From a virus (lineage: Duplodnaviria; Caudoviricetes): a stretch of DNA of 64,000 bases. Of this stretch, positions 1 through 64,000 are shown one piece after another. Under the pieces are notes generated by a model. It had not been told where the DNA came from, did not search any database, and saw only the letters and a list, made by a program, of their open reading frames with translations. The DNA lies in IMG/VR virus record IMGVR_UViG_3300017909_004140, positions 1 through 64,000 of that record. One strand, given 5' to 3'. The translations under genes and the position numbers were made by a program. The stretch's first letter is position 1, and the number at the start of each line of letters is the position of its first letter.

Positions 1-18
1 TAATTAAGGAGAAAATAA

Positions 19-1326
19 ATGAGTAACGAACAATTTTTATTGCCTGCCTTTTCTCGAACAGTTGCTCTATCAAGAAATGATTTTAATACTAGTTTTAGAG
101 CAGTAAGTAGACACTTTTACGGAGAAGAGCAACCTTTAGGAACAAACTTCAATGATGAAGGAAATACAGGCACTGTGCCTAACGGTATTTTTTGGAGACA
201 ATCAAAAGGCGGCAGATTATATATAAAAGACACAAATAACTCAAAACCTCCAACAGGAGGCACCGGAGCTTGGCCAGGTAACAACTTTAGTAGATATGGA
301 ATTGCTCTAAGTTTTGCTGATAGTCTCAGCACGATCGATATGAGAGACTATGAGATAGGAGAGCTTGTAGCAGTAGTTAACTCAAGTGATACTACGCAAA
401 CCAGCATTAGACGAGTATCTGATTCTGGACAAGGCGCTAGTGCTAACAATCGACTATATATGAGAACTTCAAATGGAGGAGCCCAGACAGGTTTTATTGA
501 TGTAGGTATTCCTTATCCAGGGTCAGTTAAACCTCATCATTTAGCTCTTGATGCAAAAGTAGAGCCTATGACTGATGATGCTGTTGATCTTGGTGATTAT
601 ACTTATAGATATAGAGATGCATACTTTTCAAACGCAGTATTGATTGGAAGTTCAGCAAGCCATATCTCATTAAACGCTACTGGAGGATTTCTACAACTAG
701 ATGGTGCACAATTTCAAGATGGAACCGCTTTAGCTCCTTCTGTAACTTTTGAGAATGATACTAATACCGGAGCATTTAGAATTGGAACTGATAATATTGG
801 TATTTCTACTGCTGGCAGTGTTCGTCTAGATGTAGATTCTAATAGTATTAACGCTAATGTTAATATTTTACCTACAACAACAGAGTCTATTGATGTTGGA
901 TCTTCTGGATTAAAGTTTAGAAATATGTATGCTAGTGGTGAGTTTTTTGGGCAGGCCACTACAGCAAAATACGCTGACTTGGCTGAGAAATATACCACAG
1001 AAGAAGAGTACCCTATCGGTACTATTATGGCAGTTTCTAAAGACTATGCCTACGAAACAGAATCTTGTTCAGGTTCTGCAGTGCCGATTGGTGTTATTTC
1101 AGAAAATCCTGCATTTAAGATGAATGCTGATACAGAAGGTCAATATATCGGTCTTAAGGGTCGAGTACCTGTCAGAGTAGTTGGTGAAGTTAAAAAAGGA
1201 GACCGAGTATACGCTTATAATGCAGGAGTAGGTAAAAATTCTGGAACCGGATCATTAGTCGGTATTGCTTTAGAAACAAATAATATAGAAGCAGAGAAAC
1301 TAGTAGAATGTGTTCTAAAAGTTTAG
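19..1326 (+). CDS. Tail fibre/tailspike-like virion protein with C-terminal intramolecular-chaperone-like domain
   Basis: Gly/Thr/Asn-rich body. C-terminal 'YADLAEKY...IGVISENPAFKMNA...GLKGRVPVRVVGEVKKGD' resembles phage fibre C-terminal chaperone/peptidase G2-type domains. AGGAG SD upstream. Confidence 0.6.
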   Translation: MSNEQFLLPAFSRTVALSRNDFNTSFRAVSRHFYGEEQPLGTNFNDEGNTGTVPNGIFWRQSKGGRLYIKDTNNSKPPTGGTGAWPGNNFSRYGIALSFADSLSTIDMRDYEIGELVAVVNSSDTTQTSIRRVSDSGQGASANNRLYMRTSNGGAQTGFIDVGIPYPGSVKPHHLALDAKVEPMTDDAVDLGDYTYRYRDAYFSNAVLIGSSASHISLNATGGFLQLDGAQFQDGTALAPSVTFENDTNTGAFRIGTDNIGISTAGSVRLDVDSNSINANVNILPTTTESIDVGSSGLKFRNMYASGEFFGQATTAKYADLAEKYTTEEEYPIGTIMAVSKDYAYETESCSGSAVPIGVISENPAFKMNADTEGQYIGLKGRVPVRVVGEVKKGDRVYAYNAGVGKNSGTGSLVGIALETNNIEAEKLVECVLKV

Positions 1327-1336
1327 AAAATAAAAC

Positions 1337-1365
1337 TTGCAATTCACTCTGCTGAGAAGTATAAT
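1337..1365 (+). promoter_or_regulatory. sigma70-type promoter, probably leaderless
   Basis: TTGCAA-N17-TATAAT, with the ATG at 1372 six nt after the -10 box. Confidence 0.7.
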
Positions 1366-1371
1366 ACTAGT

Positions 1372-1569
1372 ATGAAAAAGAAAGTAGGAAAATTTACCTT
1401 TATCAGACCTGTAGCGCCCCGTATCCCACGCGATGAAAAATTGCGTCGGCGAGCCACTAGCGGTAAACTCACACAGTCTGAGCTAGAGTCTTTTATAATA
1501 AAAAAGCGTAAAGAAGGTTACCCTATTAAATACTCAAAACCAATAGGATTTAAAAAGAGGAAAAGATGA
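1372..1569 (+). CDS. Small basic hypothetical protein
   Basis: 65 aa, very K/R-rich; ATGA overlap with the next gene. Confidence 0.7.
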   Translation: MKKKVGKFTFIRPVAPRIPRDEKLRRRATSGKLTQSELESFIIKKRKEGYPIKYSKPIGFKKRKR

Positions 1570-2210
1570 CTAAGATAAAAGATGGACATACAGATGTAGC
1601 TTCTTCTCGTAGAATGTGCCGTATGATTATGGAAGATGTTGCAGATATAATGAGAACTCTACCAGAAGCCGGAGAAGCCTCTCTACCTACTTGGTGGACA
1701 AATAAACTTGCAGTTTCGTCGGCATATTTAAATTCTGCTAGAGACTATTTACTATATTCGGCAGAGGAAGAAGATGAGACTTCTTCTCCTTTACAGCTTG
1801 TGGTAGATTTTGACTCTGATAAATCATCAGAAGAAGTACAGAGTGAAGAATTAGAAGTTGAAATATTAAAAGATGTTATGGACTATGGTAATCAAGTTTC
1901 TCATGGAGAATATACTACGCGCCATTTTGACATCTGCCCTTCAGCTGTTGCACTCTATTCTGAAATCAATGACAAAACAGAGATGGTACATCTTGTAGTA
2001 GAATCAATGATGCTACATGATATGTTGTTTAAAATTGAAAAACAAGCTATTGCGATGGACACTGCTGATACTGATACTGTCCAAAAAGCACAACACTATG
2101 CTGATATGATTATGGAGCTTGCACAACAAATGAATTTAGTTGATGAACATTCCTATATCGAAGATGTGCATATGGCAAAAATCAAAGAAATTGCCAGCAA
2201 GGAAGATTAA
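1566..2210 (+). CDS. Hypothetical acidic protein
   Basis: 214-aa ORF, coupled to the upstream gene. Confidence 0.75.
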   Translation: MTKIKDGHTDVASSRRMCRMIMEDVADIMRTLPEAGEASLPTWWTNKLAVSSAYLNSARDYLLYSAEEEDETSSPLQLVVDFDSDKSSEEVQSEELEVEILKDVMDYGNQVSHGEYTTRHFDICPSAVALYSEINDKTEMVHLVVESMMLHDMLFKIEKQAIAMDTADTDTVQKAQHYADMIMELAQQMNLVDEHSYIEDVHMAKIKEIASKED

Positions 2211-2217
2211 TTTACAT

Positions 2218-2772
2218 ATGAAAAATCTAATTATAGTATTACTCGCTGTAATATTTTCGTTCAGCGCTAATGCTCAAACTACGTCAACTGTAACAACTGA
2301 TTCGACTTCAAACTCATCAGTTAATACAGATGCTGAGTCTCGAACTATTGTGATTTCTCCACCTCCAAGTGCGATATCACCTGGTGTTGGCTCTTCGTCA
2401 TCTGATTTATGTACAGTTGGTGTATCTGGAGCAGTACAAACTCAAATACTTGGTATCTCTACCGGCGAAATGGTTCGTGATGAAAATTGTGAGCGTTTAA
2501 AAATATCTAAAACATTATACGATATGGGAATGAAAGTTGCAGCTGTATCTGTGCTTTGTCAAGATCGTAGAGTGTATGATGCTATGGAAATGGCAGGAAC
2601 ACCTTGCCCATTTTTAGGAGAGATTGGAGATAGAGCGTCTGATCAGTGGAAAGCAAACCCTCATAGAATACCTGTTGTAGAAGAAAGGGAGACAAAAGAA
2701 GATGTTCAAAAACGTAATGCAGCGGTTGCTGCTGGCGGCATTTCTCTCGCTCTCTTACTGCTCCTCCTCTAA
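2218..2772 (+). CDS. Exported Cys-containing protein with C-terminal membrane anchor
   Basis: Signal peptide MKNLIIVLLAVIFSFSANA (start moved to 2218), four Cys, hydrophobic C-terminus LALLLLLL. Confidence 0.75.
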   Translation: MKNLIIVLLAVIFSFSANAQTTSTVTTDSTSNSSVNTDAESRTIVISPPPSAISPGVGSSSSDLCTVGVSGAVQTQILGISTGEMVRDENCERLKISKTLYDMGMKVAAVSVLCQDRRVYDAMEMAGTPCPFLGEIGDRASDQWKANPHRIPVVEERETKEDVQKRNAAVAAGGISLALLLLLL

Positions 2773-4504
2773 TGCCGTACTAGGAACAAGCGACTGTTCT
2801 ACTGACGGAACTACTAACTTCGTTAGCGGCACATCTTGTGCTGAAGACCCTAATACTCATGCGCAAACTGAGCTGCAAATATTTGATGGCGGCGGACCAC
2901 ATCAACAATCAGACTTCTGGAGCGGAAATCAAGGGGCAGGTACTGGAATCTATAATGGCGGTAACAATAATGTCCAGATTCTACTACATGGCGAATCTAT
3001 AAATGGTGATGCCTATTGGACCTATAGCTCTCAAATTGTTTCAGCACTTCTTCAACAGTTAACTGGGATCAAGGTTGATGGATTTGCATACTCTTGGGAG
3101 TATAAAAAATCTGATGATGCATTTGCTTCAGATGGCAGGTGTCATGGCCAGGTACCCAACCGTATGATGATGGGCTGTGATGATAAACTTGAGATTAGCT
3201 TTACTATAAAAGATAGTAGTGGTACCGCTGTTATAACTGATACTTTTAATTATGACTCAAATAATACAGATGGTGTGTGGTACACTGAAAGCGGTTTAAG
3301 TTGGTTTAACAGTCAACTTGGATTCGGCACTGACATTGCAAGTTTTGATATCTCTATTACAGGCGGTGACGGCGGTGATGGAGGTTGGCAAAATGGAGGT
3401 AGCTTCTTTGCCGGGCCTGCAGTAAGAAGAATGACTGGAGATATTATATTTAGTTCGGATATTTGTGCCATCAATGCTTTACATGATCCAACTTGTCCAG
3501 GCTATGCTACTGCGTTGTTTAATCAACAATGCACCGCGAACCCACTTTATGACCCAGCTTGTCCAGGATATGCTGCAGCTCTGCTTAACCAACAGTGTAC
3601 AGCAAATCCTCTTTATGATCCAGCTTGTCCAGGGTATCAAACTGCCTATTATAATCAGCAGTGCACTAATGACCCTACATCAGATCCAGGTTGTCCAGAT
3701 TACTATGTAGCGATGTGTAAAGAAGATCCGCTTTTTGACCCAGGCTGTCAAGGATATGATGTAGCATACTTTAATCAACAGTGTTCTTTAGACCCACAGT
3801 ATGATACAACCTGTCCTGGGTATATTGATTTATCAGGTAATGATGCAGAGTTTACAGTATTATCTCCCGTTATTGATGATGTAGTAAACGCTGACCCAGT
3901 TGAGCCTCAACTTTATGAGACTCCTGAGAACACTTTACCACAAGAAAGCTTAGTAGCAAAACAAGAACAGACTGAGCCAGATACAGGATTTCAAACTGTT
4001 GACGACGATATAGACGAAGAGTTAGGCGAGTTAGAAATGTTAGATGACATTGATGAGGAACTTGCTAAACTAGAAGAGTCTGGAGATCAAGGAGATGATG
4101 GTGAAGCAGGTGTTGGTAATACTGCTCAAGAAGATGACATAGAAGCAGAGCTAGCTGAGTTGGAAAGATCAAAGCCGCTAGACGAGCAACCAGCTCCAGG
4201 TAAAGCAAAGCCCATCGATCCAGAAGATTCAAGACGAGATAAAATGAGACTGCTGATTGCTATGAAAGCAGTTGAAGCTGTAAAAGAGTTAGAAGCCGCA
4301 ACTACTCTAGAGCAACAAATGGAAGTTCAGCGCAGACTACTTGCATTAATCAGCTTTGTCCCAGATTTTAACTCATACGCAAAAAAAGAACAGATAAATC
4401 AGGTAAACTTCTATCCGCCAAAACCAACTGTTGATCATGCATACGCAAGATGGTTTTTAAATGATCCAAACTTTGGGGCGCTCGAAGATTTACAATATCA
4501 ATAG
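2717..4504 (+). CDS. Exported protein with six Cys-rich repeats and an acidic linker
   Basis: Signal-peptide-like N-terminus; six C-x9-C-x-[GD]-Y repeats; D/E-rich region. Confidence 0.8.
   Translation: MQRLLLAAFLSLSYCSSSNAVLGTSDCSTDGTTNFVSGTSCAEDPNTHAQTELQIFDGGGPHQQSDFWSGNQGAGTGIYNGGNNNVQILLHGESINGDAYWTYSSQIVSALLQQLTGIKVDGFAYSWEYKKSDDAFASDGRCHGQVPNRMMMGCDDKLEISFTIKDSSGTAVITDTFNYDSNNTDGVWYTESGLSWFNSQLGFGTDIASFDISITGGDGGDGGWQNGGSFFAGPAVRRMTGDIIFSSDICAINALHDPTCPGYATALFNQQCTANPLYDPACPGYAAALLNQQCTANPLYDPACPGYQTAYYNQQCTNDPTSDPGCPDYYVAMCKEDPLFDPGCQGYDVAYFNQQCSLDPQYDTTCPGYIDLSGNDAEFTVLSPVIDDVVNADPVEPQLYETPENTLPQESLVAKQEQTEPDTGFQTVDDDIDEELGELEMLDDIDEELAKLEESGDQGDDGEAGVGNTAQEDDIEAELAELERSKPLDEQPAPGKAKPIDPEDSRRDKMRLLIAMKAVEAVKELEAATTLEQQMEVQRRLLALISFVPDFNSYAKKEQINQVNFYPPKPTVDHAYARWFLNDPNFGALEDLQYQ
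3464..3823 (+). repeat. Intragenic tandem repeat, ~66-bp (22-aa) unit, CTANPLYDPACPGY type, six copies
   Basis: Directly visible in the translation and in the DNA (gacccagcttgtccagga and variants). Confidence 0.9.
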
Positions 4505-4513
4505 GAGAATGCA

Positions 4514-5122
4514 ATGGCTGAAGTAGAATACGGGGGAGTAAAACTTACTGGCAGTAAACTATTTATGATTATTCCACTAGTGTCTATGTTAGGCGGTGGT
4601 CTTTGGGGAGGCTTTGAGTTCTACAAAGACTATATGGATATGAAAGAAAAGATTCAAACCTATGAAGCACCAGATCTTAGTGATATTCGACAAAACATTG
4701 CTGTAATGAGAGAGCACCAAAACACAGTAGAAGCGCATATGGAGTTTGTTGAAAAAGAGCTACAGCTTTTTAAAGATGAGTTTACTAACGTAAGAACTGG
4801 TCAGCAAGATAATACAGACTATTTAAGAGATACTAAACATGATCTAAAAGAAGAGATGGTACGTATCGAAAAGTATCTTGATCGCGTTGAAGATGATATT
4901 GATGCAGTAGAGCTTGAACTTGATATCACACTTGAAGAGGCAGATAAAACAGCCTCTGGTAATAGAGACTATGTAAGAGAGTTTATTGATGATACAGATA
5001 AGCGATACGATGATAAGATTAGCGGTCTTGAAGGATATGTGAAGCGTGAACTTGAAAACTTAGAAGATCGCTTAAACGATAAGCTAACAAAAGCGCTAGA
5101 CAATCCGCTAGCAAATAGATAA
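4514..5122 (+). CDS. Membrane-anchored coiled-coil protein
   Basis: N-terminal TM segment (LFMIIPLVSMLGGGLWGGF) followed by a long heptad-like D/E/K/L region; AGGAG SD. Confidence 0.8.
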   Translation: MAEVEYGGVKLTGSKLFMIIPLVSMLGGGLWGGFEFYKDYMDMKEKIQTYEAPDLSDIRQNIAVMREHQNTVEAHMEFVEKELQLFKDEFTNVRTGQQDNTDYLRDTKHDLKEEMVRIEKYLDRVEDDIDAVELELDITLEEADKTASGNRDYVREFIDDTDKRYDDKISGLEGYVKRELENLEDRLNDKLTKALDNPLANR

Positions 5123-5132
5123 GGAGCTTTAA

Positions 5133-5345
5133 ATGCCTTTAAAACGTGGAAAATCTAAGAAAACAATTTCTGCTAATATAAAAGAGTTGATGAAAAAGAC
5201 TCCCTCAAAAGCTAGATCTAAAGCTATTGGTACACTAGCAAAGCGCACTGGCGAATCTAGAGCAGATGCTCGCCGTAGGCAGGCAGTAGCAATCGCACTC
5301 AGCGCGGCAGGAAAGTCTCGTACCCCTCGTAAAAAGAAAAAGTGA
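5133..5345 (+). CDS. Small basic protein
   Basis: 70 aa K/R-rich (MPLKRGKSKKTISANIKEL...QAVAIALSAAGKS); AGGAG SD. Confidence 0.8.
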   Translation: MPLKRGKSKKTISANIKELMKKTPSKARSKAIGTLAKRTGESRADARRRQAVAIALSAAGKSRTPRKKKK

Positions 5346-5357
5346 AAAATTTTAGAT

Positions 5358-5386
5358 TTGACCTTTGCTGAAATCTGTGTTACTAT
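5358..5386 (+). promoter_or_regulatory. sigma70-type promoter
   Basis: TTGACC-N17-TACTAT. Confidence 0.6.
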
Positions 5387-5496
5387 ACCTTTGAACCTAA
5401 ATTCAATCTACACAAAATTTTATTTTTACGCAATTGAACATAGAATGAACATGGCACGAACCTAGTGCACACAACTCTGTCACGGAGTGACATCAC

Positions 5497-5523
5497 GCGG
5501 GAACGTAGTTCCCGCTATTTTTT
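5497..5523 (+). terminator. Intrinsic terminator
   Basis: GCGGGAAC-GTA-GTTCCCGC followed by a T-rich tail. Confidence 0.7.
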
Positions 5524-5558
5524 ATACACGCTCGAACTATGCCTAAAAGGAGGATACG

Positions 5559-5732
5559 ATGGCTAAACATAAAAAAATGCCTATGAAAGACGGTAAACCA
5601 GCTTTTCTAGCTAAAAATGCTTCTAAAAAAGCTGCACCTAAAAAAGCGGCTAATGGTTTGACTGCCGCACAGAAAAAACTACCTCTAGCTCTACAAAGAG
5701 CTATCTTAAAAAAGAAAAAAAGTAAGAAGTAA
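5559..5732 (+). CDS. Lys/Ala-rich small basic protein (57 aa; not in ORF track)
   Basis: AGGAGG SD; MAKHKKMPMKDGKPAFLAKNASKKAAPKKAANGLTAAQKKLPLALQRAILKKKKSKK. Confidence 0.8.
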   Translation: MAKHKKMPMKDGKPAFLAKNASKKAAPKKAANGLTAAQKKLPLALQRAILKKKKSKK

Positions 5733-6329
5733 TTGATATTAACAGAAGACCAAGTTTGGGAAAATTTAGATCCTGATGATATGTGGATCTACGATAAACT
5801 TATTCTTTCTAAAAAACTAGGCTATCAGTGCGGTCCAGTAGGTATTGACGTTTATAATCCTGGGTGGTATATAGTTAGGCCTGTGATAAATTTATTTGGC
5901 TTAGGTTACGGAGCTGAAAAAGTTTGGATAGATAAAGATAGTGACGACTTACCGATTGGGTACTTTTGGTGTGAGTGGTTTGAAGGCAGACATTTATCTG
6001 TAGACTATAGTTTTGGTAAACAAATACTGTGTGTAGAAGGATTTAAAGAGTCTGATACTTTAATGTTTTGGGACTCTTGGGAAGAAACTGAAGATATAAT
6101 TCCTTTACCCGACATACTAAAGCCTATTGCAGAAAAACAAGAAATATTAAACTGTGAGTATATCGGGGACAATCTTATAGAGTGTCAATTAAGAAATAAC
6201 CCTGATTTTCAGTATGATAATTCAGTTTTTATTCCTGTCTGGGAAAATCAAAGCACTAATCCTCCAGAAGGATATACTTATGTAGAATCTCCTGAGTTGC
6301 ATGGTAGAATAGGAGCCTTTATAAAATGA
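5733..6329 (+). CDS. Putative ATP-grasp-fold protein
   Basis: YIVRPVINLFGLG (VKP-like), CEWFEG (QE-x-x-x-G-like) and EYIGDNLIECQLR (E-x-N-x-R-like) occur in ATP-grasp order. Confidence 0.45.
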   Translation: MILTEDQVWENLDPDDMWIYDKLILSKKLGYQCGPVGIDVYNPGWYIVRPVINLFGLGYGAEKVWIDKDSDDLPIGYFWCEWFEGRHLSVDYSFGKQILCVEGFKESDTLMFWDSWEETEDIIPLPDILKPIAEKQEILNCEYIGDNLIECQLRNNPDFQYDNSVFIPVWENQSTNPPEGYTYVESPELHGRIGAFIK

Positions 6330-6460
6330 TTAAAAAACTAAAAGAAATGTTTAAATCAAAAGAGCAAAAAACCGCTGAAAAAGAGTGGGAAGACTCTGTG
6401 AGGGCTAAATTTGTTGAGAGAATGAACAAAAGGAAAGAAAATGCCAAAAAAGAGAACTAA
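6326..6460 (+). CDS. Small charged hypothetical protein (44 aa; not in ORF track)
   Basis: ATGA overlap with the upstream stop, AGGAG upstream, fills the gap to 6441. Confidence 0.55.
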   Translation: MIKKLKEMFKSKEQKTAEKEWEDSVRAKFVERMNKRKENAKKEN

Positions 6461-6626
6461 GTCTAGAGTAAATGAAGCAGGTAACTATACCAAACCAACT
6501 ATGAGAAAAAGACTATTTCAGCGTATTAAAGCAGGAGGAAAAGGCGGCAGGCCTGGTCAATGGAGCGCTAGAAAAGCTCAAATGTTAGCTGCTGCATATA
6601 AACGCGCAGGAGGAGGGTATAGATAA
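6441..6626 (+). CDS. Small basic protein
   Basis: 61 aa; NYTKP...GGKGGRPGQWSARKAQML...GGGY motif familiar from marine virus small basic proteins. Confidence 0.8.
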   Translation: MPKKRTKSRVNEAGNYTKPTMRKRLFQRIKAGGKGGRPGQWSARKAQMLAAAYKRAGGGYR

Positions 6627-6889
6627 TGGCACTTAAAAAATCTCAATCATCACTAAAAAGATGGACAGAACAAAAATGGCAATACTCGAGCAAAGATGAA
6701 AGTAAGAAGCCTCGATCTAAAAGAGGGCGTTACTTACCAAAAGCTGCTTGGGATTCTCTATCTCCTGGCGAAAAGCGCGCCACTAATGCTGCTAAACGCA
6801 AAGGAACTAAAAAAGGTAAACAGTTTGTAAAACAGCCTAAAAAGATTGCTAAAAAGACAAAAACATATAGAAAAGGAGTGGGAGGCTGA
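6626..6889 (+). CDS. Small basic protein
   Basis: 87 aa K/R-rich; TAATG coupling. Confidence 0.8.
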   Translation: MALKKSQSSLKRWTEQKWQYSSKDESKKPRSKRGRYLPKAAWDSLSPGEKRATNAAKRKGTKKGKQFVKQPKKIAKKTKTYRKGVGG

Positions 6890-7194
6890 TGGCTCCTCGT
6901 ATTCCAAGAAAGAAAGGACAGAGAGCTAACTCTAAAAAGCACTCTGATTTATATACTGATGAAAATCCTAAAGGCACTATTAAAGGTTTGGGCTTTGCTA
7001 AAGTTAAAGACGCTCGCTCTTCTGTGGCTAAAATTAAAGCTTCTAGTAGGAGTCATGCGCATAAAACGCAAGCAGCGATAGCAATGGAACAACGTGCTAG
7101 AGTAGCGGGTAAGAAAACCGCTGCTGGCATATATAGAAAGTTTATAAATGAGCAAAAACGCATCACTGCAAAAAAGAAAAAAACCAAAAATTAA
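6889..7194 (+). CDS. Small basic protein
   Basis: 101 aa; HSDLYTDENPKGTIKGLGF motif; TGATG coupling, GGAGG SD. Confidence 0.8.
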   Translation: MAPRIPRKKGQRANSKKHSDLYTDENPKGTIKGLGFAKVKDARSSVAKIKASSRSHAHKTQAAIAMEQRARVAGKKTAAGIYRKFINEQKRITAKKKKTKN

Positions 7195-7342
7195 CTTAGC
7201 AGAGCTATTACGTAAATATAAGTCTGGTAAATCAATTGGTTCAACTAACCGAGCCAGGCTTGTGGCTCGTGGAATGATTCCACGAAAATCTGGCCCTCAT
7301 AAGGGTAAAAAAATCGACCTTGGTCGGAGAGGAAAATCATAA
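7148..7342 (+). CDS. Small basic protein
   Basis: 64 aa K/R-rich, in line with neighbours. Confidence 0.65.
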   Translation: MSKNASLQKRKKPKINLAELLRKYKSGKSIGSTNRARLVARGMIPRKSGPHKGKKIDLGRRGKS

Positions 7343-7398
7343 TGGCTATGAAAAAAGGTGGAAAAAGAGGCGGAAATAGAGGCGGTAAGCGTAAATAA
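7342..7398 (+). CDS. 18-aa RGG-rich basic peptide (not in ORF track)
   Basis: TAATG coupling with GGAGAGG upstream; MAMKKGGKRGGNRGGKRK. Confidence 0.55.
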   Translation: MAMKKGGKRGGNRGGKRK

Positions 7399-7723
7399 TA
7401 TTGACTGGTCCTCGTACTTTGTCTCAATAGTTTCAGTATGCCCCTGGAGCGGGGCATACTGGCGAAAACAAAAAATTGATATTAAACCTTGGAAAAGTGA
7501 AATTATACCTCTAGATGATTATGTCGCTAGAATATATATTCACAAAAATGCAAGTGGAAGACAGCTTAAAAAAATAATGGAGCGTATGAATGATACTAGG
7601 CCAGAAGAAGAATGGTTATTTAGCCACCCTATGTATGGAGGCCATTCTACACCAGTTCCTATATTAATACAACAGGATTTAGAGATATTAACTAAAGCTA
7701 GAAGAGGAAAAGCAACTAAATAG
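7358..7723 (+). CDS. Hypothetical protein (start uncertain)
   Basis: 121-aa ORF containing VCPWS and FSHP motifs. Confidence 0.65.
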   Translation: MEKEAEIEAVSVNNIDWSSYFVSIVSVCPWSGAYWRKQKIDIKPWKSEIIPLDDYVARIYIHKNASGRQLKKIMERMNDTRPEEEWLFSHPMYGGHSTPVPILIQQDLEILTKARRGKATK

Positions 7724-7763
7724 CATAAAGATAAGGATGCAAATAGGATGAAGGAATACGGAT

Positions 7764-8246
7764 GTGATTGATCCAGTAACGGCAGTAGCTACAGCAACAG
7801 CAGCATTTAATACTATTAAAAGCGCTTTTGCCGCAGGTAGAGACATTGAATCTATGGCAGGAGATTTAGGTCGCTGGATGGGTGCAGTAAGTGATATTAA
7901 AAAAGCAGAAGAGTATAGTAAAAAACCTCCTCTGTTTAAAAAACTTTTTGCGTCAGGCTCTGTCGAAGAAGAAGCTATGCAAGTCTTCATGGCTAAGAAA
8001 AAAGCTGAAGACATGCGAGAGCAACTTAGACAAATTATTATATTTTCGAGAGGCCCTTCTGCTTGGGATGAGCTTATTAAGACTGAAGCAGATATTAGGA
8101 AAAAAAGACAAGCAGCTATTTACGCTCAACAAGAAAGAAGACAAAAAGTGCTTGAGTACTGTGCTATTGGGGTATTAGTTTGTTTAGTGGCTGCTGCTTT
8201 AGCCGGTCTTGTTTGGTTAGCCATGTTACAGAGAGGTGTGATTTAA
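7764..8246 (+). CDS. Membrane protein with C-terminal TM helix
   Basis: MIDPVTAVATATAAF N-terminus, coiled coil, C-terminal hydrophobic segment. Confidence 0.8.
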   Translation: MIDPVTAVATATAAFNTIKSAFAAGRDIESMAGDLGRWMGAVSDIKKAEEYSKKPPLFKKLFASGSVEEEAMQVFMAKKKAEDMREQLRQIIIFSRGPSAWDELIKTEADIRKKRQAAIYAQQERRQKVLEYCAIGVLVCLVAAALAGLVWLAMLQRGVI

Positions 8247-8247
8247 G

Positions 8248-8463
8248 TTGTTATTGTTCTTTTTTATGACTTGGGTAGTTTTTGTAGTCATATTATTTGG
8301 ATGGTTAGTATGGCTAGAAAATCAAATGGAAAATATACCTGAAGAACCTGAAACTGACTTAGAGGCTAAATGTCGATCTATAAAAATGATGTTAGCACAA
8401 AAAGAGCGAGAAAGAAGAGAAAATGATTCACGCGTTCCTGCTAATTCTGCTCTTGGGGGATAG
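8248..8463 (+). CDS. Small membrane protein
   Basis: N-terminal hydrophobic segment. Confidence 0.55.
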   Translation: MLLFFFMTWVVFVVILFGWLVWLENQMENIPEEPETDLEAKCRSIKMMLAQKERERRENDSRVPANSALGG

Positions 8464-8647
8464 ACCGGTAGCAGGACCACCAATGTACTGGAGAAATATA
8501 GAAGATTGTAACTGGTATGCAAGTCAGCTCGTAAAAAGATATGGAAACTACTCTTATAAGTATTTAGTACCTAAAGAACATAGAGCTACTGCATATTGTA
8601 AGCCTGTTTATATAAATGCTGATACCCCAACACTATACGATCATTAA
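8423..8647 (+). CDS. Small exported protein with two Cys
   Basis: Hydrophobic N-terminus; DCNWYA...TAYCKP. Confidence 0.65.
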   Translation: MIHAFLLILLLGDRPVAGPPMYWRNIEDCNWYASQLVKRYGNYSYKYLVPKEHRATAYCKPVYINADTPTLYDH

Positions 8648-8679
8648 GTGGGCAAATTCTCAACTTTTAAATTAAATAT

Positions 8680-8708
8680 TTGTCAACTGCTGTAAAATAT
8701 TAGATAAT
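8680..8708 (+). promoter_or_regulatory. sigma70-type promoter, probably leaderless
   Basis: TTGTCA-N17-GATAAT, with the ATG at 8715 six nt after the -10 box. Confidence 0.6.
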
Positions 8709-8714
8709 ATAAGC

Positions 8715-8960
8715 ATGAGAATAAGAAGAAAAGTAAGTAACGGAACAAAGGTTTGGGAGAGAATGTCTTCAGATGTGAAAGCATTTGATAGGCCTCCTGT
8801 ATGTGCATTTTACACTCCTATGGGTAGAATGGTTACTAGACCTCATAGAGGAAGACCTAGTGGTTCTGGATTAACAGAGGAAGAATGGTGTGCATATTAT
8901 ACACCTTTTAAAAACCAAGCAATGAGTAGAAGAGATTTCTACAAAAGAAAAAGGAGATAG
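8715..8960 (+). CDS. Small basic hypothetical protein
   Basis: 81 aa, R-rich. Confidence 0.7.
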   Translation: MRIRRKVSNGTKVWERMSSDVKAFDRPPVCAFYTPMGRMVTRPHRGRPSGSGLTEEEWCAYYTPFKNQAMSRRDFYKRKRR

Positions 8961-8962
8961 AC

Positions 8963-9244
8963 ATGGCAGCTAGAACAGTTAGTGGACATGGTGTAGACTT
9001 AGGTCTTAAGTCACAGCCAGGCGCCCCTATGGGAGGCTCTGATAAACACGGAGCAATGGGGCCTAATAAAAAAATGAAACAAGCAACAAACTTTGGAAAC
9101 TCTGGACTTTCTGGTTATTCGGCTACCGTAGACGGTGTCGAGGCTGAAGGTACAATGACTAAAAAGTCTTCTGTTGGTGGAGCAAGCGGCTCTCGTCACA
9201 TGGGCGGAGGAAAGTTTCCTAACATGGTCAAGGATATGAAGTAA
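8963..9244 (+). CDS. Gly/Ser/Met-rich small protein
   Basis: 93 aa low complexity; AGGAG SD. Confidence 0.75.
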   Translation: MAARTVSGHGVDLGLKSQPGAPMGGSDKHGAMGPNKKMKQATNFGNSGLSGYSATVDGVEAEGTMTKKSSVGGASGSRHMGGGKFPNMVKDMK

Positions 9245-9245
9245 G

Positions 9246-9539
9246 ATGGCTGAAAAATATGCAGGACCTGATAGAGAACCTTTTGAAAAGCGTTTAGCTC
9301 GTTCTATTGAGATTAGAGGCGAAGGTAAAGTTCAGCCTGTGGGTGGAGACATGTATAGAACTATCGCGGGAAGTGAAGTAGATAAAAACCTCGAAAATAT
9401 TATGAAATACGATGAGGCTAATAAAATCATGAAACGCCGAGCTTCTCTAGAAAACGTAACTGTAGTCGGAGAGTTTTCTTCTGCTGATGGTGCTGTATAT
9501 AAGCCTAAGGTTGTAAAACATAAAGCTTTTAGTAAATAA
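9246..9539 (+). CDS. Hypothetical protein
   Basis: 97-aa ORF in the same operon. Confidence 0.75.
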   Translation: MAEKYAGPDREPFEKRLARSIEIRGEGKVQPVGGDMYRTIAGSEVDKNLENIMKYDEANKIMKRRASLENVTVVGEFSSADGAVYKPKVVKHKAFSK

Positions 9540-9563
9540 TAGGTGCTAAAAACAGTAATTCAA

Positions 9564-9603
9564 ATAGAGGAACTGTCGAAAGGCACTTCCTCTATATTTT
9601 TTT
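9564..9603 (+). terminator. Intrinsic terminator
   Basis: ATAGAGGAA-CTGTC-GAAA-GGCAC-TTCCTCTAT followed by a T-run. Confidence 0.7.
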
Positions 9604-9617
9604 ATAGGAGATAAAAC

Positions 9618-9773
9618 ATGTCAATAACTAGTGTAGACGCTTTTACTTCTACAGTTGCAACGAAAAAGCAAATTAAAAAACTAATGAACACTCGTAAAAA
9701 ACAAAAGAAACGTCCTGAGTTTTCATATGGAATAGCTAATCCTCCAGTTCGTAAGTTAGTTAGGAAAAAATGA
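9618..9773 (+). CDS. Small basic protein (51 aa; not in ORF track)
   Basis: AGGAG SD; ATGA overlap with 9770. Confidence 0.65.
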   Translation: MSITSVDAFTSTVATKKQIKKLMNTRKKQKKRPEFSYGIANPPVRKLVRKK

Positions 9774-10855
9774 GTTTAACAAAAGTTTCTTTAAACGCAA
9801 TTACTGCTGAAAAAATAGGCACCACTGCTAATACTACTAGTGGTGCTAACGTTGTTTTTCTAGCTAACGTAGCTCCTACAAGTGATTTGGTAAGTAATCA
9901 GGTAGGATTGCTTAAAGGAAATTTTGTAGACTTTGTAGCATCACCGACACAGCCACAAGTACAAGGAACAACAAGCGGTTATACTTCAGGAGGTTTAAAT
10001 CCTGCTAACTCTGACGTCATTGATAAGTTTCCGTTTGCCTCTGACTCTAATGCTACTGATGTAGGAAATCTTTCTCTGGCACGTCAAAGAATCGCAGGAG
10101 CATCTTCAGCAAGTCATGGGTATTCTTCTGGAGGGTATGTGGCTCCTACTTATAGAAATACAATTGATAAATTTCCTTTTGCTGCAAATAATAATGCGGG
10201 CGATATCGCTGACTTGCACACAGCGGTAAGAGGACAAGCAGGACAGAACTCTACTAGTGATGGATATGTAACTGGAGGACAAGATCAACCTTTATATATT
10301 GATAATATGCAAAAATTTTCTCTTTCATCAGATGAAAACGCTACTGATATAGGAGAGTTAACAGACGCCAGAAGAATAGGAACAGGAAATTCGTCTACTA
10401 CTCATGGATATCATGCAGGGGGACTTGGAGCAGGTGGCGTACCCTCCTATCACCATATAGATAAATTTCCTTTTTCTACTGATCAAAGTTCCACTGATAT
10501 AGCAGAGCTATCGGCTTCTGTTTATAACATGGCGTCTAATGGGGCAAACTCTGATAGTCATGGATATGTAGCAGGAGGGTATGATAACAATCCCTCTGGA
10601 GGTGTTGGCCCAGTAAATATTATTCAAAAATATTCTCATTCAACTGATACTAATGGTACTGATGTAGGAGATTTAACTAGCCCAATCTTTGGAGGTACAG
10701 GACAATCCTCTACTAGTGATGGGTATCAATCTGGAGGACAAGCACCTAGCATGTCTAATCGAATTGATAAGTTTCCATTTTCTTCTGATACAAATGCTAC
10801 AGATATTGCTGACCTGACACAGGCTAGAACGGGGCAGGCAGGACAACAGGTATAA
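9770..10855 (+). CDS. Repeat protein, predicted ~6-bladed Kelch-like beta-propeller (paralog 1)
   Basis: ~47-aa repeats G-Y-x-x-GG...IDKFPFxSDxNATDVGxL. Confidence 0.75.
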   Translation: MSLTKVSLNAITAEKIGTTANTTSGANVVFLANVAPTSDLVSNQVGLLKGNFVDFVASPTQPQVQGTTSGYTSGGLNPANSDVIDKFPFASDSNATDVGNLSLARQRIAGASSASHGYSSGGYVAPTYRNTIDKFPFAANNNAGDIADLHTAVRGQAGQNSTSDGYVTGGQDQPLYIDNMQKFSLSSDENATDIGELTDARRIGTGNSSTTHGYHAGGLGAGGVPSYHHIDKFPFSTDQSSTDIAELSASVYNMASNGANSDSHGYVAGGYDNNPSGGVGPVNIIQKYSHSTDTNGTDVGDLTSPIFGGTGQSSTSDGYQSGGQAPSMSNRIDKFPFSSDTNATDIADLTQARTGQAGQQV

Positions 10856-10857
10856 AA

Positions 10858-11904
10858 ATGACACTAAAACGAGTTAATATTAATAATATGCAAAGTCGAG
10901 GCGTTACTGCTGATACTCATCAGGGTAACGTAGTGGCAGGAATAGGCAATGTTCAAGTTTTTGTTGGAACAGATGTAACTCCGTTACTCCCAGTACCAAA
11001 ACACTATCACGGTGAAGTCGCAGGATACACTCTTGGTGGAGAAGATGGCAATCCTTATCCTACTCCCAATTACTCAACAGTTATTGATAAATTTCCCTTT
11101 ACATCTGATGCAAGTGCTACTGACGTAGGAGATCTTACAGAACCAGTTTCAAGACATTCTAGTGCTTCTTCTAGCAGTCATGGGTATAGGCACGGTGGAG
11201 AAGTAGGTCCTGCTCCTGTGTCATATTCTAATGTGATAGATAAGGTTCCTTTTGCCTCTGATACAAACGCTTCAGACGTGGGAGATATGATTGCCGCATT
11301 AATGCATACGGCAGGAGTTTATAGCTCTACTCATGGATATATTACAGGAGGACTATATCCCAGTACGGACAACATAGAAAAATATTCATTTGCTTCTGAC
11401 GGTAATGGAGTATTTATTGCAGAGCTTACTGGCTATAAAAACCGGCATGTAGGAACTCCGAGTAGTAGTGATGGGTACTGCATTGGAGGATACAGTGGAC
11501 CAAGCAATTTGAATGTTCCCGTAGATAAGATTAGTTTTTCAAGTGATACAGACGCTACATCAATAGGTGCTTTAGGGCCTTCTCATGCGTCTCAGTTTGA
11601 CAGTGCACAAGCACATTCTAGCGAAACTCATCTGTATGCAGTGGGAGGGACTCCTAATGCATCTGAAAAGATAACTAAATTTCCTTTTAGTTCTACATCA
11701 CCAGCAACTGACGTAGGAGAGTTGACTGGACCGACAGCCGGTGGAGCCTCGCAAAATTCAACGACACATGGATATACTTCAGGGGATTTTCATCAGGGTA
11801 AGACTAATACTATTCAAAAATACTCTTTCCTTTCTGACTCCCCTGCCACAGATGTAGGTGAAATAACTGTGGCTAGAGCGTATACTGCGGGAGCACAAGC
11901 ATAA
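10858..11904 (+). CDS. Repeat beta-propeller protein (paralog 2)
   Basis: Same IDKFPF..SD..ATDVGEL repeats. Confidence 0.75.
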   Translation: MTLKRVNINNMQSRGVTADTHQGNVVAGIGNVQVFVGTDVTPLLPVPKHYHGEVAGYTLGGEDGNPYPTPNYSTVIDKFPFTSDASATDVGDLTEPVSRHSSASSSSHGYRHGGEVGPAPVSYSNVIDKVPFASDTNASDVGDMIAALMHTAGVYSSTHGYITGGLYPSTDNIEKYSFASDGNGVFIAELTGYKNRHVGTPSSSDGYCIGGYSGPSNLNVPVDKISFSSDTDATSIGALGPSHASQFDSAQAHSSETHLYAVGGTPNASEKITKFPFSSTSPATDVGELTGPTAGGASQNSTTHGYTSGDFHQGKTNTIQKYSFLSDSPATDVGEITVARAYTAGAQA

Positions 11905-11905
11905 A

Positions 11906-12100
11906 ATGATAACAGTACTTTTACTAACAAGTGTACTATTTATGCACGATAATAAAGAGTTCTTTGAAACTGTTGAGCAACAGAGGCTTGAAGGATATAG
12001 GTGGCATAGTATTCATTGTCGAGATGCTGATCCCACACTACCTGCTATTGTAATTAACACTCCTACAGGCAGAAAAATAGTATGCCACAAGTTACAGTAG
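11906..12100 (+). CDS. Small exported/membrane hypothetical protein
   Basis: Hydrophobic N-terminus, two Cys. Confidence 0.6.
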   Translation: MITVLLLTSVLFMHDNKEFFETVEQQRLEGYRWHSIHCRDADPTLPAIVINTPTGRKIVCHKLQ

Positions 12101-12101
12101 T

Positions 12102-12656
12102 TTAAACTCCTGATGATCCGAACCCGCCTCGCTTTTTGTTCAGTTTAGCAGCCATTTCTTCTTTTAGATCTTTAGTAGCTGTTGGACTACTATCTTTAAT
12201 CTCTTGCTCAATTGTTTCAGCAATTTGATCTACATATTCAATATTAACAACAGGAACCTCTCTAATACAAGCTTGAGCAATCCTATCTCCAGGCCTAATT
12301 TCAAACGGTGACATACTCGCATTATAAAGAATTACTTTAATTTCACTTCTGTAAGAGTAGTCTACAGTTCCTGGAGTGTTAAGCACTGTAATGCCTTTAT
12401 TAATTGCTAGTCCACTACGAGGTCTGATTTGTAACTCCCACCCAATTGGTAGTTGTACTTTCATTCCTGTTGGAATTAAAGCATATTTTCCAGGCTGTAG
12501 GTATGAAATCTCTTTTAAACACGCAGGAATATCAAATCCTGCATCATGTGGATAGTTTTGTGTAAGTTCCCATCTTCTGATATTTGCAAAAGTCGGGCTA
12601 TCAATAAGATACTCTGCATCTTTTGTTACTTCTATTTTAATATCAACTGTTGACAT
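12102..12656 (-). CDS. dut: dUTPase (trimeric)
   Basis: Motifs AGFDI, RPRSGLA, GTVDYSYR, RIAQ, RGGFGSSG. Confidence 0.95.
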   Translation of the reverse strand: MSTVDIKIEVTKDAEYLIDSPTFANIRRWELTQNYPHDAGFDIPACLKEISYLQPGKYALIPTGMKVQLPIGWELQIRPRSGLAINKGITVLNTPGTVDYSYRSEIKVILYNASMSPFEIRPGDRIAQACIREVPVVNIEYVDQIAETIEQEIKDSSPTATKDLKEEMAAKLNKKRGGFGSSGV

Positions 12657-13497
12657 AGTTTTCTAATTCCTTCCATACTTCCTCACCATCTTTACCAGCA
12701 AGAATAGCTTCTTTATTATAGTTTTTTAAATTAATCATCTTTTCGTTCTTTTTCAGAAGATCTGCACTATCATTTAGATTATGAATATACTTAGCACGAC
12801 CTTTTAAGGGTAGTGCGTCTAAGAGCGCATCTAAACTCTCATACTCTTTTGCAAGTGCCTGTGCACGTTTCGGGCCGATACCCTCTACTCCAAAAATAGC
12901 ATCAGATTTATCACCTTCGATATATCTAGAGAAAAGATATAACTCAGGACTAATATCAAGACTTTCATCAAGATAATCTACATCAATCTCTCTACGAGAG
13001 AACATATTAAAGATAGACACATTACTATCTAGCAATTGATATAAATCTCTATCTGATGAAATAATCCATGTATGATCGTGGCTATCTGCACATTTTTGTA
13101 CAAAGTATGTGATAAGATCGTCTGCCTCAATACCTCTATACTTCATCTTTTCAAAAGGTAAATCTTCGTATGTAGCATTTAAACAATCAAAGAACGCTTC
13201 ATACTTTGCAATTTCTTCTGGCTCTTTTGGTTTTTTACGAGTTGACTTGTAGTCGTCACTCATATCAGAACGAAAATAACTTTTTCCAAAATCAAAACAA
13301 ACAATAATACGTCCAGCAGAGTAACTTTTACCTAAACTTTCAATAGTTTTAACGTAGTCTTCAGTAAAACTATCATAGTTTCTTCTTTGAATCCAGCGAT
13401 ACGCTAGATTGTTCCCGTCTACAAGTAATAGATTATTCCCATTACTATAGTCTTCTTGCATTTCTGCAAGATCATTCCAACCTTTTACATCGTTCAT
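12643..13497 (-). CDS. 5'-3' flap endonuclease (T5 D15-like)
   Basis: LLVDGNNLAYR, GIEADD, SSDRDL, GDKSD, GVEGIGPKRA (H3TH); adjacent to dut as in T5. Confidence 0.92.
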   Translation of the reverse strand: MNDVKGWNDLAEMQEDYSNGNNLLLVDGNNLAYRWIQRRNYDSFTEDYVKTIESLGKSYSAGRIIVCFDFGKSYFRSDMSDDYKSTRKKPKEPEEIAKYEAFFDCLNATYEDLPFEKMKYRGIEADDLITYFVQKCADSHDHTWIISSDRDLYQLLDSNVSIFNMFSRREIDVDYLDESLDISPELYLFSRYIEGDKSDAIFGVEGIGPKRAQALAKEYESLDALLDALPLKGRAKYIHNLNDSADLLKKNEKMINLKNYNKEAILAGKDGEEVWKELENYVNS

Positions 13498-13526
13498 TAG
13501 AACTCTCCATCTTTATGTTATGTTTA

Positions 13527-13555
13527 ATAATAACACAAGATTAGGCAAACGTCAA
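13527..13555 (-). promoter_or_regulatory. sigma70-type promoter for the D15-like gene
   Basis: TTGACG-N17-TATTAT on the minus strand. Confidence 0.7.
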
Positions 13556-13998
13556 ATATTATTCAGCTTTTTATACTGGTCTAACCAATCAGAAAGTAGA
13601 CCCATTTTAAATTTATGTTCAAAAGCATTTACGTATACATAGTGGTCTATCTCTAAATCATCGCTCCAACAAATAAAATCTTTTGAACGATTCCAACGAT
13701 ATATTAACAGAGGTTTTTTCTGCATTACCTCTGCTTCTCTACACGTTTGTTTCCAAAACTGATACAGTTCAGTAGACTTTGCGGTTAGTAGATTATTCCA
13801 ATTTACCTCTGCATAGTGTTTACACTCTATACAGTAAGGCCACGCAGCTGTATCAAAAGGTGTCCAAAGGTCTCCCTTTAAATACTCTATTGAACCGCTG
13901 AGTGGCATACGCTTAAACTCTATTTTAAGTTCTTTTGTTAGGATGTCACGTATTTTTGCTTCATACGCTCCTCCTTTAATTTTACTCTTACTCGCCAT
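13552..13998 (-). CDS. PD-(D/E)xK nuclease/resolvase (T5 D14-like)
   Basis: SKSKIKGGAYE, PLSG, GDL, IECKHY; T5 synteny. Confidence 0.8.
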   Translation of the reverse strand: MASKSKIKGGAYEAKIRDILTKELKIEFKRMPLSGSIEYLKGDLWTPFDTAAWPYCIECKHYAEVNWNNLLTAKSTELYQFWKQTCREAEVMQKKPLLIYRWNRSKDFICWSDDLEIDHYVYVNAFEHKFKMGLLSDWLDQYKKLNNI

Positions 13999-14004
13999 AC
14001 TATA

Positions 14005-14229
14005 TTATCCTAAAAATTTTGATAATTCAGTATAACCTCCTACATATTTATTGTCAATTAAAATCTGAGGGACAGATCGAACATCCTGTCCAATGGTTTC
14101 AATTAGTTCATTTTTAGTAATATCTGTACCAACCATAAACTCTTCATAGTCAATACCCTTTTTTTCTAAAAGAGTTTTTGCCATTTTACAATATCCACAA
14201 GTAGGTGTGGAATAAATTACTGCTTTCAT
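14005..14229 (-). CDS. Glutaredoxin
   Basis: CGYC, SVPQI, VGGY; next to nrdAB. Confidence 0.92.
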   Translation of the reverse strand: MKAVIYSTPTCGYCKMAKTLLEKKGIDYEEFMVGTDITKNELIETIGQDVRSVPQILIDNKYVGGYTELSKFLG

Positions 14230-14252
14230 AATATCTCCTTAGTAGCTTTGGG

Positions 14253-14381
14253 CTAATCTCCAATAGGACCTACGTAGATAAATCCTACTTTTACAGGTTC
14301 TGATGCTACTGCAATAGATGACATTAGTCCTATAAACATACTAATAACAACTGCATGAAAAACTTTTTCAAAATACTTCAT
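14253..14381 (-). pseudogene. Truncated BMP-family ABC substrate-binding protein (signal peptide plus first strand only)
   Basis: MKYFEKVFHAVVISMFIGLMSSIAVASEPVKVGFIYVGPIGD-stop; KVGFIYVGPIGD matches the N-terminal motif of BMP/PnrA proteins. Confidence 0.6.
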
Positions 14382-14396
14382 TTTTTTCTCTCTTTG

Positions 14397-15575
14397 TTAA
14401 AGTGAAAATCCCTTAAAGCTATCTGTGGTAACATCTTGTTTTGTTCCTCCAATAACATAGCTTGAGATTTCCGTTTCTTGTGGTGCTACTTGTACTTCGG
14501 CACCACTAATCCATTTTTGAGTCCAAGGTAATGGATTGGCACGAGGAACTGAATAGGGTGAGCTAAGACCTATTGCTGTCATTCTTTTGTTACCAATCCA
14601 TTCGATATAGTCTTTTAGTAGTTGCGCATTAAGACCAATCATAGAACCATCTTTGAACAAATAGTCTGCCCATTGTTTTTCTTGTTCAATAGCTTCTACG
14701 AACATATCTATCACATCTTGTTCACATTCTTTAGCTATCCTCACAAAATCTTTATCATCTTGTGGTAGTAGTTTTAAGATTTGTTGAGTACTGCCTAGAT
14801 GTACATTTTCGTCTCTTGCGATGAGTTTAATAATTTTAGCATTACCTTCCATTTTCTTAAGCTCTGCAAAAGCCCAAGAGCAAGCAAAACTTACGTAGAA
14901 ACGAACACCTTCAAGAATGTTTACACTAGCTAAGCACATGTATAGTCTCTTTTTTAAATCATAAAGAGAAATTTGTTTATTAAAGTTTTTTTGTCTTACT
15001 GATAGTACTTTTCCGTCTATAGGGTCATCATCCTCTTTAGACATCACAAAATGATTACCCTCACCAAATAGTTCATACCACTTTATATCGTCAATCAACT
15101 CATCATAGTATTTAGAAATAGAATCGGCACAATCTACTATCTCTTTGATATCCATTAATTCATCAAAAACTTTAGAAGGGTTAGGATAAACATTTCTAAT
15201 AATATGTGTATAAGACCTAGAATGAATACTTTATGAGAATGCCCAGGTCTCTATCCAAGTTTCTAATTCTGGAATAGTTACTACAGGCAAAAATGCTAAA
15301 TTAGGAGATCTTCCTTGTACAGAGTCTAGCACTATCTGTCTTTTTAAGTTAGCTGTAAATATGTGTTGCTCATGCTCACTTAAATCTTTAAAGTCTGCAG
15401 CATCTCGCAAAATATCTACTTCTTCTGGTCTCCAGAAAAATCCTAGTTGTTTATCAGTCAGCTTATCAAAAGCTCTATATTTTAAGACATCATACCTTTG
15501 CATACCTAGTTCTTCTTCATCTAAAAACATTTTTGCTTTTGTATGGTCGTTTTTCTTTGTATTTAGTACTGCCAT
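14397..15575 (-). pseudogene. nrdB: Class Ia ribonucleotide reductase beta subunit interrupted by one in-frame TAA
   Basis: The two track ORFs are in the same frame and read through as WAFS-TAA-SIHSRSYTHIIRN (canonical WAFSETIHSRSYTH). Other motifs (LDSVQGR, EGVRFYVSF, RDENVH, APQETEISSY) are intact. Confidence 0.85.
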
Positions 15576-15583
15576 TTCATCAC

Positions 15584-17872
15584 CTATATCACACAGCTTT
15601 CACAAGCTTCTTCATCTCCTAAATCTTCTAAAGGAAGACTTTCGCTTAGTTTACTAATATCTATTTCTCCTTGTCCATCAAAGGTATTAAAATAGTATAG
15701 TTGCTTACCTCCATATTTATAGAACATTAGCAAGTGTTGAATCATCTCACTCATTGGAATTTTTTCATCTTCATAAAACTGAGGATTATAGCTTGTATTA
15801 ACACTAATACCTTGATCAATATATTTTTGTAGTACTGCCATGATCTTTAGGTATCCTTCTGGAGACTTTTGATCCCACAATAAATCATACTTCTTTTTTA
15901 GTTTGTGAATACCAGGTATAACTTGTTTTAGAACTCCATCTTTCGATTGTTTTACACTTACAAAACTACGAGGCGGTTCAATGCCATTTGTAGCATTAGA
16001 TATTTGTGCTGATGTTTCTGCCGGCATAAGAGCCATTAAAGTAGAGTTTCTAATACCATATTGTTGTAAGTCTGTTCTTAAACTGCCCCAATCCATACGT
16101 TCTTGATGTGGGACTAATTCATCTACATCTTTTTTATATGTTTGATTAGGAGTAATACCTTTTCCATATTTTGTTTCTACTGATCCAGGACACATACCCT
16201 GTTCTTTAGCTAAAGTGCTAGACGCTTTAATTAAATAATAACTCCAAGCTTCTGCATATTCATCAATTAGCTCTAAGTCAGGATTTTGATAAGTGGTATT
16301 ATTCTTAGCCAAGAAATACGCTAAGTTGATTATCCCAACTCCAAGAGGCCTTCTTTTTTCAGTCGCAATCTCAGCAGCTAGTACAGGATAGTTTTGATAA
16401 CTAAGTAAAGCATCTAATCCTCTAACTGCAAGTTCACAAGGTTTTTCAAAGTCAGCTGGTTCTTTAATGTTACCCCAATTAATTGCTGATAGAGTACAAA
16501 GAGCAATTTCGCCGTCTGGATCATTAAAGTTATTTAAAGGTTTTGTAGGAAGATCAATCTCACAGCAAAGATTAGATTGATGAATGGGAGCTAACTTTTC
16601 ATCAAAAGAAGAATGGGTATTGGCATGATCTACGTTCATTAAATATATACGCCCAGTATTTTTACGCTCTTCCATAAAAGCTGAGAATAAATCTATAGCT
16701 TTGATAGTTTTTTTACGGATATCGGGATTTTTTTCTGCTTTTTCATACACTATCTTAAATAGTTCTTGATCGTTAAAGAAAGACCAGTATAGGTGTGGGA
16801 CGTCACTTGGCGAGAAAAGTGTTATATCACCCCCTTGAAGCAAGCGTTCGTACATTAATTTATTAAATTGTACCCCGTAATCCATGTGACGTACCCTATT
16901 GTCTTCTGTGCCTTTATTATTTTTTAACACCAAGAGATCTTCAACTTCATAGTGCCAAATTGGATAATACAGTGTGGCTGCTCCATTTCGCACACCTCCT
17001 TGAGAGCAGGATCGTGTAGCAGCTTGGAACATTTTATAAAATGGAATAACTCCTGTATGGTAAGCATCTCCGTTTCTGATAGGGCTTCCGAGCGCTCTAA
17101 TTTTTCCGGCTCCAATGCCAATGCCTGCTTTTTGACTGACATATTTAACAACAGCACTGGTAGTAGCATTAATACTATCAAGAGAGTCATCCGTTTCAAT
17201 AAGTACACAACTACTAAACTGACGTTGCGGAGTTCTAACCCCTGCCATAACCGGAGTAGGTAAGCTGATATCAAAAGTACTGATTGCGTCATAATAATCC
17301 TTTACCCACTTAAGTCTGCTATCTTTATCATACTCTGCAAATAAAGTCATAGCTATGAGCATATAGGCCATTTGTGGGGTTTCGTATATTTCTTTTGTAA
17401 CTCTATTTTGTACTAGATATTTACCTCTAAACTGCTCCATAGCAGCGTAGGTCAAATTCTCATCTCTTTTGTGCTTAATGTATTTATTTAAGTTTTCGTA
17501 TTCTTTCTTAGAGTATAAATCAAGTAAACTACTATCATAGAATCCTCTATCTACGTTTCTTTCTACAAGCTCTCTTAGAGTTATAGGGTCATATTGACCA
17601 TACACCATTTTACGTAAATGATAAGTAATAAGCCTGCCTGCAACATACTGATAATTAGGAGTATCTTCACTGATTAAATCAGCGGCAGACTTAATTAAGG
17701 TTTCTTGAATATCTGATGATTTGATACCATCATAAAATTGAATATGACTATGCATCTCAACTTCACTAGCAGATACTCCAGCAATTCCTTCGCAAGCAAA
17801 AAACACAACCTTGTGTAGTTTTTCGATATCTAAGTTTTCTTTATTACCGTTTCTTTTTATAACTTGAATCAT
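15584..17872 (-). CDS. nrdA: Class Ia ribonucleotide reductase alpha subunit
   Basis: N-terminal ATP cone, [27 protein letters not shown]-terminal CESC. Confidence 0.97.
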
Positions 17873-17881
17873 AATTAAACC

Positions 17882-19717
17882 CTATACATTACTTACATTA
17901 TTTTCTTTTTTGACATGAATTTTATCAATTAGAGGATGTGTAAAATCATGAGATATTAAAAATACATTTAAATTTTCTTCTTCTTGTAGTACTTCTATTA
18001 GTTTTTCTTTTCCTTCGTCATCTAACACACCAGTTATTTCATCAAGGAATAACAGGTTTACATGGTTACCTCCTAGTTTGGACATAACCTTTCTAATTGC
18101 TAGTAGTATGGAAGTTTGAATACGACTAAATTCTCCTCCAGAAACAGTCTCAATAGGCGTATCGACTCCATTGTTAATTACAACAATGTTTAGTTTTTCT
18201 CCTGTAAGTCTAAATACGACTTGAAACTGGCCGTCAGATAATTCTGCTAGATATAAATTGATTTGTTCTTCAAGTTCTTTTGTTAAATTTTCTAACTTGA
18301 AAGCAACAATTCCTGTAGTGCTGAAAGCTTTTTTAAGAATATTTAAGTGTTTATTTTTAGACTGTAAAGAAAGTATATCATCACTCAATACCTTTTGTCT
18401 ATTTATAAATTGTCTTTTTTGCTCTTTTAGAGCTTCTACTTTAGTATTGTGTATCTTAACTTGTTCATTATGTTCTGTAGCTGTTTTATAATTTTTTTCT
18501 TGTTCTTCTAATTTGTTTTTTATATCTTGTAAATCTTTTTCAATCTTAGAATAGTCTGGATACTCTGTTTGCAAAGAAAAATCGATTAGCTGCGAAAGAT
18601 TTTCGAATCTCTCAGCTGATTTTTGATTGATTACAAATGCGTCAATTTCTGTTTGTATCTGATTTTTCTGAATTTTTAATTCAGATAATTTTTCTCGAGC
18701 TACATTTCTATGTTGAGAAAAATCATCTAAATCTGCCCAAAGATTTTCTTTCATTTGAACAGCATGAGTGTTATCTAGTGCTTGACCACAGGCATAGCAT
18801 GTATCTGCTGTATCTAAATCTTCTAAACTTGCATTTGCTTTTTTTATATCAGCATCAATAGATTGAATCTCTGTTTGAGTATCATTTATTCTTTTTTGTA
18901 AATTTTCATACTCTGTGTAGTCTGGTTCTGATAGAGAGATATCGAATGACAAAGAGTCTCTCTCTTCAATCAATAAATTATTCTTATCTATCTTTTTACA
19001 TAAATTATTATAATCTAAAAGCTCATTTTCAAGCCGAGCCAAAGAATTTCTTAAATTACTATCTACTTCAGGAACTTCTACTAGTTTTTGTTCTTCCTCT
19101 ATACTAGTGCTATCTAGAAAGTCATCAACTCCTTTTAGCTCTCCTTCTAGTTTTAGTTGTTCTCTGTCTGAAGCATTAAGTTTGACTTTAATAGCTTCTC
19201 CAATACTCACATATTTTTCAAGATTAAATAAATTGATTAAAAACTTTTTTCTATTTGTATCTGTGGCTTTTAGAAACTCTAGTAAGTCTGTAGAGGACTG
19301 ATAGGTCAACTGTGAAAATACTTCAAAATCTAATCCAACTATTTCACTAATTTTTTTATAAGTATCTAGTACTTTATGCTCACTTAGATCAGTACCGTCT
19401 TCTAGTAATTTTACTTTTGTTGATGCTCCAGTTCTTTTTACTTCTACAGTATATTCTTTATCCAAACTAGAAAAAGTCAGTGTTGCTCCCCAGTTCTTAT
19501 TTTTACTGTATCTGTTTAAGATGTCTCCTTTTTTAATACCTTTTATGTTTTTATTAAATAAAACCTCTTGTAGTATTAAAGCAATACTAGATTTTCCACT
19601 ACCATTAGGAGCAGTTAACTGAGTAATTCTGTTTTTATTAAAGTTTATTTTATTATTTTCTCCATAACTAAACATATTAGAGAAAGTTAATTCTTTTAAA
19701 GTTATTGTCATTACCAC
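17882..19717 (-). CDS. SbcC/Rad50-like ATPase (T5 D13-like)
   Basis: Walker A NGSGKSS, zinc hook CYAC, signature SGGE, LFLDE, ISH. Confidence 0.92.
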   Translation of the reverse strand: MVMTITLKELTFSNMFSYGENNKINFNKNRITQLTAPNGSGKSSIALILQEVLFNKNIKGIKKGDILNRYSKNKNWGATLTFSSLDKEYTVEVKRTGASTKVKLLEDGTDLSEHKVLDTYKKISEIVGLDFEVFSQLTYQSSTDLLEFLKATDTNRKKFLINLFNLEKYVSIGEAIKVKLNASDREQLKLEGELKGVDDFLDSTSIEEEQKLVEVPEVDSNLRNSLARLENELLDYNNLCKKIDKNNLLIEERDSLSFDISLSEPDYTEYENLQKRINDTQTEIQSIDADIKKANASLEDLDTADTCYACGQALDNTHAVQMKENLWADLDDFSQHRNVAREKLSELKIQKNQIQTEIDAFVINQKSAERFENLSQLIDFSLQTEYPDYSKIEKDLQDIKNKLEEQEKNYKTATEHNEQVKIHNTKVEALKEQKRQFINRQKVLSDDILSLQSKNKHLNILKKAFSTTGIVAFKLENLTKELEEQINLYLAELSDGQFQVVFRLTGEKLNIVVINNGVDTPIETVSGGEFSRIQTSILLAIRKVMSKLGGNHVNLLFLDEITGVLDDEGKEKLIEVLQEEENLNVFLISHDFTHPLIDKIHVKKENNVSNV

Positions 19718-20301
19718 ATCACTCCTGTAGAAGTTCCATTATGAGTAACGATAGGTCTAGTAACCGCTAGTAGTTCTATATTAATACTAACTCTATATTC
19801 ATTTGAGTGTAATTGAGGGTTTGGTTTGTGATCCATCCAATAAGGCCAAAAATATATGTGTCCTTCTTTTACAGGCATATTAGTCACCCCTTCTCCGTCT
19901 CTAATCGCAAGAGTGCCTGTAGGATCTGGAATACTAGGGTACCAAACAGCATTAATAGTAGTAGAGTGCTTATGATTATGCCAAACACTATTAAATCGTT
20001 CTTTATTTTGTACATATGCCCACATAATTTTTTTATTTTTTGGAGCCAATTGCAGATTTGTAAAGTTTCTATGACAAATCTGTACAAAATCATCATATAA
20101 CTTATCTATTAAAGGAAACTCTTCTGGAGCTAACATAACATTGTAACCAAAGCTTGGGTCAAAATCTCTCTTAAAAGTGTTAACAGCAAAATCTACTACT
20201 TCTTTTTTGTACTGATCCCATTGTCTGATAGGAGCTTCTAAGAAATAATAGTACGGTTGGTTTTTTTGATTATGTTGTAACATGGGTTGTAAATCTAACA
20301 T
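19711..20301 (-). CDS. Putative 2OG-Fe(II) oxygenase
   Basis: WHNH, INAVWY, FWPYWMDH, RVSINIE pattern of the DSBH dioxygenase fold. Confidence 0.7.
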   Translation of the reverse strand: MLDLQPMLQHNQKNQPYYYFLEAPIRQWDQYKKEVVDFAVNTFKRDFDPSFGYNVMLAPEEFPLIDKLYDDFVQICHRNFTNLQLAPKNKKIMWAYVQNKERFNSVWHNHKHSTTINAVWYPSIPDPTGTLAIRDGEGVTNMPVKEGHIYFWPYWMDHKPNPQLHSNEYRVSINIELLAVTRPIVTHNGTSTGVMW

Positions 20302-21269
20302 TATATCACCTTTAAATCATTAAACTCTTTAAGAGTACCTTCAATATCTGCTACTTTTAAATATTCAAGATAGAGCTTTAGTTCTTCATAGAGAGTCAGA
20401 TCTTTTAAGTCTAGTTTAGACTCTTCTGAAGGTTCGTAAGAAACTTTTTTATCTAGTAGCTCTGAGTTTTTTATTTTTGATAACTCATCAATAGACCCCA
20501 TGACTTCATACACTGCATGATGATATTTATCAGGAACCATTTCTTCATTAGTTTTAATAGTTTTTCTAAGAAGTTTAGGTAAAGCAAGATCAATAAATTC
20601 TACACTATAATTTTTATCATCTATACAGTGTAGTACGTTGACTCCATATTTTTTAGCTTCATCTCTATCAAAGTGTGTATTTATAGGACTACCGCTATAG
20701 TATGCCCCATAGTCTTGATACCTGTGATTAAAATGAATATCTCCAAGCAGTATCATATGCCACTTTCTTAATTTTTCAAAGTCATATTCAGCTGTAATGT
20801 GAGGAGGAACTTCTCCTCTAATATGTGCAACTAGTACATCTCCTGATACATACTCAGGTAGTTTTTCAAGTTGCATCTCTCCGTAAGGCCAAAACTGAAT
20901 ACCAAAAGGCCAGTCTGGTTCTTTTACTCTTTTATTTTCAGTGAAAAGTCTTACATTAGAGTTAGTAATAACTGCGTCTTCATTAAAGTGTTCTAAAAAA
21001 GTTTTACCTTTTTTTGTTGCTTCATGATTTCCTGGAATAATAAAAGTGGGAATAGACACACAATTAATGTAAGATAGAAATAAACATATTTCATCAGGTT
21101 CAGGTTTTCTATCAAAAACATCTCCTGCTATAATATGAATATCACAAGACTTTTCAAGCTCATGCAGTTTTTCAAACATGAGCTTGAAACGATTTTCTTG
21201 CCACTCTATCGGTATTTTTTTCTTATGAAGATTGATATGCCAATCAGCAGAGTGAAGAATCTTAAACAT
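20301..21269 (-). CDS. SbcD/Mre11-like metallophosphoesterase nuclease (T5 D12-like)
   Basis: ADWH, GDVFD, GNHE, GDIH, YSGSP. Confidence 0.92.
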   Translation of the reverse strand: MFKILHSADWHINLHKKKIPIEWQENRFKLMFEKLHELEKSCDIHIIAGDVFDRKPEPDEICLFLSYINCVSIPTFIIPGNHEATKKGKTFLEHFNEDAVITNSNVRLFTENKRVKEPDWPFGIQFWPYGEMQLEKLPEYVSGDVLVAHIRGEVPPHITAEYDFEKLRKWHMILLGDIHFNHRYQDYGAYYSGSPINTHFDRDEAKKYGVNVLHCIDDKNYSVEFIDLALPKLLRKTIKTNEEMVPDKYHHAVYEVMGSIDELSKIKNSELLDKKVSYEPSEESKLDLKDLTLYEELKLYLEYLKVADIEGTLKEFNDLKVI

Positions 21270-21271
21270 AG

Positions 21272-22126
21272 TTACTCACTGTTCCAATTAAATATTTTAT
21301 TAACATCGCCTTGGAAAGTATAACTGCCTACGTGATTAAGCCTTGTATTAGGATCTAACCAGATTTCTCCGCCAATTTTTTGCCAACGTCTGCAGAAAGT
21401 GTAGTCTTCTGACAAATATCTGTTATCATCTGGATCGTGGATAGTATCGAAGAAAGAGTAACAATATTGATTATATTTTGGATCTATAGAACTATCATTT
21501 ACATAAAACAGTTCTGGATAGGACTCTATCATTCTTTCGACAACTTGTCTTTTTACCATAAAAAATCCTGTAGACGCATCTAGTACTTCTACAGCACCGT
21601 TTTCTACTCTCACTTGTTTGCGAGCTTCATCAACAAACTTTAAATTAATTGCATAGTCAATCGGTAAAGTTTTCTTAGGATATGCTCCTGCGATAATATC
21701 TTTATCCATAGCCAGCATTCTAATAATTGCGTCATCTTCCCACTCAATATCGGCATCAATAAACATTAGGTGTGTACAATTGCTTTCTAAAAACATCGCC
21801 GTTAGAATATTTCTAGCTCTAGAAATCAAACTTTCATTTCTAAGAGTTGTAAGTCTAAAATTGATACCGTGTTGAATTAGCGCTTGAGTAGTCTTAAACA
21901 TACTTAAAAAATACTGATCAGTTATAAGCCCCCCATAACAAGGAGTGGCGAAAAAGATATTATTTTCCCTTAAAACCGATGTATCAATAGTTACTTGATT
22001 ACCTTCTACGTGTTTAATTGCAGAAGGCAGAGACATAGTGCTACTATCAGTCTTCTTAGGTTTTGTGTTTTTATTAGTCTCTTTATTCTCGTCTAGTATA
22101 TCAGAGAGCTTATATTTTTTAGCCAT
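21272..22126 (-). CDS. GT-A-fold glycosyltransferase-like protein
   Basis: ATPCYGG, ESLISRARN, FIDAD (DxD), TGFFMVKR, YLSEDYTFC, HVG. Confidence 0.75.
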   Translation of the reverse strand: MAKKYKLSDILDENKETNKNTKPKKTDSSTMSLPSAIKHVEGNQVTIDTSVLRENNIFFATPCYGGLITDQYFLSMFKTTQALIQHGINFRLTTLRNESLISRARNILTAMFLESNCTHLMFIDADIEWEDDAIIRMLAMDKDIIAGAYPKKTLPIDYAINLKFVDEARKQVRVENGAVEVLDASTGFFMVKRQVVERMIESYPELFYVNDSSIDPKYNQYCYSFFDTIHDPDDNRYLSEDYTFCRRWQKIGGEIWLDPNTRLNHVGSYTFQGDVNKIFNWNSE

Positions 22127-22785
22127 TAGTCTAAGTCCTCAACGCTTTCTGGAGAAAATGAATTATCATCATCTCCTGCAAATAGTGCAGTATTTTCTAA
22201 GAGCCATCTTTTTTGCTCTGTATAGTCTGGTCTTTTATAAATGCGATCTAATTCAAATAGATCAGCTTCTTTTTCACTATCAGTTAAAGCTGTAGACGCT
22301 CTTGCAGGACGAACTGTATATTTTACGTTTTGTGGTAAAGGACCAGTTTTTTCTTTTACAATAGTGATATCGTAACCAGTAGTTTCATCGGCAGGATTTC
22401 CATATTCTGCATCTTTTGCAAAATCGACAATCTGACGATAAATAGTAGCTTTCAGATCAAATAGTTTTACTTGATCATCATTTCTATCAATTACATTACA
22501 CACATAAGCAAACTGAGGCTTATCTGCATAGATGTCAGCAGAAATTTCATCAAAAGGATCTTCTGTCCCTGAGAACTGCTCTGTATTTCTATCAAATTTT
22601 AAGCACTCAACTGGCATACGTTTACCTTCTTTCGTAGTTAGCCAGTATACGTACCGAGGTAAAACCTCTCCTACTAGACGAATTTTATTATCCCCGTTTT
22701 GAAGACTAATTCTTTGAATTTCTTTTCTCTCGCTTGAACCTTGTGATTTAATTCCTTGAGTTTTGTCCCATGATACCATGATCAT
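22126..22785 (-). CDS. T5 D11-like protein (putative ssDNA-binding)
   Basis: KIRLVGEVLPRYVYW, GYDI..KEKTGPLPQNVKY, acidic tail; T5 synteny. Confidence 0.8.
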   Translation of the reverse strand: MIMVSWDKTQGIKSQGSSERKEIQRISLQNGDNKIRLVGEVLPRYVYWLTTKEGKRMPVECLKFDRNTEQFSGTEDPFDEISADIYADKPQFAYVCNVIDRNDDQVKLFDLKATIYRQIVDFAKDAEYGNPADETTGYDITIVKEKTGPLPQNVKYTVRPARASTALTDSEKEADLFELDRIYKRPDYTEQKRWLLENTALFAGDDDNSFSPESVEDLD

Positions 22786-23255
22786 TCTCCTTCGTATATG
22801 AATTTTAAGTTGTTTGTTTCGTGTTTTATCAGTGGATTGTCTAAGTTTGCAACAATTTCATTCTTGAAAATATCATAGTTTAGACAATCAGTAGTATCAG
22901 ACATTTTTCTATGGCCTAGTAAATATAAATAGTTTATTTTATGTTCTATAGGCATGTCTAAAAATATAAATCTTTTATTTTTAAAATAGGCATCAGGATT
23001 TTTTGCTTTGTAGCGTCCTATGATGCCTTTATTAGAATTTATCAATAATTTTCTTTTAAATAGTGTGTTTGGGATTCTACTTATTTTTAAAGAATTTAAT
23101 AAGTGTTTTGAATTCCACGCTATAATAGAATTATAGCTTTTTGTCAGAGCAAATGTCAAGATTAATATAGATTCCGGTTCGTAGTTGGCTTTTTGTCTAA
23201 GATCAAACCAGCTATATTCGTATTTCATATAATATAACCCCTGCTTTGATACCAA
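22782..23255 (-). CDS. Conserved hypothetical protein between D10 and D11
   Basis: ORF at the T5-syntenic position (start probably 23228). Confidence 0.7.
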   Translation of the reverse strand: MVSKQGLYYMKYEYSWFDLRQKANYEPESILILTFALTKSYNSIIAWNSKHLLNSLKISRIPNTLFKRKLLINSNKGIIGRYKAKNPDAYFKNKRFIFLDMPIEHKINYLYLLGHRKMSDTTDCLNYDIFKNEIVANLDNPLIKHETNNLKFIYEGE

Positions 23256-24520
23256 GCAAGTCGTTTTCTTTGTTGATTATTTACTATGGCTCCTTTAAAC
23301 CAAAAGTCTTTTACTAGTGGAACATTTTTTTCTGGATGTTCTCTAATTATTCTACCTATTCTTTGTTCTAACTTAATAGGATTATTATTAGGACAGGTTA
23401 AGTATAACGTGTCTAGTCTATGACAGGAGATACCTTCATCAAATATTTTAGTAGATAGAATAGCCATATATTTAGATCCAGCTGTTTTTAGTATCTCTTT
23501 TCTATTATCCTCTGTAGTTTCTCCAATAAGCAAAACACTTTTATCTATCATTTTTTGAAGAGTTTTTAACATATCTACTCTTTCAGATAATATTAGTAAA
23601 CATCTGCCATTAGCTATATCTTGTGTAGCTTCTTTCGCAATAAGAGATAGTAGTGCTTTATTCTGTGTAATTTTATTCATCTGCCTAGACCAATCTCTTT
23701 TTGGCTCTATCACATTAAATCCTACATCTGTATGTATTAATTCTATTCTCGGAGTTTCGTGTTCTTTTTCATCTCTAGCTACGACTCTGAAGGGAGTAAA
23801 AAAATCATTTAAAACAATATGTTTACCGTCTTTTCTTCTTGGAGTAGCAGTAACAGCTATCTTAATTTTACAATTAATATTGTTTACAGTAGTTGAGAAT
23901 AAGTCAGCAGGGCATAGGTGAGCTTCATCAACAAAAATTAGACTAAAGTTATCTCTAATTTTTTCCATATTGTTATGTACACTTTTATATATTCCTACTG
24001 TTAGATTGGTTAGTTTAAACTCTCCATCTCCGATAACTCCTATTTCTACTCCAGGAATTAAATTTTCTAACTCTTGTTGCCACTGTTTAAATAATAGTTT
24101 TGTATGCACAATAATTAGTGTAGGCATATCAGCTTTTGCTATTAAAGAACAGGCTGCATATGTCTTACCCCAACCACAGGGAGCCTGGAATAACCCACTT
24201 CTGACTCTACCAATTTTAAAAAAAGCGTCTACAACATCTTGTTGTTCTTGTCTTAAACTACCGCTAAAAGAAAATTTAGCGTCTTCATTTGCAAAGAAGT
24301 TTCTTGAGTCTTTATAGTTTTCTATCTCTAACTTATAGTAGGAGTTTGAAGGAACAGAATAAATATCTTCTTCTTCGTCATAGTCATACGTATAGAAAGC
24401 TACATCGTCTAAAATATAACTATAGGCTCTTTCAAATTTTTCTATATCTTCTATGTCAGAACCATTAATATAAATCTTATCTGATAGTTCTGCATAATTT
24501 ACTTTAATCTTATCTGTCAT
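23225..24520 (-). CDS. SF2 DExH helicase (T5 D10-like)
   Basis: APCGWGKT, DEAH, TATP, EQRIGR. Confidence 0.92.
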   Translation of the reverse strand: MTDKIKVNYAELSDKIYINGSDIEDIEKFERAYSYILDDVAFYTYDYDEEEDIYSVPSNSYYKLEIENYKDSRNFFANEDAKFSFSGSLRQEQQDVVDAFFKIGRVRSGLFQAPCGWGKTYAACSLIAKADMPTLIIVHTKLLFKQWQQELENLIPGVEIGVIGDGEFKLTNLTVGIYKSVHNNMEKIRDNFSLIFVDEAHLCPADLFSTTVNNINCKIKIAVTATPRRKDGKHIVLNDFFTPFRVVARDEKEHETPRIELIHTDVGFNVIEPKRDWSRQMNKITQNKALLSLIAKEATQDIANGRCLLILSERVDMLKTLQKMIDKSVLLIGETTEDNRKEILKTAGSKYMAILSTKIFDEGISCHRLDTLYLTCPNNNPIKLEQRIGRIIREHPEKNVPLVKDFWFKGAIVNNQQRKRLAWYQSRGYII

Positions 24521-25041
24521 ATAACTATGTAATCACTATAATTCTCATACTCGTATGAAAAACTTTTTAGGAACCACTCTCCATTGATATTTACAATAGT
24601 TGCCCATAACTCGTCTACGTTACTATTCTCTACAGGCACTTTTAGATCAAAAGGAGCGAGTATTTTGTCTAGCCATACCTTTTTATCTTTTAGTTTTATT
24701 ACTTTTCTACACTCTACAGGTAGATTTTGTTTATGAGTTAGATTATAAATCTGACCGCTAGAATCTACACACCATTCTAGATTTTCATAACTAAAAACTA
24801 ACTGTTCTCTGTTTATTATACTATAATCAAAAACAATTCGGTTGTCTGGGTGTTGTTCTTCTAGTTTAAAAAGTCTTTCTGAGTACTTTTCTACATCTTC
24901 TACCATTATATCAAAAATATACTCTTTACCATGAGGCTGTTTTGTTATAATGATAGAGTCTTCTTTGTAAGACACTTTAAAAGGCACATCTTTTAAAGCA
25001 AAGGCTGGGTATTCAATCTTGTCAATTATCTTATTTATCAT
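24517..25041 (-). CDS. Hypothetical protein between polymerase and D10
   Basis: ORF with ATGA overlaps; T5-syntenic position. Confidence 0.75.
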   Translation of the reverse strand: MINKIIDKIEYPAFALKDVPFKVSYKEDSIIITKQPHGKEYIFDIMVEDVEKYSERLFKLEEQHPDNRIVFDYSIINREQLVFSYENLEWCVDSSGQIYNLTHKQNLPVECRKVIKLKDKKVWLDKILAPFDLKVPVENSNVDELWATIVNINGEWFLKSFSYEYENYSDYIVI

Positions 25042-27290
25042 ACACTAAATCCTTTCAGCTCTCCCCAACTAGGCCCGATCTCGAAATCTACTCCAATAGG
25101 ACATCCTTCGATTTCGACTCCTCTAGGAGTTTGAAGTGCTTTAGTGCAATTGATTGCCCACTCTTCACAAAGATTATCTCTAACCTCTGCAACAATAGAG
25201 TCATGAACAACTGTAAAAGGCAGAATATCTTCTTGATAACCTTTTTCATCAATCCATTTCATTGCGTCAATTAATCCTAAAACATTAATATCAGAGGCAA
25301 CTGACTGAACCAGGAAGTTTACCCCAGACCTAATAGCGTGCTTTGCTACTCCTTGATTAGGAGATCGAGATTCAGGTAATCTACGTTTACGTCCAAACTG
25401 AGAGTATATATACGCATTATTTTCAATTTGACGGTTAGCTGAATCAATCCAGCGCTTGAGATTATAGGCTTCACTAAAGTATTTGTTAATAAAAGATTTT
25501 GCATCGGTAAATCCTACATTAGCAGTTTCTGCGATTTTAGCAGGACCAGCTTGATACATGATACCAAAAGTGATAGCTTTTGCGTGCTGTCTTTTATCTC
25601 CAAAAGTATTTTTTACTTCGTTAACTTCACAAGGAAGATTAAATATTTGTTTAGCTACATAAGAGTGGAAGTCTAGTTTTTCAATAAAAGCTCGTTGTAG
25701 AAACTTATCACCACTTAGAGCAGCTGCATAGTATACTTCGGCTGTTTGTAAGTCGCACTGCATAATCTTAAACCCAGGTCTAGCACGAAACATTCTTTTA
25801 ATATCTTTATTATCGCGAGGAATGTTTTGATAGTTAAGATTACCGCTCGAAGACAAACGACCAGAAGTAGTTCCGTGAATATTAAATCCTGATCTAAGAC
25901 GACTATCTTGGTCTACCCCGTTTTGGATATTAGATAAGTAGGTATTAGTTAGCTTTGTTTTTTCTCTTAAATCAAGAATTGCCTCTGCCAGAGGGTGATT
26001 TAGTTCTTGTAGAACTTCTTTGTCAGTAGATTCAGCCCCTGTAGATGTTTTCTTTGTCGATTTCAGTTTTAGAATCTTAAAGAACACTTCTCGTAATTGT
26101 ACTGTGCTGTTAGGATTAAAAGTTTTTTCGTTTAGTCTTTCATATCTTTGAACAGCTTCGTGCATTGAAATTTCATTAATACACTCTTCAATATCAATTT
26201 CGTAGCCTGCTTTTACTTCTTGTAGCATTGACGTGTCTATATATCCGCCATTCTTTTCAAGTCGCATAAGTGCTGATGTTGCGGGTAATAGTATTTCTTT
26301 ATATAGTTTTGTAAAGCCTTCACTTCTATCAATAAGAGGCCAAAACTTATTGTAAAGTTGAAACGTGGCATCTGCATCACGTTCAGCGTAAGGCGCGAGA
26401 ATATCAATCGGAATCATCCCATAGTTAAAATCTTCTAGTTTGATTTTGTTTTTACGACAAAATACTTTTTTATAGTCATCAAGTTCTTTTTCATAGTCTC
26501 CTAAGTCTGTAAATCGCAGTGCTAGAGATTTCAGCCCATGAGTTCCTACAGCTTCTTCAAGGCAATAGTGCATCAACATAGTGTCGTCAAAGTCAGGAAA
26601 ATCAAAATCGAATTCATACTCTAAAAATCCCATATCGAATTTTCCGTTATGAAAAATACATTTTCTACTTGCAAAAAGATCGTGCAGTTGTTGTTTATAG
26701 GCATGACATATTTCAGAAGATACGTAGATGCCTTCATGAGGTTTTGTACTTAGGGCGATACCTAACACGTTTGAACTTCTTGGATTAAGTCCAGAAGTTT
26801 CAATATCAACTACAATAGGATTAGCGTTTTGTAAATCTTCAAGATACTTTTCAAATCCAGCTCTAGTATCAATAAATCTATAATCTTTTTCATGAGTGGT
26901 ATTATCCACTTCTCCAGCTAATATTCTATTTAACATAGAAAACGCTTTAATAATATCTTCTTCATATTGTGGTTTAAAAACTATCATAGAAGGATTAAGT
27001 AGCGGAAGATATTTCTTTTCAATAAACATTCCGTTGTATTTAGTAATACCAGTCAAACCGCATACATACTTTAAAGACTCAGCACCAATAGGTACAATAA
27101 TCTCATAGTCATTTTTTAGTTTTTCTATGTCACAATCAATATCTTTTTTAAGGATTTTTTCTTTTTCTTGTGAACACAAGAAAACATAGTCTGCTTGATC
27201 TTGAACAGGTTTATCCATAAATTTTGTTAATGCTTTATCAGGATTATTTATCTTAGCAGGATAAACAAACGCAATTTTCTTACTCATCAT
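25038..27290 (-). CDS. Family A DNA polymerase with 3'-5' exonuclease
   Basis: Exo DIET, HNGKFD, YAERD; pol TSGRLSS, DLQTAE, RQHAKAITFGIMY (Phe at the E. coli 762-equivalent position), VHDS. Confidence 0.96.
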   Translation of the reverse strand: MMSKKIAFVYPAKINNPDKALTKFMDKPVQDQADYVFLCSQEKEKILKKDIDCDIEKLKNDYEIIVPIGAESLKYVCGLTGITKYNGMFIEKKYLPLLNPSMIVFKPQYEEDIIKAFSMLNRILAGEVDNTTHEKDYRFIDTRAGFEKYLEDLQNANPIVVDIETSGLNPRSSNVLGIALSTKPHEGIYVSSEICHAYKQQLHDLFASRKCIFHNGKFDMGFLEYEFDFDFPDFDDTMLMHYCLEEAVGTHGLKSLALRFTDLGDYEKELDDYKKVFCRKNKIKLEDFNYGMIPIDILAPYAERDADATFQLYNKFWPLIDRSEGFTKLYKEILLPATSALMRLEKNGGYIDTSMLQEVKAGYEIDIEECINEISMHEAVQRYERLNEKTFNPNSTVQLREVFFKILKLKSTKKTSTGAESTDKEVLQELNHPLAEAILDLREKTKLTNTYLSNIQNGVDQDSRLRSGFNIHGTTSGRLSSSGNLNYQNIPRDNKDIKRMFRARPGFKIMQCDLQTAEVYYAAALSGDKFLQRAFIEKLDFHSYVAKQIFNLPCEVNEVKNTFGDKRQHAKAITFGIMYQAGPAKIAETANVGFTDAKSFINKYFSEAYNLKRWIDSANRQIENNAYIYSQFGRKRRLPESRSPNQGVAKHAIRSGVNFLVQSVASDINVLGLIDAMKWIDEKGYQEDILPFTVVHDSIVAEVRDNLCEEWAINCTKALQTPRGVEIEGCPIGVDFEIGPSWGELKGFSV

Positions 27291-27330
27291 TATTCCTCTT
27301 TTTTAACTCATTCATCATTATATCAACTTT

Positions 27331-28194
27331 TTATCCATTAGACAATAGACTATTTATTTCGTCTAGCACCAAAATACCAGGATCTTTTCCAAGTGGCAAT
27401 TTAATTATAGACGAAGAAATATTGTTTTTAGTTAGAAGATTTCTCACTTTAGCAGCAGCACTTTGTCCTGCCGCATCTCCATCAAACATAATTTGAACAT
27501 TTCTAATACCAATATCATCAAATAGCTTTACTTTTTGTTCATTAAAGTTTTGTGTTCCAAAAACACATAATACATTCCTAAACCCATGTTGCCACATATT
27601 TAACATATCAAATATACCCTCAACAATGAGTACTTTAGATTTATCTTCAAGTTTGTCTAGTGGGAATGCTATATTAGATACATTAACTCCTGCAGGTTTT
27701 CTATTGTATTTTGGTTTGTTTTTAGAATTAAATCTGTATCTTCCTTCAATAAACTTTAGTTTACCGAATTGATATACAGGAATACATACATAGTCTTCAA
27801 ACCCCATTTCGGAAGTAGTAAACATTTTAAACTCTTTTACAGTTTTTTCATCAATACCTCTAAAACCTTGAGTCCATCCTCTGTACTCTGAAGGCATGTT
27901 ACACTCATTTGCTTCAATAAGTTTTTGAAGTTTGTTTTTTAGTTTCTGTATTTTAAAAGCCTGTTTAGTTTCAAAAGTGATTTCACTACTGATACCTATA
28001 CTTTCTAAAAACTTTCGCTTACTTCCTTTAAAACCACAACTCCAACAGTGAAACATATCTTTTTCTAAATTGTAACTTAGACTAGGATCTTTATCTACAT
28101 GTTCCCCTGAAGTACAAGTAATTAGTATTTCACTAGGATTATTAGACTTTTTATAATTTATACCTTTTTCGTTAAGTAAATCTACTAAATCCAT
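27331..28194 (-). CDS. DNA primase (CHC2 zinc finger + TOPRIM)
   Basis: C..H.D..PS...HCWSC; VEGIFD; FDGDAAG; KDPG. Confidence 0.92.
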   Translation of the reverse strand: MDLVDLLNEKGINYKKSNNPSEILITCTSGEHVDKDPSLSYNLEKDMFHCWSCGFKGSKRKFLESIGISSEITFETKQAFKIQKLKNKLQKLIEANECNMPSEYRGWTQGFRGIDEKTVKEFKMFTTSEMGFEDYVCIPVYQFGKLKFIEGRYRFNSKNKPKYNRKPAGVNVSNIAFPLDKLEDKSKVLIVEGIFDMLNMWQHGFRNVLCVFGTQNFNEQKVKLFDDIGIRNVQIMFDGDAAGQSAAAKVRNLLTKNNISSSIIKLPLGKDPGILVLDEINSLLSNG

Positions 28195-29594
28195 TATAGG
28201 TCTCTTTCAATTTCTCTAGTACGTTTAGGTTGTTTGTCTTCTTCTGATCCATATCTAGCTGCTGCAAAAGGCTTTTCATTAATCAGATTCGAGTCAGAAG
28301 CTACAACTTTTGTACACTCCCAGTTCATTCCAATATCAAAATTCATAGTTCTTCCATTACGAATTTTAGTTGTATGAACAGCTACTCTATTAGGATCATT
28401 ATTTTCATCTGGTGGGAAAAAGTTGAAACTTCGATCCGCAGAATCAAGAATACCTTTTGCAAAACGAGCTTCTCCTCCAGCATCAATTTGATACGGAGAA
28501 AACATAGTTAAGTCGTATTTTCTACTCATTAACTTTAGGTTTTCTGCAATAGTAATCTGACTTTTCCAATCTTTTTGATCTTCGTGTCTAATAATATTAA
28601 TATAGTCTACACAAGCCATAGTATATCTAGGATATTTAGCTTGAAACATATTACAGTAGTGATCTATTCTATTTAATGTTAGTCCTGCATCATCAATAAT
28701 AAAAAACCTATTTTCTTTATACTCTGGTTTATCAAACTTCATTTTTTGTTCAAAGGCAGAAAAATCTCTGTCTTTTTCTAGTTGAGTATAGTAGTCAATA
28801 GCTTTTTGATCTTGATTATCAAAGAAGTAATCAAGTTTAGATTTAGCTAGTTTTAGTTTTTGTTCTTCGGAAAGTTTATTTTTATAAATATCTAAGAAAG
28901 GTACATCACTAATAATACTTAAAAGCCTGTCATGAACCTCCTTATACCGCATCTCAATACTGAAGAAAGCAACAGTAGACCCCTGTAAAAACCTATTTAC
29001 AGAACAGTTTAGTGATATGATAGACTTACCAGAACCTCTCCTACCTCCTAGTAAGACTAGTTCTTGTGATCCAAAACCACCATTGATAGCATCATATTCT
29101 GCACTCAGTCCTGAAGGATATAATTTAAAATCGTCTGCTTGAGGAAAGAAGTCAAGATCAGCAACATCAAATAGTTCGTCTGAGGTCGGTAATGCACTAT
29201 TTAGTTTAAGTAAATGACTTTGTATCTTATCAACTATTTCTATTTTTTCTAAATCTTCTAACTGATCTATGTAGCTATCTAAGAAAGAAATAGTTTCTTC
29301 TCTAACAAAGTGATCTTGTAGTTGAGCAATGATAAAATCATTATCTATATCAGCATATTTTTCAGATGCTACAATCTGAGTTTCAAAATACTCTTGTGCT
29401 GAAGCATCTTTATTGATTAGATAAAACTCTTCTTCAGAAGGAATTTTTAAATTTGCTTTATAATAAGACTCTACTTTGTTGTATAAAGAAGAATTAGCCC
29501 CCGAAAAAAAGTAGGGGCTAAGTTTAGTAAAAAAGTCATGATTTTGTTCTGACAATAGCCTTTTGATTGTCAGTTTCTGGAGGTCAATATTCAT
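28194..29594 (-). CDS. DnaB-like replicative helicase (T5 D6-like)
   Basis: GGRRGSGKS, FSIEM, VDYINI, PYQ, ARFAKGILDSAD. Confidence 0.9.
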   Translation of the reverse strand: MNIDLQKLTIKRLLSEQNHDFFTKLSPYFFSGANSSLYNKVESYYKANLKIPSEEEFYLINKDASAQEYFETQIVASEKYADIDNDFIIAQLQDHFVREETISFLDSYIDQLEDLEKIEIVDKIQSHLLKLNSALPTSDELFDVADLDFFPQADDFKLYPSGLSAEYDAINGGFGSQELVLLGGRRGSGKSIISLNCSVNRFLQGSTVAFFSIEMRYKEVHDRLLSIISDVPFLDIYKNKLSEEQKLKLAKSKLDYFFDNQDQKAIDYYTQLEKDRDFSAFEQKMKFDKPEYKENRFFIIDDAGLTLNRIDHYCNMFQAKYPRYTMACVDYINIIRHEDQKDWKSQITIAENLKLMSRKYDLTMFSPYQIDAGGEARFAKGILDSADRSFNFFPPDENNDPNRVAVHTTKIRNGRTMNFDIGMNWECTKVVASDSNLINEKPFAAARYGSEEDKQPKRTREIERDL

Positions 29595-29597
29595 ATA

Positions 29598-30371
29598 TTA
29601 TTTACTCTTTACGGGATAGAATTTGTCTCTGGTTCCTGCAAAATATCCTGCTTTATCTCCTTCAAGATATACTAGATAGCTTTCGCGACCAGTCTCTTCG
29701 ATTGTAGTTTCTGCTTTTTTAATTGCTCGCCAGATAGCAAACTGTTTCCAAGAAGTACCATTATCATACTCACAATAGATGCTATAGTGAACATCTTCAA
29801 CTCCTTCAAAATCTACACCATGCCTTGCTTTGGCGTGTTTCATACCGTGAAGCTCTACATATTTTCTACGCAAAGGCTCTCTATAGTAGTTGATCCATTC
29901 TTCGTCATAAACATCTCTTACTTTTGCAAAAGCGTTTTTAGAAGGTACAAATACTCTATCACCTGATTTAAAAATAACGTCAAGATCTTGAACAACGTGA
30001 TCTACTTGTGCTGGTTTGTTTTTACCTCTAGCCCTGATTGGAACATTATTTTCCATCAAAACTTTTTTAACACGCTGAGGACTTATGTATAGCCGCCTAG
30101 CAATATTAGTTTGATTATCACCATCTAGATAATCACTAACAATTTGTTCTATTTCGCTAGGTGTTAATATTTTTGCTCGTGCTTTTTTCTTTAGCTCTTT
30201 TTGTCTTGCTTCTTTTTGTCTAAATTCTTCAATAATTGCTTCTAAACGCTTTGTATTATAAGCAATACCAAGATGCTCACAACAAGCTTTCTTAGTTTTA
30301 TTTGTTTTTAGCATCCAGATAACTTGTCTGATTTTAGACTCAGGAATTTCGCTTATGTTTACTCTTGCCAT
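29598..30371 (-). CDS. Putative HTH DNA-binding protein
   Basis: KKACCEHLGIAYNTKRL and NQTNIARRLYISPQRVKKVL helix-turn-helix-like segments. Confidence 0.6.
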   Translation of the reverse strand: MARVNISEIPESKIRQVIWMLKTNKTKKACCEHLGIAYNTKRLEAIIEEFRQKEARQKELKKKARAKILTPSEIEQIVSDYLDGDNQTNIARRLYISPQRVKKVLMENNVPIRARGKNKPAQVDHVVQDLDVIFKSGDRVFVPSKNAFAKVRDVYDEEWINYYREPLRRKYVELHGMKHAKARHGVDFEGVEDVHYSIYCEYDNGTSWKQFAIWRAIKKAETTIEETGRESYLVYLEGDKAGYFAGTRDKFYPVKSK

Positions 30372-30376
30372 TGAAA

Positions 30377-30421
30377 ACCCTCCATTTTGTATATTATACT
30401 AAAATAGAGGGTGTCTGTCAA
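30377..30421 (-). promoter_or_regulatory. sigma70 promoter inside an SD-sequestering stem-loop
   Basis: TTGACA-N17-TATAAT; ACCCTCTATTTT in the spacer pairs with AAAATGGAGGGT (SD). Confidence 0.8.
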
Positions 30422-30447
30422 ACATAATGTACATTTGTATTGGATAA

Positions 30448-31521
30448 TTACACTAGTGTCTTTGTTTTAATAGGCTCTCCCGCATACTCTTCTTCAGCTT
30501 TGATAAAGTCATAAAAGCCTTTCACAGCAACTTCTTTGAATTTAGCTTCGATATCAAAGTCGGCATATTCTAGCATAGGCACATGGCGAGCCATAAGCTC
30601 TTCGTCCCAGTATGTTTCCGAGTGTGCGTTAGGTTTCATCCAATAATCTCGATTATCGGGGTGGAAGGATTGAGATTTGTGGAACAGCGGGCGTACGCTT
30701 TTCCATGACTTGACAGCTTCACGGAAGTAGTCGTCTGTGTGGGAGATGTGATCCACGTCTCGCACTTTCCTATTGACCGTTTTCTCTCCCACCTTAACTT
30801 TCTCAGTCTTAACCATTCTATGGCAGGCATAGTGATGCGTGTCGAGTGTGCATCGTATAGGTATTCTCTGCGCAAGTTCAAGTGTGTGGCGGATGTCGTA
30901 CCCATTGGGTTTATCTTCATTTTCGACGGCAAGGCAACCTTGGGCGTACTCAGAAAGGTAGGGGAAGTTAGTTGCGAATCTCTTGATTCCATCTTCATGT
31001 TTTCCTCCATATAATCCTTGTAAGTGAATGTTCATCGTGAATTCTTCTGCTGGAATATCCATCAGAGAACCATACAATGCGTGATATTCTAAATCTTTTA
31101 TGGAATTTTCTACGACTTGTGGGTTATTAGAACCAAGAACAGTGTATTGACCAGGATGGACAGAAAGACGAACAGAATTAGCTTTCGCGGCTGCTCCAGC
31201 TCGTTTAAGAATTTGTTTAATATCTTCCCAAATTTCAGCATACCAGTCAGCGGTAAAATCAAGAGTGTAACAAGGGAATAGCTCAGACGAGATACGAAAA
31301 CTCCTAAAATGTATTGGCTGAGTTGGAAAATGCGTTGTGAGAATATCCTCCAGCTTTTTACAGTTTGAGAGAGCCTTGCTTTGAACTCTTTCTTTTCCTC
31401 CTTCTTTGAGGGCGTATGTTTTAGTTGTTGTTCCAAAATTATACCTTTTTGCTTTTTGTTTATCGTGAAACTGACAACACTGCGACAGTCTCCAGTTAGT
31501 TTCGTTTTTGTTAAAGTACAT
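30448..31521 (-). CDS. uvsE: UV-damage endonuclease
   Basis: FRISSELFP, RLSVHPGQYTVLGS, VENED, LDTHH, EAKFKE. Confidence 0.88.
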   Translation of the reverse strand: MYFNKNETNWRLSQCCQFHDKQKAKRYNFGTTTKTYALKEGGKERVQSKALSNCKKLEDILTTHFPTQPIHFRSFRISSELFPCYTLDFTADWYAEIWEDIKQILKRAGAAAKANSVRLSVHPGQYTVLGSNNPQVVENSIKDLEYHALYGSLMDIPAEEFTMNIHLQGLYGGKHEDGIKRFATNFPYLSEYAQGCLAVENEDKPNGYDIRHTLELAQRIPIRCTLDTHHYACHRMVKTEKVKVGEKTVNRKVRDVDHISHTDDYFREAVKSWKSVRPLFHKSQSFHPDNRDYWMKPNAHSETYWDEELMARHVPMLEYADFDIEAKFKEVAVKGFYDFIKAEEEYAGEPIKTKTLV

Positions 31522-31526
31522 AAAAA

Positions 31527-31577
31527 ACTCCTGATTAGTTGTATATTAATAATACGCTAATCAGGAGTAAGTGTCAA
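31527..31577 (-). promoter_or_regulatory. sigma70 promoter inside an SD-sequestering stem-loop/terminator
   Basis: TTGACA-N17-TATTAT; perfect 12-bp IR ACTCCTGATTAG/CTAATCAGGAGT followed by a T-run and then ATG. Confidence 0.8.
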
Positions 31578-31600
31578 TTTTAAATTTGCTTTTTTAGCTG

Positions 31601-32557
31601 TTATTTAGCTACAGGAATTAGTCCCTGCTCGTACAGCACGCCATCTTCGCCTATCATTTGATCTGACATGAATAGTTTGACATATTCTTCAATGCCTGGG
31701 ACTACTCCAATGTGCTTATCTTTGACATAGAAGTATAGAGGACGTGATACTTTATAAGAACCGTCTGCGATAGTATCAAATGAAGGATATACTCCATCAA
31801 TAATAGCAGCCTGTACTTTATCTTGATTTTGGTCTAAGAAAGAAAAACCAAATACACCGAGTCTATCGACATCATCAACTAGTTTTTCAATAATTAAATT
31901 ATCGTTCTCAGTCATTTGTACAACATACGATCCTTGAGTACGAACATTAGTGCAACGTGACTTAGCAACTTTCTTTTCCATACCGTATACTTTACGACAT
32001 ACATTATGCATGATTAACTCAACAAATGCGTCTCGTGTTCCAGATGTTGTTGGAGGAATCATTATGTCAATTTTCTTGCTAGGAAGATTTGGGTTGATTT
32101 GATTCCAATGCGTATACTTATTTTCTTTGAATGTCTTTGTATCTGGATCATATACTTCAGCAGCAACTGCTTTATAGATCTCTTCTTTTGTTAGATCGTA
32201 TTTTACACCGTCTTTTGAATTTGAAATGGTAATACCATCATAACCAATAAGATATTCGATAGGCTCAATACCTTTTTCAGCACACATAGCAACTTCTTTT
32301 TCTTTGATTGCTCTCGATGCGTTTGTAATATCTGGAGTATTAGTTCCAATACCGGCACAGAACATTTTAAGTCCACCACCTGAACCAGTAGACTCAATCA
32401 CAGGCGTTTTGAATCCTGATTTTTGTCCAAAAATTTCAGCTACAACTGTAGCAAAAGGAAATACTGTAGAAGAACCTACAATTGAAAGCTGATCTCTAGC
32501 ATATGCATTAGTTGAAATAACCATACTTAGAAGTATAGGTAAAATATATTGTTTCAT
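31601..32557 (-). CDS. pstS: Phosphate ABC transporter substrate-binding protein
   Basis: Signal peptide; IVGSSTVFPF, ESTGSGGG, NASR, SGTRDAF, SRPLYFY. Confidence 0.93.
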   Translation of the reverse strand: MKQYILPILLSMVISTNAYARDQLSIVGSSTVFPFATVVAEIFGQKSGFKTPVIESTGSGGGLKMFCAGIGTNTPDITNASRAIKEKEVAMCAEKGIEPIEYLIGYDGITISNSKDGVKYDLTKEEIYKAVAAEVYDPDTKTFKENKYTHWNQINPNLPSKKIDIMIPPTTSGTRDAFVELIMHNVCRKVYGMEKKVAKSRCTNVRTQGSYVVQMTENDNLIIEKLVDDVDRLGVFGFSFLDQNQDKVQAAIIDGVYPSFDTIADGSYKVSRPLYFYVKDKHIGVVPGIEEYVKLFMSDQMIGEDGVLYEQGLIPVAK

Positions 32558-32619
32558 CTTATTCTCCGTCTGATAAGTAAAAAATAGCTGGATGCTGTGT
32601 CCAACTATTTTATATGTGT

Positions 32620-32653
32620 ATTATACTACAAAAATGTTACAATTTTATTACAT
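32620..32653 (-). promoter_or_regulatory. Pho-box promoter of pstS
   Basis: ATGTAAT-AAAA-TTGTAAC (32653-32636), 10 nt, then TATAAT (32625-32620). Confidence 0.75.
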
Positions 32654-32675
32654 TTTATATTTAAGTGATTTGGTA

Positions 32676-32906
32676 CTATAACCCTTTTCCACAGTGAGGA
32701 CAGTTAGTTAGTTTTCCCATCTGTTTTTCCATTTTTCTCAATAGATCGCGCATTCTTTTAGCATCTTTTATTTCGCTTTTTATCCATTCTTTTCTTCTAT
32801 CACTTTTAGCAAGCTTGAGTTCTTCTTTTAGTCTGTCTTTTTGTTTGCTTAGTTTTGTTTTAAACACTTCATAAAAAGCTGTATTCATTACTTCATGTTC
32901 TGACAC
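32676..32906 (-). CDS. Small coiled-coil protein with C-terminal CPHC
   Basis: 76-aa ORF, GGAG SD. Confidence 0.7.
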   Translation of the reverse strand: MSEHEVMNTAFYEVFKTKLSKQKDRLKEELKLAKSDRRKEWIKSEIKDAKRMRDLLRKMEKQMGKLTNCPHCGKGL

Positions 32907-32915
32907 TGACGTCTC

Positions 32916-33221
32916 CTAGTGTATCGTTAAATCTTCTTCACTATAATAGGCATCTTGCACCATATTTCGTACTATACCTCCGTTTGCGTACACTAGTGTA
33001 AAGTTCTCTTTCAAAAACTCATTGTTTCTGTATAACTTTTCTAGTAAGACGCTTGACTCAAGAGCTTTTATTGTTTTGTTTAATATATCTTCATTTTGAG
33101 AAGCGCTTGGATAATGTTTTGTAACCACTTCTTTTAGATACATCTTTCTTTGTCTAGGAGGCAAAGAAATGATATAATCTAGAGCAGCTTCTGGTAATTC
33201 CCATAGTTTCATGATGCACAA
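32916..33221 (-). CDS. Hypothetical protein
   Basis: 101-aa ORF (start probably 33212). Confidence 0.65.
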   Translation of the reverse strand: MCIMKLWELPEAALDYIISLPPRQRKMYLKEVVTKHYPSASQNEDILNKTIKALESSVLLEKLYRNNEFLKENFTLVYANGGIVRNMVQDAYYSEEDLTIH

Positions 33222-33223
33222 AT

Positions 33224-33248
33224 AGGCAGAGGGATTTCACCTCTGCCT
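33224..33248 (-). terminator. Hairpin/terminator after the D5-like gene
   Basis: AGGCAGAGG...CCTCTGCCT inverted repeat. Confidence 0.55.
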
Positions 33249-33277
33249 TATCAAGTTTAAATTAAACTACTAAGCAA

Positions 33278-33961
33278 TTAGCCTTCGTTTGCTTTAGGAG
33301 TATAGTCTGCGCAGGAAAGACCACGACGAGTAAGAACAGTCTTAACGCCACGCACAGTCTTGCCAAAGGCTTCTGCGATTTCTTCTACAGACTGGTCGAG
33401 CATATCCTCGATTCCGTCATACGGATCAGACTTAGAAGACTTCTTGTCACGCTGTTCAGCTTTAAGACCCATCGAGAGAAGCTTACCACGTACTGAGTTA
33501 ACAGGACGTCCAAGAGCTTCTGCAATCTCTTCAAGATACTTACCATCGTTGACAAGCGATTCGATTTCAGCTTCTTGCTCAGCACTGAAAGTCTTAGGAG
33601 TTACCTTCTTTTCAGCTGGCTTGATATGAGAAGTCATTTCAAGCGAGAGAGCTTTACCGTTGATTTGGCGAGCGGTGAACTTGCCATCAGCAAACACATC
33701 TGCAATTTCTTCAGCAGTGTGTGCGCCAGAGTTTTCTTCCAAAAATGCCGCAAGAGCATCAGTCTCGTCTGCAGAAAATACAGGAGCTGCGCCAGGCTTT
33801 TTAGGAACGTCAAAACCGAGTTTACGAAGTTTAGCAGTTACTGAACGACGTGGAAACTCGAACTCGCCGCAAAGTGTTTCGATGATGTCTTCTGTTACAC
33901 CAGAAGCACAGGCTGATTCCATACGCGAAACCATTTCATCAGTATATTCAAATTTACTCAT
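33278..33961 (-). CDS. T5 D5-like DNA-binding protein (tandem HTH repeats)
   Basis: RSVTAKLRKLGF, TARQINGKALSLEMT, GKTVRGVKTVLTRRGL; directly after the ligase as in T5. Confidence 0.8.
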   Translation of the reverse strand: MSKFEYTDEMVSRMESACASGVTEDIIETLCGEFEFPRRSVTAKLRKLGFDVPKKPGAAPVFSADETDALAAFLEENSGAHTAEEIADVFADGKFTARQINGKALSLEMTSHIKPAEKKVTPKTFSAEQEAEIESLVNDGKYLEEIAEALGRPVNSVRGKLLSMGLKAEQRDKKSSKSDPYDGIEDMLDQSVEEIAEAFGKTVRGVKTVLTRRGLSCADYTPKANEG

Positions 33962-34097
33962 TTTTTCCCTCTTGTTTTAAAGTTTGGTTGTTTGGTTTTT
34001 TGATTGAAGTTGAAAACTCTTTTCTCAACTTTATGAATTGATTATAACAAAAGAAATCAGCGATAACCAAGTAAAAAGTTAAAGTACTTGCTTGTTG

Positions 34098-35840
34098 TTA
34101 AACAATTCCTTTTAGAATCTCTGCACGATTATTCCAGTAATTAATAATTTTTATGCCTAGAGATTCAGCACGCTTTGCTTTAGAAGATGATGGATTATCA
34201 TCACCACTAATTAAAGCTACACAGTCTTTAGTTACAGTATTAGTCACTTGATACCCAAACTTCGCAAGATGATCTGAAATTTGATTACGAGTCATGTCAA
34301 GTTTTCCTGTAACACAGACTTTTCTACTAGTAGTTGCATTCATCACAGCTTCTACACTGAGATCTTGCTTTAGCTGAACAGGCAGTGTTTCTACCCACTC
34401 TTCATTCACCTCAAGCCAAGTTAAAATGCTTTCTACAGTTTTTGGACCAACGCCAGCGATTGTTTGATACTCAATCTCTCTAAGCTGAGAAAACTGAGGC
34501 AGTACTTCAACAATATCACGAGACATTGATCGACCTACTCCTGGAATACCAAGAGCAGCTAGTACTTGAGCATAAGGCTTAGTTCTAGAACGATCAAGTT
34601 CGCTTTCGATCTTAGAACCGTTCGCACCAAGAGTATGCCAAGGTTGGGGTGTATACAAGTCTACTGGATGGGTTAGTCCCATCTTCTTGATTGAGGCAGG
34701 TCCAAGACCTTTGATTTCCATAGTTCTGATAAAGTGTTCAAGCAGTTTTACTGTTGAGCGCTTTGAATCATCATCACAGAACAGTTTTGGACCTTGCCTA
34801 CGCAAAGAGGTTCCAATCGCTTGTTCAGCATGAAACTTATCTATGCGTTGTGAGCTAGGATGCTTTTCTAACACTTGAATAAACTTAGGGATAACTCCCC
34901 CAGAGCGTTCAATCTGTATTAAATCGCCAACACCTAGTTCATGATTCTCAATAAATTCTAAATTGTGTAGAGTAACACGGGAAATTTGTGCGCCATCAAT
35001 GTCTACAGGATCAACATGACCTACAGGATTGACTGCACCAGTGCGACCGATTACCCACTCTACTGATTGTAGTCGAGTAACGGCAAGTAAGGCTCCCCTC
35101 TCTTTTAGAGCGATTGCAAAACGTGGATACTTTGAAGTGTACCCAAGACGCTCACACTCTTTCCATGAATCTATTCTATATACTACACCATCTTGAGGAT
35201 ATTGTCCACACAAATCTTCTTCAAAAATAGTTGAGAAGCCTGCGTTTTTTACGATTGACATTCGTGCGCGATAGTTATTTCGCACTCCAAGATAGTCGTG
35301 TGCAATAAAACGAATGTTTCTGTCAGCAAACTCATTAGCCTCTTTTAGGCCGAGTGCGCCAGAAACATAGTTACGAAAATTCTCTACCTCATTGTCAGTG
35401 ACACACTCACCAACAATTACGGCATCTGAAATGCTTATGTTTTGAGGAACGCCATGACAGTGACGCATTAGGTGAGTAACATCTTCACCATACTCGCCAT
35501 TACCGCGAGTAAGTGCTAAATCAAGTTTTCCTTCTCGATAAATAAGTGAAAGATTAGTTCCGTCAAGCTTAGGAACTCTAACATCATACTCAGTACCAAT
35601 CTCTGCGCGATCATAACTTTTCTGAAGCGAGTATAGCTTAAATGGGTGACGGACCTTCCCAGCTTCGCCTCCCACATGAAGGGTAGGAGAATCGCTATCT
35701 TTCCAGCCTTGACGAGATTCGATAGCACGCAACTGGTCATACAGAGCGTCCCACTCTTCATCAGAAACTGTTGGTCTAGCCAAGTCATAATATTCATGTG
35801 AAAGTTTTTTAACAAGTTGTTTTAGTTCTGTATAGTCCAT
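34098..35840 (-). CDS. ligA: NAD-dependent DNA ligase (single ORF, BRCT C-terminus)
   Basis: YYD..P.VSDEEWD, KLDG, LTRGNG..GEDVT, DGVV, RSGGVIP, VCVTGKL; start moved to the ATG after the GAGGA SD. Confidence 0.93.
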   Translation of the reverse strand: MDYTELKQLVKKLSHEYYDLARPTVSDEEWDALYDQLRAIESRQGWKDSDSPTLHVGGEAGKVRHPFKLYSLQKSYDRAEIGTEYDVRVPKLDGTNLSLIYREGKLDLALTRGNGEYGEDVTHLMRHCHGVPQNISISDAVIVGECVTDNEVENFRNYVSGALGLKEANEFADRNIRFIAHDYLGVRNNYRARMSIVKNAGFSTIFEEDLCGQYPQDGVVYRIDSWKECERLGYTSKYPRFAIALKERGALLAVTRLQSVEWVIGRTGAVNPVGHVDPVDIDGAQISRVTLHNLEFIENHELGVGDLIQIERSGGVIPKFIQVLEKHPSSQRIDKFHAEQAIGTSLRRQGPKLFCDDDSKRSTVKLLEHFIRTMEIKGLGPASIKKMGLTHPVDLYTPQPWHTLGANGSKIESELDRSRTKPYAQVLAALGIPGVGRSMSRDIVEVLPQFSQLREIEYQTIAGVGPKTVESILTWLEVNEEWVETLPVQLKQDLSVEAVMNATTSRKVCVTGKLDMTRNQISDHLAKFGYQVTNTVTKDCVALISGDDNPSSSKAKRAESLGIKIINYWNNRAEILKGIV

Positions 35841-35893
35841 GCTTTTCCTCACTATCTTGAATATATAGTATCATATCAAGGAGGATAAAGCAA
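35841..35893 (-). promoter_or_regulatory. sigma70 promoter inside an SD-sequestering stem-loop
   Basis: TTGCTT-N17-TACTAT; GCTTT-A-TCCTC-CTTGA pairs with TCAAG..GAGGA-AAAGC. Confidence 0.7.
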
Positions 35894-35896
35894 TGA

Positions 35897-36217
35897 CTAA
35901 GCTTCTTTTTCTGCTAGCTTACGTTCTAGTGCTATAACTAAGTTTGTTAAGTTAGACTTTTTATTTAAATTTGTGCCTTCAATCTCGATATCTAGCATTG
36001 TTTCAAGATCGCGCAACATTGTTTTAACTGTTCGCGACCCTTCGCGATCTTCATCAGTAGGCTTTTCATAGATGCGTAGTTGCACCAGTTTAGAGATAAC
36101 ACTTCGATAGCCTTTACCAAAGTGTTCGCCTAGCTCGTTCACATCTTTCATGCCTTCTTCTGTATACAGTCTAATCAGTTCGCTCTCTTGTTCATCACTC
36201 CACGCTTTCACGCTCAT
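35897..36217 (-). CDS. T5 D3-like DNA-binding protein
   Basis: WSDEQ...Y...GKGYRSVISKL...YEK pattern; synteny; start moved to 36217. Confidence 0.6.
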   Translation of the reverse strand: MSVKAWSDEQESELIRLYTEEGMKDVNELGEHFGKGYRSVISKLVQLRIYEKPTDEDREGSRTVKTMLRDLETMLDIEIEGTNLNKKSNLTNLVIALERKLAEKEA

Positions 36218-36473
36218 GTGATCCTCCTTTTCTATGTCTGCGAGCTGCATGTTCTGCAGCTTCTTCTAGTAGTTTCGTTACGGATGTTGTTTCGTCTGCA
36301 AGTAAGGCGTAGCCTTTAGACGTAGGATACCAATTTCCAGAGTCGCCGTCCATGCTATATTCACGAATGTGAACATATGCGACTCCTCGAAATTCGTTAT
36401 AGGTTACACGAATCTCATTTCCGTTCGCTTTTGCATACGCAGTTCCGAAACTTCTTTCTGTTTCGTTGTCCAT
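36195..36473 (-). CDS. PC4-like ssDNA-binding protein
   Basis: RVTYNEFRGVAYVHIREY...WYPTSKGYAL PC4 signature. Confidence 0.85.
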   Translation of the reverse strand: MDNETERSFGTAYAKANGNEIRVTYNEFRGVAYVHIREYSMDGDSGNWYPTSKGYALLADETTSVTKLLEEAAEHAARRHRKGGSHERESVE

Positions 36474-36671
36474 GTTTTTCCCTTCTTTAGTACGGCACTA
36501 TATCAAGAGTAAAATTTTTATATTTGCGCTTAGTCAAATTTTATGTTACTTTATACTCGTATTTAATAGCGTACTTAAATTAACTAAATCGTAGATTTAA
36601 CGCAATTTAATCTAGATATCACATGGCTTTCTCTAAGTCACATCGCGTAAATCTTTATACACGGAGTGTAT

Positions 36672-37823
36672 TCAAGCAGTACGCCACCCTTGCGCCAAAA
36701 TTCTGGCAGTGGGTTCGCTCATATCAACGGAGTTGATTAACGTGGCGTAGCGTTCAATAACATTTTCCCAAGTAAATAGTTCTTTAGAATAGTCTCTTCC
36801 TGTTATATTTCTATCATAACAAGCTCTCATTTTTCCTGCTAAATCATGAATATCAGGTTCAGCAGCAATTGCGTGTCCTCCCATTGTAGTTAGAGAGTCT
36901 CCTGGTTTCATCATCATATATTTAGGATCATCTGCTTTTACTACTACTGCTTTTGGAGGAATTCTACATAAATCATCTCTTACAAACTCATCAGTAGGAC
37001 CATCTCCAGTGACTAAAGGAAAACAACCGCAAGCCATAGCTTCTTGTACATGCATACCAAATCCTTCTCCGCGATAAGGATGTACTAGTACATGACTTGA
37101 TTTGTATATTCTGCTCATGTCAATCTCACTAAGCTGATTCCCGATATATTCAATTTCTGCACAACCAGTGTCATACTGTAGTTTTACTAGTTGAGGCACA
37201 ACCTGATAATCTCCATAAACAGCTGGATTATCTTTAATAATTAACTTTGCATTATCTTCTTTTTTAAATACCTGACTCCAAATTTGAAGTAGAATGTCTA
37301 AACCTTTTCTCCACTGAGCATTTCCTACAAAAACAAAAGTGTATTTATCGTTAAGATTTTTCTTTTTAGTGTTAAAAAACTTTGTATCATAACCATTAGG
37401 AATTACTTCTACTTTATCTGGTCTGAGACCTGCTTCTTTGTAAATGTTTGCAGTCCAGGTTGAAGGCGTAATAACCTTATCTACAAAAGTTTCAAACTTA
37501 TATTGCCACTCGAAAGGTAGTTTTCTATATTCCCAAGGCTGGATTTGAAAAACTCTTGTCTTATCAGACACAGGCCATCTCCAGATCGGTGGGTAAGTAT
37601 GCCTAAGTTGAATATCTGGCTCCTCTGTCATAGATTTAGTAGTCAGTTTTTTAATTTCTTTTAGCTCTGTGCTAGAAACATTATACTGAGGATCATAACT
37701 ATCTAAAACATTTATATATACATCAATATTATCTACTTTTGATAATCCAATTGCTAGCTTTCTATTAATAATAGATAAGCTATGGTTATCAAAAAACTTT
37801 CCAATAATTTCTACTTTTTTCAT
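36672..37823 (-). CDS. GT4-like (GT-B) glycosyltransferase
   Basis: FVG...RKGLD, HPYRGEGFGMHVQEAMACG. Confidence 0.9.
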   Translation of the reverse strand: MKKVEIIGKFFDNHSLSIINRKLAIGLSKVDNIDVYINVLDSYDPQYNVSSTELKEIKKLTTKSMTEEPDIQLRHTYPPIWRWPVSDKTRVFQIQPWEYRKLPFEWQYKFETFVDKVITPSTWTANIYKEAGLRPDKVEVIPNGYDTKFFNTKKKNLNDKYTFVFVGNAQWRKGLDILLQIWSQVFKKEDNAKLIIKDNPAVYGDYQVVPQLVKLQYDTGCAEIEYIGNQLSEIDMSRIYKSSHVLVHPYRGEGFGMHVQEAMACGCFPLVTGDGPTDEFVRDDLCRIPPKAVVVKADDPKYMMMKPGDSLTTMGGHAIAAEPDIHDLAGKMRACYDRNITGRDYSKELFTWENVIERYATLINSVDMSEPTARILAQGWRTA

Positions 37824-38656
37824 ATTGTGATCCCCTCAGCCTGTTCTACAGCTTTTCTTCTAAATTCTTGTTTATCTATGGCAGTAAGTCTTGCCCATTG
37901 TGCAGGATCTCCAAGTCCTGATGTTTTAAAGTTTTTCAATTCAGCATAATTTTGTGGATTAATTCGTAACCAGATGTCATAAAAAGGATCTTTCTCTACT
38001 AAATCTGCATGTCCAATATTATTAATTTTTTGATGTAAATCTTTATCTTTTCTACAAATGCTCCAGTGCAATATCGCTAAAGGTGTTTTTAACAATTTTT
38101 TATTACTTTGAGCATTATTTGTCCATCTTGCATATACAAACTCATGGTTACTCCAGTTTGCAAAACCCTGTGTTTCGTTTAAATCCCAATTTCCATGATC
38201 ATCAGTAATCATTAAATAAACATCTTCAAACTCTTTATAAGGTAAAAACCAGTTAAAAGCTAAATCATAATCTTTGTAATACGGCTCCACTATCGGTAAG
38301 TAGTTTTCAAAAAAATGATTTGCGTTAATTAGTTCTTCATCTGCATCAAAACTGAAAATCCAATCATGAGTGCATTGTTTCTTTAAAAAGTTTCTTTCAT
38401 AGTTATCGTTATCTATAAACACATTTGAAACACAAAAGTCATCTTCGATGATTGTAATTTTATTATCTCCATCAATATTAGATAATTGTCTATACAGATC
38501 TTGTTCATCAAACTTAAATGTATTTCCTGCCCAGGTTTTTCTGTTTTTATCTAGTCCTAGAATAATTTCATCTACATAGGCATAATATGACATGATACTT
38601 GCAGGTAAGTACTCTGCATCATAACTAATTAGACTAATCGCTGACTTCTTTTGCAT
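37820..38656 (-). CDS. GT2-like (GT-A) glycosyltransferase
   Basis: YVDEII, ERN, WIFSFDADE. Confidence 0.7.
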   Translation of the reverse strand: MQKKSAISLISYDAEYLPASIMSYYAYVDEIILGLDKNRKTWAGNTFKFDEQDLYRQLSNIDGDNKITIIEDDFCVSNVFIDNDNYERNFLKKQCTHDWIFSFDADEELINANHFFENYLPIVEPYYKDYDLAFNWFLPYKEFEDVYLMITDDHGNWDLNETQGFANWSNHEFVYARWTNNAQSNKKLLKTPLAILHWSICRKDKDLHQKINNIGHADLVEKDPFYDIWLRINPQNYAELKNFKTSGLGDPAQWARLTAIDKQEFRRKAVEQAEGITI

Positions 38657-38927
38657 TTTTTATTCCTTTATAAATTCCTGTTACTATTGCCTCTAAAATA
38701 ATCATTGGAAGCAGTGTTAAAAACAGTAGTACTCCAAATACTACAATAAAAACTGTTGTTACTGCTACAAATACTTTTTCGAAAACTAGAGAAGTGTATG
38801 TATGTGAGATTTTATTATCTACATCATGTTTTTTCAACATTTCTTCTAGTTGTTCATAATTTACTAACTTTGAGTTCATTCTTTTACCGTTACGTCTAGT
38901 GTTGAAAATAGAGGACTGTCTTTCCAT
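38634..38927 (-). CDS. Small membrane protein
   Basis: Long hydrophobic segment (start probably 38879). Confidence 0.6.
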   Translation of the reverse strand: MERQSSIFNTRRNGKRMNSKLVNYEQLEEMLKKHDVDNKISHTYTSLVFEKVFVAVTTVFIVVFGVLLFLTLLPMIILEAIVTGIYKGIKNAKEVSD

Positions 38928-39613
38928 TTATCTTGTAAAATGTTTAGATTATAAGCCTCTGCCTCTACTATTTCTTGTGTTCTAATTCTTTTTACATCTT
39001 TGCTTTGAAAGTGAAACATTGGAATAGGAACTTGGTAAATTTTCCAACCTGCTTTACGCACCTCTAAGCAATAATCAACATCTCTGTTATAGCTCCATTT
39101 ATATCTTGGATCAAAGTCTCCTACCTGATCTAAGACTTCTCTTCTAATATAGATGCCTCCAAAAGTATACCAAGCAACTTCTCTTACTTTATCATATTGA
39201 CCTATATCATACTCTAGTTTTTTAAAATTTTGATTTGTAAATAGTTCTAGTCCTGATCCATAATGATCAGGTTTTCCTTCTTTTGTAAACTTACCTCCAG
39301 CGCACTCGACCGCATATCCTTTGCTAAACTTTTTTGGATATAAGAGTTTTAATCCTAATATGCCTGCCTCTGGATACTGCTCTACATATTCTAATATTTG
39401 TTCATCCCAATTTTCTGCATCTTCATGAGTACTCATATCAGAGTGCATTATAAATACATCTGTATCACAAGAATTCCACAGTCTTTGATACATTAAATCT
39501 GGTCCTAGCTTACTAGTATCTTTTTCTAGTAGTGCAGGCACTCCCCAAGGTAAGTTTTGCTTAAACTCTGATATCTCTTCTTCAAATACATACGGGGTAA
39601 TAATAGTAAACAT
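38876..39613 (-). CDS. GT2-like glycosyltransferase
   Basis: TIITP, MHSD, IRREVLDQVGDFD, DVDYCL. Confidence 0.82.
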   Translation of the reverse strand: MFTIITPYVFEEEISEFKQNLPWGVPALLEKDTSKLGPDLMYQRLWNSCDTDVFIMHSDMSTHEDAENWDEQILEYVEQYPEAGILGLKLLYPKKFSKGYAVECAGGKFTKEGKPDHYGSGLELFTNQNFKKLEYDIGQYDKVREVAWYTFGGIYIRREVLDQVGDFDPRYKWSYNRDVDYCLEVRKAGWKIYQVPIPMFHFQSKDVKRIRTQEIVEAEAYNLNILQDKWKDSPLFSTLDVTVKE

Positions 39614-39756
39614 TATATTTTTTCTAACTCTTCTATTCTAGCTTTTAACCATTCAATAACAATTTTTCTGTTTTTAGTAGGGTGAATATGGGCTTCTAAA
39701 GCATAAAGCTCTTCTTTAAGAATATATAGTACTGCCCAATCTCTACTTGATTTCAT
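39613..39756 (-). CDS. Small hypothetical protein (47 aa; not in ORF track)
   Basis: TAATG coupling at both ends; fills the gap exactly. Confidence 0.65.
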   Translation of the reverse strand: MKSSRDWAVLYILKEELYALEAHIHPTKNRKIVIEWLKARIEELEKI

Positions 39757-40127
39757 TAGTAACTCCTGTGTTGTTTATGCTCAAAAAGTTTACTATCAGT
39801 ATATTTATTAATTAGTTTCTTTAGTCTAGCCCTTTCATCGTTTATAATGTATACACACCGAGATAATTCCACAAACTCTTCTCCAAAATCTTTTTCTTGT
39901 TCGTGCTCTCGTTTTTTATCTTCTACTTCCCATATTTCTGAATTTAAAGTAAACAACATTCTATAATAAATCCAAACATGAGGTATTGACCACCAGTCTT
40001 GGTTTTCTACTATTTCTAAAAGAAGATCTATTTCCTCTTCTACTTCTGAGATACCGTTTTGCTGTTTTACTTCTAAGATGGAGAGTTTATCAAGTAGTTC
40101 TCCGTTTGATACTGGTACTTCAATCAT
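39756..40127 (-). CDS. Conserved protein of glycan clusters (DUF6165-like)
   Basis: VPVSNGELLDKLSILEVK...WEVED...FVELSRCVYIINDERA..K..IN. Confidence 0.7.
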   Translation of the reverse strand: MIEVPVSNGELLDKLSILEVKQQNGISEVEEEIDLLLEIVENQDWWSIPHVWIYYRMLFTLNSEIWEVEDKKREHEQEKDFGEEFVELSRCVYIINDERARLKKLINKYTDSKLFEHKQHRSY

Positions 40128-41131
40128 TAAAACCTCTTTTCTGTCCATGTTTTAGGAGTTTTATTATTAACAATCTCTAAGGGGAGATGGTATTTAAAAG
40201 GTTTAGTTCCTTTTTTTCTAATCCAGTCTGCAGTTAGCTTAACTGCTTCTTCTACTGTTGTTGTTGTTTTGTACCCTAATAACTTTCTTGCTTTATCAGA
40301 AGAACAAGTAGCATGCTTTACTTCTTGTGGTCTTCCTTGTGTATAGTATATGGGATCTTGATTTATTCCAGTCTCGTTAGCGCATAAGTTTGCTAATTCA
40401 GCTATAGTAATTTCTTCTTCATCAGGCCCAATATTAATAGTTTCATATACTATATTTTCCTGGGTTCCCATTTTTTCTAAGCACTGAACACAGTCAGAAA
40501 CATAAGAAAAACATCTAGTTTGATTACCGTCGCCATATATAATTGAAGGCTTTCCTTGTAGATTTCTATTTAACATAATACTCATTACATTTCTAAAAGG
40601 GTCATCGTACTTTTGGTACTCTCCTACTATGTTATGAGGCACTGCGATGTTCCATTCTATATTATGCACCTTACTTAAAACTTTTAGTACTTCTTCTGCT
40701 GCTACTTTAGCAATTCCGTAAGGATCGACTGGAGCAGGGCTCATATCTTCGTTAAAAGGAGGTTTTTGCTCTCCATAACGAGCCATAGAGGTACAAAAAA
40801 CAATTCTTTTTACTCCTGCAGCAATGGCAGCTGAAAAAGTAGTAACTGATGCTTCAAAAATATTACGGGTAATAAATGCAGGAGAAAATACTGATAGTCC
40901 TTCATGCGCTGTAGCAGCACAGTGATAAACTAGATCACAGCCTTTCATTGCTTTTTTCATGGCTTCAAAATCACAACAGTCGCACAAAGTAAAGTCAACA
41001 AAAGAAGGCACGTTATCCTCTTCTCCTCCAATAAAAGTATCATTTCCTGCTACATCAAAACCAAGTTCATGCATTCTGACAGCGATATGATGTCCTAAAA
41101 ATCCTCCGACTCCGGTTATAAATACCTTCAT
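40127..41131 (-). CDS. NAD-dependent sugar epimerase/dehydratase
   Basis: TGVGGFLG, YGIAK, GDGNQTRCF. Confidence 0.9.
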   Translation of the reverse strand: MKVFITGVGGFLGHHIAVRMHELGFDVAGNDTFIGGEEDNVPSFVDFTLCDCCDFEAMKKAMKGCDLVYHCAATAHEGLSVFSPAFITRNIFEASVTTFSAAIAAGVKRIVFCTSMARYGEQKPPFNEDMSPAPVDPYGIAKVAAEEVLKVLSKVHNIEWNIAVPHNIVGEYQKYDDPFRNVMSIMLNRNLQGKPSIIYGDGNQTRCFSYVSDCVQCLEKMGTQENIVYETINIGPDEEEITIAELANLCANETGINQDPIYYTQGRPQEVKHATCSSDKARKLLGYKTTTTVEEAVKLTADWIRKKGTKPFKYHLPLEIVNNKTPKTWTEKRF

Positions 41132-42102
41132 AATAGTTCCTTCACTATATTTGCTTTTTTAATTATTTCTTCTTCTGTTTCTTCGGGAGACACATTGAGA
41201 TAAAACACATTTTCACTCATTTTTTTAGCAGTAGGACTAACGTTTTGACACTCAAATAAAGGTTGCATAGACATTGGCTTAAAAGAATGCCTAGCTGTTA
41301 CTCCTTTTTCGTTTAAGACCCCTACTAGTTCATTAGCTTTAGGGTGTTTGATATCATATACCCAAACTACTTTTCTATTATTAGGCATATGATATTTTTC
41401 TGGGATGATACTATTGTATATCTGAGAAATTCTATGTCTTCTTAATAAATTATCTTTTGCATTTTTCAAAGATTCAAGAGCTAGGTTAGCTTGTGAGTCT
41501 GTGCATCTATAATTAAATCCTATTTGTTCGTGATAATAGTTATGTTTGTTACCGAAACTCATTGACTTCATATCTTGGACTGTATCAATAAAATCTTTGT
41601 CATCAGAGGTTATTACTCCTCCCTCTTCCGCATGAATAATTTTATTTCTATACAAAGAAAAACAACCAATATCAAAAGAGCCGATCTGCTTATTTAATAT
41701 ACTTGCTCCTTGTGCTTCGCAAGCGTCTTCAATAACTCTTAATTTGTATTTCTCAGCAATATTCATAACCTTATCCATGTCTACAACTCTTCCATAAACA
41801 TGAGTTATCATCAATACTTTAGTGTTTTCATCTATAGCTTGTTCTAGTTTATTTAAATCAATTAATAAATTATTATCACAATCAATAAACTTAGGTGTTA
41901 GTCTTGCATAGTATACAGCTAATCCGCTAGCATACATAGTAAATTCAGGCACAATAATATTACTATTTTTGGGTAATTTAAGTGCTTCTATTGATACATG
42001 AAGGGCTGCCGTACCTGTATTAACTGCACAAGCATATTTAGTACCTACGAAATTAGCATATTCTTTTTCTAGTTTTTGATATGGAAACATTACCAGTCCC
42101 AC
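41128..42102 (-). CDS. DegT/DnrJ PLP aminotransferase (perosamine-synthase-like)
   Basis: NTGTAALH, IEDACEA, FSLYRNKII..EGG (Lys present), GFNYR. Confidence 0.88.
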   Translation of the reverse strand: MGLVMFPYQKLEKEYANFVGTKYACAVNTGTAALHVSIEALKLPKNSNIIVPEFTMYASGLAVYYARLTPKFIDCDNNLLIDLNKLEQAIDENTKVLMITHVYGRVVDMDKVMNIAEKYKLRVIEDACEAQGASILNKQIGSFDIGCFSLYRNKIIHAEEGGVITSDDKDFIDTVQDMKSMSFGNKHNYYHEQIGFNYRCTDSQANLALESLKNAKDNLLRRHRISQIYNSIIPEKYHMPNNRKVVWVYDIKHPKANELVGVLNEKGVTARHSFKPMSMQPLFECQNVSPTAKKMSENVFYLNVSPEETEEEIIKKANIVKELL

Positions 42103-43043
42103 TGTTCTCCATTTATTTTAAAGTACTCAATAGTTCTACGAAGAGCCTCTTCTAAATCTACTTCTGGTCTTGTAGAGATTGACTTATATAATTTACTATT
42201 ATCTGACTGTAGATGCCATATCTCCCAAGGTCTAATTCTATCTGGATCTTCTTCAATTGTGATAGAATTATGTCCCATAAGGTTACCAATTAAGTGTGCA
42301 AGATCATAGATTTTGATACCGTCTTCACTGCCCATATTATATACTTCTCCAAAGTCTCCGTTTTCTAATAGATCTACTGCCATACGAACAGCATCTCCTG
42401 CATATTGAAAATCTCTAAAAGAATTATTACCTAGCTTTACGGTATTGCTTTTTGATAATTGAGAAATAATTTCTGGAATAACATAAGCATGAGTCTCTCT
42501 TTCTCCTACACAGTTAAACTGTCTCATAGCAATGGCAGGTATTTTTGATTCTCTCCATCTTACCTGGACTAATCCATCTGCTGCTAGCTTAGAAACTCCA
42601 TAAGTAGAGTGAGGCTCTACAGGATCATCTTCTGTTATCTTACCAGTTAAATCTCCATATATCTCAGCAGAAGATACTTGTAGCAGTCCTTTTATTTTAG
42701 CCTGTTCACAAGCTACTAACACTCTTAATACGGCTGTTGCGTTGATATCAAAGAAGTGCATGGGTCTATCAAAACACTCTGGAATATAAGGCTCTGCTGC
42801 ATAGTTAAACACATACTTGATATCATTTTCTACCAATATGTCAGCTAGTTCTGTAGCATCATCTCTAATATCATGCCACATAAACTCCGCTTCTTCATGA
42901 ATATGTTTTTTAGATCCTGAAATTAAGTTATCAAGTACTAATACTTTACAATCTCTTTCATCAATTAAATAGTCTACCAAGTGTGAGCCTAAAAATCCCG
43001 CACCTCCAATAACACATACATTTGTGTTTCTGATATTTCTCAT
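42090..43043 (-). CDS. NAD-dependent sugar 4,6-dehydratase-like protein
   Basis: GGAGFLG, SSAEIYG, YGVSK. Confidence 0.88.
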   Translation of the reverse strand: MRNIRNTNVCVIGGAGFLGSHLVDYLIDERDCKVLVLDNLISGSKKHIHEEAEFMWHDIRDDATELADILVENDIKYVFNYAAEPYIPECFDRPMHFFDINATAVLRVLVACEQAKIKGLLQVSSAEIYGDLTGKITEDDPVEPHSTYGVSKLAADGLVQVRWRESKIPAIAMRQFNCVGERETHAYVIPEIISQLSKSNTVKLGNNSFRDFQYAGDAVRMAVDLLENGDFGEVYNMGSEDGIKIYDLAHLIGNLMGHNSITIEEDPDRIRPWEIWHLQSDNSKLYKSISTRPEVDLEEALRRTIEYFKINGEQWDW

Positions 43044-43465
43044 TGTTTCCTCCTAGCAGGATTTCCATAATAAGTACCTGATTCAGTTATATCTCTAGTA
43101 ACTACTGCTCCTGCTCCTATAACTACATTGTCGCAAATACTAACAGGTAAAATAGTAGCGTTGCTTCCAATTAATACATTATTTCCAATATTAGTTGATA
43201 ATAGCCCTTCAGGATTTAGCTTTAAATTTGTAAATTTATCGTTTGTAAACATAACTCCGTGCCCAATAAAGCAGTCTTCTCCTATATTTACATGACTACA
43301 AATAAAAGAGTGACTTTGTACTCTTGTTCTTTTACCTACATAAACTTTTGCTTGTATTTCTACAAAAGGGCCTACAAATACATCATCGTCTAAATGACAG
43401 CCATAAATATTAACTTCGTCAAATATATTTACATTTTTACCGAGAACAACATTATCTTCAACCAT
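43040..43465 (-). CDS. Left-handed beta-helix sugar N-acetyltransferase
   Basis: Hexapeptide repeats, GVMFTND, GAGAVVTRD, GNPAR. Confidence 0.9.
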   Translation of the reverse strand: MVEDNVVLGKNVNIFDEVNIYGCHLDDDVFVGPFVEIQAKVYVGKRTRVQSHSFICSHVNIGEDCFIGHGVMFTNDKFTNLKLNPEGLLSTNIGNNVLIGSNATILPVSICDNVVIGAGAVVTRDITESGTYYGNPARRKQ

Positions 43466-44321
43466 TTTTTAAAGCTTTTAGTCTTTCTATCATTTTATCC
43501 ATCATAATACCGATATCTAAGTGATCAAACGCTTTCCTAGTATCATTTAAGTCTAAAACTGGAGTATTATCCCAAGTTTCTTTTAAAACTCTTTTGAAAT
43601 CTTCATAGTCATCATATTTAAAATAGATTCCTCTATCTCCTAAGTAATCTTTAGCACCCATATAAGGAGAATCACTAACTATACAAGGCTTGCCGTGATA
43701 ATATCCTTCTAGTAAGGTTAAGCCTCCTGTTGATGCCTCATAGTACTCGCATACCGTAAAAGCACACTCTAGTAATACTTTTTGAAACTCTCTTTCTCCA
43801 AAAGTATGAACTGTTTCAACATAAGGAATATCTAATTCTTGACAAGCTCTTTTAGTCCACCCATAATTTGGATCATTATAGTATTGTCTGAGCGGATTAT
43901 AAACATACCTTTTATCTATTATTTGATCATCGTTTGCGTCAAATTTTCTAAACCATGTTAAAATAATTTTACACTTATCTCCGATACCGAAGTACTCTTC
44001 CATACGTTTAACAACTTCTTCAGAAGGACACCATAGTTCTACGCATTTTTCTAAATATTCTCCGTATCCTTTCCAATCATAAACTCCTCTTTTATCTTCC
44101 CATGCCCATTTATAAAAGTCCCATGTATAGTTTATCATCGGAATATTAGGAAATTTTTTGTGTGCTGCTTTCCACCATTCTAATCTGGCTTGCCCTGTGC
44201 ACACGATAAAATCACAATCTTCACTAACTTCATTTAAGAGTACTTCTACTCCTTTTTCTCTTAATACAGGAATCCACGGTTCAACATTTTGTGATGGAGG
44301 AGTAATTAAACAAATTTTCAT
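43458..44321 (-). CDS. GT-B-like glycosyltransferase
   Basis: EASTGGLTLLEG...GKP.IVSD resembles the GT4 E-x7-E motif. Confidence 0.65.
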   Translation of the reverse strand: MKICLITPPSQNVEPWIPVLREKGVEVLLNEVSEDCDFIVCTGQARLEWWKAAHKKFPNIPMINYTWDFYKWAWEDKRGVYDWKGYGEYLEKCVELWCPSEEVVKRMEEYFGIGDKCKIILTWFRKFDANDDQIIDKRYVYNPLRQYYNDPNYGWTKRACQELDIPYVETVHTFGEREFQKVLLECAFTVCEYYEASTGGLTLLEGYYHGKPCIVSDSPYMGAKDYLGDRGIYFKYDDYEDFKRVLKETWDNTPVLDLNDTRKAFDHLDIGIMMDKMIERLKALKNG

Positions 44322-45352
44322 CTTACAAACCAGCCTTTCTTCGCTCTATCATAATCTTCTTTTGCCATCGAAATTACCAATTCTTCAAATGACATTTTTG
44401 GTTTCCAGTTAAGTAATTCAGTTGCTTTAGAGTAGTCTCCAAGTAAGGTATCTACTTCTGCCGGTCTAAAATGTATAGGATTTACTTTTGCTATTACTTT
44501 ATTGGTTACTTCATTAACTGCGATTTTTCCCAAACCTTCTCCCTGAATACTAATTTTCATATCTAGAAACTCAGCAGTTTTTAGTAAGAACTCTTCAACA
44601 GAGTGTTCAATACCTGTAGCAACTACATAGTCTTCCGCTTTATCGTGTTGCAACATTAAATGCATTGCTTCAACAAAATCTCCTGCAAAGCCCCAGTCTC
44701 TTTTAGCTTCAAAATTACCTAATTCTAATACTAAGTCTTCTCCTGTTGCCATTCTAGCTAAATGAGTAGAAATTTTTCTGGTAACAAACTCTTCTCCTCT
44801 TAAAGGAGACTCGTGATTAAATAATATACCACAAGAACCAAATATATCATAAGATTCTCTGTAATTTATAGTGATGTTGTGAGCAAATACTTTAGCACAA
44901 GCGTAGGGACTTCTAGGATAAAACTTAGTCGTTTCTTTCTGTACTTTTTCTTGTATTAGTCCAAACATTTCAGAAGAAGATGCTTGATAAAATTTAATTT
45001 TAGGGTTAATAATTCGTATTGCTTCAAGTATTTTTAACGTAGAAAGTGCTGTTACTTCAGATGTATATATTGGCTGATCAAAACTAGCCCTTACAAAGCT
45101 CTGCGCTCCTAAATTATATATCTCATCTGGTTCGATGGAAGAAATAGTTTTTATTATATTGCTTTGTTCTAATAATTCTAAAGATACTAAATTAATTTCT
45201 TTATCTATCTCTAACTCTTTTAATCTCCATATGTTTCCTGTACTTGATCTACGAACAGCCCCATAAACATCATATCCTTTTTCTAATAAAAGTTTTGCTA
45301 AATACGCACCGTCTTGTCCAGTAATACCAGTAACTAAAGCTTTTTTAGTCAT
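44318..45352 (-). CDS. gmd: GDP-mannose 4,6-dehydratase
   Basis: TGITGQDGAYLA, AQSFV, FYQASSSEMFG, PRSPYA, NHESPLRGEEFVTRK. Confidence 0.96.
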   Translation of the reverse strand: MTKKALVTGITGQDGAYLAKLLLEKGYDVYGAVRRSSTGNIWRLKELEIDKEINLVSLELLEQSNIIKTISSIEPDEIYNLGAQSFVRASFDQPIYTSEVTALSTLKILEAIRIINPKIKFYQASSSEMFGLIQEKVQKETTKFYPRSPYACAKVFAHNITINYRESYDIFGSCGILFNHESPLRGEEFVTRKISTHLARMATGEDLVLELGNFEAKRDWGFAGDFVEAMHLMLQHDKAEDYVVATGIEHSVEEFLLKTAEFLDMKISIQGEGLGKIAVNEVTNKVIAKVNPIHFRPAEVDTLLGDYSKATELLNWKPKMSFEELVISMAKEDYDRAKKGWFVR

Positions 45353-46539
45353 ATATGTGTCTCCATCATTCTAAAAAAGTAGTCAATTTGTTCATACATC
45401 TTACTAGGATTATTACCGATAAAGAATCCTTGAGTATCAAGAATATCAGACCCTTCATAACCTTTAATATTTTGCTTTGTATTCAGCCTTCTAATAACAG
45501 GGTTGTTCATAAAATTACCTGCTACAATTGGCCTGCACTCAATACCGTTTTCTATTAATTTATCTACTATTTTATCTCTATTTAGACCTGATCTTAATAC
45601 TATACCAAAACCAAACCAACTACTGTATGTTGTGTTTTTAAATCCATCTTCTTCTTCTCTTTGCAAATAAAAATCAGGGTTACCACTAACTCCTAATCTT
45701 TCTTTAAAGTAAGCTGCATTTTCTCTTCTGGCAAGAGTCATATCTTCCATTTTTCTAAGCTGCGCTTGCCCTATGGCTCCACTCATTTCTAAGGGTCTAA
45801 CGCTATAACCAGGTAGTGCAAAACGAAAACTATCTTTGAAAGGATTTCCAATTTTATTACACACTGTGTTTTCTTTTGGAAGCTCTCTCATCCAACCGTG
45901 TGCTCTTAAACTTTTACAATATTCTGCTAATTTTAAATCATCTGTTAGGATCATTCCTCCTTCCATCGTTTGCATATGATGACTAAAGAAAAAAGAATAA
46001 GTACCCATTAGACCAATACTGCCTAAGTATCTTCCTTTATATTTTGCTCCTAAGCTTTCACAGTTGTCTTCTATTAAAATTAAATTATGTCTATGGCACA
46101 GCTCTATTAATTGAGCATATTCACAAGAATTGCCTAATAGATTAACAGCAAAAATAGCTTTTGTTTTTTCTGATATATTTTCTTCAATATCATTAACGTC
46201 TATATTAAAAGTGTGCGGGTTGACATCTACAAATTTCATTGTTAACCCGTATTGATGAACCGGAAAAAAAGTAGTACTCCAACTAACAGCAGGTACAATG
46301 ACTTCGTCTCCAGGATTTAAATCAATATCCTCATTAAGAACTAAACTAGCAATCATCAACAAGTTTGCAGAACTGCCACTATTTACCATAACTGCATGTT
46401 TTTTACCCATACTAGTTGCAAACTGCTTTTCAAATTTTTCTACTTCTGGTCCCATAGTGAACCTATTACTATTTATTACTTTTTGGATCATACCTAACTC
46501 TTCATGATCCCACGTTTCACATGCTAGTGGATATCTCAT
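45349..46539 (-). CDS. ColD-like GDP-4-keto-6-deoxymannose 3-dehydratase (PLP)
   Basis: VNSGSSANLL, EDNCES, SFFFSHHMQTMEGG (His in place of the catalytic Lys); adjacent to gmd. Confidence 0.82.
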   Translation of the reverse strand: MRYPLACETWDHEELGMIQKVINSNRFTMGPEVEKFEKQFATSMGKKHAVMVNSGSSANLLMIASLVLNEDIDLNPGDEVIVPAVSWSTTFFPVHQYGLTMKFVDVNPHTFNIDVNDIEENISEKTKAIFAVNLLGNSCEYAQLIELCHRHNLILIEDNCESLGAKYKGRYLGSIGLMGTYSFFFSHHMQTMEGGMILTDDLKLAEYCKSLRAHGWMRELPKENTVCNKIGNPFKDSFRFALPGYSVRPLEMSGAIGQAQLRKMEDMTLARRENAAYFKERLGVSGNPDFYLQREEEDGFKNTTYSSWFGFGIVLRSGLNRDKIVDKLIENGIECRPIVAGNFMNNPVIRRLNTKQNIKGYEGSDILDTQGFFIGNNPSKMYEQIDYFFRMMETHI

Positions 46540-47452
46540 TAACTTTCTCTTTCACTTCTGAATATGTTATACGGTTTATATTTATTGGGTTGAAAATGTA
46601 TGTTCCTTTTTTATTTGGAGGTATAAATGCTGTGGCGTTTTTGTTATGATTAGCTTGCCAATAAGAAGCCAGCACTATAGTTGGGTGTTCATAAGCAGAC
46701 ATGATCCACATAGAACCACTGTCTGTCCCTATACTAATATCACAAGCTAAGGCTGCCTTTATTTGAGTAAAAAACTCATAACTAGTTAAGTTGTGGTAAT
46801 TATCACTTTCCGATAAGACAGGTTCTCCCACCCATCCAAAATGGTATATAGTATATCCATCAGAAATTAAGCTAGCAACGGCAGAAACCCACCAATCTTT
46901 ACTAGGAGACCTTCCATTATTGCTTCCATAACCAGCGAAAGGCCAAATGGCTAATGACTTATCTGCAATGGTTACAAAGCTTTCTCTCTTTCTAGAATAC
47001 CCATGCTGCGCATAGTTATCTGGTAAAGAAGGAGTAAACCATTTGTACAACTTAGGAATTTGTTCGTCTTCTGTTAATACTTCTGTTAAATCTTCTATTT
47101 GATTTGCTTTTGCTGTATTTTCTATACAGCCCCAATAATTATACCAATCAGATACTTTATGGTTTTGTTTTAATACAATTTTATTTTCGTGATCTAGTCT
47201 CATAGTAGAAAAATCACAAGAAGCAGCAATTTTATAATCTTCTTTGTCAAATCCGTCCCATGCAGTAATTTTTATTCTGTCAATAAGAGGATGATTGAAA
47301 AATAAAGGAGCTGATTGTGAACATCTTTCTACTATACCAAAATATTTGTAACTACCTGGATATTTTTTTTCAAAATAAGTAAGTTGTGGTAAGGACATAA
47401 CTAAATCTCCTATAATACCAAAACTTGTTCCCCAAATTTTATACATTATCAA
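46517..47452 (-). CDS. GT9 (heptosyltransferase-like) glycosyltransferase
   Basis: IGDLVM..P, IGTDSG..W...A...PTI. Confidence 0.7.
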   Translation of the reverse strand: MIMYKIWGTSFGIIGDLVMSLPQLTYFEKKYPGSYKYFGIVERCSQSAPLFFNHPLIDRIKITAWDGFDKEDYKIAASCDFSTMRLDHENKIVLKQNHKVSDWYNYWGCIENTAKANQIEDLTEVLTEDEQIPKLYKWFTPSLPDNYAQHGYSRKRESFVTIADKSLAIWPFAGYGSNNGRSPSKDWWVSAVASLISDGYTIYHFGWVGEPVLSESDNYHNLTSYEFFTQIKAALACDISIGTDSGSMWIMSAYEHPTIVLASYWQANHNKNATAFIPPNKKGTYIFNPININRITYSEVKEKVNEISTSM

Positions 47453-48257
47453 TATAATCCAGAATATTTTTCCAAGAAATATTTACGTGATTTTCTAATT
47501 CAGTTATATTTGCTTTAGTAAATTTTTGGTATTGCTTTTTTAAATTTTCAGGCATTGGTATATATTTAATCTGTACATTGTATTTTTTAGCTATCTTACG
47601 TCCTATAGCTTCAAAACTTGTAGGATTACCTGTTCCTACATTAAATATACCGTTTTCTGACTTACTCAGCATTTGTTTATGTACTTCGCAAACATCTTCT
47701 ACACAAACAAAATCTCTTTTAAAATTCTCACTATCTTCAAATAAAGTAATCTCTTTTTTATTTATCGCCTGATCAGTAAATTTGGTGTAAGGACTTGCCA
47801 TATCTTTTTTATGTTCTTCTCCTTTTTTACCGTAAACGTTAAAATATCTAAAGCCTTGTACTGTAATATCTTTACCATAATCTGTTTCACGAATGTGCCT
47901 ATCAAACAAGTATTTTGTCCACGCATAGGGAGACTGAGGATTTAAAGACTTGTTTTCTGTAAAATGATTTGTATTACCGTATACGCTAGCACTTGATGCA
48001 TATTGAAAAATTTTAACTTTTTGTGCTATTGCCTCTTTTAATAAAGACTTACTAAAATCATAGTTTTGAAGTACTATCTGATCTACGTCTGAATAAGTTG
48101 TAGAGCTTATCGCCCCAAGATGAATAACTGCGTCTATATTTTTTAGTAAAGGAAATCCGTTTGACCACTCCCAGCCCGTTACTTCATGTTCGTTTTTTAA
48201 ATACTCATAAAGATTACTACCAATAAATCCTTTGTGTCCTGTAATCAGTATTTTCAT
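47439..48257 (-). CDS. hldD: ADP-L-glycero-D-manno-heptose 6-epimerase-like protein
   Basis: GHKGFIG, HLGAISSTT, YASSASVYG, FRYFNVYG..E.HK..MAS, RDFVCV, YQKFTKA. Confidence 0.85.
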   Translation of the reverse strand: MKILITGHKGFIGSNLYEYLKNEHEVTGWEWSNGFPLLKNIDAVIHLGAISSTTYSDVDQIVLQNYDFSKSLLKEAIAQKVKIFQYASSASVYGNTNHFTENKSLNPQSPYAWTKYLFDRHIRETDYGKDITVQGFRYFNVYGKKGEEHKKDMASPYTKFTDQAINKKEITLFEDSENFKRDFVCVEDVCEVHKQMLSKSENGIFNVGTGNPTSFEAIGRKIAKKYNVQIKYIPMPENLKKQYQKFTKANITELENHVNISWKNILDYIDNV

Positions 48258-49099
48258 TTTACTGTCTCTATTATTGTTTTAGCCCAATTATCAGTAGAAT
48301 ATTTTTGAACTGTTTTTCTTCCGTGTTCAGCTATCTCATGTCTTTCTTTTGCGTTTTTCAAATAGTATGAAATTTTATCTTTACAGTCTTCTACACTATC
48401 AAACGTAATAAAATCTTTTCCTACTTCCCAATCGTTTTCCATCAATTCCCATTTTTCAGTCAAGAAAAAACTTCCACAAGCTAATACTTTATATACTCTA
48501 TCTGAGGTTCCTTCTTTATTAGTGGTAAATCCTAAATTGATTTTTGACTGATTTACTACTTTAGTATACTCATGTCCATAAGAATTATTAAAGTTTTTAA
48601 AACCTACTTGTTGAAAATAACCTCCTCGATGATCTTTTAAATATCCAACAAAGCTTGAGTCATAAATTTTTTCAAGTTTCATAGGGCGGTGTAATGTAGG
48701 GTGAAAACCTTCTTGCAAATAGTAACTGTTTGGGTTTGTTTCTTTGAAAATATTTGATAGTTTTTCATACGCGGAAAAAATATAATTGCTATGTTTTACT
48801 TTTTCCATCCACTCACTATCAGCATTCACTAGCGGGTCCATATACCAACACGCAACTTTACAATACTCTTTTGCCTTTTTTATAACATCAATATTTATTG
48901 TATTACCTTTACTGATTAATAGTAAATCAGGAGTATCACTTTTTATTATATTTATAATAGCCTCATCTCTTTGTTTTAAAGAATAAGACCCTATATCTCT
49001 CATATCAAAAGTACTAAGATCAGATACTTTATCAAGGGCTTCTGCTTGCCCTATATTAGTAGAGTTATTTGTAAACACTCCTACATATAAGATTTTCAT
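48254..49099 (-). CDS. CgeB-type (GT-B) glycosyltransferase
   Basis: WYMDP, SFVG, SKINL, SDRVYKVLACG, IAEHG. Confidence 0.8.
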   Translation of the reverse strand: MKILYVGVFTNNSTNIGQAEALDKVSDLSTFDMRDIGSYSLKQRDEAIINIIKSDTPDLLLISKGNTINIDVIKKAKEYCKVACWYMDPLVNADSEWMEKVKHSNYIFSAYEKLSNIFKETNPNSYYLQEGFHPTLHRPMKLEKIYDSSFVGYLKDHRGGYFQQVGFKNFNNSYGHEYTKVVNQSKINLGFTTNKEGTSDRVYKVLACGSFFLTEKWELMENDWEVGKDFITFDSVEDCKDKISYYLKNAKERHEIAEHGRKTVQKYSTDNWAKTIIETVK

Positions 49100-50013
49100 T
49101 TCAGAAAACTCTTTACTCTTTCTATAACGTAGTCAGTATCAGGATTCCAACCTCCTTCATGAATAACTTCTCTTTTACTATTAAAAGGATTCCAATCTGT
49201 GGCGTATCTATGAATATTTTGTGGTATAGTCATTACTACCATATCTGTATCACATAGAGAAGCTAAATGTGCTGGACCACTACAAGTAGTTACTAAAAAC
49301 TTGCATTTATTTAGATACGAAACCGTATCTTCTATTGATATGCCTCGTAAGTCATCACAGTAGTTTGGTACTACAGATTCGTGTTTTGTACCGATAGCTC
49401 CTAGTTTGTAACCTTCTTTATGAAGAAACGAACAAAGCTTATCCCAAGACTGCCCAGGCCAGTTTTTATTACTAGTTCCGTGATGAAAAGCTTTTCTTGC
49501 GTGAATCAGTGCTTTATAGGGAGACTTTTTTATTGTTTTGCTTTTATATTTGTGAAATAGTTGAGAGCTAAGAAATTTTGGTAGTCTTTCTTCTCTGCCT
49601 GGTCCATCAGCATGATAGTCAACTAAAAAAGTATGAGATGGTATATATAAACAGTTATCTTCTGTTAACCCTAACTTTTCCATAACGTTATTTTTTATAT
49701 CCTTCGGCTGAATATCGGAATGCGGAGTAGGCCAGTCTTGACAAAGTGCTCCGGTAATATTCTCTCCTGGACAGTTGAATTCAATATATGAATCGCAGAA
49801 ATCCTCGTAGATAAAACTTCTTCCCGTTCTGCTAATTATGTTAAATGTTTTTAGGTGTGGGTTATCTCTTCTCATTTTTCTCAAATAACCCTGACAGCCG
49901 AATAACTCCCAACCGAATTCTCCTACCCAAGGACCAAATAATACGTGCTCTACATTTTTGACTTTTTCACTCATTTCATTATGATTTAAATGCATATTAA
50001 CCCTCGATATCAA
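49096..50013 (-). CDS. GT9-like glycosyltransferase
   Basis: GPWVGEFGWE, KNWP, DLRG, SGPAHLA. Confidence 0.7.
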   Translation of the reverse strand: MISRVNMHLNHNEMSEKVKNVEHVLFGPWVGEFGWELFGCQGYLRKMRRDNPHLKTFNIISRTGRSFIYEDFCDSYIEFNCPGENITGALCQDWPTPHSDIQPKDIKNNVMEKLGLTEDNCLYIPSHTFLVDYHADGPGREERLPKFLSSQLFHKYKSKTIKKSPYKALIHARKAFHHGTSNKNWPGQSWDKLCSFLHKEGYKLGAIGTKHESVVPNYCDDLRGISIEDTVSYLNKCKFLVTTCSGPAHLASLCDTDMVVMTIPQNIHRYATDWNPFNSKREVIHEGGWNPDTDYVIERVKSFLK

Positions 50014-50701
50014 TACTGTTCCATAAATTATCCCAATTTACTACAGGACTCATATGAAATGGTGTTAGATGTGTAGAACAACCAGGTACAGGAGATATAC
50101 AAGGGTGTGTTTGGAACATTTCTTTTGTTGGGTTATGTGGAGCAGTTTCATTTATAAGATCCCAACACTCTAACCAAGTTTTTGTTTTACCAGCAAAAGT
50201 ATATGTTGTTGAGGGATTGGTTCTCCAGTGTCTGTCTGTATCTACCATTAAAAAACAAGGAGTCTTATCTTTGGTATACCTATCAGGGTAATCCATTGTA
50301 GTAACCCAGTTATTCCATTTTGTAAAAATTAGTTTCATAGCAGAGATTGCGTCTGGAGTATGTAGGTAATCATCTTCAACTACGTAATGAACCTCTTCTG
50401 GATCGCTCATATCTAACTGTGTTTTTAAAAATTCTAACATTTTAAAGGTGTGAAGCCTGTCGTGAATATCGTGTTTAGGAATTTCTAAAAAAGTTGTGTT
50501 CTCATAAGAATTTTTTTCTATAAAATCCATTGTTTCTTGTGTTACATCATCATGCAATATGAAAACTTCATCAGACTCTTCAATTCCATCATAAATAGAT
50601 TTCCAACATTTGCGAACAGTTTTCCACTTAGGAATTTCATCCCACCTAGGAACTCCACTAACACTTTCTTGTTTTTCACAGCATCGAAAGTAAATTTTCA
50701 T
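49997..50701 (-). CDS. GT-A-like glycosyltransferase
   Basis: HYVVEDDYLH, DYPDRY, STTYTFA, SPVPG.STH. Confidence 0.6.
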   Translation of the reverse strand: MKIYFRCCEKQESVSGVPRWDEIPKWKTVRKCWKSIYDGIEESDEVFILHDDVTQETMDFIEKNSYENTTFLEIPKHDIHDRLHTFKMLEFLKTQLDMSDPEEVHYVVEDDYLHTPDAISAMKLIFTKWNNWVTTMDYPDRYTKDKTPCFLMVDTDRHWRTNPSTTYTFAGKTKTWLECWDLINETAPHNPTKEMFQTHPCISPVPGCSTHLTPFHMSPVVNWDNLWNSIDIEG

Positions 50702-51416
50702 CTATAACTACTCCTAACCCACAACTACCATAAAAACCAAGATGTTTGTAGTTGTCTTCTTTATATTCATCTTCAAAAGCTTTTCTCTCCCAAAATTGTT
50801 TTATCCATTCTGGTCTAGAAATAAATTTTAACTCCTCTTCTTCTGCATTTACAGAGAAAGACCATTCATGATATACAATTGTCGCTTTTGGGTATTTTTT
50901 CTTAATTTCTTTTGCGATAGCATAACAAAATATCTGTCTATGATCTGCATCAACAAATATTAAATCATACTCATCTTCTGAGTCTTTTATAAACTCTATT
51001 GCGTCCCCTTTGTAAAAAGAGATATTTTCATTTTCTAGGTATTCTTTGTACTTATCACACATTCTATGAGGTACTTTAACATCTACCCCGTCAAACTGGG
51101 AATCTTCCGGTAAAGCTTCTCTAATTAGGCTTCCGCTGATTCCTTGAGCTACTCCTATCTCTAGTACTTTTTGTGGTTTAAGTTTTTTAAGTAGTGTATA
51201 AAAAACTCTGGCCTCGTTGTAATCAAGAGTGCCAGAGCCTGCCCATTCTCCTCCATAGTCTGCGTGTGCTTCTATAGATTGCTTTAAAAACCAACTATCC
51301 CACATTTCATTAAAATTTTCTGTCTCTTCTTCCCATGAAGAGAAACAGTTATTTAATTGAGAAATAAAGGTAAGGCTAGTTTCGGAATAACTTTTTGTAT
51401 CTTTTTGTTTAATCAT
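50676..51416 (-). CDS. Class I SAM-dependent methyltransferase
   Basis: VLEIGVAQGIS, YDLIFVDADH; start moved to 51416 after the AAGGAAG SD. Confidence 0.85.
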   Translation of the reverse strand: MIKQKDTKSYSETSLTFISQLNNCFSSWEEETENFNEMWDSWFLKQSIEAHADYGGEWAGSGTLDYNEARVFYTLLKKLKPQKVLEIGVAQGISGSLIREALPEDSQFDGVDVKVPHRMCDKYKEYLENENISFYKGDAIEFIKDSEDEYDLIFVDADHRQIFCYAIAKEIKKKYPKATIVYHEWSFSVNAEEEELKFISRPEWIKQFWERKAFEDEYKEDNYKHLGFYGSCGLGVVIDENLLSML

Positions 51417-51435
51417 TTTTCTTCCTTTAAATAGT

Positions 51436-51463
51436 ATTATACACAAATTGTAAAAATTTTCAA
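51436..51463 (-). promoter_or_regulatory. Promoter of the glycan operon
   Basis: TTGAAA-N16-TATAAT with an extended -10 TG. Confidence 0.6.
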
Positions 51464-51494
51464 GTTACTAGATTGGTGGGTAAACTGTGAAATT

Positions 51495-51522
51495 AAAAAA
51501 AGGGAGGTGAAATCACCTCCCT
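51495..51522 (-). terminator. Intrinsic terminator
   Basis: AGGGAGGTGA-TT-TCACCTCCCT followed by a T-run on the minus strand. Confidence 0.85.
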
Positions 51523-51546
51523 CTCATAGAGTATCTTATGTGTTAA

Positions 51547-51870
51547 TTAAAACTTGATTTTTCCGCCGATAACAGTTTCAGAGTGTTTGAAGCCATCATC
51601 AAAATCATTTTTCATATATAAAGTAACATTTCCTACAGGCTGAGCAAAATCTACTTCGTATTTAGAAATATTAAATTTCATGTTATCTGCTGTAGTATCT
51701 TTCATTGTTACACCAAAAGAAGCCATTCCATAACCGACAGAGCCGTATACAGAGTTAATTTCTGCTTCTAATTCTCTCTCTGTTCCAATAGTTAGATTAG
51801 GTTTAAGACCTTCTGCTAATACCGTAAGGGGGGTAGCTGCTAAAATAGTAGCAATAATTATTTTTTTCAT
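51547..51870 (-). CDS. Small outer-membrane beta-barrel-like protein
   Basis: Signal peptide MKKIIIATILAATPLTVLA, alternating beta-strand pattern, C-terminal Phe (GGKIKF). Confidence 0.6.
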   Translation of the reverse strand: MKKIIIATILAATPLTVLAEGLKPNLTIGTERELEAEINSVYGSVGYGMASFGVTMKDTTADNMKFNISKYEVDFAQPVGNVTLYMKNDFDDGFKHSETVIGGKIKF

Positions 51871-51929
51871 TATGTAACCTTTCATCTCATAAAAATACAC
51901 TTAATAGTTTTCTATTAAGTGTTAATAGT

Positions 51930-52386
51930 TGTGGCCCGTTCTGTTGCTAGGTGGTGCCATACCCCATTAGACTATGCCGCTAAGGGCATATCCATAGGTG
52001 CAAAATTATCGTTTGCAATTGTTTTATTCTTGCGGTTAAGGTCGCTTGCGCACCTGTCTCTCGATTTGATTTTTATTGAGTCTGTCGATCCTATTTCGCC
52101 CCCATCATAAAAGCACGCGTATCAAACAAAATTGCTCATAGTTTTCTTCAAATCCTGTTTCATAATCTGCAAGAGGAGCTCCATTACTTCCAGAAACCCA
52201 GAGTCTTCTGAAATATCCGTCATAGGAATCTTCTACTTGCTGAGGAGTTACTTTACGAAGGTCTCCCTTAACCATATAGTAAACTCTACATTTTTCTTTG
52301 AATGTTACCATGCGTTTATGGTGGAGGCGCCGGGTACCGCCCCCGGGTCCAGTCCGCCTATTCTATCTCTTCTCAAACGAGACAAT
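51930..52386 (-). ncRNA. ssrA: Circularly permuted two-piece tmRNA (alphaproteobacterial type)
   Basis: Acceptor piece ~52386-52319 ends GGACCCGGGGGCGGTACCCGGCGCCTCCACCA. Coding piece starts GGGGGCGAAATAGGATCGAC at 52103. The 7-bp acceptor stem has G3-U70. Tag at 52016-51972 = ANDNFAPMDMPLAA-stop. Outer ends are approximate. Confidence 0.93.
52105..52311 (-). CDS. 68-aa ORF nested in the tmRNA intervening segment
   Basis: ATG 7 nt after CCA; TGA ends 1 nt before G1 of the coding piece. Confidence 0.65.
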   Translation of the reverse strand: MVTFKEKCRVYYMVKGDLRKVTPQQVEDSYDGYFRRLWVSGSNGAPLADYETGFEENYEQFCLIRVLL

Positions 52387-52737
52387 TTATTCCTTGAAAA
52401 ATAGCTCTAGTTCGTCTAATATCCAAGTACTAATTTCTAAAGTACCAAATAATATAATTAGCATAAAAGGCACTATTATAAATAAAAATATAGTTAGCAC
52501 TATTTTTTGCCAGCGATTACATTTTTCTACATAAAAATGAGCAAATAGTCTTAATCCGGCTTTAATTTTTTCTTTTAACCAATCTCCGAAGAAATTACGA
52601 AAAAGTCGCATTACTATTAATATAGGAGAAGTTATAACATCCCATACAAGTAATACTACGTCTACTATTAGATCAATAATATGATCTATTGTAAACCAGT
52701 TTTTTATTCTGTTTTTGAAATTATTTTTGTAAACCAA
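52387..52737 (-). CDS. Membrane protein (two hydrophobic segments)
   Basis: IIDLIVDVVLLVW...ILIV and IVLTIFLFIIVPFMLIILF. Confidence 0.75.
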   Translation of the reverse strand: MVYKNNFKNRIKNWFTIDHIIDLIVDVVLLVWDVITSPILIVMRLFRNFFGDWLKEKIKAGLRLFAHFYVEKCNRWQKIVLTIFLFIIVPFMLIILFGTLEISTWILDELELFFKE

Positions 52738-52994
52738 CGAGATTTGCCTAACTGTTCTTCTAGTTTGGCAGCTTGCACTCTAGCTTTAGAAAACGAATCA
52801 AATTTTGTGGGGTGTTGAACACCGTCTATTTCGTCACACATGAGTCCTATTTCGTCTGATTCAATACTGTGTATTTCTACTAAATAATAAACTTCTGTCA
52901 TTTTAACTTCTTCTTTTAATTTTTTAAAGTCTACTGTTTCTGTTTCTATTAAAACATGGATAGATTTAATAGACCAAGTTAGCTCATCAGACAC
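52704..52994 (-). CDS. Hypothetical protein
   Basis: 96-aa ORF in the operon. Confidence 0.6.
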   Translation of the reverse strand: MSDELTWSIKSIHVLIETETVDFKKLKEEVKMTEVYYLVEIHSIESDEIGLMCDEIDGVQHPTKFDSFSKARVQAAKLEEQLGKSRWFTKIISKTE

Positions 52995-52996
52995 GA

Positions 52997-53197
52997 CTAT
53001 AACGACATTTCTTCTTTTTTACGTTCTAGTCTTTTAATTCTAGCTACCGCTTCTTTGTGTTTGATACGTCTTTTTTCGCCTTTAGTAATATGGTATCTTT
53101 TTTCTTTTAGCTTTTTAAAAATACCTTCTGTGTTTAATTTTCTACTAAGAATTTTGTAGGCTTTTCCCACATCATTATTTCGTACTTTAATATACAT
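52997..53197 (-). CDS. rpsU: 30S ribosomal protein bS21
   Basis: IKVRNNDVGKAYKILSRKLNTEGIFKKLKEKRYH..KGEKRR matches the alphaproteobacterial-type S21 pattern. Confidence 0.88.
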   Translation of the reverse strand: MYIKVRNNDVGKAYKILSRKLNTEGIFKKLKEKRYHITKGEKRRIKHKEAVARIKRLERKKEEMSL

Positions 53198-53448
53198 TAT
53201 AAACCCAATTTTTGTAATGATTCCTTAATTGTTAGTTTAGACTCCAACTTCTTGTGTAGAGTATCATTTTTGTATACCATTACGCAAGGAAAAAGTGTGA
53301 TATTTAACTCACTAGCTTTTTCCGACTGATAATCGTATATCTCTGACTGTGTAATAGAGGGATGACGTTTTTTAATTTGACTAAATAATCGACTAATGTA
53401 GTCAAAATTATGTGGATTTTTATAGAATCCTACTAGTTTGTAATTCAT
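53197..53448 (-). CDS. Thioredoxin-fold-like small protein lacking CxxC
   Basis: ASELNITLFPCVMVYKND resembles the thioredoxin cis-Pro strand. Confidence 0.45.
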   Translation of the reverse strand: MNYKLVGFYKNPHNFDYISRLFSQIKKRHPSITQSEIYDYQSEKASELNITLFPCVMVYKNDTLHKKLESKLTIKESLQKLGL

Positions 53449-53532
53449 ATTCGCTCTTGCCTATATGATAAGTTTTTGTTATTATATATTTAATGAGTTT
53501 TCTCTCTTTATTTTTAACTCAAATCTTAAATC

Positions 53533-53561
53533 ATTATAGTATATTGATAACTAGCTGTCAA
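53533..53561 (-). promoter_or_regulatory. Perfect-consensus sigma70 promoter of the bS21-tmRNA operon
   Basis: TTGACA-N17-TATAAT. Confidence 0.85.
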
Positions 53562-53644
53562 TAACTTTCTTGATTAAAACAAAAAATACGCTTTTATCGT
53601 TGCTAGAAGCTTAAAAACAATATATAATAGGATTATAAAATAAA

Positions 53645-53836
53645 ATGTCAAAGTATTTAGAAGCAAAAACATACTTCAGAGATTTATCTAATAAAGGTAT
53701 AGCACAAGCAGATGAATTATTTGAAGAAGCAGAACAAATTAGAAGCTCATTGGGAGATATAGCATATGCCCATTTTATTATGAATTGCTATGACGATCTT
53801 TTCAATGTTCAATTACCGAATATCAAAAATAATTAG
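53645..53836 (+). CDS. Hypothetical protein
   Basis: 63-aa ORF after a divergent TTGCTA-N17-TATAAT promoter. Confidence 0.65.
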   Translation: MSKYLEAKTYFRDLSNKGIAQADELFEEAEQIRSSLGDIAYAHFIMNCYDDLFNVQLPNIKNN

Positions 53837-53845
53837 AGTAAATAA

Positions 53846-54979
53846 ATGAGACTAGAAGAAGACCTTAAATTAGACTATAAAGATGTATTAATTCGTCCAA
53901 AAAGATCTGTACTTGGTAGTCGTAAAGAGGTAGATCTAAAAAGAGGATTTACTTTTCGTAACTATAACGGCAGTAAAAAAAATGATAGACACTGGCGCGG
54001 TATTCCTTTAATGGCAGCAAATATGGACGGTGTTGGTACATTTGAAATGGCAGATACTTTGTCTGAGCATTACATTTTTACCTGTCTGAAAAAAACTTAT
54101 TCTGTTAGTGATCTCGTTATGTTTTTTGACACCAATACTTATTTGCGTACCGAGTATGTTGCGATGAGTATTGGTATCACAGAGAGCGACCATCAAAAGT
54201 TTCGTGATGTGTATGAACAAGCTGATACTAGTCTAAAATATGTTTGTATTGATGTGGCAAATGGATATAGTCAGAGATTTCTAGACTTTGTTAAGAATTT
54301 CAGAAAACTATACCCTAATATTGTAATTATTGCTGGTAATGTTGTTACAGCAGATCAAACACAGGAGTTAATTTTAAATGGAGCCGATATTGTTAAAGTG
54401 GGCATTGGCCCTGGGTCTGTTTGTACTACTAGGATTCAAACGGGTGTTGGTTATCCTCAGCTTAGTGCTGTTATTGAGTGTGCTGATGCCGCACACGGTC
54501 TTGGAGGTCACATCATTGCTGATGGCGGATGTACATGCCCTGGTGATGTGGCTAAAGCCTTCGCTGGCGGAGCAGATTTTGTAATGCTGGGTGGTATGCT
54601 TGCCGGACACGATGAAGGCGGTGGCGAAGTAATTACTAAAATTTATGAAACTAATGAAGTAACAAAAACTAATGACGGATTCTTTGAATCGGTTTATGAA
54701 GAACGTAAGTTTGTACAGTTCTATGGAATGAGTTCTAAAGCAGCTAATGAAAAGCATTTTGGAGGACTAAAAGAATACAGGTCTTCTGAAGGCAGAGAAG
54801 TGCTAATTCCATATAAAGGAGCAGTGTCTAGTACTATTCAAAACATATTAGGAGGAATTAGATCTGCTTGCACATATGCTGGAGCTGTTAGGCTAAAGCA
54901 TTTATCGTTGTGTACTACGTTTGTTCGGTGTACACAAACTCATAATTCTGTTTATGAGAGTAGTACTATTGGTGATTAA
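53846..54979 (+). CDS. guaC: GMP reductase
   Basis: [60 protein letters not shown]. Confidence 0.95.
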
Positions 54980-55001
54980 CCCATTTATAATAGGAGATAA
55001 A

Positions 55002-55277
55002 ATGGTAAAAAGTAAAGGGTTAGTATTTAAAGGTTTTTATTCTTTCAATGCATTAGTAGAAAATGCACCTTATCTAGTTAAATGGAATGCAAAAGAAGCA
55101 TTATCCTGGCTAGAAGAGGCACGTATGCTAGTAGAAACTGAGATTCAAGAAAAATCATATAACAAAGCAGTAGAACAAGTTAACAATTTTCTTGACTCTT
55201 ACGAAAAAAAATCTTATTATGATAAAAAAGAAGTTTGGGGAATCTATCCTTCTGACAGAGCAATTCCTTATTTTTAA
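55002..55277 (+). CDS. Hypothetical protein
   Basis: AGGAG SD before ATG 55002. Confidence 0.7.
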   Translation: MVKSKGLVFKGFYSFNALVENAPYLVKWNAKEALSWLEEARMLVETEIQEKSYNKAVEQVNNFLDSYEKKSYYDKKEVWGIYPSDRAIPYF

Positions 55278-55292
55278 TGCGGAGAACTATAA

Positions 55293-55655
55293 ATGATTAA
55301 TCCTTATGAGTTTGCTTTTAGAAAAGTAAAGAAAATAGTAAACTATGATGCTACTGAAGACGAGAAACTAGAAGCAGTAGATAAAACTATGGCTATTCTA
55401 GCTACCAAGGTTACTAGTAAGAGCTGGTTTTACTCTCATCCTTCTTTTAATGATAAATTTTATTCTGATAGAGGAACCTCAAAAACAGGAGATACTCTTA
55501 ATATGAATAATCCTTGGCATATTTTCTTTACTAATCTTCTTTTTAATATTAGCTCTATCACTGATGTGAAAAAAGAAATATGGTATCTAGAAAATAGTGT
55601 TAATTATAGAGATTGGATTGTAGAGAATGTCCGAAAAAAGAGAGTCGCATCATAA
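55293..55655 (+). CDS. Hypothetical protein
   Basis: GGAG SD; 120 aa. Confidence 0.7.
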   Translation: MINPYEFAFRKVKKIVNYDATEDEKLEAVDKTMAILATKVTSKSWFYSHPSFNDKFYSDRGTSKTGDTLNMNNPWHIFFTNLLFNISSITDVKKEIWYLENSVNYRDWIVENVRKKRVAS

Positions 55656-55884
55656 TTTTATGATGAGAAAACTTAGAGAAATGTGGTCTACAGAAGAAGA
55701 GAACAAACGTTCTCTTCTAGGAGTTAATTTTAGAGGAGAACCAGAAAGTTTACTAAACTATGAAGTACCTCAATTAAGAGCAAAAATAGGAGAGCTTCGT
55801 GCAGAAGTAGAAGCTCTCAAAGCCGATAACGCTGAACTAACAAAATGTTATTATGAAGTTTTAAGGAAAATTGACGATGCCTGA
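55627..55884 (+). CDS. Small coiled-coil protein
   Basis: Heptad pattern in the C-terminal half. Confidence 0.65.
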   Translation: MSEKRESHHNFMMRKLREMWSTEEENKRSLLGVNFRGEPESLLNYEVPQLRAKIGELRAEVEALKADNAELTKCYYEVLRKIDDA

Positions 55885-56737
55885 AGGACCAGAATGCACT
55901 ATTGTAGCAAAACAACTTCATTCTTTTTCGGCTAATAAAAAATTAGAGAAAATTGAAATATTAACAGGCAGGTACACTAGAAAATTGCCTGATGGATATG
56001 AAGAGTTTTGTAAGAGATTACCAGAAACAGTTGCAGGAGTTTCTAATAAAGGCAAGTTTATTTATCTTATGACTGATGAAGGCTCTACTATTTTTATCAC
56101 TTTAGGTATGTCAGGTACTTTTAAGGTTCAAGATAATAAATACGCCCGTGTAAAGTTCTCTTTTGATGATAAATCAGAACTTTTCTATTCAGATATGAGA
56201 AATTTTGGAACATTAAAGTTTTTCACACCGGATAACGCAGAGGTTGCTCTAAAGAAAAAACTTTCTGAAATTGGCCCAGACATGCTAAATGATCCATGCC
56301 AATCCTCAGAATGGTTAAAAATTTGTCATAGACGGAAAACAAATTCTATGGTAAAATTCTTAATGAATCAAAAAAATATTTCAGGTGTAGGAAATATTTA
56401 TAAAAGCGAAGCACTGTTTTTAGCAGGTATTGATCCTAGAAAAACTATTGGTGCTTGTACTGATGATGAACTGCTAAAACTTTATAATGCAGTTAAGAAA
56501 GTACTCAAGACAAGTTTTGAGTCTGGGGGAGCAACTATTAGAAATTATAGTGACTTACATAACAATCATGGAAATTACATTCGATTTCCTTCTAACCCTA
56601 AAGAAATGTTGGAAGCCAGAAAAGAAGGTAAAGTAATGATTTATGGTAGAAAACAGGACATATATGGGAATGATGTAGTTAGACTACGATTAGATGATGA
56701 TAGAACTACATTTTTTTCTCCTAAAGTACAAAAATGA
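55877..56737 (+). CDS. Fpg/Nei DNA glycosylase/AP lyase (zincless finger)
   Basis: MPEGPE catalytic N-terminus, NKGK, LGMSG, DMRNFG, H2TH GVGNIYKSE; no C-terminal Cys. Confidence 0.9.
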   Translation: MPEGPECTIVAKQLHSFSANKKLEKIEILTGRYTRKLPDGYEEFCKRLPETVAGVSNKGKFIYLMTDEGSTIFITLGMSGTFKVQDNKYARVKFSFDDKSELFYSDMRNFGTLKFFTPDNAEVALKKKLSEIGPDMLNDPCQSSEWLKICHRRKTNSMVKFLMNQKNISGVGNIYKSEALFLAGIDPRKTIGACTDDELLKLYNAVKKVLKTSFESGGATIRNYSDLHNNHGNYIRFPSNPKEMLEARKEGKVMIYGRKQDIYGNDVVRLRLDDDRTTFFSPKVQK

Positions 56738-57171
56738 ACTATAAAACCCTAAAAAATAAAATTGCAGAAATACTTTTGGATACTCCTGCTGACTTGTATG
56801 ATGATGAGAAAGGTATGCTATTTCAAACAGATACCTGGGAACTAGTGCAAGATAGAGAGAATCTAGAAGAAATAGATATCGAAGACGAAGACGAGGAGTT
56901 AGATTTAAAAGCAGTAGGCTCTGCTAATTTAATTGTAGCAAACACTCTTTTTAAAAAAGCTTTAAGTCAAAATGTAAGTATACTTGAAGAGCTAAAAAGA
57001 GTTTCGTCTAATAATATTATCTATGAAGCTAAAGAATCAGCAGACGAGCTATTCGAGCTAATTATGACTGATTTAGAAAATGAACGAGTAATTAGAAAAA
57101 AACCAGAAATTGTCAGACAAGGATTTAAAGTAGTAGGGGGAACTGATGTCGGAGTCAATAGTCCAGCTTGA
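56734..57171 (+). CDS. Acidic hypothetical protein
   Basis: 145-aa ORF with ATGA overlap. Confidence 0.7.
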   Translation: MNYKTLKNKIAEILLDTPADLYDDEKGMLFQTDTWELVQDRENLEEIDIEDEDEELDLKAVGSANLIVANTLFKKALSQNVSILEELKRVSSNNIIYEAKESADELFELIMTDLENERVIRKKPEIVRQGFKVVGGTDVGVNSPA

Positions 57172-57394
57172 TAAAGCTGAAGTAAGAAAAGCTATTAATA
57201 ACATTGTTGATGTAATGTATGAGATTGAATCAGCTAGAGAAACCATTAACGAAACTGTTAAGGAGCTTAAAGCTGAATATGGATTGAACCCTTCAGTGGT
57301 TAGAGCAGCAGCGTCAGCAATTCATAAAAGAAATAAAGAAGAGCTTGAAGAGAAAAATCAAGCAGTTCTTGAACTGGTTAGTCTATTTGATTAA
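57146..57394 (+). CDS. GapR/T4 DsbA-like dsDNA-binding protein
   Basis: INNIV....EIE...E.I......K.EYG....VVR......K pattern. Confidence 0.65.
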   Translation: MSESIVQLDKAEVRKAINNIVDVMYEIESARETINETVKELKAEYGLNPSVVRAAASAIHKRNKEELEEKNQAVLELVSLFD

Positions 57395-57403
57395 CTATAT
57401 CTT

Positions 57404-57516
57404 GGCATAACCCATGCCTAAAAAGTGGTAGCGTCGGGGAGAGACCCGAGGTATTGCTTTCCTCAAGCAAATATATAAATAAATAGGCCTGTGACATCTT
57501 GTCGCAGAGCCTATTT
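57404..57516 (+). other. Structured intergenic element (four consecutive hairpins), candidate sRNA or 5' leader
   Basis: GGCAT-N5-ATGCC; TCGGG-N6-CCCGA; TTGCTT-TCCTC-AAGCAA; AAATAGGC-CTGTGACA/TGTCGCAG-A-GCCTATTT. Confidence 0.5.
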
Positions 57517-57561
57517 GCGCGTGTGCGTGTTTAACTAAATAATAATTTTTGCGAGGTAAAA

Positions 57562-57723
57562 ATGCTTAATAAACTAAAAGAACTTATGTCACTTAGTACA
57601 TACACATACAAAGATGACCTTAAAACTTGGGCACAATTAGAATATGGAAAAGACTGGAGATTTGCCTACAATTTTTTGGTAGATAATAACGGAAAACCGC
57701 CTAGAAAAGGAGAACACTACTAA
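57562..57723 (+). CDS. Small protein (53 aa; not in ORF track)
   Basis: GAGG SD; DLKTWAQLEYGKDWRFAYNFL. Confidence 0.7.
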   Translation: MLNKLKELMSLSTYTYKDDLKTWAQLEYGKDWRFAYNFLVDNNGKPPRKGEHY

Positions 57724-57724
57724 C

Positions 57725-57877
57725 ATGAACAACCTACTACAAACACTGAAAAACATTTTTAAACCTAGAAACCATTTACATATGTTAATGATAGAAAAAT
57801 ACTTAGCAGAATCAACAGATTTAGTTGATTTAGAGCAAAGACAACAACAACTTGCAAGGAAAGGAATTTGGCTATGA
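57725..57877 (+). CDS. DUF3563-like small protein (50 aa; not in ORF track)
   Basis: AGGAG SD; YLAESTDLVDLEQRQQQL motif. Confidence 0.7.
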   Translation: MNNLLQTLKNIFKPRNHLHMLMIEKYLAESTDLVDLEQRQQQLARKGIWL

Positions 57878-58074
57878 CTACACTAGTATGGAATACTACA
57901 TGTGCTTTTTGTGAAGCTGTTGCACACTATTTAAACCTTTTTATTAAAAAAAGTAACAGCTTTTTCATTTCCGTAGGGTATGCTCGCGCAGCTTCACATT
58001 TAGCTGCTCAAGGATATCATAAAGAAGCTAAAGAACTTATGATGTATAAAAAAGAGGAGATCTCAAAACTATGA
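57874..58074 (+). CDS. Small hypothetical protein
   Basis: ATGA overlaps at both ends; GYARAASHLAAQGYHKEAK. Confidence 0.7.
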   Translation: MTTLVWNTTCAFCEAVAHYLNLFIKKSNSFFISVGYARAASHLAAQGYHKEAKELMMYKKEEISKL

Positions 58075-58499
58075 AAACACTTACCTTTTATTTAGCAGCT
58101 TTCAGTTTAGTATTTGCAGTTAGCTCTGCTAACGCAATGACAATTGAAATGCTTAATAAAGACGATGCTGGAAACAAGATGGTTTACAGCAAAGAATTGA
58201 CAAGAGTAGACGTAGGTGAAACAATCACCTGGATTCCAACTTCAAAAGGTCACAATGTCGAAATGATTGCGGGACCGGATGGAGCTGAACTTCCTAAAAA
58301 GTCTAAGAATGGTAAAGAAGTTTCTATGACTTTTGAAGTGCCAGGCATCTATTACTATTGGTGTACACCACACAAAGGCATGGGCATGATTGGCCTTGTC
58401 GTAGTGGGAGATGATACTTCAAATAAAAATGCAATCGCTAAGGCAAAAGCTTTAGGTAAGTCAAAGAAAAAACTTAAAACACTTTTAGGAGAACTATAA
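58071..58499 (+). CDS. Pseudoazurin-like type-1 blue copper protein
   Basis: Signal peptide; IEMLNK, GHNVE, YWCTPHKGMGM (His/Cys/His/Met copper ligands). Confidence 0.9.
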   Translation: MKTLTFYLAAFSLVFAVSSANAMTIEMLNKDDAGNKMVYSKELTRVDVGETITWIPTSKGHNVEMIAGPDGAELPKKSKNGKEVSMTFEVPGIYYYWCTPHKGMGMIGLVVVGDDTSNKNAIAKAKALGKSKKKLKTLLGEL

Positions 58500-58536
58500 T
58501 GTGGCCGTATACTGAAGAAGAAAATGAACAACTATC

Positions 58537-58564
58537 GGGGCGCCTATAAAGGCGCCCTTTCTTT
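58537..58564 (+). terminator. Intrinsic terminator
   Basis: GGGCGCC-TATAAA-GGCGCCC followed by TTTCTTT. Confidence 0.75.
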
Positions 58565-58574
58565 AATAAAATCC

Positions 58575-58603
58575 TTGCTAAAAAAACAAAATTACGGTAT
58601 ACT
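58575..58603 (+). promoter_or_regulatory. sigma70-type promoter, probably leaderless
   Basis: TTGCTA-N17-TATACT, with the ATG at 58610 six nt after the -10 box. Confidence 0.65.
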
Positions 58604-58609
58604 AACAGT

Positions 58610-59287
58610 ATGATAAATTTACATAAATACGACTACAAAACAACTATTAAAGCTGAGACGCTTACTACTGGAAGAACCTACTTTACTCCTGATGGAGACT
58701 ACGCAAGTATAACCACTCTTTTAGGCAAAACTGCTGATAAAGCATGGTTACAGGCTTGGATAGATAAAGTAGGTGAAGAAGAAGCTAGACGCGTATCAAA
58801 AGAAGCCACTGATAGAGGTACAATTGTACATGAAATAGCCGAACACTATTTTAACGGAGAAGATGTCACAGAAGAACTAGCAAAGCAAGAGCTTGTTACA
58901 GCTCAAATGACTCGTAATCTAATTCGTGCTGTGTCTACAGGGATAGAAGAAATTTGGGGTCAAGAAGCTGTATTATGGAGTAAAAAACTAAAATACGCAG
59001 GAAGATCAGATATGATTGGAATTTGGAAAGGCAAACCATCAATCGTTGATTTTAAAACTTCTCGCCGTAAGAAATATGTGAAACAGATTAAAGACTATTT
59101 TTTACAAGGAACTGCCTATGCTTTTGCCCATAATGAAATGTATGGGACTAACATTCGTAATTTAGCCATTGTTATTACTGTAGAAAATGGAGAACCACAA
59201 ATATTTGAATCAAATGCGGTTCATCATTTCCCTGACTTGAAAAATCGTATCCTTCAATTTCATAAAATGCAAAAAAATAAAAGTTGA
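58610..59287 (+). CDS. PD-(D/E)xK exonuclease (Cas4/MGME1-like phage exonuclease)
   Basis: ASITTLL, DRGTIVH, YAGRSD, IVDFKTS, YFLQ..AY. Confidence 0.85.
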   Translation: MINLHKYDYKTTIKAETLTTGRTYFTPDGDYASITTLLGKTADKAWLQAWIDKVGEEEARRVSKEATDRGTIVHEIAEHYFNGEDVTEELAKQELVTAQMTRNLIRAVSTGIEEIWGQEAVLWSKKLKYAGRSDMIGIWKGKPSIVDFKTSRRKKYVKQIKDYFLQGTAYAFAHNEMYGTNIRNLAIVITVENGEPQIFESNAVHHFPDLKNRILQFHKMQKNKS

Positions 59288-59493
59288 CAAAGATGTGGAA
59301 AAAAGGTAAAAATTATATAGACAGAAAATTAGAAACTTATTTTATGAGTCGTCCAAATTTGACAGAGGCAGATGAGCGATTGATTCGTAGCTTAATCAAA
59401 GATCAGATGCGTTATGGCAAACTAACTACTAATAAATGGAATCTAGTTAAAAAACTATACGATCAGTATCAAGAAAAAGGAAGATATGGCTAG
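59284..59493 (+). CDS. Small hypothetical protein (start uncertain)
   Basis: The track start TTG coincides with a TTGACA-N17-TAAAAT promoter, so the true start may be ATG 59344. Confidence 0.5.
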   Translation: MTKMWKKGKNYIDRKLETYFMSRPNLTEADERLIRSLIKDQMRYGKLTTNKWNLVKKLYDQYQEKGRYG

Positions 59494-59836
59494 TGTACTT
59501 GAGCACCTACAAACTAAAAAGCTAACTTCGCTTGTAACTTTAACTGACACCGCAAAAGAGTATTTAACCACTGTAACCGATTTTGAAGATAAAAAATATG
59601 TTCATCTAACAGTTAACGGTGGAGGTTGTTCTGGTTTTCAGTATAAGTGGACTATGGTAGATGAGGTCGTAGAAGGAACCTTAATTGACAACATTTTAGT
59701 CTTAGATCAAATGGCTGAGATGTTTGTTTTAGGATGTACAATTGATTATGTAAAGGAATTAGGAGGATCATACCTCAAAGTGATCAATCCTAACGCTACA
59801 GCATCATGTGGTTGTGGTGAAAGTTTTGCAGTGTGA
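59486..59836 (+). CDS. A-type Fe-S cluster carrier (IscA/HesB family)
   Basis: GGGCSGFQY and NPNATASCGCGESF. Confidence 0.92.
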   Translation: MASVLEHLQTKKLTSLVTLTDTAKEYLTTVTDFEDKKYVHLTVNGGGCSGFQYKWTMVDEVVEGTLIDNILVLDQMAEMFVLGCTIDYVKELGGSYLKVINPNATASCGCGESFAV

Positions 59837-60888
59837 CTACACAAAAATTATCAACAAAAACAATAGATGTTTCTTCTCTTACTTCAGACGATGATGGTAA
59901 AAGAGTAACTGTTGACACTAATAATGCATTAGCGTTAATCGCAAGTGATAGTCCTTTTTTTGACCTCCCTAAATTTACCTATACAGGGAGTGTTGCAGGC
60001 TATACAGCAGGAGGTCGTGCTCCTCCTACTATGTACAATACAGTAGACAAATACCCTTTCAGTTCAGATACTAATGCTACTGACGTAGGAGATCTAACAA
60101 TTGCGCGTAACTACTACGCTGGGCAATCTTCTACTACACATGGATATGAAACTGGGGGACTAACTTCTGGCAGCCAAGAGACGCAAAAATTTCCTTTTTC
60201 TTCTGATGAAAACGCTACTGGAAATCTTTTTGATCTATCTATAAAACGATATGGAGGAGCAGGCTGTTCTTCTAGCACTCATGGATATCATGCAGGAGGC
60301 TACACTGTTCCAGGGCAACCAGTACCCGTAACCCAACAAAACATCATTGATAAGTTTCCTTTCTCTTCAGATGAGAATGCAACAGATGTAGGAGATTTAA
60401 CAGTAGCTAGAGGAGAGGCAGGTGCTGGTTTTTCTTTTGCCGAAACTGCGTATGCTGCCGGAGGAAGCCCTGCTACTGATGTGATAAATCGTTGGTCAAC
60501 TGTATCAGATGGAAATGCTACAGACGTCGGAGAACTATTGGTCGCAGTCAATGGGGGTTCTGGATCTAGTAGTGGAACTCACGGGTATCACTGTGGAGGA
60601 GATGATGGTTCTATTTCGCGTGATGAAATTTCAAAATTTTCGTTTACTTCAAACTCTCCTGCTACAGACATAGCAGAGCTAAGTAGAAGCGCAAGTTTTA
60701 TAGGAGGAGGAACCTCATCTACTACAAACGGTTATAGTGTCGGAGGACGACCTAGACCAAGTGTTGGAACTGATATTATAGATAAGTTTCCTTTTTCAAG
60801 CGATTCTCCTGCATCAGACATAGGAAATCTTACTGTAGCAAGGATAGAAGTAGCATCTAACCAATCAGGAATAACTCCAATAGCATAA
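59833..60888 (+). CDS. Repeat beta-propeller protein (paralog 3)
   Basis: IDKFPFSSD.NATDVGDLT repeats. Confidence 0.75.
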   Translation: MTTQKLSTKTIDVSSLTSDDDGKRVTVDTNNALALIASDSPFFDLPKFTYTGSVAGYTAGGRAPPTMYNTVDKYPFSSDTNATDVGDLTIARNYYAGQSSTTHGYETGGLTSGSQETQKFPFSSDENATGNLFDLSIKRYGGAGCSSSTHGYHAGGYTVPGQPVPVTQQNIIDKFPFSSDENATDVGDLTVARGEAGAGFSFAETAYAAGGSPATDVINRWSTVSDGNATDVGELLVAVNGGSGSSSGTHGYHCGGDDGSISRDEISKFSFTSNSPATDIAELSRSASFIGGGTSSTTNGYSVGGRPRPSVGTDIIDKFPFSSDSPASDIGNLTVARIEVASNQSGITPIA

Positions 60889-60899
60889 AAGGTACTTAC

Positions 60900-62066
60900 A
60901 TGGCAGAACAAAAAATTCCAATTCATAATATTTCAGCTCCTGCAAGCGCAGTAGACGGCGATAAAATGGCCGTTGATCACTGGGCAGGAGGAGCCATTAG
61001 AATGGCTACTGATACTTTTGATACCCAGCCTTTACCTGCTATGCAAGGACAATCTATAAGTTATCAAACTTTTGGTGGATCAAATCCTCCTGTTTATCCA
61101 ACACAAAACGCGCAAATTACCAAATTTCCATTTGCTACTCATTCTCCTACGGCTGTAGGGCAAGAACCTACATGGGACTATACAAATCAAAGATGGAGAC
61201 AAGCACATACAACTGTGAGCGGTAGAGAGTATCTTTATAATATCGGAGCGGCTAGACCCATAAGCGCTCCTTACAATTCTAAAGCTGAATTTACTTCTTA
61301 TCTTCAGTTCTCTAATGACTCAATGGGTACAGGCTCTAGATGGCCTGGTCACGCAGCAAGATATAGTGCAGGAAGTTCTTCTACAACAAAAGGTTACATA
61401 TACGGAGGAGACTACTACGAGACTGGTCCTTATACAACTGCGTTTCCTCAAAGTGGAACATATGATAAAGTTTCTTCATTTCCTTTTGCTGATGCTACTA
61501 TCCCTAACACTGATGTAACTGAATTAGGAGCTAGCCTAACTTACTTGCATGGAACAGGCAATGACGATACAGCTTTTCTGTTTAACGGAACTACTGGTAA
61601 TCTATTTAGTCCTGGTATTCCGTCAGGATTACCTACAACTGTTCGTACAATGCCTTACGCTTCTGAAACTATATCTACTTCTCCCCAATCGATAGAGTAT
61701 GGATATGCTTTTGGTGCTACTTCTAGTTCTCCAACACATGGATATAGGCAAGGAGGGCAGCTAGGTTCTCCTTCACCTTCTCTAGCCGGACCTGGCAGAA
61801 CTCAGATAGTAAAATTTGCTTTTACCAATGACACATTCGGAGCATTTGCTGCCAATTTAGGAACAGCTGTAAAACAAAATGCAGGAACTAGTTCTGGAAC
61901 AGATGGATATTCTACAGGAGGCCATACAGGTCCTGCTTTTGCTAACTCTGTTGATCACATTCAAAAATTTCCCTTTGCTGCTGATGCTGACTCAACAGAT
62001 GTTGGAGAAATATCTACTTGGGGTAATACAGGAAACAGATACCTACATTCAGCAGGACAAGTTTAA
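60900..62066 (+). CDS. Repeat beta-propeller protein (paralog 4, divergent)
   Basis: KFPFA...TDVGE repeats with longer loops. Confidence 0.72.
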   Translation: MAEQKIPIHNISAPASAVDGDKMAVDHWAGGAIRMATDTFDTQPLPAMQGQSISYQTFGGSNPPVYPTQNAQITKFPFATHSPTAVGQEPTWDYTNQRWRQAHTTVSGREYLYNIGAARPISAPYNSKAEFTSYLQFSNDSMGTGSRWPGHAARYSAGSSSTTKGYIYGGDYYETGPYTTAFPQSGTYDKVSSFPFADATIPNTDVTELGASLTYLHGTGNDDTAFLFNGTTGNLFSPGIPSGLPTTVRTMPYASETISTSPQSIEYGYAFGATSSSPTHGYRQGGQLGSPSPSLAGPGRTQIVKFAFTNDTFGAFAANLGTAVKQNAGTSSGTDGYSTGGHTGPAFANSVDHIQKFPFAADADSTDVGEISTWGNTGNRYLHSAGQV

Positions 62067-62080
62067 CATAGGAGAATACT

Positions 62081-62425
62081 ATGGCAAAATATGAAAGACT
62101 GCCTTCAGGAAAAATTAAATATGCAGGACGCACTTTCGACGGCTTTAACAAGCCGCGTCGTAGTGACCGGGAAGGTAAAAAAGGAATGGTTCTTGCAAAA
62201 GATGGTGACAACATCAAATTAATTCATTTTGGAGATGCCAATATGGGACATAACTACTCTCCTGAGGCTAGACGCTCTTTTAAGGCTCGTCACGCAAAAA
62301 ATATTGCAAAAGGCAAGATGAGTGCAGCATACTGGGCAGATAAAGTATACTGGGCAGGACCTAGCGGCTCTAAAAAGTCTCCTCCAAAATCTCAAAAATA
62401 CACTAGAGGATTGAACAGAAAGTAA
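62081..62425 (+). CDS. Small basic protein
   Basis: FDGFNKP, KLIHFGD.NM, RRSFKARH, SAAYWA motif familiar from marine viruses. Confidence 0.8.
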   Translation: MAKYERLPSGKIKYAGRTFDGFNKPRRSDREGKKGMVLAKDGDNIKLIHFGDANMGHNYSPEARRSFKARHAKNIAKGKMSAAYWADKVYWAGPSGSKKSPPKSQKYTRGLNRK

Positions 62426-62426
62426 G

Positions 62427-63431
62427 ATGGGAACTAAAAAGGTAGACATAGCAAACATTGATCTTACAGGAGTGAGCGTAGGAGCCAACGCTACCTATGT
62501 GGCTGCTAATGCACGCTTTGAATGGGTAAGTGGAACTTATTCAGCGGGCGGAGGAAGTAGTACTCCAAACGCGCAAGGAACCTCTTTTGGTTATCAAGCA
62601 AGCGGTATATCACAGATAAACGTTGTAGCTACTACTACAGATAAATACTCTTATACTTCAGATGCTAATGCTACAAATCCAGGAACTACCATAAGAAGTA
62701 CTGCGTCTTATCAAGCAGCCGGAGCCTCTTCTTCAACTGATGGATATATACACGGTGGACGAGTTCTACCTTCATCAGCAGGAACTACTACTATTGAAAA
62801 ATTTGATTTTGCCTCAGAATCAAATGGGGGAGATGGTGGGGAATTAAGTGTTGCCAGAACCTTACATGCAGGGGTTAGTGGTCCTACACATGCCTATTCT
62901 GCAGGAGCAGTGCCTGTTGTTAACAGTATTGAAAAATTTCCTTTTTCGTCTGATCAAGTAGGCACTGATGTTGGAGATTTAATATCCACTATGGGGTATA
63001 CTGCAGCGGGGCACTCTTCAACGTCTCACGGTTACATATCAGGAGGGGGTTTTCCAAATCGCGATAGTATAGAGAAGTTTCCTTTTAGTTCAGATACTAA
63101 CGCAACTGATGTAGGAGAGTTAGTATATTCTGCTTATTACGTGTCAGGTACTAATAGTTCTACTCACGGATATACATTAGGAGGAGTTACTCCTACTATT
63201 ATTGATCATATGCAAAAATTTCCTTTTAGTTCAGATTCTTCAGCAACGAACATAGGAGAATTAGCATCAACTTTTCCATTAGGTGGAGGATCAACTTCTT
63301 CTACTACAAATGGGTATGTTCATAAGAGGGCTACACTATTAAAACATTCGTTTTCTTCAGATAGCCCTGCTGCTTCAATTGGAACCACTCCTCTTGATTT
63401 AAATCAGGTTAGTAGCGGAATACAGGTATAA
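62427..63431 (+). CDS. Repeat beta-propeller protein (paralog 5)
   Basis: IEKFPFSSD..ATDVGEL repeats. Confidence 0.75.
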   Translation: MGTKKVDIANIDLTGVSVGANATYVAANARFEWVSGTYSAGGGSSTPNAQGTSFGYQASGISQINVVATTTDKYSYTSDANATNPGTTIRSTASYQAAGASSSTDGYIHGGRVLPSSAGTTTIEKFDFASESNGGDGGELSVARTLHAGVSGPTHAYSAGAVPVVNSIEKFPFSSDQVGTDVGDLISTMGYTAAGHSSTSHGYISGGGFPNRDSIEKFPFSSDTNATDVGELVYSAYYVSGTNSSTHGYTLGGVTPTIIDHMQKFPFSSDSSATNIGELASTFPLGGGSTSSTTNGYVHKRATLLKHSFSSDSPAASIGTTPLDLNQVSSGIQV

Positions 63432-63433
63432 GA

Positions 63434-63604
63434 ATGATAGCCTATAAAAGCAATAACAAAAAAACTTGTAACTCTTGTGGACACGACTGCCACTGTAAAT
63501 GGGATGCTTGCGATTGCGGCTGTGATGTTTGTGACTGTGGAACAGTTTATGACGATTTACCAAGCGATGTAGAACCAAAAGCCGAAGAAAGGATGTTAGC
63601 ATGA
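63434..63604 (+). CDS. Metallothionein-like Cys-rich peptide (56 aa; not in ORF track)
   Basis: MIAYKSNNKKTCNSCGHDCHCKWDACDCGCDVCDCGTVYDDLPSDVEPKAEERMLA; fills the gap, ATGA overlap with 63601. Confidence 0.65.
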   Translation: MIAYKSNNKKTCNSCGHDCHCKWDACDCGCDVCDCGTVYDDLPSDVEPKAEERMLA

Positions 63605-63816
63605 CTGATAAACAACTAAGGTATATCAAAGTACGCATTGACCAGCTAAAAGACGATCAAGCAAAAGCACATGATGCATATGATAAACAGTGGTATAATA
63701 GATGTATTCAAGAACTAGACTGGGTTTTACAAATGGATTCTAAACCTACTCATAATTGTTATATGTCGGGGGAAATTACTTCGGATGCAGCAGGATTTAA
63801 ACTAAGCAACTTTTGA
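63601..63816 (+). CDS. Hypothetical protein
   Basis: 71-aa ORF. Confidence 0.7.
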   Translation: MTDKQLRYIKVRIDQLKDDQAKAHDAYDKQWYNRCIQELDWVLQMDSKPTHNCYMSGEITSDAAGFKLSNF

Positions 63817-63831
63817 TTATAAGGAGTATTT

Positions 63832-64000
63832 ATGAACATTGATAAATTAAGAGAGGAATTAGCTTATGACGAAGGTGTCGTACATAAAGTTTATTTGGAC
63901 CATCTCGGTCTGCCTACTTTTGGTATTGGTCATCTTATTCGCGAGTCGGACCCAGAGTATGGAGCCGAGGTTGGAACGCCCATTAGTGACGATAGAGTCG
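63832..64000 (+). CDS. T4-type (GH24) lysozyme/endolysin, truncated by the window end
   Basis: AGGAG SD; DEGVVHKVYLDHLGLPTFGIGHL (E-x8-D-x5-T catalytic pattern). Confidence 0.85.
   Translation, partial: MNIDKLREELAYDEGVVHKVYLDHLGLPTFGIGHLIRESDPEYGAEVGTPISDDRV

Follow-up and report, generated by a model that had tools for sequence, protein, structure and literature searches.

In the tmRNA gene of an uncultured marine phage of about 107 kb, the spacer between the two pieces of the permuted gene is filled by a 68-codon reading frame. Because the gene lies within the tmRNA spacer, one transcript would serve both as messenger and as the source of a stable RNA. Taken as a whole, the comparative evidence makes it probable that this is a genuine gene in an exchangeable tmRNA-spacer slot, translated from the same transcript before processing. 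The two parts of this reading differ in strength. That a real gene occupies an exchangeable slot is very likely, and for translation ahead of processing the chances appear evenly balanced. The sequence comes from an IMG/VR virus record of 107,337 bp with an estimated completeness of 91%, and the window analysed here covers its first 64 kb.

Results

A permuted tmRNA gene at the end of a short operon

A preliminary description of this DNA, made from the letters alone, had read a permuted two-piece tmRNA in it, and both ARAGORN and Rfam bear this out. On the minus strand, the alphaproteobacterial model RF01849 (alpha_tmRNA) scores 123.5 bits, against a gathering threshold of 50, over 51930-52430, the extent of the permuted precursor. 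RF04321 (tmRNA_permuted) scores 104.5 bits against a threshold of 47, and the alignments to both models open a large insertion between CCA and G1. ARAGORN calls a single permuted tmRNA at 51881-52413 (minus strand) with the tag ANDNFAPMDMPLAA. The gene order is the permuted one, with the acceptor piece (52319-52386, minus strand) upstream of the coding piece (51930-52103, minus strand). The acceptor piece comprises the T-arm, the 3′ strand of the acceptor stem and an encoded CCA, and terminates in ...CGCCTCCACCA, the CCA ending at 52319. The coding piece begins at the G1 of GGGGGCG (52103), which by homology is the RNase P site. A 7-bp acceptor stem joins the two pieces, CGCCUCC pairing with GGGGGCG with a U-G at the third pair. 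The tag reading frame (52016-51972, minus strand) opens with a GCA resume codon, has a hydrophobic ..LAA end and closes with a TAG stop. Between the pieces lies the spacer, an intervening segment of 215 nt (52104-52318, minus strand) that is not part of the mature tmRNA. The boundaries first proposed, with CCA at 52319, G1 at 52103, a 215-nt spacer and the ORF at 52311-52105, proved exact to the base.

The T-arm, CCGGGGGCGGTACCCGG, is the same as in most sampled bacterial alpha-type tmRNAs. A SAR11 host was considered and is unsupported, the T-arm being of the common alphaproteobacterial type and not of the Pelagibacter type. The remark that no smpB is visible in the window holds there and also across the entire 107,337-bp record, where no SmpB gene was found; host SmpB would therefore be needed.

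Reading along the minus strand, a consensus sigma-70 promoter (TTGACA-17-TATAAT, 53561-53533, a 12/12 match) is followed by four small ORFs, the tmRNA and, directly after it, a terminator-like hairpin with a T-run (51922-51897). This order makes the tmRNA, with its nested gene, the final element of a short operon. None of the sequencing runs recorded as RNA contains this stretch, and the contigs of one possible RNA run cover just the conserved acceptor part. The second cistron encodes a phage ribosomal protein bS21 (52997-53197, minus strand; Pfam PF01165, E 2.1e-13). The other three small ORFs, of 83, 96 and 116 aa, have no known function, and the 116-aa product is hydrophobic. The remainder of the window codes for enzymes of replication and nucleotide metabolism, and for a long series of enzymes that modify sugars. 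Directly downstream of the tmRNA operon, 36672-51446 (minus strand) is a long same-strand run of glycosyltransferases with an SDR epimerase/dehydratase and an O-methyltransferase-like protein.

The nested reading frame evolves as a protein gene

The ORF that fills the spacer, P0001 (52105-52311, minus strand), has its ATG (52311-52309) beginning 7 nt past CCA and its TGA (52107-52105) finishing 1 nt before G1. A word-indexed search returned eight relatives of 76-95% identity, and an alignment search of viral and metagenome contigs yielded 28 loci. Rfam places the P0001 homologue inside a permuted tmRNA in 15 of these 28, and ARAGORN adds two; further nested cases are a truncated contig (L021) and L035. 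Altogether about 18 related tmRNA loci carry the P0001-type ORF in intact form. The reading frame itself is intact in every one of the 28 fetched loci, nested or not, and its lengths differ by whole codons.

Selection was measured by the Nei-Gojobori method (NG86) over codons 4-60, with the helix-constrained ends excluded, and dN/dS was 0.02-0.16 across unsaturated pairs. Between the window and L016, synonymous and non-synonymous changes stand at 9 : 1 (dN/dS 0.02); the window gives 0.05 with L002 and 0.15 with L019. For L004 and L023 the changes are 8 : 0 (dN/dS 0), and the ratio is 0.08 for L003 with L022 and 0.16 for L027 with L028. In distant pairs synonymous sites are saturated, and the proteins are still 48-69% identical. 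In a variant contig from a marine metagenome the ORF differs at 22 places, 16 of them third codon positions by our own count. The contig also has a 1-nt deletion offset by a 1-nt insertion 4 nt away (window 52236-52240), so that the frame is kept. An ORF that stays intact at all related loci and is under such strong purifying selection is beyond chance, and by these comparative measures the 68-codon ORF is a genuine, selected phage protein gene. The preliminary description had named frameshifts, stops or neutral evolution in homologous loci as grounds for abandoning a nested gene, and the 28 loci contain none of them; instead the frame is conserved with dN/dS well below 1.

Where does the protein begin? 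Conservation at the protein level covers residues 1-12 (..FKEKCR.YY), in nested as well as free-standing copies, and the first ATG is for this reason taken as the true start. Most of the eight close relatives are annotated as 56-aa proteins starting at Met13. This form, produced by gene callers, is ruled out by the conservation of residues 1-12, which extends to the free-standing homologues. Two antisense ORFs, at 51919-52110 and 52132-52404 (plus strand), are likewise ruled out, since substitutions track the minus-strand frame. Gene callers have also run some nested ORFs upstream through the acceptor piece (P0010 and P0024, with N-termini like ..GAVPHASTIN..), and as a result public protein sets contain chimeric 'proteins' that are part tmRNA.

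A conserved helix closes the spacer

The two ends of the spacer are complementary. The 5′ arm (ACCA plus UAAACGCAUGGUAA, 52305-52322, minus strand) contains the start codon, and the 3′ arm (UACGCGUGCUUUUAUGAU, 52104-52121, minus strand) encodes the C-terminal ..RVLL and the TGA. At all nested loci the first 13-14 nt past ACCA pair with the last nucleotides before G1, giving a helix of about 13 bp on top of the acceptor stem. In a covariation alignment of 24 sequences (loci), six unrelated cargos included, 92.3% of the alignment cells pair, as against 39-54% when the partner is slid. Six helix pairs have changed on both sides, with compensatory changes at two adjacent positions (C-G/A-U/U-A/G-C at one, A-U/G-C at the other), and the covariation score was reached by none of 500 shuffles. 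The duplex energy predicted by ViennaRNA is -14.1 kcal/mol when only the extension is counted and -29.5 kcal/mol when the acceptor stem is included. Pairing and covariation thus show the extension helix to be real, as the first reading of the spacer ends had proposed.

The helix bears directly on both ends of the gene. The last five codons (..RVLL and the stop) are invariant because they form the 3′ arm, and the UGA of the window is positioned opposite the CCA tail. The AUG of the window lies inside the helix (as A-U, U-G and G-C pairs), and in the precursor it is predicted to be unpaired with a probability of about 0. On its own, the excised spacer is likewise predicted to pair both ends, with the AUG fully paired; the predicted fold of the whole spacer has an MFE of -48.7 kcal/mol. 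In the window no Shine-Dalgarno motif precedes the ATG of P0001 and, with the AUG buried in the helix as well, efficient initiation is uncertain. Three relatives (L027, L028 and L005) carry a GGAG motif at the helix edge, 5-7 nt upstream of ATG.

At the other end, the conserved junction ..UUAUGAU/GGGGGCGAAAUAGG.. (the stroke stands before G1) offers stops in two frames: one frame closes with a UGA finishing 1 nt ahead of G1, the second with a UAG that ends 13 nt past G1. The UGA is used by the window and by L002-L004, L016, L017, L019 and L022-L024, and the UAG by L005, L026, L028 and L035. L027 is without that UAG, and its frame runs about 70 nt into the mature tmRNA. Many other cargo ORFs also stop 13 nt or more past G1. 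Where the stop lies past G1, RNase P cleavage would yield a non-stop message, and only the unprocessed precursor contains the frame in full. The free-standing homologues carry ordinary stops.

The spacer is a general cargo slot in marine phage tmRNA genes

When sequences were scanned with one exact pattern for the 5′ end of the tmRNA, at least 120 viral loci were among the matches listed, and 111 of these 120 were accepted as tmRNA on the strength of a T-arm, the 7-bp complementary strand and NCCA upstream. The same scan with one genome per bacterial species listed at least 107 alphaproteobacterial tmRNAs. Since both samples are the matches listed for one exact pattern, and hence non-random, their proportions are indicative only: the 111 listed viral spacers measure 5 to 499 nt (median 78 nt) and 32 of them reach at least 110 nt, whereas the 107 listed bacterial spacers have a median of 29 nt and only 2 reach that length. 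The Pelagibacter spacer has 12 nt, and the rare long bacterial spacers look like hairpins without ORFs.

The long viral spacers have the appearance of coding DNA. Among the listed matches, 26 of the 32 have a forward strand that is open over 80% or more of its length, and the mean openness of the 32 is 0.89 forward, 0.74 reverse and 0.61 in shuffles. Each listed spacer of at least 150 nt has p<=0.12 against its own shuffles, with p<=0.06 in 15 of 18. The cargo families are many and mutually unrelated, and some are under purifying selection; besides P0001 there is, for instance, a family of 43-47 aa present in four loci, with dN/dS 0.08-0.5. Membrane peptides also occur as cargo, and among the listed cargos only L035 matches the P0001 family (HMM E 5.5e-23). 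A Shine-Dalgarno-like motif is present in 18 of 28 cargo ORFs, often straight after CCA. The AUG that the helix provides 7 nt past CCA is used by three unrelated cargos (the P0001 family, L119 and L143). In these surveys, the spacer slot is shown to be general and phage-specific in the tmRNA genes of marine phages.

Some individual cargos may be mentioned here. A 120-aa membrane protein occupies the 499-nt spacer of L087 (IMGVR_UViG_3300030430_000853), L084 and L092 hold a conserved 74-aa membrane protein, and the spacer of L105 encodes a very basic, Cys-containing peptide of 55 aa.

Spacers and tmRNA pieces have partly separate histories. L004 and L024 share identical spacers (100%), with 89% identity in the acceptor piece, 87% in the coding piece and about 60% in the flanks. 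L019 and L004 present the reverse case, with 100% identity in the acceptor piece, 93% in the coding piece and about 80% in the flanks, and 70% in the spacer. The spacer of the window is 86-88% identical to those of L002, L017 and L019, and the tmRNA pieces are 73-83% identical. Such comparisons of identity show that spacers have been exchanged between tmRNA genes as cassettes.

Two 311-nt spacers hold a second conserved small ORF (L018:3204-3312 and L020:1938-2044; M-T-E/K-L/I-D..KLQKAYVKVYG..). It joins the first by an overlapping ATGA or by ATGAC..TAA, reads into the tmRNA 5′ end, and sits between a relic and the working 3′ arm of the helix. The relic arm in L018 gives the impression that a cassette entered at the conserved TTTATGA.

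The P0001 family is mostly free-standing

A profile search of 1.8 billion representatives gathered 130 clusters of the P0001 family at E<=1e-3, of which 53 also reach E<=1e-10. They are without exception small marine-virus proteins, of 44-125 aa, with the shared motif ..KEA.RLFW.VKGHL..YDSYFKRLW..GFEEAY... P0001 matches the profile over its whole length and keeps the invariant residues K15, R36 and F54. With context judged from the termini, a nesting signature at the C- or N-terminus is seen in only about 5 of 129 representatives, and more than 90% of the family clusters look free-standing. Ten fetched loci are indeed free-standing genes with no tmRNA around them. At three free-standing loci that were examined, the neighbours are 2OG-Fe(II) oxygenases, a dNMP kinase, a cytidylyltransferase and a phosphomannomutase. 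No tmRNA was found in a 96-kb and a 75-kb record with free-standing copies, both of them incomplete records. In one phage fragment (L009/L030, IMGVR_UViG_3300021957_005605), a free-standing member lies about 20 kb from a permuted tmRNA whose spacer is short, at about 28 nt. In a family tree built on 76 columns, which is poorly resolved and in which the context of most representatives is judged from termini, the nested members must have arisen at least twice if only branches with strong support are counted, and the best tree requires five origins.

An AlphaFold2 model built from 22 sequences is a three-helix protein (pLDDT 80.7, pTM 0.70), and P0001 is accordingly modelled as a small soluble three-helix protein. 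No convincing structural neighbour emerged from Foldseek against PDB and BFVD or from a wide VIA-align search (best Z 3.6). P0001 and 67 relatives have no match in Pfam and PHROGs (for P0001, Pfam was searched up to E = 10). The ESM Atlas gave no identity either, and the source names of the relatives are all 'hypothetical protein'. By tblastn against GenBank phages, no homologue was found for P0001, P0057 or P0021. None of the Pfam, PHROG, Foldseek and VIA-align searches returned a match to the fold or family of any translation factor.

Discussion

How might a gene in such a position be expressed? In the reading that we favour, the transcript would begin at the consensus promoter (53561) and would also carry bS21. 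The slot is closed by the conserved helix, and the helix together with the tmRNA 5′ end provides ready-made signals, namely an AUG 7 nt past CCA and two stops, a UGA finishing 1 nt ahead of G1 and a UAG 13 nt past it. Small genes could enter and leave by recombination via the conserved helix arms. Ribosomes would translate the cargo chiefly from the precursor while it is nascent or still unprocessed, ahead of synthesis of the 3′ arm and closure of the helix. Helix closure, the RNase P cut and trimming of the CCA end would then stop translation and free the two tmRNA pieces. Translation on the precursor is favoured because many frames end past G1, because the AUG of the window would be open only until the 3′ arm is made some 200 nt later, and because the excised spacer, too, is predicted to retain the helix. 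Two observations stand against a mere slot: the family has entered spacers at least twice, a possible sign of some functional link with tmRNA, and one phage combines a free-standing copy with a short-spacer tmRNA.

The rival account that survives best is the released mini-mRNA of the preliminary description. Here the spacer would be cut out by RNase P at G1 and by trimming at the CCA end, and would then be translated with a 7-nt leader, so that output follows tmRNA maturation. This resembles the release of mitochondrial mRNAs by tRNA punctuation. The limits of the ORF nearly coincide with both processing sites, three unrelated cargos (again the P0001 family, L119 and L143) share the AUG at +7, and short-leader and leaderless mRNAs are common in Alphaproteobacteria, all of which counts for it. 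However, in many related loci the stop lies past G1 and the excised RNA would be stopless, and the excised spacer is predicted to keep a panhandle that buries the AUG. We regard this account as unlikely.

Translation on the precursor could also be built into a feedback circuit. Ribosomes on the nascent spacer would hold the helix open, termination would permit its closure and the RNase P cut, and stops past G1 would lead to self-tagging in an ArfA-like loop. This elaboration strikes us as quite doubtful; if true, the self-limiting loop would meter the cargo protein against rescue capacity.

Is the nested protein a partner of the tmRNA that carries it? The preliminary description had suggested a rescue, processing or proteolysis cofactor. 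In this account P0001 would replace or modulate SmpB, or act in processing or on the tag-directed proteases, and nesting would secure co-expression. The phage is without smpB, the family was captured by spacers at least twice, a free-standing copy and a tmRNA coexist in one phage, and bS21 belongs to the same operon. Nevertheless, more than 90% of the clusters look free-standing, the examined loci lie amid oxygenase, kinase and sugar-nucleotide genes, and the 96-kb and 75-kb records, incomplete as they are, show no tmRNA beside their free-standing copies. Unrelated membrane and basic peptides fill the slot in other phages, and nothing in fold or family recalls a translation factor. Cargo diversity and the free-standing majority disfavour a dedicated role, which repeated capture keeps alive, and we consider it improbable. 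With a slot that hosts many unrelated proteins, a mostly free-standing family and swapped spacers, the cofactor proposal is left unsupported. P0001 is most likely an ordinary accessory protein and not a dedicated part of trans-translation; a role for it as rescue cofactor or in an ArfA-like manner is conceivable but unsupported.

The same description had raised a possible ArfA-like feedback loop. In a fuller form of this autoregulation, processing would give a non-stop or near-non-stop message whose product is tagged by the phage tmRNA and degraded, and the protein would accumulate only when trans-translation is saturated. In Escherichia coli, ArfA is made from a non-stop mRNA generated by RNase III and is repressed by tmRNA tagging. 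The likeness is that relatives of the window would give a stop-less message after a cut by a processing RNase, the family members concerned having their stop 13 to about 70 nt past G1 (L005, L026, L027, L028 and L035); in the window itself, cleavage leaves just 1 nt after the UGA. Yet the stop of the window (TGA, 52107-52105) is complete inside the spacer and would be retained, so stop loss does not apply there. The cargo families are mutually unrelated and none of them matches ArfA, to which P0001 has no sequence relation, and free-standing homologues have ordinary stops. The close relatives L027 and L028 differ in stop position and are otherwise unchanged, which suggests that the tail is incidental. 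As an account of P0001, this autoregulation is very improbable.

Finally, it is scarcely credible that the ORF is untranslated and owes its openness and conservation to RNA-level constraints on a long structured spacer: the spacer is predicted to fold (-48.7 kcal/mol) and the helix does fix the last five codons, but substitutions are concentrated at synonymous sites, indels come in multiples of three, homologous proteins are encoded outside any tmRNA, and GGAG precedes the ATG in related loci.

The genuine gene in an exchangeable slot has several partial precedents. Phage two-piece tmRNAs are already known from the OM43 phage Melnitz and from pelagimyophages (Buchholz et al. 2022, PMC9004378). 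Like the window, these have an alpha-type permuted ssrA downstream of an early-type promoter, and no smpB. The Melnitz paper describes a glutamine riboswitch in the tmRNA 3′ domain and no intervening protein gene (PMC9004378). The phage of the window is a different one, of about 107 kb and with no close GenBank phage relative, and blastn with its tmRNA against GenBank phages returned short conserved stretches only. With the bacterial permuted tmRNAs of Caulobacter and other Alphaproteobacteria it shares gene order, the G-U third pair, the encoded CCA and the LAA tag. It differs in its 215-nt spacer with a gene, bacterial spacers being short (median 29 nt among the 107 listed) and the long ones apparently hairpin-like and ORF-free. 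The 2025 tmRNA database holds 79 phage sequences, and the spacer contents it gives are a tRNA-Ala gene and a repeat element (PMC11915505). Full-text literature searches for ORFs in tmRNA intervening sequences returned nothing relevant, and we found no paper that describes a protein gene within a tmRNA spacer.

Two further systems place a protein gene in a removed part of a stable RNA. The nearest analogue is the S23p ORF, carried by the intervening sequences of the 23S rRNA of Coxiella burnetii and Leptospira, which are excised by RNase III; S23p is reported to be probably not made in vivo (PMC4990558). A protein ORF in a stem-closed segment cut from a stable-RNA precursor is common to both cases. 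The S23p system differs in its host RNA, in its enzyme (RNase III) and in its family (PF05635), to which P0001 has no Pfam match up to E = 10, and the cargo of the window is under clear purifying selection.

Homing-endonuclease genes reside in group I introns of tmRNA and tRNA genes. They too are protein genes in a removed part of a tmRNA, and they too spread horizontally. Here, on the other hand, there is no intron or endonuclease domain, the cargos are of 35-120 aa and of many families, and recombination would proceed via the helix arms.

Why have these genes been overlooked? The spacers of permuted tmRNAs have hitherto been treated as disposable, and in marine phages they are often a protein-coding cassette. 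Such cassettes would make up a hidden class of small genes, masked by annotation once a tmRNA is called or else miscalled as longer ORFs through the acceptor piece. They offer a natural system for studying how a transcript is partitioned between ribosomes and RNase P, and the forms with a stop past G1 are a testable case of possible self-tagging.

A permuted tmRNA also occurs in a cultured phage, the Rhodobacter capsulatus phage RcRudolph (L271:1139-1503; OP009285.1, about 49090-49454). It is of alpha type (RF01849, 94.8 bits), with a GC-rich 98-nt spacer that has no ORF. The tmRNA is unannotated, and at its place the record has a 'hypothetical protein' CDS, RCRUDOLPH_61.
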